From an uncultured delta proteobacterium (GTDB lineage: Bacteria; Myxococcota; Myxococcia; SLRQ01), in NCBI GenBank assembly GCA_963727485.1, contig CAVSGM010000001.1, forward strand, positions 800,001 to 864,000: 64,000 nt of DNA, in the 5' to 3' direction. The translations under genes and the position numbers were made by a program. The notes beneath the pieces are model-generated. The model searched no databases. It saw only the letters and a list, made by a program, of their open reading frames with translations, and was not told where the DNA came from. Shown one piece after another: positions 1 through 64,000 of this stretch. The number at the start of each line of letters is the position of its first letter. The stretch's first letter is position 1.

Positions 1-1483
<1,483 letters not shown>

Positions 1484-2104
1484 GCCGGTCGACGAGGGGC
1501 GCCGCCCGGGCCTCGAGGCGCTTGAGCGCTCCCTGCTCGATCTGGCGCACCCGCTCCCGCGTCACCCCGAGGAGCTCGCCGATGTGGTCCAGGGTCACGC
1601 TCCCGGCCTCGGCGAGATCGAGGGCGCAGGTCTCCTCGAGCTCCCACACCTCCCGGTCGGGGAAGTTGAGGCGCACCGAGCCGCTGCGGGGATCCACGTC
1701 GAGGTAGAGGTGGTAGCGGCAGGAGACGAAGAGGCAGGGGCGGGGGCCGGTCCGGCAGTCGGCGCGGGTGAGGGGGCGGCCGGGGCCCGGGGCGGGCTCG
1801 AGGGCGCCGGCGGCGCGGAGGCGGCGGAGCTCCCTGGCCATCTCCCGGCGCGAGAGGGTGCGGGTGGGGCGGCGAGGGAGGCGGGGCGGGCGCTCGGGGG
1901 CGGGGGCGGGCTCTTGCTTGGGCACCCCACCGGGGAGTGCAGCGCCCGTGCCCTGGTCCAAGCCATGGGAATCACGTGGAGATCCGTGGGCAGACGGACA
2001 CGGGGCGTCGACCTGGAGCCACGGGGCGACCCCGGTCGCCCCTGCGCCTCGGAAGTCGACGGTCGAATTCTGGACGGCGCCGGGGCCCGCGGTAGCGTGG
2101 ATCC

Positions 2105-2443
2105 ATGCGCAGCCCCAGACCCTTCAAGCGCCACCGCCGTCGCCTCCCCGTCCGCTTCGCCTCGAAGGGCACCGGGTGGCGCGCCGCCATCACCGGTGAC
2201 GTGAGCGCCGGCGGCCTCTTCGTGGTCTCCGCCGGAGCCAGCCGGCCCGCGGGGGTCGTCGATCTCGAGGTCCACCTCCCGGGCCGCTCGCCCCTGCGCC
2301 TCGCCGGCGAGGTGGTGTGGCAGCGCCGGGTCCCGCCGCACCTCCAGCGCCTCTCGCCCGGGGGCTTCGGCCTGCGCCTGAAGAGCGCCCCCGAGGACTG
2401 GTTCCAGTACTGCCTGGGGCTCGAGGCCGCGGCGTCGGGCTGA
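2105..2443 (+). CDS. PilZ domain protein
   Basis: KRHRRR (RxxxR) and DVSAGG (D/NxSxxG) motifs, GEVVW, GFGLRL. Confidence 0.8.
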   Translation: MRSPRPFKRHRRRLPVRFASKGTGWRAAITGDVSAGGLFVVSAGASRPAGVVDLEVHLPGRSPLRLAGEVVWQRRVPPHLQRLSPGGFGLRLKSAPEDWFQYCLGLEAAASG

Positions 2444-2469
2444 CCGCGGGACGCCCGCCGGAGTGCCCG

Positions 2470-2478
2470 TGCTATCCT
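2470..2478 (+). promoter_or_regulatory. Candidate extended -10 (TGcTATCCT) for the gene at 2520
   Basis: Intergenic TGnTATCCT about 40 nt upstream of ATG; the same TATCCT hexamer precedes genes at 19511, 29202 and 37421. Confidence 0.4.
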
Positions 2479-2519
2479 GACCTCGCCGGGGGGCGCGGCA
2501 CCCGCGACCCGGCTCGACC

Positions 2520-2993
2520 ATGCCCCGGTTCACCCTGCCCGCCGACGAGCTGAACCACTTCGACCTACCGGCGGTGTGCCTGGTCACCGGTTCGGAGCGG
2601 GAGGTGAGCTTCCACACGGTCCACTTCCCCGGGAGCCTCACCAGCCAGCCGGTGCACGGAGAGCTCCCCTTCACCGAGGCCGGTTGGCGCCGCCACCGCC
2701 TCGCCGGTGGCGCCTGGTTCGCCTTGCGCGCGGTGCTGGGCCTGGGCACCCTGGCCGCGATCGTCACCCTCGCCGCGGGTGAGTCGGTCCCGGGCGTGAG
2801 CGTCCTCCTGGGGACGCTCCTGGTGGTGGCGGGGCTCTGGCTCCTGGGCGTGCGCGATCGGCGGGTGGTGTGCCGGCGGCTCACCCCGTCCCTGGTGCGG
2901 CTCGAGGTCCCCGACGCCGGCGCCGCCGAGGTGGTGGATCGCTACCGCCACGCGGGCACCCCCATCCCCATCCCCGCGGTGCCGGCGCCGTGA
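2520..2993 (+). CDS. Hypothetical membrane protein (2 TM)
   Basis: ORF with GC3-biased codons, LPAVCLVTG N-terminus and two hydrophobic helices; stop overlaps next GTG (GTGA). Confidence 0.6.
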   Translation: MPRFTLPADELNHFDLPAVCLVTGSEREVSFHTVHFPGSLTSQPVHGELPFTEAGWRRHRLAGGAWFALRAVLGLGTLAAIVTLAAGESVPGVSVLLGTLLVVAGLWLLGVRDRRVVCRRLTPSLVRLEVPDAGAAEVVDRYRHAGTPIPIPAVPAP

Positions 2994-3445
2994 CCGCTCC
3001 CGCCGGGGCCATCCCCGAGGTCGACCTCCCACCCCCCGGGGCGAAGTGCGGGTGGCACGAGGACCGGCCCTCGACCTGGGTCTGCCCCCGGTGCGGGGCG
3101 TTCGCCTGCCGCGCCTGCGCCCGCCGGGTCCGGGCCGACGCCCTCCCCATGTGCCCCGGGTGCTGGCAGCGGCGCGCCGAGCTGGTGGCGTCGTTTGCCG
3201 CCACCGGCGGGACCGGCCTCCAGACCGCGGCCCTGATCCTCGGAGTGGCGTCCCTCCTGCCCTTCTGGCCGGTGCAGCTCATCTCCCTGGGCATCGGGGT
3301 CGCCGCGGTGATCCAGGCTCGGACCCCGGCGCGGGCCCACGCGCGCACCCGGGCCTGGGCCGGGCTCGGCCTCACGCTGGTGGGGATCGCCCTGGAGGTG
3401 GTCCTCTTCGTCTGGATCTTCGCCGAGGCCGCCAAGCACCACTAG
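2990..3445 (+). CDS. Zn-finger (B-box-like) membrane protein with DUF4190-like TM pair
   Basis: CGWH..CPRCG..CRAC..CPGC followed by hydrophobic ALILGVASLL..LGIGVAA..AWAGLGL; GTG start at 2990 coupled to upstream stop. Confidence 0.65.
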   Translation: MTAPAGAIPEVDLPPPGAKCGWHEDRPSTWVCPRCGAFACRACARRVRADALPMCPGCWQRRAELVASFAATGGTGLQTAALILGVASLLPFWPVQLISLGIGVAAVIQARTPARAHARTRAWAGLGLTLVGIALEVVLFVWIFAEAAKHH

Positions 3446-3465
3446 CGCGGGCGCGCCGTGCGGGA

Positions 3466-4905
3466 TCAGGCGGCCTTGGCCACCTGCTGGAGCTCGGTGT
3501 TCAGCTCGCGCAGCACCTTCTTGGCGTCGCCGAAGATCATCAGGTTGTTGGGCATGTCGAAGAGGTCGTTCTTGATGCCCGCGAACCCCGGCGAGAGGCT
3601 GCGCTTGATGACGAAGACGGTCTTGGCCTGGTGCACCTTGAGGATGGGCATCCCGTAGATGGGGCTGCCGGGCTGGGTCTCCGCCACCGGGTTGACCACG
3701 TCGTTGGCGCCGACCACGATCACCGCGTCGGTGTTGGCGAAGTCGGGGTTGATCTCGTCCATCTCCACCAGCTTCTCGTAGTCGACGTCGGCCTCGGCGA
3801 GGAGCACGTTCATGTGACCGGGCATCCGGCCGGCGACCGGGTGGATGGCGTAGCGCACCTTGCAGCCGCGCTTCTCCAGGGTCTCGCCCAGCTCCTTGCA
3901 GGCGTGCTGGGCCTGGGCCACCGCCAGGCCGTAGCCGGGGACGATGATGCAGGTCTGGGCGGCCTCGAGGATCATCGAGGCCTCCTCGGCGTCCACCGAG
4001 CGCACGTTGGTGTACTCGCCGCCGCCGCCGCCGCCCGAGGCCTGCTCGCCGCCGAAGCCGCCGAAGAGGACGTTGGGGAGCGAGCGGTTCATCGCCTTGC
4101 ACATGATCTGCGAGAGGATGATGCCCGAGGCGCCGACCAGGGCGCCGGCGATGATCAGCAGGTTGTTCTGGAGCACGAAGCCGGTGGCCGACGCCGCCAT
4201 GCCCGAGTAGGAGTTCAACAGGGAGATGACCACCGGCATGTCGGCGCCGCCGATGGGGATGACCAAGAGCACCCCGAGGACCAGGGCGGCGCCGGTGATG
4301 GCGAGGAGCATCCAGGCGTTGGTCCCGGCGTCGGCGACCCCGAAGACCTGCCACATGCCCACCCCGACGATGCCCAGGGCGAGGACGGCGTTGATGAAGT
4401 GCCGCCCGGGGATGAGGATGGGGTTGCCCGTCATCTTCCCGTTGAGCTTCATGTAGGCGACGACGCTGCCGGTGAAGGTCACGCCGCCGATGAGCACCGA
4501 GAGGATGATGGTGACCGCCGGGGTGGTCTGGAGGACGTGGGCCGGGGTGTTGTTGATCCCCGGCTCCACCAGGTCGAGCCAGAACACCGAGAGGGCCACC
4601 AGGGTGGAGGCCGCGCCGCCGAAGCCGTTGAAGAGGGCGACCATCTCCGGCATCGAGGTCATGGCCACCTTCACCGCGGCGATGGCCCCGATGAGGCTGC
4701 CCACCACCACGCCGACCAGGATCCAGCGGTAGTCGATGCGGCCGAGGTGGACCAGGGTCGCCAGCATCGCCAGCAGCATGCCCACCCAGGCGATGGCGTT
4801 GCCGCTGCGGGCGGTGCGCACCTTGGAGAGGCGGGCCAGCCCGATGATGAAGAGGACCGAGGCGACGAGATAGGTGATGGAGACGACGACGGCGGTGGCG
4901 CTCAT
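3466..4905 (-). CDS. pntB: NAD(P) transhydrogenase subunit beta
   Basis: MPEMVALFNGFGG, IGGADMPVVISLLNSYSG, VPGYGLAVAQAQH, IHPVAGRMPGHMNVLLAEA, GANDVVNP. Confidence 0.97.
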   Translation of the reverse strand: MSATAVVVSITYLVASVLFIIGLARLSKVRTARSGNAIAWVGMLLAMLATLVHLGRIDYRWILVGVVVGSLIGAIAAVKVAMTSMPEMVALFNGFGGAASTLVALSVFWLDLVEPGINNTPAHVLQTTPAVTIILSVLIGGVTFTGSVVAYMKLNGKMTGNPILIPGRHFINAVLALGIVGVGMWQVFGVADAGTNAWMLLAITGAALVLGVLLVIPIGGADMPVVISLLNSYSGMAASATGFVLQNNLLIIAGALVGASGIILSQIMCKAMNRSLPNVLFGGFGGEQASGGGGGGEYTNVRSVDAEEASMILEAAQTCIIVPGYGLAVAQAQHACKELGETLEKRGCKVRYAIHPVAGRMPGHMNVLLAEADVDYEKLVEMDEINPDFANTDAVIVVGANDVVNPVAETQPGSPIYGMPILKVHQAKTVFVIKRSLSPGFAGIKNDLFDMPNNLMIFGDAKKVLRELNTELQQVAKAA

Positions 4906-4961
4906 GGCGGCTTCCCTAATAGGAGGGCAGTGTTGCCTGACGGTGCGGGGGGGCTACCGGT

Positions 4962-5246
4962 TCACTCGCGGTGGCCGAACATGCGGAGCATCCGGTCGGT
5001 GACCAGGAAGCCGCCGACGACGTTGATCATGGCGAACGCCACGGCGAAGGCGCCCATGACGTTGCTCTCGGTGACCATGGCGGTGGTCGCCACCGACAGG
5101 GCCCCGACGATGGTGATGCCGCTGATGGCGTTGGCGCCGGACATCAGGGGCGTGTGCAGGGTCGGGGGGACCTTGTTGATGACCTCGAAGCCCACGAAGG
5201 TCGCGAGGACGAGGACGTAGATGCTGACGAGGAGGGCCGATGTCAT
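4962..5246 (-). CDS. pntAB: NAD(P) transhydrogenase alpha subunit part 2 (membrane)
   Basis: VPPTLHTPLMSGANAISG, INVVGGFLVTDRML. Confidence 0.95.
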   Translation of the reverse strand: MTSALLVSIYVLVLATFVGFEVINKVPPTLHTPLMSGANAISGITIVGALSVATTAMVTESNVMGAFAVAFAMINVVGGFLVTDRMLRMFGHRE

Positions 5247-6388
5247 GCCGCGTCTCCCTGCTTGAGCGCCTCGGCGGTGGGTGCGTGGCGCACCTCGCCG
5301 GCGTGGGTGAGGAGCGCGCCCTGGAGGATCTCGTCCTCGAGGTCGAGCTCGAGCTTGCCTTCCTTGGCCAGGAGCAGCACCAGCGCCTGGACGTTCCGGG
5401 AGTAGAGGGTGGAGGCGTCGAGGGGCATGGTCGCCGGGAGGTTCCGGTGGCCGATGATCTTCACCCGGTGCTTCACCACGTCCTCGCCGGCGACCGAGAG
5501 CTCGCAGTTGCCGCCCTGCTCCACGGCCATGTCGACGATGACCGAGCCGGGGCGCATGGACTCGACCATGGCCGCGGTGATGAGCTTCGGCGCCGCCTTG
5601 CCCGGGACCAGCGCGGTGGTGATCACCACGTCGGCCTCCTTGACGCGCTCGGCGACGATGGCCTGCTGCTTGGCCAGGAAGTCCTTGGTGACCTCCTTGG
5701 CGTAGCCGCCGCTCTCGGCGCCCGACTGCATGTCGGGGAGGTCGATGAACTTGGCGCCCAGCGACTCCACCTGCTCCTTGACCTCGGCGCGGATGTCGCT
5801 GACCTCGACCAGGGCCCCGAGGCGCTTGGCGGTGGCGATGGCCTGGAGGCCCGCGACGCCGGCGCCCATGATCACCACCCGGGCCGGCTTCACCGTGCCC
5901 GCGGCGGTCATCAGCAGGGGGAAGTACTTGCCGAGGTTCGCCGCCGCCAGGAGCACCGCCTTGTACCCGCCGATGGAGGCCTGTGACGACAGGACGTCCA
6001 TCTTCTGGGCCCGGGTGATCCGGGGGATGAGCTCCATGGCGATGGACTCGATCTTCCGGTCGGCCAGGGTCTGGACCATGTCGAGGTGGGCGTAGGGGGC
6101 CAGCAGCCCGATGGCCACCGCGCCCTCCTTCATGCCCTTGGCCTCGTCATCCTCGAGGTGCCGGACCTTGAGGACCAGGTCCGCCTCGGCCAGCGCCGCC
6201 TTGGGGTCGGAGACGATCTTGGCGCCGGCGGCCTCGTAGTCGGCGTCGAGGAGGAAGCTGCCCTCCCCGGCTCCGGACTCGACCTGGACCTCGATCTCCG
6301 CCTTCGCCAGATGGCGGATGGTCTCGGGAACGATGGCGACCCGGGTCTCGCCCGGGTGCCGCTCTTTGGGAATGAAGGCCTTGATCAT
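5243..6388 (-). CDS. pntAA: NAD(P) transhydrogenase alpha subunit part 1 (NAD-binding)
   Basis: PKERHPGETRVA, PRITRAQKMDVLSSQA, GAGVAGLQAIATA, GGYAKE, GGNCE. Confidence 0.96.
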   Translation of the reverse strand: MIKAFIPKERHPGETRVAIVPETIRHLAKAEIEVQVESGAGEGSFLLDADYEAAGAKIVSDPKAALAEADLVLKVRHLEDDEAKGMKEGAVAIGLLAPYAHLDMVQTLADRKIESIAMELIPRITRAQKMDVLSSQASIGGYKAVLLAAANLGKYFPLLMTAAGTVKPARVVIMGAGVAGLQAIATAKRLGALVEVSDIRAEVKEQVESLGAKFIDLPDMQSGAESGGYAKEVTKDFLAKQQAIVAERVKEADVVITTALVPGKAAPKLITAAMVESMRPGSVIVDMAVEQGGNCELSVAGEDVVKHRVKIIGHRNLPATMPLDASTLYSRNVQALVLLLAKEGKLELDLEDEILQGALLTHAGEVRHAPTAEALKQGDAA

Positions 6389-6424
6389 CGCCCGATTCCG
6401 CCTTGTGTCTGTGAGGGGGGGGTG

Positions 6425-6886
6425 TCAGTCGAGGTAGCGGAACACGAGCTCCGCGACCATGGCGGGCTTGTCGCCACCTTCGACCTCGGCGACCGCCTTG
6501 AAGATGCATTGGACGCCGCCGGGGACGTCGTCGACGCTAGCAACCTCCATGCCCATTCGGATCCGCTTGCCCACGGGCACCGGGCTGGGGAAGCGCAGCT
6601 TGTTCAGCCCGTAGTTGATCGTCATCTTGATGCCCTGGACGTCGATGACCTCGTGGTAGAGGTGCGGGACCAGCGACAGGGTCAGGTAGCCGTGGGCGAT
6701 GGGGCCGCCGAAGGGCGACTCCTTCTTCGCGCGGTCCACGTCGACGTGGATCCACTGGTGATCCAGGGTGGCCTCGGCGAACTGGTTCACCCGCTCCTGG
6801 GAGATCTCCATCCACTCGCTGTAGCCCAGGTGCTGCCCGACCAGGGCCTTCACCTCGGCGGTGCCGTTTGCGACCGTCCCTGCCAT
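6425..6886 (-). CDS. MaoC-family dehydratase
   Basis: FAEATLDHQWIHVD, PFGGPIAHGYLTLSL, NYGLNKLRFPSPV; ATG at 6886 preceded by GGAGG. Confidence 0.92.
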   Translation of the reverse strand: MAGTVANGTAEVKALVGQHLGYSEWMEISQERVNQFAEATLDHQWIHVDVDRAKKESPFGGPIAHGYLTLSLVPHLYHEVIDVQGIKMTINYGLNKLRFPSPVPVGKRIRMGMEVASVDDVPGGVQCIFKAVAEVEGGDKPAMVAELVFRYLD

Positions 6887-7059
6887 GCGCGGCCTCCGAT
6901 GCCGTTTGGGTTCGCCGGGACAGGACCGCACCGTGGCAACGATGTCAAGGCGCACAATTCGCGCAACGCGCCGGGAATAGCGCAAGAGATGCCGGGTCTT
7001 GCGCGCATAGGTGGCGCACACAGGGCGGGGAGACCCCCGTATCCCCCGGGGGGTCGGCC

Positions 7060-8027
7060 CTAGCGATTGGGGTCGAGGACCCGGCGGGCCGCGGCGGGGA
7101 GGGCGAAGGCGGCCCGGTGGACCGCGGCGTCGTACCACTCGAGGCCGGCGAGGGCCGAGGCCCGGTCGGCGTCGACGTCGGCGGGGTCGTCGCCGAAGGT
7201 GCCGAGGGCCAGGTTCCAGAGGCCCCCGGGGTAGACCGGCGACCAGCACTGGTAGACCGCGGCCCGGGGAAGACCGCCGAGAGCCCGGCGTGGGCGAGGC
7301 GCAGGGCCTCGGGGAGCGCGAACCAGCTGCCCGCCTGGACCGCCACCGCCCCCTCGGGTCGCAGCCGCGCCTTCACCGCCTCGTAGAAGGGCTCGGAGAA
7401 GAGGACCCTCCCGGGGCCCACCGGGTCGGTGGCGTCGACGACCACCAGGTCGTAGGGCTCGCCCGCCGCCGCGAGGAAGGCCAGGCCGTCGGCGTGGTGG
7501 AGGTGGAAGCGCGGGTCGTCGTCCAGGGGCCCCGCGCCGTCCGGCCGGCGCCACACGGTGGGCAGGAGGTCCCGGGCGGCGGCGGTCACCTCGGGGTCGA
7601 TGTCGACCAGGTCCACGTGGGCCACGTCCGGGTGGCGCAGGGCCTCCCGGGCCGAGCCCCCGTCGCCGCCGCCGATGACGAGCACCCGGCGGTCGGACGC
7701 CCGGCGGGCGCCGCGGCGGCAGAGCCCCGGGTGGACCAGCAGCTCGTGGTAGCTCGCCTCCCCGCGCTCGGCGACCTGCACCGCCACGTCGAGGACCATC
7801 ACCCGCCCGAGGTCCACGGTGTCGAGGACCCGGAGGTGCTGGAAGGGCGTGACCCGGTCCCGGAGGACCGCCTTCACCTCGAAGGTGTGGAGGGTCCCCG
7901 GCGCCCAGCGCTCGGTGAAGGCGTCGCCGCCTGGGGACAGGTCGTCGGGGCGGATGTCCATGGGCTCGCCGTGCGGGACGCCGACGGCGTCGGCGTCGGC
8001 GGGCGGGGCGCCGGCGTGACCGCTCAC
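7060..8027 (-). CDS. speE: Spermidine synthase / polyamine aminopropyltransferase (soluble), apparent 1-nt frameshift near 7266
   Basis: YHELLVH, VLVIGGGDGG, VDIDPEV, DATDPVGP in one frame; C-terminal PVYPGGLW..YDAAVHRAAFALP in a second frame; one extra base in the G run 7266-7269 joins them. Confidence 0.88.
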
Positions 8028-8416
8028 GTCCCGGTGCTCGCCTTGGCCTCGAGGACCGCCGCCGGCAGGGGCAGGGTGCCCCGGGCCTTCTCGTGGTACT
8101 CGATGTGGCTCGCCTTGAACCGCACCCGCAGCAGGTCCGCGAGGCGCGAGAGCTGGGTGGTCTCGGAGCAGGTGAACAGGTCCACCGCCGCGTAGCCGTG
8201 CTCGGGCCAGGTGTGGATCGCCAGGTGGCTCTCGGCGATGACCACCACCCCGCTGACCCCGTGGGGGGCGAAGGTGTGGAAGACCTCGTCGACCACGGTG
8301 GCCTTCAGGTCGATGGCCGTCTGTCTAAGGAGACTCTGGAGATAGGGGAGGTCGTTGAGGACCTCGGGGTCGCAGCCGTAGAGATCGAGAAGCGCGTGGC
8401 GTCCGAGGCTCAGCAT
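8024..8416 (-). CDS. speD: S-adenosylmethionine decarboxylase proenzyme
   Basis: GRHALLDLYGC, PHGVSGVVVIAESHLAIHTWPEHGYAAVDLFTC (E|S self-cleavage site). Confidence 0.96.
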   Translation of the reverse strand: MLSLGRHALLDLYGCDPEVLNDLPYLQSLLRQTAIDLKATVVDEVFHTFAPHGVSGVVVIAESHLAIHTWPEHGYAAVDLFTCSETTQLSRLADLLRVRFKASHIEYHEKARGTLPLPAAVLEAKASTGT

Positions 8417-8480
8417 CCAGCGGTCTCCTCACCAGGCGAGCGCGACGCGCCCGACGACCGAAAGAGGAAAAGAGACGGCT

Positions 8481-8509
8481 GACTAACTGTGATTCCCCCG
8501 TCATGTCAA
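8481..8509 (-). promoter_or_regulatory. Candidate sigma70 promoter for speD-speE
   Basis: Minus strand TTGACA (8509-8504), 17 nt, then a weak -10 TTAGTC (8486-8481) in an AT-richer intergenic region. Confidence 0.45.
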
Positions 8510-8535
8510 GGGGAAAGCGCTTCTCGGGTGCGGAT

Positions 8536-9438
8536 TTAGCCGATGAGATAGCGCTCGCCGCCGTCGCAGAGCACCGTGGCCACCCGCTTGCCGGGGCCGA
8601 GCTCGCCGGCCAGCTTCAGGGCCGCCCAGACGTTGGCGCCCGACGACGGGCCCACCAGGAACCCCTCCTCCCGGGCGAGGCGCTCGGCCATCCGGTGGGC
8701 GTCCGGGTCGGAGACCTGGATCACCTCGTCGATGAGGCCGGTGTCGAGGACCGGGGGCACGAAGCCGGCGCCGAGGCCCTGGATCCCATGGAGGCCCGGG
8801 CGGCCCCCGGAGAGGACCGGCGAGCGCCTCGGCTCCACGGCGCAGAGGCGGGCCTGGGACCCCTGGGCGCGCAGGTAGCGCCCGACCCCGGTGAAGGTGC
8901 CCCCGGTGCCGACCCCGGTGACGAAGGCGTCGAGGCGGCCCTCGAGGGCGGCGAGGAGCTCGGGGCCGGTGGTCTGCTCGTGGGCGGCGGGGTTCGCCTT
9001 GTTCTCGAACTGCTGGGGCATGAAGGCCCCAGGCTCCTTGGCCACCAGCTCCCGGGCCCGGTCCACCGCCCCCTGCATCCCCGCGTCGGCCCGGGTCAGC
9101 TCGAGGTCGGCGCCGTAGGCGGCGAGGAGGTAGCGGCGACCCACGCTCATGTCGTCGGGCATCACCAGGGTGCAGCGGTAGCCCCGGACCGCGGCGATCA
9201 TCGCCAGGCTGATGCCGGTGTTGCCGCTGGTGGGCTCGACCAGGGTGGCCCCGGGGCCCAGAAGGCCGTCGGCCTCGGCGGCCTCGACCATGGCCCGCGC
9301 CGCCCGGTCCTTCACGCTCCCCGAGGGGTTCTTCGCCTCGAGCTTCACCCACACCTCGGCGACGTCGTCACCGGCGAGGCGGGTGAGGCGGACGGTGGGC
9401 GTGTCACCGACGAGTCCCAGGGGGCCGGGGCGGTCCAT
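8536..9438 (-). CDS. cysK: Cysteine synthase A (O-acetylserine sulfhydrylase)
   Basis: KLEAKNPSGSVKDR (PLP lysine), EPTSGNTG, QQFEN, GVGTGGT, HGIQGLGAG, GPSSGAN, DGGERYL. Confidence 0.94.
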   Translation of the reverse strand: MDRPGPLGLVGDTPTVRLTRLAGDDVAEVWVKLEAKNPSGSVKDRAARAMVEAAEADGLLGPGATLVEPTSGNTGISLAMIAAVRGYRCTLVMPDDMSVGRRYLLAAYGADLELTRADAGMQGAVDRARELVAKEPGAFMPQQFENKANPAAHEQTTGPELLAALEGRLDAFVTGVGTGGTFTGVGRYLRAQGSQARLCAVEPRRSPVLSGGRPGLHGIQGLGAGFVPPVLDTGLIDEVIQVSDPDAHRMAERLAREEGFLVGPSSGANVWAALKLAGELGPGKRVATVLCDGGERYLIG

Positions 9439-9565
9439 GTCCCCGTTGTTACGACGCGCGGGCGCACCGGTAAAGCCCGGGCCCGGGGCGGCGCCGGATC
9501 CGGGGTGGCCCCCCGGGAGGCTCCAGGCTCGTGACGCGACGCGTTTCGTCGTACCCTGTCCGGCG

Positions 9566-10528
9566 ATGCAGCCACCGCCCCTGCCCCCGAAGGGCCTCCA
9601 CGCCCTGGCCACCGAGGCCCTCATCGAGAAGGCCCTCGACGAGCCGGCGGCCCGCCGCGCCTGCATGGTCACCCTCCGGGACCGGGACGAGCTCCGGGCC
9701 CAGGCCGCCGCGGCGCTCCTGTGCTTCGACCTCGCCAAGGGCGGCGACGACGTGGCCCAGGGCGAGCTGGCGCTGCTGCGGCCCACCCTCGACGCCCTGG
9801 CCGCGGATCCCGACGCCGCCGACGAGCTCCTCGCCGATCCCCCGGCCCTCCAGGCCCTGTGGGAGGCGGCCCAGGAGGTCCTGGAGCAGGCCGATCCCCG
9901 GGACTTCGCGCCGGTGCTCCGCCAGGAGGTCGACGCGGAGCTCTCCCTGGACCTCCTCGGCGACGACGACGCCCCGGAGCTGGGCAACGCCGCCGACGAG
10001 GCCCGGGTCCGGGCCGAGGAGCTGCGCCGGCTCCTCGCCGAGCACCTGGGGGTCGACGCCGGGGAGCGCCGGGTGGTGCGCCTGGGCAAGGGGCTGGCCA
10101 TGTCCACCCCCGCCGACGTGGACCGGGTCGAGGCCTTCCTCCGGGAGGTCGACGCCCGGGCCCACCTGGTCCCGGCGGCGCGCGGGCTCTCGTGCCTCGG
10201 CCACCTCTTCGTCGCCACCCATCTGCGCCGGCACAACGTCTTCGGGGCCCTCAACCCCCGGCGGGCGGCGGCGGTGCGGGCGGGCCTGGCGCGCCTCGCC
10301 CGCCTCGACGCCGAGGTCGAGTCGGTCCTCGAGGCGGCGGCGTTCTTCGCCTTCGAGGGCGAGCACACCGAGGGCTTCGAGAAGGTGATCGAGCTGATGC
10401 TCGACTACCTCGCCTTCGCCGGGGAGGCCGGCGCCGACCCCTACGCCTCCGAGACCGCCTCGGCCTACGCCGCCGCCGGTCGCCTCCCGCCGCCGGTCCT
10501 CGGCGGGCCCGATCGCCGCCGCCGCTGA
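9566..10528 (+). CDS. Hypothetical helical protein
   Basis: 320-codon ORF with strong GC3 bias, divergent from cysK; no recognisable family. Confidence 0.65.
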   Translation: MQPPPLPPKGLHALATEALIEKALDEPAARRACMVTLRDRDELRAQAAAALLCFDLAKGGDDVAQGELALLRPTLDALAADPDAADELLADPPALQALWEAAQEVLEQADPRDFAPVLRQEVDAELSLDLLGDDDAPELGNAADEARVRAEELRRLLAEHLGVDAGERRVVRLGKGLAMSTPADVDRVEAFLREVDARAHLVPAARGLSCLGHLFVATHLRRHNVFGALNPRRAAAVRAGLARLARLDAEVESVLEAAAFFAFEGEHTEGFEKVIELMLDYLAFAGEAGADPYASETASAYAAAGRLPPPVLGGPDRRRR

Positions 10529-10735
10529 CGGGGGAGCGGGGACCTCCCCGACCGTGCGTTCGGCGCCACACCGTGAAGGGACCGCCCGGCGCCGGGCCCC
10601 CCTGGTAGGTCGGTAACTCCCCGGAAAACAGGCGTTTGGCCCGCTTTCGGGATCCTGGCCCGCCCGTTGTAATGCCCCAGGGGGACCACGCGGCCGGCCC
10701 GGTGCCGGTCCCGATCAACGAGGAGGGACCTTTCC

Positions 10736-11299
10736 ATGAACCGCCACGCCAGGGGCTTTCTCATCGTCGCGCTCTCGAGCCTGCTCTCCGGGGGCTGCAT
10801 CTTCGTCAGCGGCGGGCCGTGCCAGGGCGCCAACTGCCGCGACCACTCCATCCAGCCCACCGCCACCGACACCGACGGCGACGGGATCCCCGACTCCCAG
10901 GAGGCGCAGTACGGGACCGATCCCAACAACCCGGACACCGACGGCGACGGCCTCACCGACGGCCAGGAGGTGAAGCTGGGCACCGACCCGACCAACCCCG
11001 ACACCGACGGCGACGGGGTGCCCGACGGCCAGGAGGTCACCAACGGCACCGATCCCCTCAAGGCCGACACCGACGGCGACGGCCTCTCCGACGGCGACGA
11101 GATCGGCCTGGGCACCAACCCCCTGAAGGCCGACACCGACGGCGACGGGCTCTCCGACGGCGCCGAGGTGAACCGCGGGACCGATCCCCTCAAGGCCGAC
11201 ACCGACGGCGACGGCGACTCCGACGGAGCCGAGATCCAGTGCGGCAGCTCGCCCCTCGATCCGTACATGACCTGCGCCAACGCGTCGCACTGCCCCTAG
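10736..11299 (+). CDS. Lipoprotein with bacterial thrombospondin type 3 (DxDxDG) Ca-binding repeats
   Basis: Lipobox LLSGGC; six 22-aa repeats DTDGDG(L)xDGxE...GTDP; RBS GAGGAGG upstream. Confidence 0.88.
10868..11263 (+). repeat. Six tandem 66-bp coding repeats
   Basis: gacaccgacggcgacgg recurs at exact 66-nt period. Confidence 0.9.
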
Positions 11300-11414
11300 A
11301 ACGCGGTGCACGCGCCTCCCGCGGGCGCCCGGGCTGAAGGTCCGGGCGCCCGTTTCGTGATCGGGCGTCGCCCCCGTTGACCGCCGGCCGGCCCCGGCGC
11401 CAGGATCCGCCGCC

Positions 11415-12482
11415 ATGGGACGCTCGCTGGTTCGTGCCCTCCTCGCCCTGGCCCTCCTCGTCGCCGCCGGCCCCGCCCGGGCCAACGACCTCGACGTGGG
11501 CCTTCTGGCCAAAGTCCCCGCCGGGCGGCAGCCGGCGGTCACCGTGACCCTCCACAAGGCGGTGCGCCGCCTCACCCTCCGGCTCCAGGGTGACGACGGC
11601 CGGCGCCTGACCCTCACCCGCCACCGCCTGCCCCTCGGCCGCAAGGTGGTCCTGCCGCTGCGCCAGGGGGTGGGGCGGGTCGCCTGGCGCGGGCGCCTCG
11701 AGGTGCGGTTCGCCGACGGCACCAAGGGGGCGATGCCCCTGCACTTCGAGACGGTGGTCGCCTCGCCGATCCACCTCACCGCCGTCGCCACCCGGGACGA
11801 CGTCCTCGCCGGCCACGCCGTGGTCCGGGCCGACCACCCGGTGCGACAGGTCACGGTGAAGGTCTTCGGCGAAAAGGGCGCGCCGCTGGGGACCACGGTG
11901 CTGCCCTTCCACGACGCCGCCCCGGGGACGCCCCTGAAGCTCGCCTGGACCCGGTCCGGACCCGGGACGCCGCTGCGGGTCGAGGTGACCGTCACCGATC
12001 CCGACGGGATCACCGGCGGGCTCACCTGGTACCCCTGGGAGGTGCGCATCCCCCACCGGGAGGTGCGCTTCGACACCGGCGAGGCGGTCATCCGCCCGGA
12101 CCAGGTGGGCAAGCTGAAGTCGGTGCTCGCGGCCCTCCGGGCGGCGCTCCGGCGCTACGGCCGGGTGGCGAAGGTCTCCCTGTGGATTGCCGGCCACACC
12201 GACACCGTGGGGACGGCGGCGGCGAACCAGGTCCTCTCCGAGGACCGGGCCCGGGCCATCGCCCGCTGGTTCGAGGCCCAGGGGATAAGCGTACCGATCC
12301 ACTACCGGGGCCTGGGGGAGACGGCGCCGGCGGTGGCGACCCCCGACGAGACCGCCGAGCCGAGGAACCGCCGCGCCGACTACCTGGTGGCCGCGTCCGA
12401 TCCCCTCGCGGGCAAGACGCTCGCCGGGCACTGGACGCGCCTGAAGGACACCGGGGGTGGACACCGCGCGCCGGGCGGGTAG
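11415..12482 (+). CDS. Exported OmpA-like peptidoglycan-binding domain protein
   Basis: Signal peptide; C-terminal VRFDTG..IAGHTDTVG..NQVLSEDRARAI..GLGE..NRRA. Confidence 0.88.
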   Translation: MGRSLVRALLALALLVAAGPARANDLDVGLLAKVPAGRQPAVTVTLHKAVRRLTLRLQGDDGRRLTLTRHRLPLGRKVVLPLRQGVGRVAWRGRLEVRFADGTKGAMPLHFETVVASPIHLTAVATRDDVLAGHAVVRADHPVRQVTVKVFGEKGAPLGTTVLPFHDAAPGTPLKLAWTRSGPGTPLRVEVTVTDPDGITGGLTWYPWEVRIPHREVRFDTGEAVIRPDQVGKLKSVLAALRAALRRYGRVAKVSLWIAGHTDTVGTAAANQVLSEDRARAIARWFEAQGISVPIHYRGLGETAPAVATPDETAEPRNRRADYLVAASDPLAGKTLAGHWTRLKDTGGGHRAPGG

Positions 12483-12494
12483 GCTCCCGCGGCC

Positions 12495-14192
12495 ATGTCC
12501 CAGCGCCTCGCGACCCTCGCCGCCCTCCTCTGGATCGTGCCGGCGGCCGCCCTGGCGGCGCCCCCGGCCTCTGGCCCCTGCGCCACGCCGCGGTCGGCGG
12601 TGCAGGTCCTCCTCGACTGGCAGCAGCCGGACCACACCGATTGCGACAAGGCGGCGGCGTGCCTCGAGCTCCCCGCCGGGACCGCCCCCAAGGTGGCCCG
12701 GACCCGGGCGCGGCAGATCAAGGACGTCCTCGACGGCCGGGGCCTCTTCGTCAAGGTCTCGCAGATCCCCGACACCCCTGGCTACACCGCCAAGGACGGC
12801 CGCGCCCGGGTGGTCCTCTTCCCCCGCCGGCTGCCGGAGTTCTACCTGCGGAAGGTCGGGGGCCGGTGGCTGTGGAGCGCCGAGACCGTGGCCGCGGCGC
12901 CGAAGCTCCACCGCAAGGTCTTCGCCCTCGACCTCCGCAGCCTCCAGGACCATCTCCCCGGATGGGCCCGGGGCGAGGTGATGGGCCTCCAGGCCTGGCA
13001 GCTCCTGGGGATCCTGATCGTCCTGCTCCTCGGCCTGGTGGTCCGCCTCCTGGTGATGCTCCTGGTGGCGAGCCAGGCCCGGCGCCTCATGGGCCGCCTG
13101 GGGGCGAAGTGGGGCGAGGAGATCCTGGCCCGGGTCGACACCCCCCTGGGGACGCTGGCCGCCGCGGGCACCATCGCCGTGCTCCTGCCGGGCCTCCACC
13201 TCCCGGTGCGCCTGGTGGAGGTCGCGCTCCTCGCCCTGCGGGTGGTGGCGGCCTTCAGCGTGGTGTGGGTCGCCTACCGCCTGGTCGACGTGGTCACCGG
13301 GTGGCTCGATCACAAGGCGGCGATCACCGAGACCAAGCTCGACGACCAGCTGGTGCCCCTGGTCCGCACCGCCCTCAAGATCTTCATCGTCGCCCTGGGC
13401 GTGGTCTTCGTCCTCCAGAACCTCGACGTGGACGTGGGCAGTCTGCTCGCCGGCCTCGGCCTCGGCGGTCTCGCCTTCGCCCTGGCCGCCCGGGACACGG
13501 TGGCGAACCTCTTCGGGGCGGTGACCATCTTCCTCGACCGGCCCTTCCAGATCGGGGACTGGGTGGTGGTCTCGGGGGTCGAGGGGATCGTGGAGAAGGT
13601 GGGCTTCCGCTCCACGCGCCTGCGGACCTTCTACAACTCCCTGGTGGCGGTCCCGAACCACGTGGTCGCCGGCGCGTCGGTGGACAACTACGGGAAGCGC
13701 GAGTACCGGCGCACGGTGGTCACCCTCTCGGTCACCTACTCGACCACCCCCGAGCAGATGCAGGCCTTCGTCGAGGGCATCCGCGCCATCGTCCAGGCGA
13801 ACCCCTACACCCGCAAGGACTACTACGAGGTCCACTTCTCAGGCTTCGGGGAGAGCGGGCTCTCGGTGATGGTCTACTTCTTCTTCAAGGTGCCCAGCTG
13901 GAGCGACGAGCTCCGGGAGAAGCACCACGTGTTCCTGGAGATCCTCCGCCTCGCCCACGACCTGGGGGTGCGCTTCGCCTTCCCCACCCGGACCCTCGAG
14001 GTGGAGCGGCTGGCCGAGGCGGCCCCGGCGCCGGCGCCTTCGGTGCCCGGGGACCTGGCGGCGGTGGTCGAGGGCTACGGGCCCGGTGGCGGGCGGTCCC
14101 GGCCCGGGGGCCCGAAGCTCACCTCCGGGTACTTCGCCGCCACCGAGCCGGCGGGCTCGACCCGGGGCGAGACCACCGCCGACGACGACTGA
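12495..14192 (+). CDS. mscS: MscS-family mechanosensitive channel with periplasmic N-terminal domain
   Basis: LLAGLGLGGLAFALAARDTVANLFGA, DRPFQIGDWV, GFRSTRLRTF, VPN, FAFPTRTL. Confidence 0.92.
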   Translation: MSQRLATLAALLWIVPAAALAAPPASGPCATPRSAVQVLLDWQQPDHTDCDKAAACLELPAGTAPKVARTRARQIKDVLDGRGLFVKVSQIPDTPGYTAKDGRARVVLFPRRLPEFYLRKVGGRWLWSAETVAAAPKLHRKVFALDLRSLQDHLPGWARGEVMGLQAWQLLGILIVLLLGLVVRLLVMLLVASQARRLMGRLGAKWGEEILARVDTPLGTLAAAGTIAVLLPGLHLPVRLVEVALLALRVVAAFSVVWVAYRLVDVVTGWLDHKAAITETKLDDQLVPLVRTALKIFIVALGVVFVLQNLDVDVGSLLAGLGLGGLAFALAARDTVANLFGAVTIFLDRPFQIGDWVVVSGVEGIVEKVGFRSTRLRTFYNSLVAVPNHVVAGASVDNYGKREYRRTVVTLSVTYSTTPEQMQAFVEGIRAIVQANPYTRKDYYEVHFSGFGESGLSVMVYFFFKVPSWSDELREKHHVFLEILRLAHDLGVRFAFPTRTLEVERLAEAAPAPAPSVPGDLAAVVEGYGPGGGRSRPGGPKLTSGYFAATEPAGSTRGETTADDD

Positions 14193-14405
14193 TCGGCCGG
14201 CGGGATCGCCCGGCGCAAGGGACGCGCCGGGAGCGCGCGGTAGCCCCCGTTGACACCCCAGAGGGCGTGTTTACTGAATTGGGCGACACGGAGCGGCGGC
14301 CCCCGAAAACCGGGGCCCCGCTCCCCTGGCCCGGGCGTGCGGTGGCGGCGCCCGAGGTGCGTCTTCAACACGGCCCGACGTCCGTCGGGAAGGAGGAGCT
14401 ACGCC

Positions 14406-14888
14406 ATGCTGACTCGCTGGAGCGACTTGGGATTCGGAGACCTCGGCCGGGGCTTCGACACCTTCGACAACCTTCGCCGGCGGATGGACCGCCTCTTCGA
14501 GGAGTGGGACCGGGGCGTCGAGACCGGGCTGCTCGGTGGGGACGGCGCGCGGCAGCGTCTGGCCACCTGGCCCGCGGCGAACCTCTACGACGCCGGCGAC
14601 GCCTTCGTGGTCCAGGCGATGGTCCCCGGCGTGGACCGCGGGGACCTGGAGATCCAGGTGAACCAGGACAGCTTCATCGTCTCCGGGGAGCGGAAGGCCG
14701 AGGCCCCCCAGGGCTACGCCGTCCACCGCCGGGAGCGCGGCGGCCTCAAGTTCTCCCGGAGCTTCACCCTGCCCTCGAAGCTCGACCCCGAGCACGCCGA
14801 GGCCAGCCTGAAGAACGGCGTCCTCACGGTGCGCCTGGGCAAGGCCCCGGAGGCGAAGCCCCACAAGATCGACGTGAAGGTCTCCTGA
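14406..14888 (+). CDS. Hsp20/alpha-crystallin small heat-shock protein
   Basis: WPAANLYD, VPGV, ISGER-like, RRER..FSRSFTLP, ASLKNGVLTV; SD AAGGAGG at 14390. Confidence 0.95.
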   Translation: MLTRWSDLGFGDLGRGFDTFDNLRRRMDRLFEEWDRGVETGLLGGDGARQRLATWPAANLYDAGDAFVVQAMVPGVDRGDLEIQVNQDSFIVSGERKAEAPQGYAVHRRERGGLKFSRSFTLPSKLDPEHAEASLKNGVLTVRLGKAPEAKPHKIDVKVS

Positions 14889-14918
14889 CCCGCACACCCT
14901 TTGGAGAGGAATCGAACC

Positions 14919-15308
14919 ATGGCACGCACCGATATCGAGAAGCGGGAGACCGCCCATCCCGAGACCTACGCCGAGCCCCGTCGGCCGGTGGTGAACCCGC
15001 CGGTGGACATCTACGAGAACGACGACGAGCTGCTGCTCCTCGTCGATCTCCCCGGCGTCGACAAGCAGTCCCTGAACATCCGCCTGGAGAATGACGAGCT
15101 GGCCATCGAGGGCCGGTGGGCCATCGCCGAGATCGGCAACGCCCTGGGCGTCGGCTTCCGGCCGGTGGACTACGAGCGCCGCTTCACCGTGCCGGCCACC
15201 ATCCAGGCCGACAAGGTGGGCGCCGAGCTCAAGGCCGGGGTGCTCCACCTGCGCCTGCCCAAGGCCGAGGCCTACAAGCCGCGGCAGATCCAGGTGAAGG
15301 GCGAGTAG
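14919..15308 (+). CDS. Hsp20/alpha-crystallin small heat-shock protein (second of tandem pair)
   Basis: PPVDIYE, DLPGV, YERRFTV, AELKAGVLHLRLPK, PRQIQV. Confidence 0.94.
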   Translation: MARTDIEKRETAHPETYAEPRRPVVNPPVDIYENDDELLLLVDLPGVDKQSLNIRLENDELAIEGRWAIAEIGNALGVGFRPVDYERRFTVPATIQADKVGAELKAGVLHLRLPKAEAYKPRQIQVKGE

Positions 15309-15376
15309 CGCCGAGACCCAGCGGGCCACGGGGGCCCCTCGCCCCGCCCGGGCGGCGGTGATAGGAAGGATCCCCC

Positions 15377-16420
15377 GTGGCCTCGGCGAACCATCCCGAC
15401 CATCCCTGGCCGCTCCCCCAGGGCACCCCAGCCATCGAGGTCTGGTATGCCCTGGCCGGCCCCCGGGAGGGTCGGTTCGCCTTCTGGTACCGCTACACGC
15501 TGCTCTCCACCGCCGGCGGCCTCGAGGAGGCCCGGGTGTGGGCGGCGCTCACCGACCGGGCCGACCCGGGGCGCAGCTTCCTGTTCACCCGTCGGCTGCC
15601 GCTCGGGGCCGCGCGCTTCGGGGCCGGCGCCTTCGCCCTCGACGTGGGGGACGCCGGCCACCTCGACGACGGCCACGCCAAAGGGCAGCTGGAGACGCCC
15701 TTGGGGCGGGTGGCCTGGGCCCTCGACTGGACCCCCGACCCCGAGCCCTTCACCCCCATCGGCAGCCCGGCGCTCACCGAGGTGGCGGTGCGCCTCCTCG
15801 GCGCCGGCCGGCACCGGAGCGTGAACGAGGCGGTCCTGGCCACCGGCCGGGTGGAGGTCGCAGGCGCGGTCCTCGAGCTCGACCGGGCCCCGGCCCACCA
15901 GGGGCACACCTCGGGCAAGGTCCTCAACGACGCCTGGTCCTGGGTGCAGTGCAACGCCTTTGACGACGAGACCGTGGCCCTCGAGGCCCTCCACCTCAAG
16001 GGGATGACCACCGTGTGCCTCAAGGCCGGGGGCCGGGTCCACCGCCTCAACCGGGTGCGCGACCTCTTTGGACCGCGGAAGAGCCGGAGCACCTCGGAGG
16101 TGGGGCGGTGGCACCTCGAGGCCGCCGGCGACGGGGTGCGGCTCGAGGCCACCATCACCGCCGAGCCCGACCTGTGGCAGCGCGCCGCCTACCTCTCGCC
16201 CGACGGCACCCTGCGCTACAACGCCCACTGCTCCCTGGCCCGGGTCGAGCTCACCGTCCGCGAGGCCGCCGGGCCCGGGCGCGGGTCGGCGCCCGCGGTG
16301 CACCGCAGCGAGGCCGGCCGGGTCGAGTGGGTGGGCCGCAGGCCCCAGGTGCCGGGCCCCCACTTCCCCGACGTCTGGGAGGCCGCGGTGAGCGGCGCCC
16401 GGCATGGGACCCCTCCATGA
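15377..16420 (+). CDS. Tocopherol-cyclase / AttH-like beta-barrel protein
   Basis: EVWY..FWYRYTL, AHQGHTSG..AWSWVQCNAF, YLSPDG..YNAHC pattern typical of this fold family; low-certainty match. Confidence 0.55.
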   Translation: MASANHPDHPWPLPQGTPAIEVWYALAGPREGRFAFWYRYTLLSTAGGLEEARVWAALTDRADPGRSFLFTRRLPLGAARFGAGAFALDVGDAGHLDDGHAKGQLETPLGRVAWALDWTPDPEPFTPIGSPALTEVAVRLLGAGRHRSVNEAVLATGRVEVAGAVLELDRAPAHQGHTSGKVLNDAWSWVQCNAFDDETVALEALHLKGMTTVCLKAGGRVHRLNRVRDLFGPRKSRSTSEVGRWHLEAAGDGVRLEATITAEPDLWQRAAYLSPDGTLRYNAHCSLARVELTVREAAGPGRGSAPAVHRSEAGRVEWVGRRPQVPGPHFPDVWEAAVSGARHGTPP

Positions 16421-18618
16421 GACACCCGTCGCCCGTCCCCCACCTGGCCGCGGCCTGCGCGGCCCTCCTCCTGGCCGCCTGCTCCGGGAAGCCGACCAAG
16501 CCCCCGCCGCCCCCGCCGGCGTCGTCGTTCACCCAGCGCGACTGCACCACCACCTTCCACTTCGACGACGGGAAGGCCCACACCTCGGTGGTGGTCAGCG
16601 GGCCCTTCGACGGGTGGTCCGAGACCGCGGACCGGATGACCCACGGGGCCGGGACCACCTGGTCCCTGGACCTGGATCTCCCCGCCGGCGAGGTCCCCTA
16701 CAAGCTGGTGGTCGACGGCCAGTGGGTCCGCGATCCCTCGAACCCCTTCACCCTCTGGTCCGGGGGCGCCGAGGACTCGAAGCTCGTCGTCCCCGACTGC
16801 AGCCAGCCGGGCCTGCGCCTCGACCACTTCGCCGCCCACCCCGACGGAACGGTGGCGATGCACGCCACCTACCTCGACGACACGGCGAAGGCCGGGCCCG
16901 ACCCGTCCTCGGCGAAGGTCACCCTCGACGGGACCGCCGTGAAGGACGACGGGTTCCAGGCGGCGGACGGGACCTTCGACCTCGCCCTCGACGGTATGCC
17001 CGCGGGGAAGCACACCCTGGTGGTCTCGGTGAGCGACGCCGCGGGCCAGCCGGCGCCGCCCCTCTACCTGCCCTTCTGGATCCAGGCCAGGCCCTTCTCC
17101 TTCGACGGGGGGCTGCTCTACTTCGCCTTCACCGACCGGTTCAAGGACGGGGACACGTCCAACGACAATCCCACCGCCCAGGTCGCGACCCCGGCGAACT
17201 ACCAGGGCGGTGACTTCGCCGGGATCACCCAGGAGCTCGACGCCGGCTACTTCGACAAGCTGGGGGTCACCGCCCTGTGGATCTCCCCGGTGCAGGCGAA
17301 CCCCGGCGCCGCCTTCCCCGGCGACGACGGCCGGGACTACACCGGCTACCACGGCTACTGGCCCAGCGCCCCGCGCACCACCCAGCCGCGCTTCGGGAGC
17401 CTCAAGGACCTGAAGGCGCTCACCGCCGCCGCCCACGCCCACGGGATCCGGGTGCTCGCCGACGTGGTGTTCAACCATGTCCACGTGGACGACCCCTACT
17501 ACCAGCAGCACCAGCACGACGGCTGGTTCAACGGCGACGGGAGCTGCATCTGCGGCGCCCCGGGCTGCGACTGGAACACCTACCGGCTCACCTGCTGGTT
17601 CGCGCCCTATCTCGCCGATCTCAACTGGAAGAACCCCGACGTCGACGACACCATGATCGGCGACACCATGTGGTGGCTGAAGCAGGCGGACCTCGACGGC
17701 TTCCGGGTCGACGCGGTGAAGCACTTCGACAAGGTGGCGGTCCGAAACCTCCGGGGTGAGCTGCTGAAGATCGAGCACCGCACCGGGGTCCACTACCACC
17801 TGGTGGGCGAGACCTTCACCGGCGACGGGGACGCCGACCGGCAGCTCATCGCCCAGTACCTGGGGCCGGGGATGCTCGACGGCCAGTTCGACTTCCCCCT
17901 CTACTGGAACGTGGTCCGCGCGTTTGCCCGCGGCGAGGAGACCTTCAAGGACCTCGACGCGGCGGTGCAGGCGGGGCAGGCGGCCTGGCCCGCGGGGTCG
18001 GTGATGTCGCTGATGCTCGGGAACCAGGACGTGCCCCGGATCTACAGCCACGCCGCCGGGGACATCGCCGACGTCTGGGGCAACGGGGCCAAGCAGCAGG
18101 CCTGGGACGCGCCGCCGGCGGCCCACGACGACGACGTGGCCTACGGGAAGCTGCGCCTCGCCTTCGCCTTCCTCCTCACCCAGCCGGGGCTGCCGCTCAT
18201 CTACTACGGCGACGAGTACGGGATGCCCGGCGCCGGGGACCCGGACAACCGCCGGCCCATGCGCTTCGGGTCGGACCTGCTCCCCCGGGAGGCGTCGCTG
18301 CTCACGGTGGTCCGCCAGCTCGGCCGCCTGCGCCGGGACGTGCCCGCGCTCCAGAAGGGCGGCGAGCACACCCTCTTCGTCGACGACGACCTCTACGTCT
18401 ACGACCGGGACGCCGGGGCGGACCAGATCGCGGTGGTGGCCCTGAACCGTGGGGGCACCGACCGGACGGTGACCGTGACCCTCCCCGGGGCCCTGGGCCA
18501 GGCGCCCCGGGTGAGCTTCGACGAGCGCCTCGGGGGCGGCCAGCAGGCGTCGGTGGACGGGAAGCTGACGATCACCGTCCCCGCCGGGGCGGCGCAGGTG
18601 TGGACGCCGACGCCGTGA
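16417..18618 (+). CDS. Lipoprotein GH13 alpha-amylase with N-terminal CBM48-like domain
   Basis: Lipobox LLAAC; VSGPFDGW..YKLVVDGQW..DPSNP (CBM48); GYHGYW, DVVFNH, DGFRVDAVKH, GE, NQD, IYYGDE; ATG overlaps upstream TGA. Confidence 0.92.
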   Translation: MRHPSPVPHLAAACAALLLAACSGKPTKPPPPPPASSFTQRDCTTTFHFDDGKAHTSVVVSGPFDGWSETADRMTHGAGTTWSLDLDLPAGEVPYKLVVDGQWVRDPSNPFTLWSGGAEDSKLVVPDCSQPGLRLDHFAAHPDGTVAMHATYLDDTAKAGPDPSSAKVTLDGTAVKDDGFQAADGTFDLALDGMPAGKHTLVVSVSDAAGQPAPPLYLPFWIQARPFSFDGGLLYFAFTDRFKDGDTSNDNPTAQVATPANYQGGDFAGITQELDAGYFDKLGVTALWISPVQANPGAAFPGDDGRDYTGYHGYWPSAPRTTQPRFGSLKDLKALTAAAHAHGIRVLADVVFNHVHVDDPYYQQHQHDGWFNGDGSCICGAPGCDWNTYRLTCWFAPYLADLNWKNPDVDDTMIGDTMWWLKQADLDGFRVDAVKHFDKVAVRNLRGELLKIEHRTGVHYHLVGETFTGDGDADRQLIAQYLGPGMLDGQFDFPLYWNVVRAFARGEETFKDLDAAVQAGQAAWPAGSVMSLMLGNQDVPRIYSHAAGDIADVWGNGAKQQAWDAPPAAHDDDVAYGKLRLAFAFLLTQPGLPLIYYGDEYGMPGAGDPDNRRPMRFGSDLLPREASLLTVVRQLGRLRRDVPALQKGGEHTLFVDDDLYVYDRDAGADQIAVVALNRGGTDRTVTVTLPGALGQAPRVSFDERLGGGQQASVDGKLTITVPAGAAQVWTPTP

Positions 18619-18625
18619 GCCGCCG

Positions 18626-19432
18626 CTAGAACGCCGCGCCCCGGGGGAGCCCGGGGCCGAGGACGGCGAGCAGGACCACCAGGGCGACGGCGCCGGCGAC
18701 GAGCACGGCGGGGCTGCGGCCAAGGGGCAGGGCGTCCGCCTCCCCGGGCTCGGAGACGGTCCGGGACATCATCAACAGGCCGGCGTTCCCCCCGAAGGTC
18801 GAGGCGGCCGCGGAGATCACCACCAGGCGCGCGCCGGCGGGGTTCAGGGCCCCGGCGGCGCAGGCGACGACGCCCATGGCCAGGTAGGGGAGGGCGGCGA
18901 GGCGCCGGGCCCGGCGGCGGCGCTCGGTGGGGTCCCGGCCGAGGAAGGGCACCAGGGTCCGGCGGGCGTGGCTGAAGCCGGCGGAGTAGATCCCCGCGCC
19001 CAGCAGGGTGAGGCCCAGGCGCCAGAAGAAGGGGTGGGCCAGCCCCTGGACGAAGGCGTTCCAGTCGCCGAAGTGGGCGAAGGAGAGCACCATCAGGTAG
19101 CCGCCGCCGGTGAACACGTTCACGGTGAACCCGAGCCAGAGGAGGTAGCGGGTCCAGGGCCGGGCGCCCCGGGCGAGGCGCATCAGCGGCACCAGGAGCG
19201 CCGCCGCCAGGAGGTTCATCACCGTGCCCCCGGCGTCGACGGCCCGGGCGGCCCAGCCGCTCACCGCCCCGCAGTCCATGGCCACCGACGACACCCCGTG
19301 GAAGGCGCCGCCCACCAGGAGGCAGGTGCCGCCGTGACCCACCAGCTCGTGGAGCTGGTTGGGGACCAGGTAGCCGATGACCGCCGCGGCGAGCAGCGTG
19401 GGCAGGTCGAGGGGCGCGTCGGAGCTGTGCAT
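18626..19432 (-). CDS. Membrane protein with HExxxH motif (peptidase M50-like)
   Basis: LHELVGHGG near the first TM, AGGTVMNL and GDW motifs, multiple TM helices. Confidence 0.55.
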   Translation of the reverse strand: MHSSDAPLDLPTLLAAAVIGYLVPNQLHELVGHGGTCLLVGGAFHGVSSVAMDCGAVSGWAARAVDAGGTVMNLLAAALLVPLMRLARGARPWTRYLLWLGFTVNVFTGGGYLMVLSFAHFGDWNAFVQGLAHPFFWRLGLTLLGAGIYSAGFSHARRTLVPFLGRDPTERRRRARRLAALPYLAMGVVACAAGALNPAGARLVVISAAASTFGGNAGLLMMSRTVSEPGEADALPLGRSPAVLVAGAVALVVLLAVLGPGLPRGAAF

Positions 19433-19527
19433 CCAGCCAGCATACTTTGCACCGCCGGGGGAAGGCCACGGACGCGCGAAGGGGTGTGGTCCCGCGGGTC
19501 GGGGGTGGGGTATCCTCGCCTCCTGCC

Positions 19528-21957
19528 ATGCCGGGCCGTACCGTCACCCGGAGCCTCTTGCTCCTCCTCGCGCCCCTGGCCCTGGCCGGCTGCCCGCCCA
19601 CCACCAGCGCCCACCTCTACAAGACCATGCCGGTGGCGCCGAGCTACAACGAGACCGACGTCGCGGCCATGGCGCACCTCGGGGCCCACCGGGTGGACCA
19701 GGGCGTGGACTTCGGCGTCTACTCCGGGCACGCCACCCGGGTGGACCTGCTCCTCTTCGACGACCCCGAGTCGAGCAAGCCCACCCGCGAGCTCCAGATG
19801 AAGCGCTTCGGCGACGTGTGGAACCTCTACGTCGAGGGCGTGGGGCTGGGGCAGTACTACGACTACGTCGCCTGGGGGCCCAACTGGAAGTACGACCCCG
19901 GCTGGTACCCCGGGTCGATCAAGGGCTTCGTCGCCGACGTGGACACCCAGGGGAACCGCTTCAATCCCAACAAGGCGCTGCGGGATCCCTACGCGCTGGC
20001 GGTGAGCCGGGACCACGACTGGTCCAAGGGGTCGCTCGCCAGCGGGCCCGCGCGGACCCAGAGCACCTGGGCGGCGGCGGCCAAGTCGGTGGTCGTGGAG
20101 AGCCAGTACCACTGGAGCGCCAACGAGACCCAGTGGCGCCAGGACCGGGAGAACCCCGACTGGCAGGGCCACAAGTGGAATGACCTCATCATCTACGAGA
20201 CCCATCCCAAGGGGTTCACCGCCGACCCGGCGTCGGGGGTGAAGTTCCCGGGCACCTACAAGGGCATCGGCGAGAAGGCCGACTACCTCAAGAAGCTGGG
20301 CATCAACGCGGTGGAGCTGATGCCGGTGATGGAGAAGCCGCTGGACGGCGGGTACTGGGGCTACCAGACCCTCAACTTCTTCGCGCCCGAGCTGACCTAC
20401 GCCGCCGCCGACGAGGGGCTCAAGGACATCGACGACGGGCGGATCATCGACGAGTTCAAGTGGATGGTCGACCAGCTCCACCAGGCGGGCATCGAGGTGA
20501 TCCTCGACGTGGTCTACAACCACACCGGCGAGGGCGGGCTGTGGCGGGAGAAGCTCCAGTTCTCCGACACCAACCCCGATCCCGGCACCGCCGACTCCAA
20601 CCTGGTGAACCTCGACCCCCAGGAGGTCGCCAGCCTCTACAGCTACCGGGGCCTCGACAACATCTCCTACTACGCCCTGGTCCCAAGCGACCCGCGCTTC
20701 TACATGAACGACACCGGCGTGGGCGACACCTCCCGGGACAACTACCGGCCCATGCACCAGCTCATCCTCGACTCGCTCCACTACTGGGCGAGCGAGATGC
20801 ACGTCGACGGCTTCCGCTTCGACCTGGCGCCGGTGCTCGGGGAGAAGGACCGGGTCTTCGGCAGCTCCTGGGACCCGAAGAACACGGTGCTCCAGGAGAT
20901 CATCGACGACCCCCTGCTGCAGAAGTACGACACGCGGATCATCGCCGAGCCCTGGTCGGTCACCGGCTTCCACCTCGGCGACTTCCCGGTGGCGTCGAAC
21001 TCTTCCGACGGCCGGGTGGCCTTCTACGAGTGGAACGGGAACTTCCGCGATTGGTGGCGCTCGTTCCTGAACAACGACTCGTGGACCCTCAACACCCACG
21101 AGGGGAAGATCGACGGCGGCGGGGCGCTCACCGGCTCCTACGACCTCTTCCACGCCAACGGGCGGCACCCGTACCACTCGGTGAACTTCGTCACCATCCA
21201 CGACGGGTTCACCATGTACGACCTGTTCTCCTACAACGTGAAGCAGAACGGGTGCGGGCCCCTGAACCCGGTGTGCTGCGACCATCCGACCAGCCCCTTC
21301 TGCACCCGGGACGACGGCGAGAACAACAACCGCTCGCGCAAGTGGGACAGCGAGGACATGAAGCGCCAGCTGATGCGCGACATGTTCACCGCGATGATGA
21401 TCTCCGAGGGCACCCCGATGCTCCTCGGTGGCGACGAGTGGATGCGCACCCAGCTGGGGAACAACAACGCCTACTCCACCGGGGCCGACAACTCCCACAA
21501 CTGGTACCAGTGGGGCGAGTGGCAGGCGAAGGACCCGAACGTCCGGATGCACGACTTCGTCCAGAAGATCATCGCCTTCCGCAAGTCGCATCTCTACGCC
21601 TTCGCCCCGGCGGACTACGGCACCGCCCAGTTCACCTGGGACGGCACCGGCGCCGCGGGCAACCCCGACTGGTCGAGCCGGCACATCGCCATGTACTTCG
21701 ACGACGGCGGAAAGGACCCGCGCCTCGAGGTGCTGATCAACATGGAGACCAGCCCGGTGACCTTCACCCTCCACTCGGGGAGCTGGGAGCGCCTCCTCGA
21801 CACCCAGCAGTACTTCGACTCGGACACCTATCTGCAGCAGGGCAGCCTCGACCCCAAGGTCTCCCACAACATCACCCTGAAGAGCCCGGATCCCATCCCC
21901 GGCACGCAGTACGAGGTCCAGCCGCGGTCGATCGTGGTCCTCCAGGCGACCCCCTGA
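19528..21957 (+). CDS. Lipoprotein isoamylase / glycogen-debranching enzyme (GH13, GlgX-like)
   Basis: Lipobox LALAGC; IYETHPKGFT, AVELMPV, YWGYQTLNFFAP, DVVYNHTGEG, DGFRFDLA, IAEPW, VTIHDGFT, GNNNAY. Confidence 0.93.
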   Translation: MPGRTVTRSLLLLLAPLALAGCPPTTSAHLYKTMPVAPSYNETDVAAMAHLGAHRVDQGVDFGVYSGHATRVDLLLFDDPESSKPTRELQMKRFGDVWNLYVEGVGLGQYYDYVAWGPNWKYDPGWYPGSIKGFVADVDTQGNRFNPNKALRDPYALAVSRDHDWSKGSLASGPARTQSTWAAAAKSVVVESQYHWSANETQWRQDRENPDWQGHKWNDLIIYETHPKGFTADPASGVKFPGTYKGIGEKADYLKKLGINAVELMPVMEKPLDGGYWGYQTLNFFAPELTYAAADEGLKDIDDGRIIDEFKWMVDQLHQAGIEVILDVVYNHTGEGGLWREKLQFSDTNPDPGTADSNLVNLDPQEVASLYSYRGLDNISYYALVPSDPRFYMNDTGVGDTSRDNYRPMHQLILDSLHYWASEMHVDGFRFDLAPVLGEKDRVFGSSWDPKNTVLQEIIDDPLLQKYDTRIIAEPWSVTGFHLGDFPVASNSSDGRVAFYEWNGNFRDWWRSFLNNDSWTLNTHEGKIDGGGALTGSYDLFHANGRHPYHSVNFVTIHDGFTMYDLFSYNVKQNGCGPLNPVCCDHPTSPFCTRDDGENNNRSRKWDSEDMKRQLMRDMFTAMMISEGTPMLLGGDEWMRTQLGNNNAYSTGADNSHNWYQWGEWQAKDPNVRMHDFVQKIIAFRKSHLYAFAPADYGTAQFTWDGTGAAGNPDWSSRHIAMYFDDGGKDPRLEVLINMETSPVTFTLHSGSWERLLDTQQYFDSDTYLQQGSLDPKVSHNITLKSPDPIPGTQYEVQPRSIVVLQATP

Positions 21958-21961
21958 TCCC

Positions 21962-23485
21962 GTGAACCGAGCCTGGCGCCGACCCCTCCTCGCGGTGCTC
22001 CTCCTGGCGACCGCCCTGCCGCCCGGCGTGAGCCGTGCCGACGCCGGCGACAGCCGGGCCTCGGTGGGCGGCTACTTCCGGGTCATGGCCCGCCCGGACC
22101 TCCAGGGCGGCGACGGGCGCCTCGGGTACTGGAACCTCTACGGGCGCCTGCTCAACGAGGGGCCCTGGGCGGCCCTGGAGCTCAAGCTCGACCTCATCCC
22201 TCCGGATCCGGGCTCGGGGAAGGTGTGGACCGCGGTCCACTTCAAGCTCGAGGGGGGCTCGGTCCTCGGCGCCGACCCGGGCAACGGCAAGCTCAACGCC
22301 TTCGGGCTGACCCAGCTCTACGTGGAGGCGGGCAACGTCCTCTTCCCCGACGTCACCTGGCAGCTGGGCACCCTCGACACCTGGATGGGGGACCTCGGCC
22401 TCTACGACATGAAGCCGGCGCAGATCTTCTACGGCACCGTGGGGGTGTCGGCGACGCTGCGCAAGAAGCACCTCGACCTCACGGTGGGCGTCGGCGACTC
22501 GGGGTTCTTCCTCCTCGGGAGCCACTACAGCCCGGTGCTCACCGGCGGGGTCCTCGCCCGGATCCGGGTGGTCAGGGGCCTGGAGATCGGCGGCGGGGGC
22601 CAGTTCCAGATGGAGCCCTCGGTCCCCGACAACCCCAACGCCCCCCACACCACGCCCGGCATCCGCTACCAGGACTTCGTCCGCGGCGAGGTGGTGCAGC
22701 ACTACCTCACCCAGTACCCGGGGCAGGAGGACCAGTTCTACAAGAACCTCCCGCCCCAGGCGTCGTCGGCGGCGGCGTGGAAGCTGGTGGGGTACGTCGG
22801 CTTCGGGGGCTTCGGGCCCATCACCTGGGACAGCCTCTACGCCAACTACCAGAAGCTGCTGCCGCTGCAGACCACCACCGAGACCTACCAGGGCCGCACC
22901 TACACCCTCTACGTGAAGGGGCTCACCGACGAGCGCTACCAGGTCAACGTGGGCAACGAGATGCAGCTGTCCATCGTCCCCGGCACCCTCGACGCGGTCT
23001 GGGGGCTGCTCTACGGCCGCGACTGGAACCTCGACAACAAGATCGCCGCCGGGGAGGACAACCGGGAGTTCTACTCCACGGTGCTCCGCCTCCAGCTCTA
23101 CCTCACCAAGACCGTCCACGTGCTCCTGGAGAACAGCCTCGCCCGGGAGATCTCCCTCAACGGGGACCTCTTCCGCGCCAGCTACGACTCGGTGTTCAAG
23201 TCCACCGGTGGCCAGGCGGACACCCGGGGGCTGGCCTTCGGCGACCTGAACCACCGGGACACCTGGCAGCTCAAGGTGGGGCCGGTGTTCAACCCCGAGG
23301 GCCTCGGGATCTTCACCCGGCCCAGCCTCCGCCTGCTCTTCGGCCTCCAGCGCTCCAACACCGACGAGGCGTTTGGCTCCAGCGTCGTCAAGAGCCTGGC
23401 GGACTACAATCAGCTCAACGTGCAGCGCACCCACAACCAGTACTGGCACACCGTGGTGAGCCTGGAGGCCGAGGCATGGTTCTGA
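21962..23485 (+). CDS. Divergent LamB/maltoporin-like outer-membrane beta-barrel
   Basis: Signal peptide; GYFR..RLLNE..ALEL resembles LamB N-terminus (GYAR..RLGNE..AELKL); RPSLRL near C-terminus; ends EAEAWF; amylase context. Confidence 0.7.
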   Translation: MNRAWRRPLLAVLLLATALPPGVSRADAGDSRASVGGYFRVMARPDLQGGDGRLGYWNLYGRLLNEGPWAALELKLDLIPPDPGSGKVWTAVHFKLEGGSVLGADPGNGKLNAFGLTQLYVEAGNVLFPDVTWQLGTLDTWMGDLGLYDMKPAQIFYGTVGVSATLRKKHLDLTVGVGDSGFFLLGSHYSPVLTGGVLARIRVVRGLEIGGGGQFQMEPSVPDNPNAPHTTPGIRYQDFVRGEVVQHYLTQYPGQEDQFYKNLPPQASSAAAWKLVGYVGFGGFGPITWDSLYANYQKLLPLQTTTETYQGRTYTLYVKGLTDERYQVNVGNEMQLSIVPGTLDAVWGLLYGRDWNLDNKIAAGEDNREFYSTVLRLQLYLTKTVHVLLENSLAREISLNGDLFRASYDSVFKSTGGQADTRGLAFGDLNHRDTWQLKVGPVFNPEGLGIFTRPSLRLLFGLQRSNTDEAFGSSVVKSLADYNQLNVQRTHNQYWHTVVSLEAEAWF

Positions 23486-25800
23486 GGCGCCTGGTCGCGT
23501 TCGGCTCCGTGGTGGCCCTGCTCACCGGCGCCGGGTGCCTGGCCCACGCCCAGCTGGTGCGCCTGTCGAAGCCCGCGGCCATCGCCGTGGCCTACGTCCA
23601 GGACGACGCGTACCAGCGCAAGAGCGTCGCCATCCCCGGGGCCGTGGCCGCCCACCTCGATCGGCTCCTCGAGGGCCGCAACCTCGAGCCCCGCCACCTC
23701 CCGGCGTCGACCTGGCTCCCGCGCCTGGGTCGGATGCGGGCCACCAGCGCCCGGCTCACGGCGGTGGCGAAGGGCGCCGGCGACGCCCCCTACGTGCTCC
23801 TGGTGGAGCTGAAGCCCGCCTTCTACTCCCAGATGAACGGGCGCTACCGGTGGACCGTGGACCTCAAGGCCACCGTGGCCCCCAGAGGCGACCTGGCCGC
23901 CGCGGTGAGCACCTCGGCCCAGCTCCCGGCGTTCCTCCTCTACGACCACGAGCGCGACGCCGCCGCCATCACCGCCGTCGACGGCCTCATCGCCGACCGG
24001 GTCTCGGCCCTGGTCGACGACTTCCTCGCCAGCCGCCAGCCCTCCCCGGGAGGTGGAGGGTCCGGCGGCGCGCGCGCCCACGGCTCCGGCGGTGACCACG
24101 CCGCCGGGGCCCTGACCGGACGCAGCCCGGACCCCGCCGCCTGGCGCCCGGCGCCGTCGCCCCAAGGCGACGCCATCTACTTCGCCATGGTCGACCGCTT
24201 CGCCGACGGCGACCGGTCGAACGACGCCGGCGTCGACAGGCGCGATCCCTCGGCCTGGCACGGCGGCGACGTCGCCGGGATCCTCGCGCACCTCGACTGG
24301 CTCCAGCAGCTCGGGGTGAAGACCCTGTGGCTCTCGCCGGTCTACGACTGCCGCCACGCCAAGCTCGACGGCCACGGCGCCTTCCACGGCTACTGGGTCT
24401 TCGATCCCCTGCGCCCGGACCCGAAGTTCGGCTCCTTCGCCGACCTGCGCCGGCTCTCCGACGCGCTCCACGCCCGGGGGATGCGCCTGCTCCTCGACGT
24501 GGTGGTCAACCACCTGGGCTACGACGCGCCCCTGGTGAGCCAGCACCCGGGCTGGTTCCACCATGAGGGCGACATCACCGACTGGAACGACCCCGAGCAG
24601 CTGGTCAGCCACGACGTCCACGGCCTCCCGGACCTCGCCCAGGAGAAGCCCGCGGTCTACCGGTGGCTGATGCAGCGCGCCGAGCTGTGGATCCGCAAGG
24701 TCCACCCCGACGGCTTCCGCCTCGACGCGGTGAAGCACGTGCCGCTCTCGTTCTGGCACCGCTACGACACGGCCCTGCGCCGGCGCCACGGGGACGGCTT
24801 CTTCCTCCTCGGCGAGGACCTCGACGGCGACGCCGCCCACCTCGCCCACACCGAGCGCGCCGGGGCCTTCACCAGCCTCTTCGACTTCCCCCTGCACTTC
24901 GCCCTGGTGGACGTGTTCTGCAAGGACGCGCCGCCGGCGCGGCTGGCGTCGATCCTCTCGCTCGACCGCCTCTACCCGCGGCCCAACGAGCTGGTGACCC
25001 TCCTCGACAACCACGACCTCCCGCGGATCACCACCGCCTGCCACGGGGACCTGGGCCGGGTGCGCCGGGCGCTCATGACCATGCTGGCGCTGCGGGGGAT
25101 CCCGTCGATCACCTGGGGCACCGAGGACGCCCTGAAGGGCGCCCACGAGCCGGCGAACCGCGGCGACATGGTCTTCGACCCCAAGGCCCCGCTGCGGGCG
25201 GACATCACCGGCGACCTCGCCTTCCGCCGGGTCCACCCGGCGATCACCGGGGGGCTCACCCGGGTGGTGGACCTGGGGCCGGGGCGCCTGGCGCTGCTCC
25301 GCCTGGCGCCCGGCGACGCGGTGCTCCTGGCCCTGAACCAGGGCAAGGCCAAGGCCACCGTGACCCTGCCCCCGGCCTTTTCCGCCGCCAGCGGGGTGAA
25401 GACGGTGACCGTGCCCGCTGGCGGCGTCCTGCGCCGGGCCCTGCCGCCGAAGCACGCCGGGGGCTACCGGGGCCTGGTGACCCGGTGGCGGCGCGGCGGC
25501 ACCCTCGATCATCCGGGGGCCACGCGGCGGGTGACCGTCCACGCCACCGGCGCCCCGGTGAAGGCCGGGGACGCGCTGGTGGTCGTCGGCGCCGGTCCCG
25601 AGCTCGGATCCTGGGACCCGGCCCACGGCGCCGCCGTCGGCCCGGATCACGCTGCCCACCTGGAGGTGCCGTCGGGGCTGGTCCTCGCCTTCAAGCTCGC
25701 GGTGCGCCACCCCGGCGGCAAGGTCACCTGGGCCCAGGGCGGGAACCACTACCTGCTGGTGCCCGAGCACGGCGCGGCCGCCGCCACCGTCGCCTGGTAG
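23476..25800 (+). CDS. Lipoprotein: unknown N-terminal domain + GH13 alpha-amylase + C-terminal CBM20-like domain
   Basis: Lipobox GAGC; about 190-aa domain, Gly linker; IYFAMVDRF, FHGYW, DVVVNH, DGFRLDAVKH, NHD; VVGAGPELGSWDP..FKL..WAQGGNH (CBM20). Confidence 0.88.
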   Translation: MVLRRLVAFGSVVALLTGAGCLAHAQLVRLSKPAAIAVAYVQDDAYQRKSVAIPGAVAAHLDRLLEGRNLEPRHLPASTWLPRLGRMRATSARLTAVAKGAGDAPYVLLVELKPAFYSQMNGRYRWTVDLKATVAPRGDLAAAVSTSAQLPAFLLYDHERDAAAITAVDGLIADRVSALVDDFLASRQPSPGGGGSGGARAHGSGGDHAAGALTGRSPDPAAWRPAPSPQGDAIYFAMVDRFADGDRSNDAGVDRRDPSAWHGGDVAGILAHLDWLQQLGVKTLWLSPVYDCRHAKLDGHGAFHGYWVFDPLRPDPKFGSFADLRRLSDALHARGMRLLLDVVVNHLGYDAPLVSQHPGWFHHEGDITDWNDPEQLVSHDVHGLPDLAQEKPAVYRWLMQRAELWIRKVHPDGFRLDAVKHVPLSFWHRYDTALRRRHGDGFFLLGEDLDGDAAHLAHTERAGAFTSLFDFPLHFALVDVFCKDAPPARLASILSLDRLYPRPNELVTLLDNHDLPRITTACHGDLGRVRRALMTMLALRGIPSITWGTEDALKGAHEPANRGDMVFDPKAPLRADITGDLAFRRVHPAITGGLTRVVDLGPGRLALLRLAPGDAVLLALNQGKAKATVTLPPAFSAASGVKTVTVPAGGVLRRALPPKHAGGYRGLVTRWRRGGTLDHPGATRRVTVHATGAPVKAGDALVVVGAGPELGSWDPAHGAAVGPDHAAHLEVPSGLVLAFKLAVRHPGGKVTWAQGGNHYLLVPEHGAAAATVAW

Positions 25801-25813
25801 CCCGCCGCCGGCG

Positions 25814-27361
25814 TCAGCCCACGTGCCGCTTCCACCCCTCCTCGAAGAGGCGGGGCAGCCGCGGCCGCAGGAGCGTGTGGGGGCGCTCGGGGATCCGCGC
25901 CTCGTCCGGGGGGAAGACGAAGAGCGCCGGGAGGTCGGCGTCGTCGAGGTAGCGGGTGGGCACGGTGATCCGGAGCCGCGAGGGATCCATCGGCGGCCCC
26001 ACCCGCCCGGCGACGTAGCCCCACTCGCCGAAGCTGGGGACGTTCACGTGGTAGGGCAGGGGGGTGAGCCCGGCGGCGCGCACCGAGGCCACGATGCACC
26101 AGTAGGCGCGCCGGGCGAAGTAGGGGCTCCCGGCCTGGGCCACCATCACCCCGCCGGCGTCCAGGTGCTCGCGGACCAGGCGGTAGAACTGCACCGTGTA
26201 GAGCCGCGCCAGGGCCGGGTTCGAGGGGTCGGGGAAGTCGCAGATGATGACGTCGAAGCGCGCCTCGGGGTGGCGCTGGAGCCAGGCGGTGGCGTCGCCG
26301 GTGACGAGGTGGACCTTCGGATTGTCGAAGCTGTGGTGGTTCACCGCGGTGAGCAAGGGGTCGGTGCGCGCGAGCGTGGTGACCTTGGCGTCGAGGTCCA
26401 CCAGGGTCGCCGACTCCACCGAGGGGTACTTGAGGATCTCCCGCAGGGCGATGCCGTCGCCGCCGCCGAGGACCAGGATCCGCTTGCGGTGCGCCGCCAG
26501 CCCCATGGGCACGTGGACCAGGGGCTCGTGGTACCGGGCCTCGTCGCCGGTGTGAAACTGGAGGTGCCCGTTGAGGTAGAGGTTGGTGGTGCCCCCGGGG
26601 CCGCGGGTGATGGCGATGTGCTGGTAGGGGCTCCGGGCGGCGTAGACCAGGTGCTCGGGGGCGTAGAGGCGCCGGTCGATGACCGAGACCAGCCGGGTGC
26701 TCACCAAGAACCCGGCGACCACCGCCGCCGTCGACACGCCCACCACCACCCACAGCCCGGGCGACCGCCCCCGGTGCCGCCGGAACGCCAGGAGGATGAG
26801 CGCCGCGCCCATGAGGTTGAAGGCCCCGGCGACGAAGGCGGTCCGGGCGACCCCGAGGGTGGGGTAGAGGAGCATCGGGTAGACGAGGCTCGCCAAGAGC
26901 GCCCCGCCGTAGTCCACCGCGAGCACGCTGGAGAGCACCTGGCGCAGGGCCCCGTAGCGCTTGATGGCCCGGGTGAGCAGGGGGATCTCCAGGCCCACCG
27001 CCACCCCCACGAAGAGGATGACGCCGTAGAAGCAGACGCGGAACACCGCGCCCTCCCAGGCGAAGATCCCGAAGAGGGCGAGGATGCCCACCCCGCCGAG
27101 GACCCCGAGGCCCGCTTCCACCCACACCAGCGTCGGCACCAGGTCGTCGCCCACGAAGCGGGACAGCCAGGACCCGAGGCCCATGGCGGCGAGGAAGGTG
27201 CCGATGGTCAGGGACCACTCGGTGATCGAGTCGCCGAGGAGGAAGCTGGCGGTGGTCCCGAGCAGCAGCTCGTAGACCAGCCCGCTGATGGCGGCGACCC
27301 CGACGGCGGTGAGCAGCGCGCCGACCTCCCGGCGGTCCTGGACGGAGGGCGCGGTTGCCAA
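25814..27361 (-). CDS. speE: Membrane-anchored polyamine aminopropyltransferase (SpeE-like, N-terminal multi-TM domain)
   Basis: GLVYELL..MGLGS..GLEIPLL TM domain; SPYQ, LYLNGHLQF..DEARYHEPLVH, LGGGDG, DFPDP, VPSFGEWG. Confidence 0.92.
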   Translation of the reverse strand: MATAPSVQDRREVGALLTAVGVAAISGLVYELLLGTTASFLLGDSITEWSLTIGTFLAAMGLGSWLSRFVGDDLVPTLVWVEAGLGVLGGVGILALFGIFAWEGAVFRVCFYGVILFVGVAVGLEIPLLTRAIKRYGALRQVLSSVLAVDYGGALLASLVYPMLLYPTLGVARTAFVAGAFNLMGAALILLAFRRHRGRSPGLWVVVGVSTAAVVAGFLVSTRLVSVIDRRLYAPEHLVYAARSPYQHIAITRGPGGTTNLYLNGHLQFHTGDEARYHEPLVHVPMGLAAHRKRILVLGGGDGIALREILKYPSVESATLVDLDAKVTTLARTDPLLTAVNHHSFDNPKVHLVTGDATAWLQRHPEARFDVIICDFPDPSNPALARLYTVQFYRLVREHLDAGGVMVAQAGSPYFARRAYWCIVASVRAAGLTPLPYHVNVPSFGEWGYVAGRVGPPMDPSRLRITVPTRYLDDADLPALFVFPPDEARIPERPHTLLRPRLPRLFEEGWKRHVG

Positions 27362-28201
27362 CTACTTGCCGAAGTGGAAGCCGCCGCCGGAGTGGTACCC
27401 GCGGTGGTACGAGTGGTAGCCGCTGTGGTAGCCGCCGCAGCTGTGGCAGTTGCCGAAGAACATCAGGAGGAAGACGAGGCCGATGAACCCCCAGACCACC
27501 ATCTTGGACTGGGCCGGGGAGAGCTTGGTGACGTTGTCGTCATCGTAGGCATCGTCGTCGTCATCGTCGTCGAAGCGGTAGCAGCCGGCCTTGAGGGTGG
27601 CCGGGTCGAGGCCGAAGAGGCTGGCCACCCGGGTGCGGCTCAGGCGCTCGACCTCGAAGACCTCGATCTCCTTTTCGGTCCACTCGACGCCCACGCTCCG
27701 GGCGTCGATCCAATGCACCGTGTCGCCCACCCGGGCCTTCCAGGTGAGCTCGCCCTCGATGTGGGTGATGGAGGCGGCGCCGGCCTCCCGGGTGTAGTGC
27801 CACTTGCCGTCGAGCTGGAAGCGGCTCCCGGCGGTCTTGGGGTCGAGGGGATCGGTGAGGCGCTTGGGGGTGTAGCGGCTGAACTGGCCGTCGTCGTACT
27901 GGATCCAGGCGCTCTGGCCGTCGGCGGCCTGGAGGAGGTACTCGTCCCACCAGTAGTCGCGCTCGGCGAAGCGCAGGTGACCGACGATGCGCCAGGCGAG
28001 GCCCTGCGCGTCGGTCCCGTGCATCCCCACCTCGAGGGGCTGGGTGAGAGGCTCGCGCTGGACCACGCCGAGGAAGGCGTAGTCGGGGCTGGTGAGGTCG
28101 AGCTGGGCGCCGCAGCTCCCGCAGACCGTGGTCTTGGCCCGCGGGTTGTGGATCTCGAGCGGCGCCCCGCACTGGGTGCAGCTGATGGTCTTCGCGGCCA
28201 C
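27362..28201 (-). CDS. DUF4178-like protein with Zn ribbon, C-terminal TM and Gly/Tyr/His-rich tail
   Basis: CTQCG..CGSCG; WDEYLL..WIQYDDG; IEGELTW; TM then GGYHSGYHSYHRGYHSGGGFHFGK; GTG start 28201. Confidence 0.8.
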   Translation of the reverse strand: MAAKTISCTQCGAPLEIHNPRAKTTVCGSCGAQLDLTSPDYAFLGVVQREPLTQPLEVGMHGTDAQGLAWRIVGHLRFAERDYWWDEYLLQAADGQSAWIQYDDGQFSRYTPKRLTDPLDPKTAGSRFQLDGKWHYTREAGAASITHIEGELTWKARVGDTVHWIDARSVGVEWTEKEIEVFEVERLSRTRVASLFGLDPATLKAGCYRFDDDDDDDAYDDDNVTKLSPAQSKMVVWGFIGLVFLLMFFGNCHSCGGYHSGYHSYHRGYHSGGGFHFGK

Positions 28202-28206
28202 TTGCG

Positions 28207-28512
28207 TCAGCTCATGATGGTGGCGGCGATGATGATCGAGACGCCCAGGACCATGGCGCCCATGGCGATGGCCACCGAGATGTTGTTCTTCTCGGCGAGC
28301 TCCTTGTCCACCGAGTAGGGGGTGACCCACTCGAAGACCTTCATCCCGATGACCGCGAGGATGATGCCCAGCACGCCGTAGATGATGGTGCCCACGATCC
28401 CGTGGATCAGCGTCTCGGACCAGGCGCCGGCGGCGGCGTGGGTCTGGGCGGCGGCGAGGCTCGCCGGAAGGATGAAGGCGAGGGGGACGAGGGCGAGGCG
28501 GAGGCGCGTCAT
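28207..28512 (-). CDS. DUF350-family small membrane protein
   Basis: IYGVLGII..FEWVTPY..KELAEKNNISVAI..LGVSIIIAA. Confidence 0.85.
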   Translation of the reverse strand: MTRLRLALVPLAFILPASLAAAQTHAAAGAWSETLIHGIVGTIIYGVLGIILAVIGMKVFEWVTPYSVDKELAEKNNISVAIAMGAMVLGVSIIIAATIMS

Positions 28513-28514
28513 GG

Positions 28515-29117
28515 TCAGGTCTCCAGGTCGGACGGGGAAAGGGCCTTGCCGAGGAAGAGCACCGACACCCCCGGCGCAGCCATGACGATGGCCTGGTCTC
28601 CGTCCGCGGTGCCGTCGACGTAGGCGAACCGCTGGCCCGGAGCCAGGTGGGAGGTGATCTGGCCCTGGCCGCCCAGAAGCGAGGCCTCTCCGACCTCGGT
28701 GGCGAAAACCTTGCGGCCGAAGGCGTCGACGAGGGAGCCGACCCCGACGTCGAGGTCGAGCCCCGACTCGGAGGGGTCCGGGCCCTGCTCCCGGCGGTCG
28801 AAGAAGGTGAGCTCGCCCTCGTCCTCCTGGAGCCAGCCGAGCTGGCCGTCCTCGAAGTAGAGGGACCACTCGTCCCAGAGCCCGTCGTCGTAGTCGTAGC
28901 GGACCCGGCCCAGGGCGGTGAAGGGGCGGCCCAGGAGCTTGCCGGTGACGCCCACCTCCAGGCTCGAGGGGAGATCCGCCAGGGGTGCCACGTTGCCCGC
29001 CAGGGCCAGGGCACCCTCGGTGACCAGGCTGTAGGCCCCGCAGTAGGCGCAGACGACCACCTGGGCGGCCCCCCCGGCCTCGAGCGCGGCTCCGCAATTG
29101 GGACACGTTGCCGACAT
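28515..29117 (-). CDS. DUF4178-like protein with Zn ribbon
   Basis: CPNCGA..CAYCG; GRVRYDYDDGLWDEW..GWLQEDEG; ATG at 29117. Confidence 0.82.
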   Translation of the reverse strand: MSATCPNCGAALEAGGAAQVVVCAYCGAYSLVTEGALALAGNVAPLADLPSSLEVGVTGKLLGRPFTALGRVRYDYDDGLWDEWSLYFEDGQLGWLQEDEGELTFFDRREQGPDPSESGLDLDVGVGSLVDAFGRKVFATEVGEASLLGGQGQITSHLAPGQRFAYVDGTADGDQAIVMAAPGVSVLFLGKALSPSDLET

Positions 29118-29181
29118 GAGCCCCCAGAAATCAGAAACGGGCCCGGGCTTCAAGCCCCGCGACCGGGGGAGGGCGGGCCAC

Positions 29182-29207
29182 CGCCGATCGGAAATCGGCG
29201 ATATCCT
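29182..29207. promoter_or_regulatory. 7-bp inverted repeat and adjacent TATCCT in the divergent malK/DUF4178 intergenic region
   Basis: CGCCGAT-cggaa-ATCGGCG (29182-29200) followed by TATCCT (29202-29207). Confidence 0.35.
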
Positions 29208-29255
29208 GAGGGTCCGCCCCTGGCCCACAAGTGACAATGGCGGTACAAATCGAAC

Positions 29256-30434
<1,179 letters not shown>

Positions 30435-30444
30435 GCCGCCGCCG

Positions 30445-32660
30445 ATGCGTCGCCTCGCCCCGCTCCTCGCGCTCCTCGTGGTGACCGGCGCCCGGCCGGC
30501 GCTCGCCGATCCCCCGGCGCCGCGCACGGTGGTCCTCTGGCACAGCTACCGCGGTGCCGAGGCCAAGGCCCTGCAGAGGGTGGTCGACCACTTCGAGGCG
30601 CAGCACCCGGCCATCCACGTCCGGGTGATGGCGGTCCCCGCCAGCGCCTTCTCCAACAAGATCACCAACGCCGTGCCCATGGGCAACGGCCCGGACCTCT
30701 TCATCGCCGCCCACGACAACGTGGGGCAGTGGGCGAAGGATGGGGTGCTCCAGACCCTCGATCCGAGCGCCCTCGGCGTGGACACCGCCAAGTTCATCCC
30801 CGAGACCCTGCACGCCCTCAACTACCGCGGGGCGCTCTACGGCCTGCCGCTCGCCTACAAGACGCTGGTGCTCTTCTACAACAAGCACCTCATCGACGCG
30901 CCGCCGAAGACCACCGACGAGATGCTCGCCCTGGCCCAGGGGCTCTCGCTGCCGGCCAAGGGCGAGTTCGGGCTCGCCTGGCCCACCGACAACGCCTACT
31001 TCGTCGCCCCGTGGCTCTTCGGCTTCGGCGGCCACATCTTCGATCCCAAGACCGGCAAGCCCAGCCTCGACAACCCGGCCTTCGGGCGGTCCCTCGCCTA
31101 CCTCCAGAAGCTGGTCCTCGAGGACCGGGTGGTCCCCGAGGAGTCGACGAGCGTGCTCACCTCGCGGCTGTTCAACAGCGGCGCGGTGGGGATGGTCATC
31201 AACGGCCCCTGGTTCATGGGGGAGATCGACAAGGGCGTCGACTACGGCATCGCGCCCCTGCCGGTGATGAGCGCCACCGGGCGGCCGGCGACGCCGTTCC
31301 TCACCGTCGAAGGGATCTTCCTCGCCGCCCGGGCCCACGACCGGCGCGACGCCCTGGCCCTCGCCGGCTTCATCGCCTCGACCGGCGCCATCACCCGGGC
31401 CGTCGACGGCCGCCAGTCGGTGGCCTGGGAGCCGGCCTACCAGGACCCCCGGGTCTCGGACGATCCCACGCTCATGGTGTTCCGCCGCCAGCTCGATCAC
31501 ACGCACCTGATGAGCAACGCGCCGGTCATGTCCTCGGTGTGGGCCCCAGCGAAGGGTGCCCTGGACGCGGTCCTCCGGGGCGTGCCCCCGGCCCAGGCGA
31601 TGCAGCGCGCCCAGTCGCGCCTCAGCGCCCTCACCCGCCCGGCGCCGCCGACGAAGAGCCCCACGCCCTACCTGCTCTTCCTTGGCCTGGTGGCGCTGGT
31701 GGGCGCCGGCTCCTGGACCGGCCGCGAGCTGCGCCGGATCAAGAAGGGCGGCCGCTCCCGGTGGGCCGAGGTGAAGAAGGCGAAGGGCGCCTACGCCTAC
31801 CTGGCCCCGGCGATGCGTGGGGATGCTGCTGCTTGGTGCTGGTGCCCTTCGCGGTGGGCGTGGCCATGGGCTTCACCCACCACGAGGCGGGCCACTACAC
31901 CTTCGTGGGCCTGGCGAACTTCACCGACATCCTCTTCGGGAAGAGCTACGGCATCACCGACCCCCTGTCGTTCTACTTCACCATGGTGGTCACCATCCTC
32001 TGGACGGTGGCCAACGTGGTGCTCCACGTCAGCATCGGCCTGGCCCTGGCGCTCCTGCTCAAGGAGCCGTGGCTCAAGCTCAAGGGCGTGTACCGGGCGC
32101 TGCTGATCATCCCCTGGGCGGTGCCCAGCTACATCACCGCCCTCATCTGGAAGGGGATGTTCCAGAAGCAGTTCGGCGCCATCAACGGCCTGCTCACCGC
32201 CGTCGGCCTCCAGCCGGTGAGCTGGTTCTCCCACTTCTGGACCGCCTTCACCGCCGACGTGGTCACCAATACCTGGCTGGGCTTCCCCTTCATGATGGTC
32301 GTCGCCCTCGGGGCCCTCCAGTCCATCCCCACGGACCTCTACGAGGCCGCCGAGGTCGACGGCGCCAGCCGCTGGCAGCGCTTCCGCCACGTGACCCTGC
32401 CGCTGCTCAAGCCCGCGATGCTCCCGGCGGTGATCCTGGGGATGGTCTGGACCTTCAACATGTTCAACGTCATCTACCTGGTCAGCAACGGCGCGCCGGG
32501 CGGGGCCACGGACATCCTCATCAGCGACGCCTACCGCTGGGCCTTCGAGCGCGGGAGCCAGTACGGCTACGCCGCCGCCTACGCCACGCTGATCTTCATC
32601 ATCCTGGTGGTCTACACCCTGGCCACCCGCAAGATCGCCGGCGGGGAGGAGCTCACGTGA
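30445..32660 (+). CDS. Fused maltodextrin-binding protein + MalF-type permease; two apparent 1-nt insertions at about 31816 and 31833
   Basis: Signal peptide, GPDLFIAAHD, LYGLP, INGPWF (MalE-like), then TM; permease IIPWAVPSYI, NTWLGFPFMM, LYEAAEVDGA; removing two bases gives a continuous YAYLAPAMVGMLLLVLVPF. Confidence 0.8.
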
Positions 32661-33505
32661 GAGGTCCCAAGCCCTGGCAGAAGGGGCTCACCCACGCCGC
32701 CCTCTGGGTGGGGGTCTCGGTGGCCCTCTACCCGGTGCTCTGGGTGGTGAAGATGAGCTTCTCCAAGTCCCAGGCCTTCGGCCTCTCGGCGAGCCTGTGG
32801 CCGGCGCACCCCACCCTTCAGAACTACATCGACGTGGTCAGCGACACCGACTCCGCCGGCCACTGGCTCTTCGGCCACCAGCTCTTCAACTCGGTGGTGG
32901 TCTCCGCGGGCACCACGGTGCTGGGCATCTTCCTGGCGGTGACCGCGGCCTACGCCTTCTCGCGCTTCCGCTTCCCCGGCCGGCGCAACGGCCTGTTGCT
33001 CTTCCTGGTGACCCAGATGTTCCCCGGGGTGATGATGATGATCCCGGTCTACATCCTCATGGACCACCTGCACCTCTTGGGGAGCCTCACCGGCCTCATC
33101 CTGGTCTACGGCATCACCGCCATCCCCTTCTGCGTGTTCATGCTCAAGGGCTACTTCGACACCATCCCCAAGGAGCTCGAGGAGGCGGCGCTCATCGACG
33201 GCGCCTCCCAGTTCACCATCTTCTGGCGGGTGGTGCTGCCGTTGGCCAAGCCGGCGCTGGCGGTGACCGCGCTGTTCTCGTTCATGACCGCGTGGAACGA
33301 GTTCATCCTCGCCGCCACCTTCATGAACACCCAGATCCAGTTCACCCTCCCGGTGGCGCTCCAGCGCTACGTGGGGAGCTACTCCACCGAGTGGGGGCAC
33401 TTCGCGGCCGGGGCGATCATCGTCTCCATCCCGGTGGTGGTGCTCTTCTTCGCGCTCCAGAAGTACCTGGTGGGCGGGCTGACCGCCGGCGGGGTGAAGG
33501 GATAG
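32657..33505 (+). CDS. malG: Maltose/maltodextrin ABC permease
   Basis: AAYAFSRFRFPGR, QMFPG, KGYFDTIPKELEEAALIDGA, WNEF, QKYLVGGLTAGGVKG; GTGA overlap. Confidence 0.92.
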   Translation: MRGPKPWQKGLTHAALWVGVSVALYPVLWVVKMSFSKSQAFGLSASLWPAHPTLQNYIDVVSDTDSAGHWLFGHQLFNSVVVSAGTTVLGIFLAVTAAYAFSRFRFPGRRNGLLLFLVTQMFPGVMMMIPVYILMDHLHLLGSLTGLILVYGITAIPFCVFMLKGYFDTIPKELEEAALIDGASQFTIFWRVVLPLAKPALAVTALFSFMTAWNEFILAATFMNTQIQFTLPVALQRYVGSYSTEWGHFAAGAIIVSIPVVVLFFALQKYLVGGLTAGGVKG

Positions 33506-33526
33506 GACCCCCGGGGGGGCGCGCCG

Positions 33527-35637
33527 ATGGCGAAGCAGGACGACGAGACGCCGCGGGACGCGCGCCTGCCGCCCGACGACGCCCCCGGGATCGCCCCGGA
33601 GGACCAGCGGTTCGCGACCGAGGACACGGTCCAGAGCGCGGTCCCGGACGGGCGCACCGACACCGCCGACGCCCGGGTCGACCTCGACGCCCCGGACCTG
33701 CGCTCCCCCCGGAGCCTCTTCGCCTCGGCGTGGTACGGCCCGCCGCCCTCGGTGGCACCCCCCCTCTACGACGCGCCCACCCGGACCCCGGCCAGCCGGC
33801 CCCCCGCCACCGGCGCCCCCGAGGCCCTGAAGCACGCGGCCTTCGACGACCGCTACGCCTACCGCAAGCCGCTCGGCGCCGGGGGCATGGGGGTGGTCAA
33901 CCTCTTCCGCGACCACACCATCGGCCGGGACGTGGCGATGAAGGTCGCCCGGCCGCTCGGCCCCGACACCCAGTCGCGGCTGCGCTTCGTCCGCGAGGCC
34001 CGGGTCCAGGGGCAGCTCGAGCACCCCTCGGTGGTCCCGGTCTACGACCTGGGCCTCGATCCCAAGGGCGACGTCTACTTCACCATGCAGCGGGTCCGGG
34101 GCGTCTCGCTCGCCGACGTCATCGACGGGCTCAAGGGCGGAGACGAGGCGATCTCCTCCCTCTGGACCCTGCGCCGGCGCCTGGCGGTGTTCAACCAGGT
34201 GTGCCTGGCGGTGGACTTCGTCCACCACCGGGGCGTGATCCACCGGGATTCTCAAGCCCGACAACATCATGCTCGGGGACTACGGAGAGGTGTACCTCCT
34301 CGACTGGGGCCTGGCGAAGGTGCACGGGGCCGCGGAGATCTCCCACGCCACCGAGCGCCCCGAGGAGGACGCCGAGCACACCGCCCCGGGCCGGGTGGAC
34401 GCCTTCGACGGCGCCGAGACCATCGCCGGGGAGATGCTGGGCACCCCGGGGTACATGGCCCCCGAGCAGATGCAGGGCGCCGAGGACCTCGACGGCCGGG
34501 CCGACATCTACGCCCTGGGCGCGATCCTCTTCGAGCTGCTCACCCTCGCGCTCCTCCACCGGCAGGACAGCCGCGCCTCGGTGATCCACGCCACCCTCAA
34601 GACCGACGGGGCGCGCCCGGCCGAGCGGTGCCCCGAGGCCCAGGTGCCCCCGGAGCTCGACGCCCTGGTCCACCAGTGTACCCGCCTCGACCCCTCCAAA
34701 CGGCCCCCCTCCGCCCGCGACGTCTCCCGGGCGGTGGAGGCCTACCTCGACGGAGACCGGGACCTGGCGCTGCGCCGGGACCTCGCGGCCCAGCGAGCCG
34801 AGAGCGCCCGGGCGTCCTTCGCCGCGGTCCGGGACGGGACCGGAGACGAGACCGAGGCGCGGCGGCAGGCGATGCGCCAGGTGACCGCCGCCCTGGCCCT
34901 GGATCCCGACAACCGGGTGGCCCGGGAGACGCTGGTCCGCCTCCTCGCCGAGCCGCCCCGGCACATGCCCCCGGAGGCGGCGGCCGAGCTCGCGGCTCGG
35001 GAGACCGCCCGGATGCAGTGGGCGGGGAAGGCGGCGGTCGCCGGCTACTTCGGCTTCATCCTCTACCTGCCCTTCGTGTTCTGGGCCGGGGTGCGCAGCT
35101 GGCCGGCGCTGCTCGCGGTGATGGGCTGCACCGCCCTCTCGGCGGCGACCACCTGGTACTACGTGAAGCGCCCCCCGGCGTCCCGCAAGGTCACCTGGCC
35201 CCACCTGCTGCAGCACCAACCTCACCGTGGCCGTCGCCGCGGTGATGCTCGGGCCCCTGGTCCTGGTGCCGCTCCTGGCCCTGGGGAACACGGTCCTCTA
35301 CCTCACCGCCCTCGACGACCAGCGCCCGCGGATCATCGTCCTCGGCCTCCTGGCGGTGGCGGTGCCCACGGTCCTCCAGTGGGTCGGTGTGCTCCCGCCG
35401 AGCTACGCGGTGGCCGGCGGCGTCCTCGAGGTGATGCCCCGGATGATCCACTTCCCGCCGGTGCCCACCATGGTCTTCCTCCTGGCGGTGCAGCTGTTCA
35501 TCATCGCCACCGCCGCCTTCTTCGTGGCCCGCCTGCGGCGGCGCTACACCCGGGCCGAGCGGCGCATCCATCTCCACACCTGGCAGCTGCGCCAGGTGGT
35601 GCCCGCCGACGCGCCGGAGCCCGGCCCCGAGGCGTAG
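33527..35637 (+). CDS. Hanks-type Ser/Thr protein kinase with C-terminal TM domain; apparent frameshifts at about 34250 and 35211
   Basis: LGAGGMGVV, VAMK, RFVREARV..LEHPSVVPVYD, IHRD|LKPDN (extra T), DWGLAK, GTPGYMAPEQ, DIYALG; TM helices continue in the 35227-35637 frame. Confidence 0.88.
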
Positions 35638-35689
35638 CGCGCCGCCCTGGCTCCCGCCGGCGTTCCCGGACGGCGCGGCAAGGCCTAGG

Positions 35690-36211
35690 ATGCGCCCCGT
35701 GCCCGGCCCGACCCTCGAGCCCCTCGCGGACGATCCCGCCACCGTGGCCGCCCTCCAGGCGGTCCTGGCGGGGGCGCCGGCCCTCAACCTGCTGGCCTGC
35801 GGCGTACCCCCGCAGCCCGGGGACGCCCAGAAGCTCCTCGAGGACCTGCCGCCGGGCCGCACCCACGCCGACAAGGAGGTCCTCGGGATCCGGTACCAGG
35901 GCGAGCTCGTCGGCTGCGTGGACCTGGTGCGTGGCTTCCCGGATGCGCGGACCGTCTTCGTGGGGCTCTTCCTCCTGGTCGAGCGGCTCCATCGCCAGGG
36001 CCTCGGGCGCGCGGCCTGGGCCGCGGTGGAGGCGCGCCTCCGAGAGGTCCCCGGCCTCGCGCGCCTGCGCCTGGCGGTCCTCGCCGAGAACGCCCCGGCC
36101 CGGGGGTTCTGGCCCGCCATGGGTTTCGTCCGCACCGGCGAGGTCCGCCCCTGGCACCAGGGGAGGGTTCACACCGAGGCGTTTCTATACGACAAGCCCT
36201 TCGTCACCTGA
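35690..36211 (+). CDS. GNAT-family N-acetyltransferase
   Basis: VGLFLL..HRQGLG (acetyl-CoA motif A), LAVLAENAPARGFW..GF. Confidence 0.85.
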   Translation: MRPVPGPTLEPLADDPATVAALQAVLAGAPALNLLACGVPPQPGDAQKLLEDLPPGRTHADKEVLGIRYQGELVGCVDLVRGFPDARTVFVGLFLLVERLHRQGLGRAAWAAVEARLREVPGLARLRLAVLAENAPARGFWPAMGFVRTGEVRPWHQGRVHTEAFLYDKPFVT

Positions 36212-36272
36212 CCGGCGGTGTCAGACCCGGCGGCCTCCGCCGGTCGACGCCGCCCACCGTCGGGAGATCCCC

Positions 36273-36476
36273 ATGACCCTCGCCAAAGCTGCCATCCGCT
36301 CCCTCGTCGAGGCCGTGTTCATCGGCACCGGCCTGGTGATCCTCGCCCGCCTCCTCGGGGGCTTTCTCGCCTACCACGCCGGGGTCGACGATTTCGAGTT
36401 CCTCGGCGTCGCGCTCCTCGTCTACGTGGTCGCCATGACCGCCTACCGCTTCAAGCTCCAGGGAGGTTCCCGATGA
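36273..36476 (+). CDS. Small two-TM membrane protein
   Basis: GGAGA RBS, 67 aa with two hydrophobic helices; ATGA overlap with the SPFH gene. Confidence 0.6.
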   Translation: MTLAKAAIRSLVEAVFIGTGLVILARLLGGFLAYHAGVDDFEFLGVALLVYVVAMTAYRFKLQGGSR

Positions 36477-37381
36477 AGGCCCGCCTCGCCCTCGCCATCG
36501 GCATCGTCGTCGTCGCCGCCGGCATCTTCCTCTTCACCGTCGGCTCCACCATGGTCGAGCCGGGCTTCGTGGGCATCCGGGTGAACAAGCTCGGCACCCA
36601 GCGAGACATCAGCAACGTGAAGACCGTGGTCGGCCGGGTGTTCTTCAACCCGCTCACCACCGAGATCGTCACCTACCCCACCAAGGTGCAGCGGATCATC
36701 TGGACCCGCAGCCGCACCGAGGGGAGCCTCCACGACGACTCCTTCGACTTCAACTCCAGCGGTGGCGTGTCGCTCAACGCCGACGTGAGCATCGCGGTAT
36801 CGATCAAGCCCGATGACGCCTCGCGGATCTACACCAAGTACCGGGCGCCGCTGGAGACGCTGGTCGACGGCATCATCCGCGACATCGTCCGCGACGGCAT
36901 CGCCCGGGCGGCGAGCGAGCGAACCGCCGACGAGATCGTGGGCCAGGGCCGGGAGAAGTTCCGCTCGGCGGCCTACGCCTACATCAAGGACCGTCTCGCC
37001 ACCGAGGGCTTCACCCTCGACAACTTCTCCCTCATCGGCAGCGTCCGGGTGCCGCCGGCGATCCAGAAGACCATCGACGAGAAGATCGCCGCCAGCCAGA
37101 AGGCCCTCACCGCCCAGGTGCGGCTCCAGGAGGTCAAGGCCGAGGCCGCCCAGAGGGTCGAGGCCGCCCAGGGCGACGCCCAGGCCACGCTGGTCCGGGC
37201 CAAGGCCCAGGCCGAGGCGAACAAGACCCTGGCCGCGTCGCTGACCCCCGCGGTCATCCAGTACCAGACCCTGCAGCTGATGCAGCAGAAGTGGGATGGG
37301 CGCCTCCCCCAGGTCTCCGGGGGCGGCGGGACCGGCCTGGGCATGCTGCTCCAGGTGCCTTCCTCCACCCGGCACCCCTGA
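36473..37381 (+). CDS. SPFH/Band 7 (prohibitin-like) protein
   Basis: N-terminal TM, VEPGFVGIRV, SLNADVS, PPAIQKTIDEK, AxGxA..AxAxAEAN coiled coil, KWDGRLPQV. Confidence 0.9.
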   Translation: MKARLALAIGIVVVAAGIFLFTVGSTMVEPGFVGIRVNKLGTQRDISNVKTVVGRVFFNPLTTEIVTYPTKVQRIIWTRSRTEGSLHDDSFDFNSSGGVSLNADVSIAVSIKPDDASRIYTKYRAPLETLVDGIIRDIVRDGIARAASERTADEIVGQGREKFRSAAYAYIKDRLATEGFTLDNFSLIGSVRVPPAIQKTIDEKIAASQKALTAQVRLQEVKAEAAQRVEAAQGDAQATLVRAKAQAEANKTLAASLTPAVIQYQTLQLMQQKWDGRLPQVSGGGGTGLGMLLQVPSSTRHP

Positions 37382-37528
37382 CCCGGGCCGGTCCTGGCGG
37401 CGCATTCGGCGTAGAGGCGCTATCCTACGGGGGCGCGACCGTCGACCGCCGCCGGGCCCCGGGGGGCCCGAGCCCGAGTCAGACGGGGGCCGGGGCCGCG
37501 TCCCACACGCAGCTTGGGAGAAACGATC

Positions 37529-38302
37529 ATGCACGCACATCTGCTCATGAGCCCCTTCGCCCTCCTCGCCGGAGCCGGCGGGGTGGAGGCCGTGGCCCAG
37601 TTCCTGGCGTTTCCGCCGGTGTCCGCCCTCCTGGTGGCCACCGGCTTCCTCGGGCTGCTCCTCGAGTTCAAGACCGCCGGCTGGGGGGTGGGTGGCACCA
37701 TCGGGGTCGTCGCCTTCGGGCTCTTCTTCTGGTCCCACATGACGCTCGGCTACGCCGGCTGGGAGTCGGTGCTGATGGTGGCCGTGGGGCTGACGCTCCT
37801 GGCCCTGGAGATCTTCGTGATCCCGGGCTTCGGCGTCGCCGGGACCCTGGGGCTGGTGGCGACCTTCGGCGGCATCTTCCTCGCCCTCGTCGGCGACCTC
37901 CACGGCGTCACCGAGGCCCGCGTGGTCACGGCCGCCGGCACCCTCGGGGGCGCGGTGCTCCTGGTGGGCGGCGGCGCCGTCGCCCTGGTCAGGTGGCTGC
38001 CCAACAGCCGGCACCTCGACCGGATGGTCCTCAAGGACAGCGTGGAGCGGCTCACCCCGCCAAGGGAGGACCCCTACCGCGCCTGGGAGAAGGACCTGCC
38101 CTCGGAGGCCACCTCCCTCAACGGCCACCAGGGGGTGGCGGTCACCGACCTGCGCCCGGTGGGAACCGCCGAGATTGACGGCACCGAGGTCCACGTCGTG
38201 ACCCGGGGCAGCTACGTCGACAAGGGGACCCGGATCGAGGTGGTCGAGGACTCGGGCTACCGCAAGGTCGTCCGCCCGGCCGCCGAAACCGAAACCGATT
38301 GA
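37529..38302 (+). CDS. nfeD: NfeD-family protein (TM + C-terminal OB domain, no ClpP domain)
   Basis: LEIFVIPGFGVAG; GVAVTDLRPVGTAEIDG..VVTRGSYVDKG; directly upstream of floA. Confidence 0.88.
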   Translation: MHAHLLMSPFALLAGAGGVEAVAQFLAFPPVSALLVATGFLGLLLEFKTAGWGVGGTIGVVAFGLFFWSHMTLGYAGWESVLMVAVGLTLLALEIFVIPGFGVAGTLGLVATFGGIFLALVGDLHGVTEARVVTAAGTLGGAVLLVGGGAVALVRWLPNSRHLDRMVLKDSVERLTPPREDPYRAWEKDLPSEATSLNGHQGVAVTDLRPVGTAEIDGTEVHVVTRGSYVDKGTRIEVVEDSGYRKVVRPAAETETD

Positions 38303-38349
38303 CGGCAAGGGGTGCCTTGCCTCGCGCCTGAATACACAAGGAGAACCGG

Positions 38350-39330
38350 ATGAACTTCTTCATCATCGTCGCCGCCGGTGTGGCTCTCGTCTTCTTCATC
38401 ATCCTCTTCAGCTTCGTCCCCATCGGCCTTTGGATCACCGCGCTCTTCTCCGGGGTGCGGGTATCGCTCGGGAACCTCATCGGGATGCGGCTGCGGAAGG
38501 TCAACCCCCAGACCATCATCCGCCCCAAGATCAGCGCCACCAAGGCCGACATCGATCTCTCCATCCAGCAGATGGAGGCCCACTACCTCGCCGGCGGCAA
38601 CGTCCCCAAGGTGGTCGCCGCGATCATCTCCGCCGACCGCGCCAACATCCACCTGCCCTGGCGGATGGCCGCGGCCATCGACCTCGCCGGCCGTGACGTC
38701 CTCGAGGCGGTGCAGGTCTCGGTCAACCCCAAGGTCATCGAGACCCCCCGGGTGTCCGCGGTGGCCAAGGACGGCATCCAGCTGGTGGCCACCGCCCGGG
38801 TGACCGTGCGCGCCAACATCGAGCGCCTGGTCGGCGGCGCCGGCGAGGAGACCATCCTCGCCCGGGTCGGCGAGGGCACCGTGTCGGCCATCGGCTCCGC
38901 CGACACCCACAGCATGGTCCTGGAGAACCCCGACAGCATCTCCAAGCTGGTGCTCGCCAAGGGCCTCGACTCCGGCACCGCCTACGAGATCCTCTCCATC
39001 GACATCGCCGACGTGGACGTGGGCAAGAACATCGGCGCCCACCTCCAGAGCGAGCAGGCCGAGGCGGACATGCGCATCGCCCAGGCCAAGGCCGAGGAGC
39101 GGCGCGCCATGGCCGTGGCCCTGGAGCAGGAGATGCGGGCCAACGTCGAGGAGATGCGGGCCAAGGTGGTCGAGGCCGAGGCCCAGGTGCCCCTGGCCAT
39201 GGCCGAGGCCTTCCGCGCCGGCAACCTCGGCGTCATGGACTACTACAAGATGAAGAACGTCGACGCCGACACCAAGATGCGTGACGCCCTCTCGGGCCAC
39301 CGGAGCGGGAACACGCCGGGGCAGGCATGA
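38350..39330 (+). CDS. floA: Flotillin-like protein FloA (YqfA/UPF0365)
   Basis: [75 protein letters not shown]. Confidence 0.95.
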
Positions 39331-40070
39331 ACTTCGTCATCGTCGTCGCCATCGGCACGATCATCATCGTGACCCGGCTGGCCTCCTGGGCGCAGAAGCA
39401 GCAGCGCATCGCCCAGGGGCGCCTGCCGTCCGCCAGCGATGACCCGGCCCGGCCCGAGGGGCTCCTCGACGTTCTCCGGGACCTCGACCAGCAGCTCGGC
39501 CAGACCTCGGGTCGGACGGTGCAGACCCGCGTGCCGGGCCCCCGGCCCCCGGTGACCACCGCGGTGCGCGGGGGCGGGGTGCCCTCCCGCCGAGGGCCCC
39601 TCGGCGAGCCCCTGGACGCGAACCGGGGCAGCCGCGGGCCCCTCGGCGAGAGCCTCGGTGGGCGCGGCGGCGCCTTCGGGCCCCTGGGGGAGCCTCTGGG
39701 AGCCCAGGCCCGAAGGTCGGCCCCGGTCGCGGCCCGGCCCGTGGGCCTGACCCCGGGGCTGCCGACCCGTGTGCCCGGGCAGGTCCCCGCCCGCCGCGGC
39801 GAGACCGGGGTCGCCGGCAACGCGCACAACGCCCGGGAGGACGTGGCGGCGAAGCCGGCCGCCTCGCGCCCCGTGCCGGCGGTGGCGAAGCTCGGGGCCC
39901 GGCCCTCCAGGGCGCTGGAGGTCGGGGTGCCGAAGATCGAGCACCCCAAGGGCACGGACCCGGCCGCCGGAGGGCGGCGCCTGGCCCACGCCCTGCTCCA
40001 GACCAACGACGGTCGCCAGGCCGCGGTGATCCTCACGGAGATCTTCGGGCCGCCGGTGGGCCAGCGCTGA
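39327..40070 (+). CDS. YqfB-like protein (N-terminal TM, low-complexity middle, conserved C-terminal motif)
   Basis: ATGA overlap with floA; C-terminal [14 protein letters not shown]; three GPLGE(P/S)L repeats. Confidence 0.65.
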
Positions 40071-40146
40071 CGACGGCCGCGGCCATCCGCGTTATGCTCC
40101 GGGGGATCCTGGTGGCTGGGGAGCCACCGCACCCGGAGATCCGCGG

Positions 40147-42258
40147 ATGAAGCGTCTCGTCTTGGTCAGCCTCGCAGCCGGCCTCCTCGCCGCCTGTGGC
40201 GGCAGCGGCCAGATCATCGGCAGCGCCGACGGTGGGCCCCACGCAGACGGTGGGGCCGTCGACGCCGGCGACGCCGGGCAGCCCGACGGCGGCGCCGACG
40301 GAGGGGCCGACGGAGGGGTCACGGGCACCCTCACCGGCCTCGACCCGGCCACCGGTCCCCTCGCCGGAGGCACGGCGGTGGAGGTCCGGGGCACCGGCTT
40401 CGTCGCCGGCCTCGGGGTGACCCTCGGGGGCGACGCCTGCACCGGCCTGGTGGTGATCTCGGACACCCGGGCCTCGTGCAACACCCCGGCCCACGCCACC
40501 GCCGAGGCCGTGGACGTGACCGCCACCTGGCCCGGGGGCGCCACCGCGACCCTCACCGGCGCCTTCACCTACCAGTCGGCGCCCCCGGCCACCGTGGACT
40601 ACGCCCAGCTCTTCGACCCGGCCACCGACCCCACCGTGACCAGCGGGAGCACCGTCACCGTCTCCGCCCAGGTCTACGTCGCCGCGGTCACCCCCGGGGC
40701 GGGGCAGGGCGCCGGGGTCACCGCCCAGGTGGGCTTCGGACCCGCCACCGCCGACCCGTCGGCCGACGCCTCGGCGTTCACCTTCACCGCGCTGGCCTAC
40801 ACCGGCGACGCCGACGGGCTGACCCCCGGCGACCAGGCCAACGACGTCTACGGGGGCGACGTGGCCGTGCCGGCCCAGGCCGGGAGCTACCGCCTGGCGG
40901 TGCGGTTCAGCCTCGACGGCACCACCTGGACCTACGCCGACCGGACCGGCACCGCCGACGGCTTCGCCGCAAGCGACCTGCCCACCGTCACCGTCCAGGC
41001 GCCGGCCCAGCCGGGCATCGGCTACGCGAAGCTCCTCCAGCCGGCGGCCGACGCGACCGTCGCCGGGGGCAACCTGATCCCCGTCTCCGCCGAGGTCTAC
41101 GTGGCCGGGGTCACGCCCGGTACGGGCCAGGGGGGCGGGGTCCACGCCCAGGTGGGCTTCGGCCCTGCCACCGCGGACCCGAAGGCCAACCCCTCGGCGT
41201 TCAACTTCACCGACCTCCAGTACACCGGCGACTCCGACGGGCTGAACCCCGGCGACCAGGCCAACGACGTGTACGGGGGGAGCGTCGCCGCGCCCGCCGC
41301 CGACGGGAGCTATCGCGTGGTGGTGCGCTTCACCCTCGACGCCGCCACCTACACCTACGCCGACCTCACCGGGACCGCCGACGGCTTCGCCGCCACCGAC
41401 CTGCCCACGATCACGGTGTCCAACACCACGACCGTCGCCATCGACTACTGCGAGCTCCACTACCCGGCGACCCTCCTCGGGGCTCCGGGGCAGCGCACCG
41501 ACCTGGTCTACGGCTGGGTCTACACCGCCGGGGTCACCGACCAGTCGGGCCAGGCCGCGGGGATCGAAGCCCAGGTCGGCGTGGGGGCCCCGGGCACCGA
41601 TCCCGCCACCGACGCCTCGTGGACCTTCGCCAACGCCCAGTACAACACCGACACCAACAACGGCGCCAACGACGAGTACATGGCGGCGATCACCGCGCCC
41701 ACCGCCCCCGGAAGCTACGACTACGCCTACCGGTTCAGCGGCGACGGGGGCCAGACCTGGACCTACTGCGACCTGGCGAGCCAGAACGGCTCCACCGACG
41801 GCTACCAGCCCGCGGGGGCGGGCAAGCTCACGGTGATCACGCCGACGGTGGACTACTGCGAGCTCCACTACCCGGCGACCCTGAGCGGCACGGTGAACCA
41901 GAGCACGGGCCTCACGGTCTATGGCTGGGTCTACAAGGCGGGGGTGACCGACACTGGGAGCCAGGGGCCCTACATCGAGGCCGAGGTCGGGGTCGGAGGC
42001 CACGGGAGCGATCCCACCGCCTCGTCGTCGGGGTGGACCTGGTACAGCGCCGCCTACCACGGGAAGGCGCCGGGCAACGCCAACAACGACGAGTACATGG
42101 GCGACCTCACGGCGCCCGGCACCGCCGGCACCTACGACTACGCCTACCGGTTCCGGATCCAGGGCGGGAGCACCTGGACCTACTGCGACCTGCAAAGCCA
42201 GAACGGCTCGACGGACGGGTACCAGACCGCCGGGGCCGGGGTGCTCACGGTCCAGTGA
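40147..42258 (+). CDS. Surface lipoprotein: IPT/TIG domain + four tandem ~140-aa beta domains
   Basis: Lipobox LLAAC; DGG linker; PATGPLAGGTAVEVRGTGF..AFTY (IPT); two pairs of internal repeats. Confidence 0.8.
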   Translation: MKRLVLVSLAAGLLAACGGSGQIIGSADGGPHADGGAVDAGDAGQPDGGADGGADGGVTGTLTGLDPATGPLAGGTAVEVRGTGFVAGLGVTLGGDACTGLVVISDTRASCNTPAHATAEAVDVTATWPGGATATLTGAFTYQSAPPATVDYAQLFDPATDPTVTSGSTVTVSAQVYVAAVTPGAGQGAGVTAQVGFGPATADPSADASAFTFTALAYTGDADGLTPGDQANDVYGGDVAVPAQAGSYRLAVRFSLDGTTWTYADRTGTADGFAASDLPTVTVQAPAQPGIGYAKLLQPAADATVAGGNLIPVSAEVYVAGVTPGTGQGGGVHAQVGFGPATADPKANPSAFNFTDLQYTGDSDGLNPGDQANDVYGGSVAAPAADGSYRVVVRFTLDAATYTYADLTGTADGFAATDLPTITVSNTTTVAIDYCELHYPATLLGAPGQRTDLVYGWVYTAGVTDQSGQAAGIEAQVGVGAPGTDPATDASWTFANAQYNTDTNNGANDEYMAAITAPTAPGSYDYAYRFSGDGGQTWTYCDLASQNGSTDGYQPAGAGKLTVITPTVDYCELHYPATLSGTVNQSTGLTVYGWVYKAGVTDTGSQGPYIEAEVGVGGHGSDPTASSSGWTWYSAAYHGKAPGNANNDEYMGDLTAPGTAGTYDYAYRFRIQGGSTWTYCDLQSQNGSTDGYQTAGAGVLTVQ
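40591..42255 (+). repeat. Two pairs of internal domain duplications (periods 423 and 408 nt)
   Basis: ggcgaccaggccaacgacgt at 40828 and 41251; identical 32-mer gactactgcgagctccactacccggcgaccct at 41443 and 41851. Confidence 0.85.
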
Positions 42259-42543
42259 TGGCGGACGGGGCCTCGAAGGTGCCCCCGGCCCTCCGGGCGG
42301 CCTACGCGCGCCAGTGCCAGGACGAGGGCGTCCCCCTCGTCGAGTTCGTCGACGAGGCCCGGGGCGCGCACCCGGTGGCCGATTCTGGTGGCCCTGATCG
42401 ACGAGGTGGAGGCCGAGGTCCTGGAGAACCTGGCGCTGATGGCCCAGGCGCGCCCGGAGCTGGAGCCGGTGGCCGCCGAGCGCGTCGAGTCGGTGCGCCG
42501 GGAGCTGGCGGCGCTCAAGGCCACCCTGGAGGGCGGCGGGTGA
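42258..42543 (+). CDS. Small helical hypothetical protein (~94 aa), apparent 1-nt insertion at 42384; absent from ORF track as a separate gene
   Basis: ATG overlaps upstream TGA; removing one T from GATTC gives HPVADLVALIDEVEAEVLENL..ALKATLEGGG with a stop overlapping the next GTG. Confidence 0.55.
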
Positions 42544-43454
42544 CGCCCCGGCGCCTCACCTGCGTCGCCGGGGATCTCCACCACAGCTACCTCCTCTGGG
42601 ACCTCGGCGGGACGCGTCCCCTGGTGCTCCTCCATGGCTTCCTCGACCAGGGGTGGAGCTTCGCGCCCTTCGTCGAGGCGCTGGCGGCAGAGGGCCTCGC
42701 CGGGTACACGGTGGTCGCCCCGGACCTCCGGGGCCACGGCCACTCGGGCCACGTCGGCGCCGGGGGCGCCTACCACTTCCCCGACTACCTCCGGGACCTG
42801 GTGGGTCTCCTCGACCACCTCGAGGCCGCCCACGGCCTCGCCGGGCCCGTGGACCTGCTGGGCCACTCGATGGGCGGGAGCATCGCCGGCTACCTCGCCG
42901 GCAGCTTCCCCGAGCGGTTGGCGCGGCTGGTGCTGGTGGAGGGCCTGGGTCCGCCGTCGGAGGACGGCGACCGGGCGCCGGAGAAGCTCCGAGCCTTCGT
43001 GGAGCGCCATGCCGCGCTCACCGGACGGGCGCCCCGGGTCCTGCCCTCGGTGGCCGCCGCCGCGGACCGGCTCCAGGCGGGCAACCACCGCCTGACCCGC
43101 GAGCTGGCCCTGGCGCTCGCCCGGGAGGGGACCCGGCCGGTGGCCGGCGGTGGGGTCACCTGGCGCTTCGATCCCCGGCACCGGGTGCCCTCCGCGATCC
43201 CCTTCCACTTCTCGCGTCTCGAGGCCTTCCTCCGGCGCCTCGCCTGCCCGGTGCAGCTCGTCGACGGCGCCGAGAGTGGGAAGCTCCCGGACCACGCCGC
43301 CCGGCGGGCGGGGATCCCCGGGGCCCGCCACGCGGTCATCGCCGGCGCCGGCCACATGGTCCACCAGGACCGTCCCGAGGCGCTGGCGGCGGTGGTCGCC
43401 GGCTTCCTCGCGGACACGCCGCCCGGCACGCCCCAGGCCAAGGCGCCCGCCTAG
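42540..43454 (+). CDS. Alpha/beta hydrolase
   Basis: LLHGFLD, PDLRGHGHS, GHSMGG nucleophile elbow, AGHMVHQDRP. Confidence 0.92.
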   Translation: MTPRRLTCVAGDLHHSYLLWDLGGTRPLVLLHGFLDQGWSFAPFVEALAAEGLAGYTVVAPDLRGHGHSGHVGAGGAYHFPDYLRDLVGLLDHLEAAHGLAGPVDLLGHSMGGSIAGYLAGSFPERLARLVLVEGLGPPSEDGDRAPEKLRAFVERHAALTGRAPRVLPSVAAAADRLQAGNHRLTRELALALAREGTRPVAGGGVTWRFDPRHRVPSAIPFHFSRLEAFLRRLACPVQLVDGAESGKLPDHAARRAGIPGARHAVIAGAGHMVHQDRPEALAAVVAGFLADTPPGTPQAKAPA

Positions 43455-44080
43455 TACATGGCGCTGGTCTCGGCCTCGCGCGCGGCCATGGCCCGGCGCA
43501 GCCGCGCCAGCTCCCGACGGTGGGCCATGAAGCTCCACAGGGACCAGAGGAGGAGCACCACGAACCCGGCCACCGCGTAGGTGATTGCCGCGTGGATGGC
43601 GTCGAAGGCGTCGGGGTAGCGGTTCTCGGGGGTCACCGGGAGCTGGCCGAAGAGCCCGTCCTCGTCGGGCTTGTCGGCCCGCGTCGCCAGCGCCGCCTCC
43701 TGCAACCCCAAGGGCCGGGGGTAGGTGACGTCGCGCTCCTGGAACCGCCAGTGGATGCTCTTGAGCTGCTGCCAGGCCCAGGTCAGGTTGGGGTTGATGG
43801 CGAGGGCGGCGTAGTAGTGGCGGGCGGCGTCCTCGAGGTGGGGGAGGTCGGCGCCCTGGCCGCGGTCGGTGCCGAGGATGGCGTCGCCGGCGTGGAGGGC
43901 CTGGTCGATCCGGTAGGCGTCGGAGCTGGTGTAGGCGGAGTAGAGCCCGCCCCCCGCGGCCAGGCAGTAGACCAGGAGCAGGATGAAGGGCCCGAGGCCG
44001 CTCCGGGAGGTCACCACCCCGGCCGGGGCGCCGGAGGGATCGGTGTCCTGGTCTCCGAGGTGCGGGGGGACGACGGCCAT
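43451..44080 (-). CDS. Hypothetical membrane protein (two TM flanking a TPR-like helical domain)
   Basis: TM FILLLVYCLAAG, AARHYYAALAINP, second TM near C-terminus. Confidence 0.6.
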   Translation of the reverse strand: MAVVPPHLGDQDTDPSGAPAGVVTSRSGLGPFILLLVYCLAAGGGLYSAYTSSDAYRIDQALHAGDAILGTDRGQGADLPHLEDAARHYYAALAINPNLTWAWQQLKSIHWRFQERDVTYPRPLGLQEAALATRADKPDEDGLFGQLPVTPENRYPDAFDAIHAAITYAVAGFVVLLLWSLWSFMAHRRELARLRRAMAAREAETSAMY

Positions 44081-44093
44081 GGCGGCCAGCCTA

Positions 44094-45026
44094 CTACGAC
44101 CCGGCGGGTCGGGCGACCACCAGCCCCTCGCGCCCAGTCGAGGCGTGCCTCCCCGGCGTCGAGGGTCACCGGGAGGCCCAGCGGCAGGGGCAGGTTGCGA
44201 TCGCCGTGGCCCGCGGGGAAGCCCAGGGTCGCGGGGACGCCCCAGTCGGCGAGGCGCTCGGCGACCACCTCGGCGGCGGTGTAGTCGGCGCCGGGCTCCT
44301 CGCAGCCGGTGAGGTCGCCCACCAGGACCCCGGCGAGGCGCGGGGGGACGCCGGCGAGCTCGAGGTGGGTGAGCATCCGGTCCAACCGATAGGGACGCTC
44401 GGCGACGTCCTCGAGGAGGAGCACCGCCCCCTCGAGGTCCGGGAGGTAGGGCGTGCCCAGGAGCCGGGTGAGGACGGCGAGGTTCCCGCCGAGGAGGGGC
44501 CCCTCGGCGCGGCCGGCGCGGATGGGCGTCCCCTCGAAGAGGAACGGACCCGGGGGCTCCGGGCGCTCCACCAGCCGCCACAGCTGGTCCAGGGTCTCCG
44601 GGGGAGCTCGGCGAGCTGGCAGGCCACCGGGCCGTGGACGGTGGCGAGCCCCGCCTGGTCGAGGCGGGCGTGGAGGACGGTGACGTCGGAGAAGCCCACG
44701 AAGACCTTGGGGTGGGCCAGCGCGCCGGCGAGGTCGAGGTCCGGGAGCAGGCGCATGGCGCCGTAGCCCCCGCGGATGGCCCACACCGCGTCGGCCTCGG
44801 GATCGTCGAGGGCCGCCTGGAGCTCGGCGAGGCGGCGGGCGTCGTCGCCGGCGAGGTAGCGGGCGGTGGCGAAGGCGCCGGGGTCGTGGCGGACGGCGTA
44901 GCCCCGGGCCTCGAGGGCGGCGACCCCGGCGTCGAAGCGCGCCCGGGGGAAGGGCCCGGAGGGGGCCACCAGGCGGACGACGGAGCCGGAGCCGAGGGCC
45001 GGCGGGCGCACGGGATCGGGGGGCAT
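44094..45026 (-). CDS. LD-carboxypeptidase (peptidase S66), frameshift at G run 44600-44604 and possibly near 44133
   Basis: VAPSGP, YLAGDDARR, AIRGGYG, VGFSDVT (Ser), HGP; second frame GGNL, LLEDVAE..DRML (Glu), PAGHG (His). Stop may be 44094 or 44011. Confidence 0.87.
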
Positions 45027-45092
45027 CCGGTCAAGCGTAGGCCCCCCGCGGGCGCGGGCGCAACGGCCGCCGGCGCCGGGTCGGCGAACCCC

Positions 45093-45120
45093 TTGCCCCG
45101 ACGGGGGGCTGTGCTAGCTT
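45093..45120 (+). promoter_or_regulatory. Candidate sigma70 promoter
   Basis: TTGCCC, 16 nt (ending TGc), TAGCTT, upstream of GAGGAG RBS and ATG 45157. Confidence 0.5.
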
Positions 45121-45156
45121 CCCCGCCCACCCCCACTGCCGCACGAGGAGCCCACC

Positions 45157-45549
45157 ATGGTGAACTGTCCCATCTGCCACGAGGCCATGAACCAGCAGGA
45201 CGAGGAGGGCGTCACCGTCGACGTCTGCAACGCCCACGGCGTGTGGCTCGATCAGCAGGAGCTCCTGCTCATCACCGAGGCCAAGCGGTTCAAGGAGGGG
45301 GCCTTCGTGTTCAAGGACCTCGTCCGCCGCAAGGAGGCGCCGCCTCGGGACCCCGAGCGGCACCTCGCCTGCCCCAAGTGCGGCAAGGACATGCGCCTCG
45401 AGGAGTACCAGGACGTGCAGATGGACTGGTGCCCCGAGCATGGGGTGTTCCTCGACTCCGGCGAGCTCGAGGCCATCCTCAACAACCTGCGCCTCGATCC
45501 CATCTTCCTGCGGGGCGTGGCGCTCCGGCTCAAGGAGCTGGAGTACTAG
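45157..45549 (+). CDS. Tandem zf-TFIIB-like Zn-ribbon protein
   Basis: CPIC..VDVCNAHGVWLDQQEL and CPKC..DWCPEHGVFLDSGEL. Confidence 0.85.
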   Translation: MVNCPICHEAMNQQDEEGVTVDVCNAHGVWLDQQELLLITEAKRFKEGAFVFKDLVRRKEAPPRDPERHLACPKCGKDMRLEEYQDVQMDWCPEHGVFLDSGELEAILNNLRLDPIFLRGVALRLKELEY

Positions 45550-46405
45550 GCAGCGCCCGGCCCCGGGGCCGGCGGGCGATGAGCTGGATCTCCCGGCGCA
45601 GGTGGAGGCGCCGGGCGGTCCCGTTCCAGGCGGCGACGACGCCCCACCGCGCGGCCTCGTAGAGCCAGCGTGGTCCCCGGGCGAGGCGCCGGCGGAACAC
45701 GGCCTTGCCCGCCTTCACCGGCTCGAGGCCCGCGCGCCGGCAGGCGTCGGCGAGGTGGCGGTCGGTGAAGTAGACGTGGTGCTGCCAGCCGGCGCGGTCG
45801 GGGCGGAAGAAGCCGCCGCGCCGGGGCATGAGGAAGCGCTTCCAGTAGTCGGCGTCGGGGACCACCAGGAGGGCCACGCCGCCTGGGGACAGGACCCGGC
45901 GGAGCTCCCGGAGGCCCGCCAACGGATTGGCGAGGTGCTCCAGGGTGTGCTTGGCGGTGACCAGGTCGAAGCGGCCCTCGTCGAAGGGGAGGGCCTCGAG
46001 GGCGCCGACCTCGGCGAGGTGCCCGCGCTCCCGGCAGGCGGCCACCGCGAACTCGGCGGGGTCGACGCCGGTGGGCGCGAGGCCCAGGCGCCGGCCGGCC
46101 TCGAGGACGTAGCCCACCGAGCAGCCCACGTCGAGGACGGCCCGCGCCCCGGGGGCGTACTCGAGGGCGGCGAGGAGCTGGCGGGCGCACTTGCGCACCC
46201 GGTGGGCCCAGCGTTTGGTGTAGCGGGCGCTGCCGAGGGCGAAGTAGTCGGCGTCGTAGCCGGCACCGAGGCCCGGCTGCTGGGCGCGCTTGTAGACCAG
46301 GTCGCAGCCGGCGCAGACGCCGAAGGCGAGCTCGGGGAAGCGCACCAGCTCCCGGGCGCCGGTGGCCCCGCAGAGCGGGCAGGCCTCGAGAAAGGGTGCG
46401 GTCAC
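45530..46405 (-). CDS. Class I SAM-dependent methyltransferase with N-terminal Zn site
   Basis: CPLC..CAGC; VLDVGCSVG, LPFDEGRFDLV, HTLEHL, LSPGG. Confidence 0.88.
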   Translation of the reverse strand: MTAPFLEACPLCGATGARELVRFPELAFGVCAGCDLVYKRAQQPGLGAGYDADYFALGSARYTKRWAHRVRKCARQLLAALEYAPGARAVLDVGCSVGYVLEAGRRLGLAPTGVDPAEFAVAACRERGHLAEVGALEALPFDEGRFDLVTAKHTLEHLANPLAGLRELRRVLSPGGVALLVVPDADYWKRFLMPRRGGFFRPDRAGWQHHVYFTDRHLADACRRAGLEPVKAGKAVFRRRLARGPRWLYEAARWGVVAAWNGTARRLHLRREIQLIARRPRGRALPSTPAP

Positions 46406-48219
46406 GCGGGGGCGTAGGCCTCCGCCTCGAAGGCGGCGAGGTCGGGGTGGCGGGGCAGCCCCTGGGCGAGGCGCGGGGGCAGGGGCGCGAGGCCGGGGAC
46501 GGCGAGGAGCTCGGCCACCAGGTGCTGGAAGGCCTGCGGCGGCGCCATCCCCGGGAAGAGGGTCTCGAGGCCCATGTCCCGGCTGGTCATCCGCAGGCCG
46601 CGGACGGTGGTGGCGTCCCGGGCGAGGACCAGGTCGAGGACCACCACGTTGGCGGCGGTGCCCTCGGGGGTCTGGAAGCGCTCCACGATGCCGGCGGCGA
46701 CCGCCTGGACCCGGGCGGCGGGGAGGGGCTGGAGGCGGCCGTCGGGGCGGGTGACCTGGTAGCCAGCCTCGACCCGCCCGGCGAAGCGGCTGGGGATGAC
46801 CCGGACGGCGACGGCCGGCGCAGCGGACGGCGTGGCCGGGGCCGGGGAGGGCGGCGCGGCAGGTGCGGCGGTGAGGCCGAGCTCGGAGGCCCGGCGCCGC
46901 GCCTTCTCCCCGAGGGCTCCGGCGCCTCCGGCCGCGACCTGGTAGAGCAGCTCCAGCGTGCCCGGGGCGAGGCGGTCCTCCATCACCGTCGCCGCCCGGT
47001 AGGCGGTCGCCGGGCGGAGGGCGGCGCGGTCGAGGCGGCCCCCGAGCTCGCCGAGGGCCAGCTCCACCGTCGCCAGGTCCTGGCGGGCGAGGCAGCCGGT
47101 GAGCAGCCTGTCGAGGTGCCGGGTCGCCGCCGCGGCGTCGCCAGTGTCCAGCTCCAGGCGGGCGAGGCCGAGGAGGGCGTCGACGTTCCCCGGGTCGGCC
47201 CTCAGCGCCTCGCCGTAGGCGGCCCGGGCACCGTCCCGGTCCCCCTGGCCCAGGGCGTCGGCGGCGGCGAGGACCGAGGCGTGCTGCTCGAAGCTCTCAC
47301 CCTCGACCGCCGGGGTGATGTACTTCGCCTCGAAGTCGGTGGCCTTCACCACCACCGCGGCGGCGGCGCCGAAGGCGAAGGCGGCGAGGCTGGGGACCAG
47401 GGCCGAGGCGATGCCGAGGATGCTGCCGAGCCATAGCCAGAGGCAGGCGTTGGCCAGCCAGAACACCGCCCAGGTCCAGGCGGGGACCGAGAAGGTCCCG
47501 AACTTGCGCAGGGGGAACCACCAGAGGAAGCGCACCTTGCGGCTGGCGAAGCGCACGCTGAAGGCGCCGAAGCAGGCGGCCAGCGCTCCGGCGGGGCCGT
47601 AGACCGGGACCTGGGAGCCGTGGGCCAGGGCCACCCAGAGGCCGGAGGCGACGAGGGCCCCCCCGGCGAAGAGGCCGCCGAAGGCGAGCCGCCCCCAGGC
47701 GTCCTCGAGGAACGGCGCCACCATGTAGAGGAGCAGGAGGTCCCAGGCGATGGCCAGGTAGCCATGGGTGATGAACGGCCCGGTGATCGACCCACGCTGG
47801 ACCACGCCGTCGGCGGGCACCAGGCCCCACTGGGCCCGGGACGGCTGGGCCGCCTGGGCGGCGAGGTACTTCTGGGTGAGGGCGTCGAACTGGGCCTGGT
47901 GCCGGTGGTGCTCCGCCGGCGAGACCATGCTGATGCCGCCGCTCTTCCCCGAGGTCGCCGCGGCGCCGGCCTTGGAGGGCAGGCTGGAGAGGATGCCGCC
48001 GAGGCCGGGGATCTGCTTCAGGAGCTTCTTGGTCGGGTGCACGTCCGGATGCTTGAGGTAGTAGACGAAGAGCGCCTGGGCGCCCCCGGCGTCGGTCTCG
48101 GGCGGTGGCGACGCCTTGAGGCCCGCGAAGACCAGGAGGAGCAGGCTGGCGATGCCGATGGCCACCCAGGGCATCCGCCGGATGACCGCGTCCTCGAGAC
48201 CGATGGGGAAGAAGAACAC
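46402..48219 (-). CDS. Rhomboid-like membrane protein (catalytic residues absent) with TPR extension
   Basis: FFPIG..PWVAIG, WGLVP, APFLEDAWGR, VPVYGPAGALA; TPR-like AYGEALRADPGNVDALLGLARL. Confidence 0.75.
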   Translation of the reverse strand: MFFFPIGLEDAVIRRMPWVAIGIASLLLLVFAGLKASPPPETDAGGAQALFVYYLKHPDVHPTKKLLKQIPGLGGILSSLPSKAGAAATSGKSGGISMVSPAEHHRHQAQFDALTQKYLAAQAAQPSRAQWGLVPADGVVQRGSITGPFITHGYLAIAWDLLLLYMVAPFLEDAWGRLAFGGLFAGGALVASGLWVALAHGSQVPVYGPAGALAACFGAFSVRFASRKVRFLWWFPLRKFGTFSVPAWTWAVFWLANACLWLWLGSILGIASALVPSLAAFAFGAAAAVVVKATDFEAKYITPAVEGESFEQHASVLAAADALGQGDRDGARAAYGEALRADPGNVDALLGLARLELDTGDAAAATRHLDRLLTGCLARQDLATVELALGELGGRLDRAALRPATAYRAATVMEDRLAPGTLELLYQVAAGGAGALGEKARRRASELGLTAAPAAPPSPAPATPSAAPAVAVRVIPSRFAGRVEAGYQVTRPDGRLQPLPAARVQAVAAGIVERFQTPEGTAANVVVLDLVLARDATTVRGLRMTSRDMGLETLFPGMAPPQAFQHLVAELLAVPGLAPLPPRLAQGLPRHPDLAAFEAEAYAPA

Positions 48220-48334
48220 GCTCTAGAGCCTACACCGGGACGCCGGTCCGGGGGTGCCGGGCCCCGGACGCACCACGGCCCGCGCCGAGCGGGCTCGGGC
48301 GCGGGCCGGGGGTGCTGCAGGGGCAGCCCCGGGT

Positions 48335-50452
48335 CTACCAGACGGTGCAGGCGTTCTTCGGGGCCATCTTGGTGCCCACGGCGCAGTGGAACGCCTGGGC
48401 GAAGGCCGGCTGATCGAGAGGGCCCCGTCGACGCGGAACCGCGGCGCCGAGTGGGGGTCGAGCTTGGTGAGCAGGGCGGCGAGCTGCGGCCGCACCTTGG
48501 AGCACCAGGCCTGGCCCACGCCCAGGAAGAACTGCTGGTCGGGGGTGAAGCCGTCGGCGACCTTCTCCACCTTGTCGCCCGCGGTGAGGTCACGGTAGGC
48601 GCGGAAGGCCATCTTGACCCCACCGATGTCGGCGATGTTCTCACCGAGGGTCAGCTTGCCGTTGAGGTGCACGCCCTTGACCGGCGAGTACTGGGAGTAC
48701 TGGTTCACCACGCACTCTGTCTTGGCCTTGAACTGCTTGGCCGCCGCCGGGGTCCACCAGTTGGCGAGGTTGCCCTTGCCGTCGAACTTGGCGCCCTGGT
48801 CGTCGAAGCCGTGGGTGAACTCGTGGCCCACCACCATGCCCATGCCGCCGAGGTTCACCGGCACCGCGTGCTTCACGCTGTAGAAGGGCGGCTGGAGGAT
48901 GCCGGCGGGGAAGACCACCTCGTTGAGCTGCTGGTCGTAGTAGGCGTTGACCGTGGGAGGCGTCATGTACCACTCCTCCCGGTTCACCGGCTTGCCCACC
49001 TTGGCGAGCTCGTAGTTCAGCCGCCACTTGGCGTAGGCCATGACATCGTGGGCGAAGTCGGTGCGGCTGACCTTGTAGTCGTAGTGCTTCCACTTGGAGG
49101 GGTAGCCGATCTTGTAGCCGACCATGGACAGCTTCTTGTGGGCCGCGGCGGTGGTCGCCTTGTCCATCCACCCCAGGGTGTCGAGGTTCTGGTCGAAGGC
49201 GTGGGAGATGGCGTGGACCAGCTTCTGTGCGGCCGCCTTGGACTGGCCGGAGAACTTCTCCTGGACGTAGATCTTGCCCAGGATGTCCCCGAGGGCGTGA
49301 TCGGTGGAGGCCACGCACCGCTTCCACCGGGCGCTGGAGCTTCTTCTGGCCGGTGATGGCCTGGCGGAAGGCGAAGTTCTCGTCGATGAACTTCTGGGGC
49401 AGGGCGTTGTGGCCGGCCGCCGCCGAGATGATGTGCCACTCGAAGTAGGCGTGCCAGGTGGCGGGCTTGGTCTTCTTCATGATGGGCGCGAGGCCCTTGA
49501 AGAAGTCGGGGACGCTGACGTTGAGGTCCTCGAGGTCGGCGAGGCCCATGGTCTTGAAGTAGCGCTTCCAGGGGAAGCTCGAGTCCATGGCCACCAGGTC
49601 CTTGACCGGCACCCGGTGGTAGGTGGCCTTGGGATCCCGGCGCTCGACCCGGCCCATGGAGATCTTGGCCAGCGCGGTCTCGAGCTTCATCACCCGCGCG
49701 GTGTTCTTGGCGGCGGCCTTCTTCTTCTGGCCGGCGAGCTCGAACATCTTCTCCACGTGGGCCTGGTAGAGGTCGCGGATGTGCTTCGAGCGGGGATCGT
49801 CCTTGAGGTAGTAGTCCTTGTCGGGGAGCCCGAGGCCACCCTGATCCACGTCGGCGATGACCTGGGTGGCGTCCTTGGCGTCCTGCATCGAGTCGGTGCC
49901 GAAGAGCACCCACACCTGGTGCTGGTGGAGGTCGGTGATCGCCCGGGCCAGGGTCTTGTGGCCCCGGACCCGGCGCGCCACCTTCAGCAGGGGCTCGATG
50001 CCCTTGAGGCCCATCTTGTCGATGGCCTTGGTGTCCATGCAGGCGGCGTAGTAGTCGCCGATCTTCTTCTTGCCCGCGTCGTCACCGGGGTTCTTGGCGG
50101 CGTCCTCGAGGATTTGGTGGAGGGTCTGGATGTTCCGCTCGTGGATGACGCTGAAGCTGCGCGACCACATCGACCGGTCCGCGGGGATCTCGGTCTTCTT
50201 CAGCCAGCCACCGCAGGCGTACTGGTAGAAGTCGCTGCAGGGGTCCGCGGTCTTGTCCATGGCCGTGGGGTCGAGGCCGACGTCGGCGAGCGACACCTTC
50301 TCGATCTCGGGGCCGGCGGGCTTGGGCGCCGGCTTGGCCTTTTCGGCCTGGGCGGGCTTGGCGGCGGGCTTGGGGGCCGCGGCGGGGGTCGAGGTCTTGC
50401 ACCCGGCCACCAGGACCAGGGCAAGGGCGAGGGCAAGGGAGCGCGTCTGCAT
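48335..50452 (-). CDS. M13 metalloendopeptidase (neprilysin/PepO-like) lipoprotein; apparent frameshifts at about 49331 and 48413
   Basis: Lipobox VAGC; DPCSDFYQYACGGW, QGGLGLPD, KIGYP, VNAYY, GHEFTHGFDDQG (HExxH), GENIAD, DPHS; restored C-terminus FAQAFHC..CTVW. Confidence 0.92.
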
Positions 50453-50587
50453 GGCCTACCTCCGTGATTGGGGCGCGGAAGCTACCACAGGCCCCCGGTG
50501 GCGCCTACCCGCCTGGGTCAACCTGCACCGGGGCGCTAAAGCCCCACCCCGGGTGGCCGATGGGAGGCGTCGAAGGACACCCGTGAC

Positions 50588-52324
50588 ATGGCGACGGCAA
50601 CCCAGGCAACCCAGGCAGGACAGGCACAGATCATCCCCCTGAAGGGGCGGGCAGGCCCCTCGGTGCCCGGTGGCGACCCATCCCGGGCGCCGACGGACAC
50701 CGACGCGGAGCTCAACCTCCGCATCCTCTGGTCCCTGGCGCAGTGGCTCCGCGATCACCGGGGGCAGGCCGCCCTGCGCCGGGCCGCCGAGGCCGGGGGC
50801 ATCGCCCCCGAGGACCTCGACGGCAAGAGCCGCTGGGCCTCGGTGGCGCAGGTGGACGCCTTCTTCGCCGCGGCCCGGGAGACCATGCCCGACGACGCCA
50901 CCTTCGCCCGGGCCTGTGCCTGGCGCATGGCCGAGGGCCTCGGGCCCTTCCGCCACCTCCTCTGGGCGATGAGCCCCCGGGCGGTCTACGGCCAGGGCGC
51001 GAGGTCGATGCGCCTCATCTCCCGGGTGAGCCGCTACGAGCTCGCCGAGGAGCGCGAGGGCCTGGCGGTCTGGCGCTACCTGACCGACCGGCCTGAGAGC
51101 CGCCTGATCTGCCTCTCGCGCCTCGCCCAGATGAAGATGCTCCCCACCCTCTGGGGGATGCCCGAGGCCCGGGTGGAGGAGACCGCCTGCGTCGCCCACG
51201 GGGACGGCCACTGCGAGTACCGCATCCACTACTACGCCGCCTGGCGCTGGCTCCCCGGGGGGCTGGGCTTCCTGGCTGGGCTCCTCGCCGCGGCCGCGGC
51301 CACCGGCCTGGGGGTCGCCGCCATGCCCCTGTGGGTGTCGCTGCCCCTCCTGGGCGCCGCCACCGGGTTCCTGGTGGAGCTGCGCCGGATCAACCGGATG
51401 AACCTGGGCCTGGGCGCGGAGATGCAGGAGGCCCTCCTGGAGATCGCCCGGGACGACGCCGAGGCCCGCAGCGAGCTCCTCGCTCTCCAGCAGCGCCAGC
51501 AGGCGTGGACCCGGGTCCTCGAGGCCCAGGTCGCCGAGCGCACCGCGATGCTCCAGCGGATGGTCGACAAGATCCAGCGCATCCGCACCGAGCGCGAGGC
51601 CACCCTCCGGGGCTTCTCCCACGACCTGCGCAATCCCCTGGCGGTGCTCCGCGCCGGCACCGGCCTCCTCGCCGAGAACGCCGAGGTCCTCGGCGAGGAC
51701 GGCCCGGAGCTGGTCGCCGACATGGAGGCCTCGGTCGACCGGATGGAGCGGATGCTTCGGGAGGCCATGGACGTCGCCGAGGGCCGGGGCCGCCTGCTCC
51801 ACCTGGTCCCCGAGCGCCTGGTCGTCGCCGAGCTCCCCGAGCAGCTGCGCCGCCGGCTCCAGGCGCTGGTCCTGGGCCGGGACATCCGGGTCACCGCCTT
51901 CGCCACCCGGGAGGCCCCGGAGGCCGTCGAGACCGATCCCCTCCTCTTCGACCGGGTCGTCGACAACCTGCTCACCAACGCCGCCAAGTACACCGAGCGC
52001 GGGAGCATCGTGGTCGAGGTCGGTGGCCGCCCCGGTGCCCTCACCCTCAAGGTCTCCGACACCGGCCGGGGCATCGCCGACGAGGCCCTCCACCGCATCT
52101 TCCAGGCCGGCGGCTCCACCGAGCGCGCCCCCGGGAGCTGGGGAGTGGGGCTCTCGGTGGTCGTCGATCTCCTGGCCCAGGTCGGCGGCCACCTCGAGGT
52201 GATGTCCCGCCCCGGGGTGGGCACGACCTTCTGGGTCCACATCCCCGAGCGCCTCGATCCCACGGTCGCCTCCGACGACCCCATCGACCAGGTGGTCACC
52301 ATCCGCAGGAACGACACCCCATGA
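50588..52324 (+). CDS. Sensor histidine kinase with N-terminal HNOB/V4R-like domain and two TM helices
   Basis: EETACVAHGDGHCEYRI (V4R-type Cys motif); SHDLRNPL (H-box), NLLTNAAKYT, VSDTGRGI, GVGLS, GVGTTF. Confidence 0.88.
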   Translation: MATATQATQAGQAQIIPLKGRAGPSVPGGDPSRAPTDTDAELNLRILWSLAQWLRDHRGQAALRRAAEAGGIAPEDLDGKSRWASVAQVDAFFAAARETMPDDATFARACAWRMAEGLGPFRHLLWAMSPRAVYGQGARSMRLISRVSRYELAEEREGLAVWRYLTDRPESRLICLSRLAQMKMLPTLWGMPEARVEETACVAHGDGHCEYRIHYYAAWRWLPGGLGFLAGLLAAAAATGLGVAAMPLWVSLPLLGAATGFLVELRRINRMNLGLGAEMQEALLEIARDDAEARSELLALQQRQQAWTRVLEAQVAERTAMLQRMVDKIQRIRTEREATLRGFSHDLRNPLAVLRAGTGLLAENAEVLGEDGPELVADMEASVDRMERMLREAMDVAEGRGRLLHLVPERLVVAELPEQLRRRLQALVLGRDIRVTAFATREAPEAVETDPLLFDRVVDNLLTNAAKYTERGSIVVEVGGRPGALTLKVSDTGRGIADEALHRIFQAGGSTERAPGSWGVGLSVVVDLLAQVGGHLEVMSRPGVGTTFWVHIPERLDPTVASDDPIDQVVTIRRNDTP

Positions 52325-54084
52325 CGACTGCCCTCCGGGTCTCCAAGCCCGCCCCCGCCTCCGCCCCCGAACGGGCGGTGGATCTCTTTCTGCGCTACCT
52401 CAAGGCCGAGGGCGTGCGCGTGGTCTTCGGCATCCCCGGCGGCCTGCTCCACCCCTTCTTCGAGGAGGCGGAGCACGACCCCGAGCTCACCCTGGTGGTG
52501 CCCAAGCACGAGGAGGGCGCGGCGTTCATGGCCGACGGCTACGCCCGGGCCGGCGGCGGGCTCGCGGTCTGCGCCGGTACCGCCGGTCCCGGATCCACCA
52601 ACCTCCTCACCGGTGTGAGCTGTGCCTTCGCCGACGGGGTGCCGATGGTGGTCGTCACCGGGCAGGCCGCCAGCCGCGCCATGGGCCGCGGCGCCGCCCA
52701 GGAGACCACCCGGGAGGACATCGACATCGTGGAGATGTTCCGGCCGGTGACCAAGTACTCGGCGATGGTCACCGACGTCGCGGACCTCGGCCGGCACCTG
52801 CGCCGGGCGCTCCGCCGCGCCCTGACCGGGCGGAGGGGGCCGGTGCACCTCAACCTCCCGGTCGACCTCTGGGAGCAGCCGGTCCCCGAGGACGACTGGC
52901 GCGATCCGGCGACCTGGCGCCCGGAGACGCACCTCTTCGACCGCGCGGCGGTGTCCCGGGCCGCCGACGCCCTCCTCGAGGCCGAGCACCCGGTGATCCT
53001 CTGCGGCTCCGGGGTCGCCGCCGCCGGCGCCGAGGGTCACCTCCTGGCCCTCGCCGAGCTCCTCGACGCCCGGGTGGCGACCACGCCGAGGGCCAAGGGG
53101 GTGTTCCCCGAGGACCACCCGGCGTCCCTGGGCGTCCTGGGCTTCGCCGGCCACCGCGCCGCCCGGGAGGTCCTCCTCGGCGACGAGGTCGACGTCCTCC
53201 TCACCGCCGGCGCGTCGCTGAACGAGACCACCACCTTCAACTGGCACCCGGGGCTGGGGCCGGCCCGGGCCCTGCTCCAGCTCGACATCGACCCGGACCG
53301 CATCGGCCGCAACTACCCCGTCGACGTGCCCCTGGTCGGCGACGCCCAGACGGTGTTGGTGGAGCTCGTCTACCACCTCCACCGGGCGATCCGCGACGGG
53401 CGAAGGCCGATGGGCCGATGGGGCGACGCCCCGCCGGTGCCCGGCGGTGAGGCGCGCTACGCCGAGCCCGAGCTGCGGGGCTCGTCGGCCCGGCCCCTCG
53501 CCCCCCAGCGGTGGCGGGTGGACCTGATGGAGGTGCTCCCCGACGACGCCCTGGTGTTCTCGGACATCGGCGGCCACATGCTCTTCAACCTCCACGACCT
53601 GGAGATCCGCTCGGGCCAGCGCTTCCTCATAAACCTCGGGTTCGGGTCCATGGGTCACGGGACGGTGGCGCCCATCGGCGCCGCGCTGGCCGACCCCGAC
53701 CGGCCGGTGGTGGCCATCGTCGGCGACGGCTGCTTCACCATGAACGGGATGGAGCTGCTGACCGCCGCCGAGCACCGCCTCCCGGTGGTGTGGCTGGTGG
53801 AGCACAACGACATGCACGGGATCACCTGGCACGGGAGCAAGCGGGTGGGGCGCAAGCGCCCCATGGAGTCGGTGCGCTACCGCCGACACCTCGACGTCTC
53901 GGGGATCGCCCGGGCCATGGGCCTCACCACCGAGGTGGTCGACGGTCCCGGGCAGCTCCAGGCGGTGCTCCCGGGGCTCCTCGCCGCGCGGGCCCCGGCG
54001 GTGGTCGAGATCCGGGTCGACGGCACCATCGAGCCCCCCCTGGGGGACCGGGCGAAGACCATCGCCGGGTTCACCGAGCGATGA
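52321..54084 (+). CDS. ThDP-dependent enzyme (acetolactate synthase / acyloin synthase superfamily)
   Basis: VFGIPGG, KHEEGAAFMADGYAR (catalytic Glu), AGPGSTN, GPVHLNLPVD, FGSMG, GDGCFTMNGMEL..HN; ATGA overlap with kinase. Confidence 0.92.
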   Translation: MTTALRVSKPAPASAPERAVDLFLRYLKAEGVRVVFGIPGGLLHPFFEEAEHDPELTLVVPKHEEGAAFMADGYARAGGGLAVCAGTAGPGSTNLLTGVSCAFADGVPMVVVTGQAASRAMGRGAAQETTREDIDIVEMFRPVTKYSAMVTDVADLGRHLRRALRRALTGRRGPVHLNLPVDLWEQPVPEDDWRDPATWRPETHLFDRAAVSRAADALLEAEHPVILCGSGVAAAGAEGHLLALAELLDARVATTPRAKGVFPEDHPASLGVLGFAGHRAAREVLLGDEVDVLLTAGASLNETTTFNWHPGLGPARALLQLDIDPDRIGRNYPVDVPLVGDAQTVLVELVYHLHRAIRDGRRPMGRWGDAPPVPGGEARYAEPELRGSSARPLAPQRWRVDLMEVLPDDALVFSDIGGHMLFNLHDLEIRSGQRFLINLGFGSMGHGTVAPIGAALADPDRPVVAIVGDGCFTMNGMELLTAAEHRLPVVWLVEHNDMHGITWHGSKRVGRKRPMESVRYRRHLDVSGIARAMGLTTEVVDGPGQLQAVLPGLLAARAPAVVEIRVDGTIEPPLGDRAKTIAGFTER

Positions 54085-54800
54085 CCGCCCGGGCACAGGT
54101 CCCATCGCCGGCCGCCGACACCGACGACCACGGGCCCGTGGAGGACACCCCCTGGCCGACGCGCCTCGAGGCCCACGTGGTCACCCCGGGCCCGGCGCCG
54201 CGGATCCACGGCTACGACGTCCACGACGACCTCGCCCGGCACTACGGCTTCGGGGAGGTGGTCTTGCTCACCCTCACCGGTCAGCCCCCGAGCGTGGGGG
54301 TGGGGCGGGTGTTCGAGGCGGCGCTCGTCGACCTTGCCCCGGTGACGGTCGCCGAGGCCCCGGCCCACGCCGCCGTCCTCGCCCGCCTCTGCGACGCCGA
54401 CCCCGCGGGGACGGTGGCCACCGGCGCCATCGGCCTCGCCGAGCAGGCGCGCGAGCGCATCACCCGCCACCGGGCGGCCCTCGAGGCCCTGCGCGCCGGG
54501 CGCCCCTGGGCGGAGTGCGACGGACGCTGCGAGGGGGCAGATGCCTTGGCCGAGGCGCGTATCGCCGAGCGGCTCCGGGAGACGGGCCTCGTCGCCCCGC
54601 GCCTCGCCGGCCCGGTGTGCGCCGAGGCGGAGGGCCTGGCGACGCTGGCGGCCCTGGGCCTCACCGAGCCCTGGCAGCTCCTCGCGGCCCTGGTGGTGGC
54701 GCGCCTGCCGGCGGTGGCCGCCGAGGCCCAGGCGGTGACCCCGAGGTCGTTCCCGAGCTACCCCATGAACCTCCCGCCCTTCGTCTACGAGGTGCCCTGA
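54081..54800 (+). CDS. Citrate-synthase / citryl-CoA-lyase-fold protein (degenerate)
   Basis: WPTRL..RIHGYDVHDDL..GFGEVVLLTLTGQPP..FEAALV resembles the citryl-CoA lyase N-terminus; C-terminal LVVARLPAVAAEA; ATGA overlap. Confidence 0.6.
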   Translation: MTARAQVPSPAADTDDHGPVEDTPWPTRLEAHVVTPGPAPRIHGYDVHDDLARHYGFGEVVLLTLTGQPPSVGVGRVFEAALVDLAPVTVAEAPAHAAVLARLCDADPAGTVATGAIGLAEQARERITRHRAALEALRAGRPWAECDGRCEGADALAEARIAERLRETGLVAPRLAGPVCAEAEGLATLAALGLTEPWQLLAALVVARLPAVAAEAQAVTPRSFPSYPMNLPPFVYEVP

Positions 54801-55621
54801 TGGAGCCCGTCCGTACCCGCGTCGCCCACGCGGGCTGGCACGACCACCGTCTGCGCCACCGCCGGCTCTTCGCCGAGGTCCTCGGGCGCGCCGACCTCAC
54901 CCGCCTCAGCGTCCTCGCCCTCACCGGCCGCGACCTCGACCCCGACGCAGCCGCCATGGTCGACGACCTCGCGGTGGTCACCAGCGTCTCCGAGCCGCGG
55001 ATCTGGCCCCTGAAGGCGGCGCGCCTGGTGGCCTCCTACGGGGGGACCATGGCGGGGTTTGCCGCCGGGTGCCTCTGGGCCGACCGCGCCCAGGTGGGCT
55101 TCTGGACCTGCGGCCTCGCCGCCGAGAGCCTGGTGGCGCTCGCCGCCGAGCTCGGTGACGGCGCCGCGGATCCGGTGCGGGTCGCCGACGCGGTGCGCCG
55201 ACGGCTCGAGCGCGGCCAGGTCATCGCGGGCTTTGGCGTGCCCTTCCGGGACGAGGACGAGCGGATGGTGGCCCTGCGCCGCCAGGTGCGCGCCCGCGGC
55301 CGCGACGGTGGCCGCCACTGGACCCTCCTCGGGCACCTCGCCGAGACCATGCGCGCCGAGCGGCACCTGGGCGCCAACATCGGGCTGGGGCTCGCCGCGG
55401 TGCTCCTCGACCTCGGCTTCGACGCCGGCGAGATCAGCGTCCTCGCCGCCCAGCTCGGCCACCACACCTTCCTCGCCAACGCCCACGAGGGCGCCATCCA
55501 GGGCGCCCCCGCCCTGCGCCGGCTCCCGGACGAGGCGGTGGCCTACGTGGGCGCCGGGCCCCGGCCCTCACCGCGGGCGGCGGCAGGGGACGGGGTCGCC
55601 GGTCCCGACCTCAGTCCTTGA
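54800..55621 (+). CDS. Citrate-synthase-fold protein (degenerate)
   Basis: VRTRV..LALTGR, EPRIWP, IAGFGVPFRDEDER (cf. GFGHRVY..DPR), ANIG..AAVLLDLGF (cf. PNVD); TGATG overlap. Confidence 0.65.
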   Translation: MEPVRTRVAHAGWHDHRLRHRRLFAEVLGRADLTRLSVLALTGRDLDPDAAAMVDDLAVVTSVSEPRIWPLKAARLVASYGGTMAGFAAGCLWADRAQVGFWTCGLAAESLVALAAELGDGAADPVRVADAVRRRLERGQVIAGFGVPFRDEDERMVALRRQVRARGRDGGRHWTLLGHLAETMRAERHLGANIGLGLAAVLLDLGFDAGEISVLAAQLGHHTFLANAHEGAIQGAPALRRLPDEAVAYVGAGPRPSPRAAAGDGVAGPDLSP

Positions 55622-55814
55622 GGATGAAGGTCACCTTGAGGTTGACCCGGTAGGTGGTGATGCGGCCGTCCTCGACGCTGACCTGCTGCTCCTTCACCCA
55701 GGCCGACCGGATGTTCTCCACGGTGTTCGTGGCCCGCTTGATGCCCACCCGGATCGCGTGCTCGAAGCTCTCGGGCGACTCGCTGGTGATCTCCATGACC
55801 TTGGCGACGCTCAT
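55611..55814 (-). CDS. Dodecin-family flavin-binding protein
   Basis: MSVAKVMEITSESPESFEHAI..GIKRA..SAWVKEQ..YRVNLKVTF, 67 aa; GGGGAGAG RBS. Confidence 0.9.
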   Translation of the reverse strand: MSVAKVMEITSESPESFEHAIRVGIKRATNTVENIRSAWVKEQQVSVEDGRITTYRVNLKVTFILKD

Positions 55815-56040
55815 GCTCTCCCCCTGGCAGGGCGCCGGGACGAGCCCGGCGCGCGTGACTGCCTCGGACGTATGACCCGCCCCCGGGGGCGCAAGGCGTG
55901 GATCCCCCGCCCCGGGCGGCTTCCCCGGCGGGGCGACACCCCAGCGCAGGCTCTGCACCTCTCGTGGGTCCCGGACGCAGGCCGGGAGCATCCGGCGGGG
56001 CCCTTGGCGCCCCAAGGCCCGGTCGTCACGACCGATGGCG

Positions 56041-56058
56041 TAGGCACGCCCCATGCTT
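56041..56058 (+). promoter_or_regulatory. Sigma54 (-24/-12) promoter candidate for the avidin gene
   Basis: taGGCACGccccaTGCtt: GG (56043-44), 10 nt, GC (56055-56), close to consensus TGGCACG-N4-TTGC. Confidence 0.6.
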
Positions 56059-56093
56059 CTGTCCAAGGCGTATCCCACGCGATGGAGGTCGCC

Positions 56094-56513
56094 ATGAACG
56101 CCCAAGACGGGACCTGGTTCAACGAGCACGGCTCGAAGATGACCGTCGAGATTGCGGCCGACGGGCAGGTGACCGGCACCTTCGAGAGCGCCGTGGGCCT
56201 CGCCGCCCCCGGCGAGCGCTTCCCGGTGACCGGCTACGCCACCGGCGACCTGGTCGCCTTCACCGTGAACTTCGGGCGGTACCTCTCCCTGACCACCTGG
56301 GTCGGCTACCGGGCCTTCGAGGACGACGGCGAGGAGGTGCTGCGGACCACCTGGCAGATGGCGGTGTCGCCCCCGGCGCAGAAGATCGCCGAGCGGTGGA
56401 AGGGCACCTGGACCGGGTCGAACCTCTTCCGGCGCCACCCGCGCACCGAGACCCGCCTGCCCCACACCCGCGAGGCGGCGACCCGTCCGGTGGCGCCGCC
56501 GCTGGCCTTCTAG
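56094..56513 (+). CDS. Avidin/streptavidin-family protein, no signal peptide
   Basis: GTWFNEHGS, GQVTGTFESAVG, FTVNF, SLTTWVG, TTWQM, WKGTWTGSNLF align with streptavidin GTWYNQLGS/TGTYESAVG/SATTWSG/WKSTLVGHDTF; GGAGG RBS. Confidence 0.9.
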   Translation: MNAQDGTWFNEHGSKMTVEIAADGQVTGTFESAVGLAAPGERFPVTGYATGDLVAFTVNFGRYLSLTTWVGYRAFEDDGEEVLRTTWQMAVSPPAQKIAERWKGTWTGSNLFRRHPRTETRLPHTREAATRPVAPPLAF

Positions 56514-56531
56514 GGGAGCCCGACCGGGTGC

Positions 56532-57536
56532 CTAGGCCGCGCGCTGGGGCGCCAGGGGCGCCTCGGCCTCGCCGAAGCCCACCATCCGGTTCAGGTCCGG
56601 GTCCCAGAGCCGCAGCCGCAAACAGGCGGCGATGTCGCGGACCCGCCAGGAGGTGCGCCCGGGGTTCTGGAGCTCGGGGACGGCCGCCATCGCCTCGGGG
56701 AGCCGGTAGAAGGGGATCCGGTGGTCGAGGTGGTGGACGTGGTGGTAGCCGATGTTCCCGGTGAGCCAGTGCATCACCGGGCTCATGTCGAACATGCTCG
56801 AGCACTTGAGCGCCGCGTGGACGTAGTCCCAGTCGCGCCGGCCGCGGAGCTCGGTCGCCGGGAAGTTGTGCTGGGCGTAGAAGAGGTAGGCGCCCAGCCC
56901 GGTGGCGATGTAGATGGGCAGGGCGAGGCCCAGGAGGGCCGACTGCCAGCCGAGGAGCGCGGTGAGGACCCCGAGGCCGGTGAAGTGGAGCACCAGCGCC
57001 AGGGGGCCGGACCAGTGCGCGTGGTTGCGGCGCCAGGCCGAGATGCACATCCCACCCATGAAGATGGTGAAGTAGCCGAAGAAGATGGTCAGCGGGTGGC
57101 GGGCCAGGGCGTAGGCCCGGCGCTGCCCGGGCTTCAGGCCGCGCCACATGCCCACGCTGACGATGGGAAACGAGCCGATGGCCGAGCCGACGATCTTGGA
57201 GTTGTTCTTGTGGTGGTAGTTGTGGGTCTCGCGCCAGATGGAGCGGGGCGAGAGCACGAGGTAGCCGACCCCGCTCATGATGAAGCCCCCGACCCGGGAG
57301 CCGCGCAGCACCGCCCCGTGGAGGTGGTCGTGGTAGAAGATGAAGGTGCGGACGGTGATCAGGCCCTGGAACACCGAGGCCGCCACCCGCAGGGGCAGGG
57401 GCAGGCCGGGCCAGATCGCCACGGTGAAGGCGGCGCCCAGGAGGACCAGGGTGACCAGGAGCAGGCGCCAGGTCCTGCCCCGATCCTCGATCGCGTAGGG
57501 TTTGGTCGCTCGGACCAGCTCCGCTCCGTCTCTCAT
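56532..57536 (-). CDS. Membrane fatty acid desaturase (Des/DesA-like)
   Basis: Three His boxes HDHLH, HNYHH, HHVHH; LFYAQHNF; RIPFYRL. Confidence 0.92.
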   Translation of the reverse strand: MRDGAELVRATKPYAIEDRGRTWRLLLVTLVLLGAAFTVAIWPGLPLPLRVAASVFQGLITVRTFIFYHDHLHGAVLRGSRVGGFIMSGVGYLVLSPRSIWRETHNYHHKNNSKIVGSAIGSFPIVSVGMWRGLKPGQRRAYALARHPLTIFFGYFTIFMGGMCISAWRRNHAHWSGPLALVLHFTGLGVLTALLGWQSALLGLALPIYIATGLGAYLFYAQHNFPATELRGRRDWDYVHAALKCSSMFDMSPVMHWLTGNIGYHHVHHLDHRIPFYRLPEAMAAVPELQNPGRTSWRVRDIAACLRLRLWDPDLNRMVGFGEAEAPLAPQRAA

Positions 57537-57709
57537 CCCAATCTCCTCTGGTGGCCAGCGCCGCTCGGCGCCGGTCAGATGGCGCCGGGAGCCTAGCACG
57601 CCGGTCCAGGGGTTCGTCAGCCGCTTCTCAACCTTTCCCTGGGTGTGGTAAGGCGGACCTCCCACTCGAGCAACACCGGGCCGGGCGCCCGGGCCGGAAG
57701 GATCTGCCC

Positions 57710-58558
57710 ATGTCGACGCAAGCCGAAGTCGAGGTCTCCTACGACGTCTCCAACGAGTTCTTCCGCCTCTGGCTGGACGAGCGGATGAACTACACCTGTG
57801 GCGTCTACGAGGGCACCGACAACCTCGAGGAGGCCCAGGTCAAGAAGCTCGACTGGATCCACGACGCGGCCCACCTCTCCCCCGAGAAGCGGCACCTGGA
57901 CATCGGCTGCGGCTGGGGCGCCTGCATCGAGCACATGACCACCGCCAAGGGCGTGAAGAGCTCCACGGGGATCACCCTGAGCCGCGCCCAGTACGAGGAG
58001 ATCGAGCGGCGCAAGATCCCCGGGGTCAGCGCCAAGGTGGTCTCCTACGCGGACTTCGAGCCCGAGCACAAGTTCGACGCCGTCACCTCCATCTGCATGA
58101 TGGAGCACATCGCCACCCCCGAGCAGGCCCGCCGCGGCGAGCACATCGCCCTCTACCGCGACTACTTCCGCCGGGCCTGGGAGTGGACCACCCCCGGGAG
58201 CTACTTCGGCCTCCAGACCATCCTCCGCAACCGGGTGCCCCGGAACCGCGACGACCTCAAGGACCTCGGCTGGGTCACCTACGAGATCTTCCCGGGCGGC
58301 CTGTCGCTGCGCCTCGAGGACATCGTGATGTCCGTGAACCCCTACTGGGAGATCCTGGAGATCAAGACCCGCCGCGAGGACTACGGGAAGACCACCGCCG
58401 AGTGGCTGCGCCGGCTGCGCCTCAACGAGGCCACCATCCGCGAGAAGTGGGGCGACAAGGTCTTCGACGACTACGACCGCTACCTGCGCACCTGCGTGCG
58501 GTCCTTCGACATGCACTACCAGTCCCTCGCCCAGTACAGCCTGCGGCGCATCGACTAG
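57710..58558 (+). CDS. Cyclopropane-fatty-acyl / mycolic-acid-type SAM methyltransferase (short form)
   Basis: YDVSNEFFRLWLD..NYTCG, LEEAQ..K, LDIGCGWG, GITLS..Q, SICMMEH, IFPGG, YGKT..W. Confidence 0.9.
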   Translation: MSTQAEVEVSYDVSNEFFRLWLDERMNYTCGVYEGTDNLEEAQVKKLDWIHDAAHLSPEKRHLDIGCGWGACIEHMTTAKGVKSSTGITLSRAQYEEIERRKIPGVSAKVVSYADFEPEHKFDAVTSICMMEHIATPEQARRGEHIALYRDYFRRAWEWTTPGSYFGLQTILRNRVPRNRDDLKDLGWVTYEIFPGGLSLRLEDIVMSVNPYWEILEIKTRREDYGKTTAEWLRRLRLNEATIREKWGDKVFDDYDRYLRTCVRSFDMHYQSLAQYSLRRID

Positions 58559-58578
58559 ACCCCTTTCGGAGAACACCG

Positions 58579-58836
58579 ATGAACGACGCCGAGATCCTGG
58601 ACCTGCTCAAGAAGGCCCTCCTCGAGGTCGCCCCCGGGCGCGCCAAGGACTTCGAGAACATCAGCGTGGACACCACCATCGAGGCGTTGGACCTCGACTC
58701 GGTCTCCACCATGGAGATGGTCGGCTTCCTCGAGGAGCAGACCGACAAGACCTTCCCCGACGAGGACCTGTCCCGGGTGACCAAGCTCGGCGACCTGGCG
58801 ACCCTCATCCGCGGCGGTCGGGTCGGCGTGGCCTGA
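58579..58836 (+). CDS. Acyl carrier protein
   Basis: Acidic 85-aa protein with LDLDSVSTMEMV phosphopantetheine Ser motif; GGAGA RBS. Confidence 0.88.
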   Translation: MNDAEILDLLKKALLEVAPGRAKDFENISVDTTIEALDLDSVSTMEMVGFLEEQTDKTFPDEDLSRVTKLGDLATLIRGGRVGVA

Positions 58837-59497
58837 TCGGGTGTGCCCGGGTGCCGTCCCCCAGGGGGCGGCGCGCGGCCGGATCCCGGGGAATCCGCCG
58901 GGGTCCGCCCCGGGTCGCCCGGCCCACGTAGTAGCCCGCGGACGCCACGCCGGCCACGGCGGCGGCGACGCAGAGGGCGAGGTCCGCCGTGAGCTCGAGG
59001 CGCACGGCGACCAGGGCGGTGAACTGCAGCCCGGTGGCCACCTTGCCCGGGATGCCCGCGGTGTAGTCGAGGGCCAGGCGCCGCTTGAGCGCCGGCACCA
59101 GGTGGTAGACGCCCACCAGGGGCACCTGGAGCAGCTCCCGCGCCGCCACCAGGGCGAGCAGCCACCAGGGCGGCCCCACCGCGACGAAGACCACCCCCAG
59201 GGTGCTCATCACGAAGACCTTGTCGCAGACCGGGTCCAGCCAGGCCCCGGTGGACGCCGGCGTGGCCACCCGCCCCGGGTCGCGCCCGGCGGCGAGGCGG
59301 CGGGCCCGGAGACGGCGGGCCGCCCACCCGTCGAGGACGTCGGTGACGCCGGCGGCGGCGACGGTCCCCAGGAGGAGCCAGAGGTCCCGGGGATCGACCC
59401 AGGGCAGCGCCGCGAGGGGCAGCCGCGATAGGGTGAGGAGGTTGGGCGCGGTGAGCCAGGGCTCGCCCCCACGCCGCGATGGACTGGATGCGCTCAA
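58805..59497 (-). CDS. CDP-alcohol phosphatidyltransferase family protein
   Basis: PNLLTLSRL, TDVLDGWAAR..GAWLDPVCDK, RELL, GKVATGLQ. Confidence 0.88.
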   Translation of the reverse strand: MSASSPSRRGGEPWLTAPNLLTLSRLPLAALPWVDPRDLWLLLGTVAAAGVTDVLDGWAARRLRARRLAAGRDPGRVATPASTGAWLDPVCDKVFVMSTLGVVFVAVGPPWWLLALVAARELLQVPLVGVYHLVPALKRRLALDYTAGIPGKVATGLQFTALVAVRLELTADLALCVAAAVAGVASAGYYVGRATRGGPRRIPRDPAARRPLGDGTRAHPIRPRRPDRRG

Positions 59498-59550
59498 CAG
59501 CTACGTTCTAGGCATGGGGTCGCCTCGGGGCCCGGGAAGGAAGCCTGCGC

Positions 59551-61029
59551 ATGATCCACCTCGTCGACCCCGAAGAGGGCATCGCTCTCGCCGACTACGC
59601 CGGCTACGCCCACCTCGCCCAGTCGGTGGCCGAGCTCAAGGCCGAGGCCGCCCGGCTGGTGCCGGCGCTCGAGGGCCGCACCGTGTGGATGGTCAACTCC
59701 ACCGCGCAGGGCGGTGGCGTCGCCGAGATGCTCCCCCGGCTCCTGGGGATCCTCCGGGACCTGGGCGTCGACGCCAGGTGGGCGGTGATGGGCTCGAGCG
59801 ACCCGGCGTTCTTCGAGCTCACCAAGCGCATCCACAACCTCATCCACGGCAGCGGCGAGCCCCACTTCTCCCGGGCGGACCGCAAGCGCTACGAGGCGGT
59901 GAGCCGGGAGAACGCCGACGACCTCCTCGGCCGGGTGAAGGCCGACGACGTCCTGGTGATCCACGATCCCCAGCCGCTGGGGGCCGGGGCGATGGTCAAG
60001 GCGGCCCTGGGGCTCCCGGCGGTGTGGCGCTGCCACATCGGCCTCGACGACCGCACCCGACAGACCGAGGCGGTGTGGAAGTTCCTCGAGCCCTTCGCCG
60101 AGGCCTACGACCACGCGGTGTTCTCGGCGCCCGAGTACATCCCCGACTTCCTCGCCGGCCGGGCCTCGATCCTCCACCCGGCGGTGGACCCGCTCTCCCA
60201 CAAGAACCGGGAGCTGGCGCCCCACAAGCTCATGGGCGTCCTGGTGAACGCCGGGCTCGCCGAGGCCCACGCCCCGGTGGTGACCCCGCCCTTCGCCCAC
60301 CTCGCCCGGCGGCTCTCCCCCGAGGGCCGGTGGGAGCCGGCGAGTGAGTGGGAGGAGATCGGCCTGGTCTACCGGCCGGTGGTCCTCCAGGTCTCCCGGT
60401 GGGATCGGCTCAAGGGCTTCGAGCCCCTCCTCGAGGCCTTCGTGCGGCTCAAGGCCCGGGCGTTGGCGGAGACCGACACCCGCCACCGGCGGCGCCTCGA
60501 GCTGTTGCGCCTGGTCTTCGCCGGGGCCGAGCCCGCGGCGGTCGCCGACGACCCCGAGGCCCTGGAGGTCCTCGAGGGGCTGGTGGCGCGGTACCGGGAC
60601 CTGGACCCGGCGCTCCAGAAGGACGTGGCCCTGGTGACCCTGCCCATGACCTCGGCGAAGGAGAACGCCCTGATGGTCAACGCCCTCCAGCGCTGCGCCA
60701 CGGTGGGGGTCCAGAACTCCCTGCGCGAGGGCTTTGGCCTGACCTGCACCGAGGCGATGTGGAAGCGGGTGCCGGTGGTGGTCTCCAGCGCCTGCGGGCT
60801 GCGCCAGCAGGTGCGCCCGGGCCTCGACGGGGAGATCGTCCAGGATCCCACCGATCCCGACGCCGTGGCCGACGCCCTGGACAAGGTGCTCCGGGACACG
60901 GTGGCCAGGGACCACCTGGGCCGCAGCGCCCAGCGCCGGGTCTACGACGCCTTCCTGGTCTTCGCCCAGGCGCGCAGATGGCTGGAGACCCTGGCGGCGC
61001 GGGTCGAGGCGGCGCGCGCGGCCGGATAG
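59551..61029 (+). CDS. treT: Trehalose glycosyltransferring synthase (GT4)
   Basis: VNSTAQGGGVAEML, TKRIHN, IHDPQP, WRCHI, QVSRWDRLKG, QNSLREGFGLT.TEAMWK. Confidence 0.85.
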   Translation: MIHLVDPEEGIALADYAGYAHLAQSVAELKAEAARLVPALEGRTVWMVNSTAQGGGVAEMLPRLLGILRDLGVDARWAVMGSSDPAFFELTKRIHNLIHGSGEPHFSRADRKRYEAVSRENADDLLGRVKADDVLVIHDPQPLGAGAMVKAALGLPAVWRCHIGLDDRTRQTEAVWKFLEPFAEAYDHAVFSAPEYIPDFLAGRASILHPAVDPLSHKNRELAPHKLMGVLVNAGLAEAHAPVVTPPFAHLARRLSPEGRWEPASEWEEIGLVYRPVVLQVSRWDRLKGFEPLLEAFVRLKARALAETDTRHRRRLELLRLVFAGAEPAAVADDPEALEVLEGLVARYRDLDPALQKDVALVTLPMTSAKENALMVNALQRCATVGVQNSLREGFGLTCTEAMWKRVPVVVSSACGLRQQVRPGLDGEIVQDPTDPDAVADALDKVLRDTVARDHLGRSAQRRVYDAFLVFAQARRWLETLAARVEAARAAG

Positions 61030-61880
61030 CTGGCCCCGAGGACCGCGGCCAGGACCAGGCCCGCCCCGGCGGCCTCCCGGGCGTGGAGGGTCTCGCCGAG
61101 AAGCGCCCAGGAGAACCCGAAGGCGAAGACCGGCTCGGTGGCCAGGAGCAGGGCCGCGCGCGCCGGGTCGGTGCGCCCCTGGAACCGGGTCTGGAGCCAG
61201 AAGCAGGCGACGGTGGCCCCCAGGGCGGTGAAGGCCACGGCGACGATGACCGGGGTCGACGCCAGGGTCCCGGTCCCGGGACCGGCCAGCGGGAGCCAGC
61301 CGGCGGCGACCACCGCCAGGCCCGCCACCTGGAGGAAGGCGAGGGCGAGGGCGTCGTGGCCCTGGTCCAGGACGCTGTGGAGGGCCAGGAGGTAGACGGC
61401 GTAGCCGGCGGCGCAGGCCAGGGCCTCGAGATCGCCGGCGGTGAGCCCGCCGCCCACGGGGTCGGTCAGCAGCCAGAGGCCGCCGGTGGCCACCGCCGCG
61501 AAGACCAGGTCGATGGCCCGGGGGCGGCCCCGGCCGAAGAGGGGCGCCAGCAGCGGCACCGCGACCACGTTGGTGCCGGTGATGAACGCCACCCGGCTGG
61601 GGTCGGTGGTCTTCAGGGCCAGGGTCTGGGTGAGGTAGGCGGCGTAGGCGAGCGCCCCGAGGGCGAGGCCCGGGACCAGCGCCCGGCGCAGGGCCCGGCG
61701 CGACCGGGGGCGCAGGGCCAGGAGCGGCAGGAAGGCCACCGCCGCCACCGCGAACCGGGCCACCAGGAACCGCGCCGGGTCCACGTCGGCGAGCGCCGAG
61801 TGCACCAGGGGAAAGGTCAGGCCCCAGAGGGCGGCCACCCCGAGGAGCGCCCCCTCGGCGCCGCGGCGGCCGAAGGTCAC
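60942..61880 (-). CDS. EamA/DMT-family transporter
   Basis: LWGLTF, ARFAVA, AFITGTNVV.VP, GDL, Q..TDPARAALLLATEPVFA; 3' end overlaps treT convergently. Confidence 0.87.
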   Translation of the reverse strand: MTFGRRGAEGALLGVAALWGLTFPLVHSALADVDPARFLVARFAVAAVAFLPLLALRPRSRRALRRALVPGLALGALAYAAYLTQTLALKTTDPSRVAFITGTNVVAVPLLAPLFGRGRPRAIDLVFAAVATGGLWLLTDPVGGGLTAGDLEALACAAGYAVYLLALHSVLDQGHDALALAFLQVAGLAVVAAGWLPLAGPGTGTLASTPVIVAVAFTALGATVACFWLQTRFQGRTDPARAALLLATEPVFAFGFSWALLGETLHAREAAGAGLVLAAVLGASYPAARAASTRAARVSSHLRAWAKTRKAS

Positions 61881-64000
61881 GTCCCGATCCCGAGCAGCTC
61901 GAGGAGGGGGCCGGCATCCTCCCCCGGGGGCGGGACCTCGAGGCGGGCGCGCAGGGCCCAGTCGTCGTCGCCCTCGGGGTCGAGGATCCGGTGCTGCACC
62001 TCGTACTGCCTCGGGCCGAGGGCCGTGAGCACGGTGTTGTTCGCCAGGCGCGCCCGGGGGGTGAGGTCCACGGCGGCGTGGGCCTCGAAGAACGGCGCCA
62101 TCGCCGCCTCGAGGTCGGCGGCGGTGAAGCCCTCGCCCTCGAGGGCCGCCAGCGCCCCGGCGTAGTCGCGGTCCGCCAGGCGGCGGACCACCGCGTGGCA
62201 CTCCACCCGGACCCGGGCGGCCAGGGCCTTGGGGTCGGCGGCGAGGTCCGGGGGCAGGGGCGGCGGCGGGGCCTCGGCGTCCCGGCGCACCACGGCGGTG
62301 CCGTCGCGCATCGCCTCCCACTCGGCCAGGAGGCTGGCGTCGACCGCGGCGATGGTCTGCCGCAGCCACACCAGGATGTCCCCGAGCTCCTCGGAGCGGA
62401 ACGACTCGGGGACGGTCCGCAGCAGCGTCTTGTAGGCGTCGCCGAGGTAGCGGAGCAGCACCCCCTCGCTCCGGGCCAGGCCGTAGGCGCGCACGTAGTC
62501 GTTGAACCCCGTGGCCTGCTCCACCATCTCCCGGGCGATGGACTTGGGCTTCAGGTGCTCGCCCGAGATCCAGGGGTGGCGCGCCTCGAAGGCGTCGAAG
62601 CTGGCGTAGACCAGCTCGGCCAGGGGCTTGGGGTGGTCGATCTTCTGGAGCTCGGCCATCCGGTCCTCGTAGTCGACGCCGGCGGCCTTGAGCTCGGCGA
62701 CCTTCTCGCCCTTCAGCTTGCTGACCTGCGCCCGGAGGATGACCATCGGGGTCTCGAGCATCGCCTCCACCAGCGAGAGCAGGTCCAGGGCGTAGCTCGG
62801 CGCGTCGGGGTCGAGGTGGCCCAGCGCGTCGAGGAGCCACAGGGCCAGGGTGTGGTGGATGGAGAAGTCGGCCTGCAGGGTGTCCGTGACCGCGACCTTC
62901 GGCCCGGGCTGCACGTCGATGATCCCGGCGTGGCGGAGGCTGCGGAAGCGCTGGGCGGCGACGCGCTTGAGGCGCCGACGCTCCGGGTCGCGGACGTGGG
63001 CCCGGCCGAGGAGCTCGAGGAGGCGCCGGTAGCCGCCGTCCTTGGACCCCGGGTCGCTCTGGAGCACCTCCACCAGCATCCCGTGGGTCACGTTGAACAC
63101 CGGCTCCAGGGGCTCCGGGGGCCGGGTGGTGAGCTGCTCGAAGGTCGACTTGTCCCAGTTCACGAACCCGCGCTCCGGGGGCTTCTTCTTGGGGCGCTTC
63201 TTCTTGAGCTCCGGACGCGCGGCGATCTTGGCGTCGAGGCGCCGGTTCTCGATGACGTGCTCGGGGGCCTGCACCACCACCCGGCCGTGGTCGTCGAAGC
63301 CCTTGCGCCCGGCGCGGCCGGCGACCTGGCGGAACTCGCGCACGCTCAAGAGCCGGGTCTTCTCGCCGTCGTACTTGCACAGCTGGTGCAGCAGCACGGT
63401 GCGGATGGGGATGTTGACGCCGACGCCGAGGGTGTCGGTGCCGCTGATGACCTTGAGCAGCCCCGCCTGGGCCAGACGCTCGACCAGCCGCCGGTACTTG
63501 GGGATGAGCCCACCGTGATGCAGCCCGATGCCGGCGCGGAGGTAGCGCCTCAAGTCCTTGCCGTGGGGGGTGTCGAAGGCGAAGTCGCCGATGGCCCCGG
63601 CGACGGCGCGCTTCTCGTCCTTGGAGAGCAGGTCGACGCTGGTGAGGTCCTGGGCCCGCTCGGCGGCGGCGCGCTGGGTGAAGCTGACCAGGTAGATGGG
63701 CGCCTCGTCGCGCTCGAGGAGCTCGGCGATGGTCTCGTGGAGCGGGGTCTCCCGGTACTCGAAGGACAGCGGCACCGGGCGCTCGTGGCTGCGGACCACG
63801 GCGACCTCGCGGCCGGTGAAGGCGGCGAGGCGCTCCTCGATGGGCGCGGTGTTGCCCAGCGTCGCCGACATCAGGAGGAAGCGCGCCTCGGGCAGCGCGA
63901 TGAGCGGCAGGTGCCAGGCCACGCCCCGGTCCCGGTCGGCGTAGTAGTGGAACTCGTCGAGGACCACCTCGTCGATGCCGGTCTCCCCGCGCAGCGCCGC
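61877..64000 (-). CDS. Ski2-like DEAD/DEAH helicase with DUF3516-type C-terminus, 5' end outside window
   Basis: LDEFHYY, LMSATLG, GIGLHHGG, GTDTLGVGVNIP, QVAGRAGRKGFD, RSEGVLLRYL. Confidence 0.9.
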   Translation of the reverse strand, partial: AALRGETGIDEVVLDEFHYYADRDRGVAWHLPLIALPEARFLLMSATLGNTAPIEERLAAFTGREVAVVRSHERPVPLSFEYRETPLHETIAELLERDEAPIYLVSFTQRAAAERAQDLTSVDLLSKDEKRAVAGAIGDFAFDTPHGKDLRRYLRAGIGLHHGGLIPKYRRLVERLAQAGLLKVISGTDTLGVGVNIPIRTVLLHQLCKYDGEKTRLLSVREFRQVAGRAGRKGFDDHGRVVVQAPEHVIENRRLDAKIAARPELKKKRPKKKPPERGFVNWDKSTFEQLTTRPPEPLEPVFNVTHGMLVEVLQSDPGSKDGGYRRLLELLGRAHVRDPERRRLKRVAAQRFRSLRHAGIIDVQPGPKVAVTDTLQADFSIHHTLALWLLDALGHLDPDAPSYALDLLSLVEAMLETPMVILRAQVSKLKGEKVAELKAAGVDYEDRMAELQKIDHPKPLAELVYASFDAFEARHPWISGEHLKPKSIAREMVEQATGFNDYVRAYGLARSEGVLLRYLGDAYKTLLRTVPESFRSEELGDILVWLRQTIAAVDASLLAEWEAMRDGTAVVRRDAEAPPPPLPPDLAADPKALAARVRVECHAVVRRLADRDYAGALAALEGEGFTAADLEAAMAPFFEAHAAVDLTPRARLANNTVLTALGPRQYEVQHRILDPEGDDDWALRARLEVPPPGEDAGPLLELLGIGT

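Follow-up and report, generated by a model that had tools for sequence, protein, structure and literature searches.

A conserved kinase-carboligase operon of uncultured myxobacteria as a candidate chemical-signalling system

A four-gene operon kept in dozens of uncultured myxobacteria (Myxococcota) is presented here as a candidate new bacterial chemical-signalling system. It encodes a sensor histidine kinase, a ThDP-dependent carboligase and two small proteins, CS1 and CS2, related to citryl-CoA lyase. In the proposed mechanism, the ThDP enzyme likely joins two 2-oxo acids to an acyloin-type product, and CS1 and CS2 likely cooperate in adding an acyl-CoA unit and in closing a ring to give a furanolide-like butenolide. 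The kinase, whose sensor would be cytoplasmic, probably binds this product in a pocket predicted to be H-NOX-like and would pass its signal to a response regulator whose gene lies away from the operon. We put the probability that the operon makes an acyloin-derived butenolide sensed by its own kinase at about one half. Few small molecules that myxobacteria make themselves as signals are known together with their receptors. If true, the reading would supply a signal and a candidate receptor that are cheaply testable with three small enzymes and one kinase; it would likewise extend the chemistry of the citrate-synthase fold and give the H-NOX fold a natural organic ligand. Should only the enzyme half be true, a new route to furanolide-like compounds would still be gained.

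Organization and surroundings of the operon

The operon lies in a 64-kb stretch of DNA, the window analysed here (Table 1). Its genes are chained, in order, by ATGA (kinase/ThDP), ATGA (ThDP/CS1) and TGATG (CS1/CS2), just as an earlier sequence-only reading had claimed. Among 40 relatives sharing this gene order, the upstream stop is overlapped by an in-frame start at the three junctions in 28/40, 28/40 and 40/40, which is more than chance. The unit is bordered upstream by a divergent M13/PepO-like peptidase gene and downstream by a convergent dodecin gene that overlaps its last stop codon. GAAGGA lies about 9 bases ahead of the kinase ATG, and a GTG at 50663 is an alternative start; a sequence scan for promoter and terminator consensus found neither a sigma-70 consensus nor a terminator. 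The earlier remark that no response regulator is nearby is borne out, as none of the genome's 131 receiver-domain matches falls inside the window; those nearest to the unit are about 22 kb away on the downstream side and 83 kb away on the upstream side.

Table 1. Positions of the operon's features in the window
Feature	Position	Strand	Remark
Gap between divergent peptidase gene and kinase	50453..50587	.	135 bp, presumed promoter region
Sensor histidine kinase gene	50588..52324	+	578 aa ORF without internal stops
Sensor domain, residues 36-225	50693..51262	+	predicted H-NOX/VirS-type fold, model pLDDT 90
ThDP-dependent carboligase gene	52321..54084	+	587 aa ORF without internal stops
CS1 gene	54081..54800	+	239 aa ORF without internal stops
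CS2 gene	54800..55621	+	273 aa ORF without internal stops

Conservation of the gene linkage

Linkage was counted in 72 genome loci from an alignment-based search of genome contigs; a single-protein query against the same contigs found no loci. CS1 immediately precedes CS2 in 72/72, and a ThDP gene is present in 67 of these. Where the ThDP gene belongs to the operon's own clade, the kinase is present in 47/51 loci, and the remaining 4 are cut by contig ends. The kinase and the ThDP gene are still paired in 7 rearranged loci, and a search anchored on the ThDP gene found the sensor in 45 of the 47 metagenome loci having 2 kb upstream. Conservation of the kinase linkage had been set beforehand as a point on which the signal reading could fail; the linkage of kinase, ThDP and CS genes, the rearranged loci included, instead argues for that reading.

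Other loci weigh against it. Thirteen combine the CS genes with a ThDP gene of a distant clade and have no such kinase, and 6/66 metagenome ThDP loci have neither second enzyme (CS pair or FabH-like). No CoA ligase, exporter, transporter or dehydrogenase is conserved with the four genes in the genome loci, and a conserved cognate response regulator, sought around the loci, was not found, a receiver domain lying within 1.5 kb in only 10/51. The lack of a constant CoA ligase, exporter or cognate regulator alongside the unit also tells against a signal.

Solo kinases occur, one of them at the chromosomal site of the operon with the enzymes missing. They are as expected of listener-only receptors, and could equally mean that the kinase has a job of its own. 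A distant relative of the sensor was found in 107/172 genomes sampled from one large family within the class, and cultured strains may therefore carry a testable version. Distances for the four genes correlate with one another (rho 0.16-0.57 in 39 loci), which shared descent would explain; we do not treat this as a sign of co-evolution. Plasmids gave no CS2 match and ThDP matches only 31-36% identical; viral contigs gave no CS2 match and a single ThDP match (32%).

The sensor histidine kinase

The kinase consists of the N-terminal sensor, a predicted membrane hairpin at about 225-265 (hydropathy peaks), HisKA with His345, and HATPase_c. The latter two domains score above the Pfam cut-off, and Pfam found no receiver domain in the protein. 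Class I boxes H, N, G1, F and G2 are all present; His345 is kept in 53/56 aligned kinases and N460/N464/D491/G493/G521 in 56/56. The protein had been called a V4R-type histidine kinase, of which the second part stands. For V4R, the Pfam score stays under the cut-off (19.5 vs 31 bits), and 5/47 members match V4R; a Cys/Glu zinc motif is common to the sensor and to V4R domains of the XylR/PoxR/DmpR type. The sensor model compares with S. oneidensis H-NOX at Z 13.0 (rmsd 3.4, 174 aligned) and with ligand-bound VirS at Z 12.8, a tie, against 7.4-7.6 for the V4R-type folds (PoxR 7.6). H-NOX structures top the Foldseek list and tie for first with VirS in a wide search, while the sensor profile gave no credible match among PDB sequences. 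The predicted fold is nearer H-NOX/VirS than classical V4R.

This likeness opens a gas or redox reading. The kinase would then sense NO/O2 through haem where it bears the His, or oxidation through a zinc-thiol site where it does not, and would control the pathway or share its regulon, the small-molecule product not being its ligand. We consider this, the main rival to the signal reading, unlikely. It draws on the fold matches and on the zinc motif (Cys175-Glu198-Cys201-Cys209, present in 38/47 homologues), whose spacing is one residue off the S. oneidensis H-NOX site Cys139/His161/Cys164/Cys172, and the haem-free V. cholerae H-NOX is described as a redox sensor acting via its zinc site (PMC7108781). 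The haem-propionate motif YxSxR here reads Y164-x-T166-x-R168 (Y 35/47, S/T 41/47 and R/K 32/47 in homologues). All four haem hallmarks are kept in 18/47 sensors and His142 in 27/47, which counts against the signal reading. However, the proximal His is reported to occur without exception in 598 true H-NOX sequences (PMC7108781), yet it is missing in 20/47 here. The operon's own protein is among these, with no His in 138-145 and Arg142 at the haem-His position, a position inferred from helix and register and not from residue-level superposition. Moreover, the invariant columns Trp83, Arg178 and Gly205 are not haem ligands, and the structure that ties with H-NOX, VirS, is ligand-bound.

A sister operon also bears on the question. 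It is arranged ThDP-FabH-like-kinase, and its sensor is homologous to that of the operon (95%, E 3e-8, 173 columns), a link resting on profile-profile comparison because a direct sensor-profile search found only 2/30 sister kinases. The sister consensus has neither the haem nor the zinc motif, and nevertheless such sensors stay linked to the same enzyme type, which favours an organic signal over gas or redox sensing.

CS1, CS2 and the FabH-like variants

Two citrate-synthase-fold proteins had been proposed, and the fold is well shown for CS2 and more weakly, from sequence and profile matches, for CS1. The CS2 profile matches citryl-CoA lyase 6hxp at E 3e-16, and its predicted model reaches a Foldseek TM of 0.73, and against 6hxp Z 23.8 (rmsd 5.9, 250 aligned); a single-sequence PDB search gave no real match. 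CS1 has weak sequence matches to citryl-CoA lyase, a reduced small domain and a profile match to CS2 (76%, E 2e-5). The ESM Atlas returned unnamed clusters and, for CS1, a cluster in which 17% of the members are citrate synthases, at 0.88. Complex prediction scored CS1 with CS2 at 0.43 against 0.00 for the best control, lending weak support to a putative heterodimer.

The classical catalytic His/His/Asp of CS2 is replaced in 48/48 rows (DH to DP/EP; GH to GV, His 0/48; NVD without its Asp), and catalysis would therefore need a new mechanism. This loss is a point against the signal reading. CS1 has no GxGH or NVD motif in the homologue alignment. Invariant residues are nevertheless found in both: Arg67, Trp69, Gly144, Gly146, Arg150 and Asp153-Glu154-Arg155 among 48 CS2 homologues, and His96, Glu215 and Tyr227 among 57 of CS1. 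In the loop standing in for the DH substrate loop lie His96 (57/57) of CS1 and Arg67 and Trp69 (48/48) of CS2.

In six loci (L173/L298, L291, L296, L186, L201 and L211), the operon's ThDP clade (62-70% identical) stands immediately next to a FabH-like gene whose catalytic Cys is retained, in the order kinase-ThDP-FabH in L201. No CS pair was found in the fetched DNA of these loci, and the pair and the FabH-like gene occur together in 0/80 metagenome loci (65 CS, 3 FabH-like). The two interchange across loci, with repeated swaps not proven by a quick tree. In PMC8777810, a ThDP enzyme next to a FabH-like one is the CybE/CybF layout; the likeness to CybF is one of gene layout. These loci point toward the signal reading and strengthen the furanolide comparison made earlier. 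FabH genes also lie near the CS-bearing loci L042 and L147; these resemble ordinary FabH and were left out of account. The four-gene unit has no adjacent FabH-like furanolide synthase, and the ThDP-linked subfamily has no match in this genome at E 1e-45, only 24-29% FabH-like genes occurring elsewhere in it.

Alternatively, the signal might be the acyloin (alpha-hydroxyketone) itself, with CS1/CS2 as a partner that binds acyl-CoA without catalysing a reaction and regulates the ThDP enzyme or serves as its scaffold. The lost catalytic residues and the six metagenome loci without a second enzyme would suit such an arrangement, and in ATP-citrate lyase this fold is argued to bind CoA as an allosteric element (PMC10115795). 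We judge it improbable, as polar residues are invariant in both subunits and the enzyme that stands in for the pair in other loci retains its catalytic Cys.

The ThDP enzyme

The best PDB matches of the ThDP enzyme are BbmA (434 bits), CsmA (349) and E. coli AHAS I (229). Its Glu64 and GDG...N motif (468-496) are intact, and invariant among homologues. BbmA and CsmA are described as CybE homologues making alpha-hydroxy-beta-keto acids (PMC12395478; one name is printed BpmA). By sequence the enzyme appears closest to this CybE-like kind of carboligase, CybE itself lying outside the comparison, and not to IlvB or ScyA; this placement agrees with the signal reading. ScyA, invoked earlier, serves as an analogy only, its NCBIfam model (cut-off 1020 bits) not being among the best 25 of 56 families, where the lowest listed score is 233 bits.

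VirS, PoxR and domains of the DmpR type respond to small molecules from outside, and the kinase could likewise sense an outside compound that a ThDP lyase and an acyl-CoA lyase then cleave. The closest fold of CS2 is indeed a lyase, and 3 CS-pair loci without ThDP adjoin genes that by sequence look like those of thiolases and acyl-CoA dehydrogenases. A unit of this sort, serving catabolism or detoxification, is still more improbable, however, as the conserved set includes no transporter, dehydrogenase or CoA ligase and the ThDP enzyme scores about 170 bits or less against 2-hydroxyacyl-CoA lyases, far below its score with BbmA.

That the enzyme is an ordinary acetolactate synthase with incidental neighbours is scarcely credible: databases label its homologues so and, of the NCBIfam models, that of the biosynthetic large subunit (TIGR00118) fits it best, but at 368 bits against a cut-off of 538, its clade excludes IlvB in a quick tree, and the linkage is conserved. 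This was a second point set beforehand on which the signal reading could fail, and by these sequence comparisons the enzyme does not behave like IlvB. The earlier observation that ilvN/ilvC are missing nearby extends to the genome (93% complete), which gave no match to the valine/isoleucine pathway genes ilvD and ilvH and no true ilvC, the best matches being weak and Rossmann-level (28 bits vs 205-234 for real ilvC). Among 10 operon genomes, ilvD was not found in 9 and the tenth has its own true ilvB, a distribution that suits the signal reading; genome G116 holds a separate true ilvB (718 bits) near ilvD/ilvH/ilvC.

Comparison with known systems

The earlier reading is partly supported: its gene arrangement and linkage hold, and the making of a metabolite and its sensing by the kinase are inferred steps. 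It also stated that no system of this composition is known to be described, and literature searches, with most subscription papers outside their scope, found no paper on the four-gene set. More tentatively, the operon may represent an undescribed myxobacterial family of cell-to-cell signalling systems, in which a CybE-type enzyme and an interchangeable ring-closer (a repurposed citryl-CoA-lyase heterodimer or a CybF-like enzyme) would make butenolides, H-NOX-fold kinases would be receptors for organic ligands, and solo receptors would listen in other myxobacteria.

CqsA and LqsA are PLP enzymes, and the CqsS and LqsS sensors are multi-pass membrane domains. The comparison drawn earlier with these systems comes down to analogy: what they share is the pairing of synthase and sensor kinase (PMC3376566), whereas no part of the operon belongs to those families in Pfam. 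The likeness to H-NOX/HnoK of S. oneidensis and V. cholerae and to VirS-type AraC N-terminal domains lies in the predicted fold, the zinc-site spacing and a partial YxS/TxR motif, and with H-NOX/HnoK also in the coupling of sensor to histidine kinase. In contrast to H-NOX/HnoK, the sensor here is fused to the kinase via a predicted membrane hairpin and linked to biosynthetic enzymes, and the proximal His is missing. CS2 shares fold and length with citryl-CoA lyase of H. thermophilus and the CCL module of ATP-citrate lyase, and keeps the GxG loop, the D-x-R arginine and Asn193. The difference is that here two diverged paralogues are always adjacent and the classical triad is gone.

The nearest comparison is with the CybE/CybF core synthases of cyanobacterin, nostoclide and maculalactone, proposed also for the myxobacterial enhygrolides. 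Nostoclide, a furanolide, is described as a density-dependent mediator in Nostoc, which by analogy would favour a signal, and did not autoinduce its own cluster, which by the same analogy would not (PMC9324945). The main texts of PMC8777810, PMC13288894 and PMC9324945 hold 0 mentions of a kinase, and the furanolide literature surveyed names no receptor. The operon shares with these systems a ThDP enzyme closest to BbmA/CsmA (8x3x, 8x3z), whose clade stands directly beside a FabH-like gene in the six loci above. It differs in having two citryl-CoA-lyase-fold proteins in the place of CybF, no CoA ligase or ammonia lyase, and a translationally coupled kinase.

Positions of the features discussed (window coordinates unless another contig or locus is named; C1 is the contig carrying the window, L-numbers are homologous loci elsewhere)
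Feature	Position	Strand	Remark
Kinase	50588-52324	+	sensor, residues 36-225
ThDP enzyme	52321-54084	+	
CS1	54081-54800	+	239 aa
CS2	54800-55621	+	273 aa
M13/PepO-like peptidase	48223-50452	-	gene reads across two frames; assembly indels are the probable cause
Avidin-family gene, then fatty-acid desaturase, cyclopropane-synthase-like methyltransferase and acyl carrier protein genes	56082-58836		not among recurrent neighbours in relatives' loci
Solo kinase paralogue	C1:29711-31495		outside the window; 36% identical; without enzymes; beside a magnesium-transporter-like gene
Kinases of ~945 aa	L168:8445-11279; L169:8286-11132		distant sensor version, zinc motif kept; preceded by a methyltransferase-like gene; sensor type matches 107/172 sampled genomes of their family
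Neighbour gene in L050	L050:8954-9847		Pfam ATLF metallopeptidase domain match; unrelated to the unit

Results

The four open reading frames and their three overlaps, re-read from the window sequence, are as the sequence-only reading had described them. The unit lies between a divergently transcribed peptidase gene and a convergent gene for dodecin, on a contig of a 5.55-Mb, 93%-complete genome whose relatives are titled Myxococcota. That no response regulator lies nearby also holds: of 131 receiver-domain matches genome-wide, none is in the window and the nearest is about 22 kb away.

A CS2 profile search of a species-level genome collection gave 72 loci, all with CS1 immediately upstream of CS2. 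Of these, 67 have a ThDP gene and the other 5 show none in the fetched DNA; 51 of the enzymes are at least 60% identical to that of the window (clade A), 3 are at 53–58% and 13 at 30–33%. The linkage of the kinase is conserved, since one with the same sensor occurs in 47 of the 51 clade A loci and the remaining 4 are truncated by a contig end; the sensor was found in none of the 16 loci with a more distant ThDP gene. Forty of the 47 keep the window's gene order, and 7 are rearranged into a kinase-ThDP block and a CS1-CS2 block still close to each other. Across the 40, mean identity is 40% for the sensor, 67% for the ThDP enzyme, 42% for CS1 and 41% for CS2, and start-stop overlaps occur at the three junctions in 28, 28 and 40 loci, counted with whichever in-frame start comes first by the stop, which means that a few may be chance. 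Among the best 80 of 127 loci from a ThDP-anchored metagenome search, the sensor was found in 45 of 47 having 2 kb upstream, while the 66 with 1 kb downstream carry CS genes (57), FabH-like genes (3) or neither (6). The genome and metagenome sets share members, include near-duplicates and are related by descent, and the counts are therefore descriptive rather than tests. The enzyme is present in 13/401 genomes of a phylum sample, a patchy distribution.

Twelve to thirteen related loci, many titled Nannocystaceae (L122, L123, L130, L132, L135, L141–L144, L146, L153, L155), have the unit flanked by type VI secretion genes, with an FHA gene on one side and ClpV-like, TssG, TssF, gp25-like and Hcp genes on the other. 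They are probably one lineage, and type VI secretion is a possible kinase output. At eleven loci (L086, L087, L090, L091, L096, L098, L106, L107, L111, L116, L121) an unnamed family of ~170 aa, with no real Pfam match and two distant copies in the window's genome, replaces the kinase beside CS pairs with a distant-clade ThDP gene or none. In L049 and L050, a class I/II aminotransferase gene comes immediately after a distant-clade ThDP gene, CS1 and CS2; the aminotransferase is a possible source of 2-oxo acids.

Identification of the ThDP enzyme as IlvB is rejected by its score of 368 bits, which falls short of the 538-bit cut-off, and by ilv pathway matches that are missing or weak: ilvD has no match in 9/10 operon-bearing genomes, ilvH none in 4/5 genomes checked, and ilvC only a weak one in the window's genome. 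The sole operon genome with the pathway (G116) holds a separate ilvB at 718 bits. The best solved relatives are BbmA (434 bits) and CsmA (349), followed by E. coli AHAS I (229). CybE couples two 2-oxo acids and has CsmA and 'BpmA' as named homologues; CybF carries out an O-acylation, a Morita-Baylis-Hillman reaction and a hydride shift (PMC12395478). A quick tree of 53 rows, with clade A thinned to 25 and the careful search unfinished, groups clade A, intermediate and FabH-linked rows with 99% support and leaves IlvB outside on a long branch.

In some loci a FabH-like gene stands in place of the CS pair. In G120, a 96%-complete genome where CS1 was not found, the gene directly after that of a clade A enzyme (62%) is FabH-like and encodes 354 aa; L201 reads kinase-ThDP-FabH-like, L186 and L211 hold the same genes rearranged, and L291 and L296 are two further ThDP/FabH-like loci, the genome of L296 also having a CS pair on a different contig. 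CS genes and a FabH-like gene occur together in none of the 80 top-ranked metagenome loci (of 127). ThDP adjoining FabH-like is the cybE/cybF layout in Plesiocystis and Enhygromyxa (PMC8777810). The four FabH-linked enzymes in the quick tree scatter within clade A with 4 changes; well-supported branches force just one, so repeated swapping is unproven.

The FabH-like subfamily matches 39/401 genomes (including the unpublished G196), with a ThDP gene within 1.5 kb in 24 of 30 loci read and a kinase downstream in all six wider regions. Eighteen such kinase N-termini give a profile match to the window's sensor of 95% (E 3e-8), and a direct sensor profile search recovered only 2/30 of these kinases. 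Two operon types thus link the sensor fold to the chemistry. The six sister operons (L307–L312) encode ThDP enzyme, FabH-like protein and a kinase of 580–1044 aa as called, with sensors homologous to the window's; a receiver-like gene follows the kinase in three.

The CS2 model (pLDDT 92) matches the citryl-CoA lyase 6hxp. Against its columns, DH becomes D/E-P, GH becomes G-V/I/T in 48/48 rows and the NVD aspartate is lost; the D-x-R arginine, Arg150, Asn193 and two C-terminal arginines are retained. The human equivalent of that aspartate, Asp1026, is essential, as general base or allosterically (PMC10115795). CS1, the paralogue of CS2, has diverged further and numbers at least 285 clusters at E 1e-30. 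In the loop after the DH site, His96, invariant in CS1, aligns with Trp69, invariant in CS2, which suggests a site rebuilt rather than dead. Prediction lends a CS1+CS2 complex weak support (0.43 against 0.00 for the best control; 2% or more of contacts shared between runs, partner pLDDT 87 or above). In calibration 116/157 solved and 2/215 mismatched pairs reached the mark, the group at 0.60 or under being just 18 of the solved pairs plus the 2 mismatches, and memory of already solved oligomers of this fold may explain the score.

The sensor model (pLDDT 90) returns H-NOX throughout the Foldseek list. Tied at the top of a wide structure search are S. oneidensis H-NOX (Z 13.0), ligand-bound VirS (12.8) and K. 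algicida H-NOX (12.8); PoxR and DmpR score 7.6 and 7.4. Pfam matches among the 47 sensors are AraC N-terminal (24), V4R (5) and HNOB (2). A Cys-Glu-Cys-Cys motif, spaced like the zinc site of S. oneidensis H-NOX, is complete in 38/47. The inferred haem-His position is Arg in the window's sensor and His in 27/47, and all four haem hallmarks occur in 18/47, in an alignment that left out two loci. The haem His is present in all 598 H-NOX sequences of PMC7108781, which also demonstrated that the zinc site senses redox state in the absence of haem. The two hydrophobic segments after the sensor make a cytoplasmic location likely for both sensor and kinase, an arrangement suited to a membrane-permeant ligand or internal intermediate. 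Solo kinases account for 3/15 strong phylum matches (G108, G098, G062), with no ThDP neighbour and no clade A enzyme found; the genes flanking that of G098 are those around the full operon of G068.

Discussion

Enzymes with the citrate-synthase fold bind acyl-CoA and join it to ketones. From this and the interchange with FabH-like genes, we infer that the CS pair occupies the CybF slot, where the acyloin hydroxyl could close a lactone. Judging by its family, the ThDP enzyme very probably joins two 2-oxo acids by carboligation. CS1 and CS2 would then, somewhat more probably than otherwise, close the lactone in an acyl-CoA-dependent manner, as the swap and fold suggest, and linkage in two operon types moderately favors a kinase that senses the product or an intermediate. 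The earlier proposal of a small acyloin or lactone made and sensed by one unit is given a probability of about 0.5 as a whole; its full version, a lactone serving as a cell-to-cell signal, is less likely than not. Nostoclide, a furanolide, is described as a density-dependent mediator without autoinduction (PMC9324945).

The gene set is not described in the open literature searched; the original publications on CybE/CybF and BbmA/CsmA, with their supplements, lie outside it and may bear on novelty. On the tested features the unit falls outside CybE/CybF, citryl-CoA lyase, haem H-NOX, V4R and IlvB, and it resembles a furanolide pathway coupled to a synthase-receptor pair.
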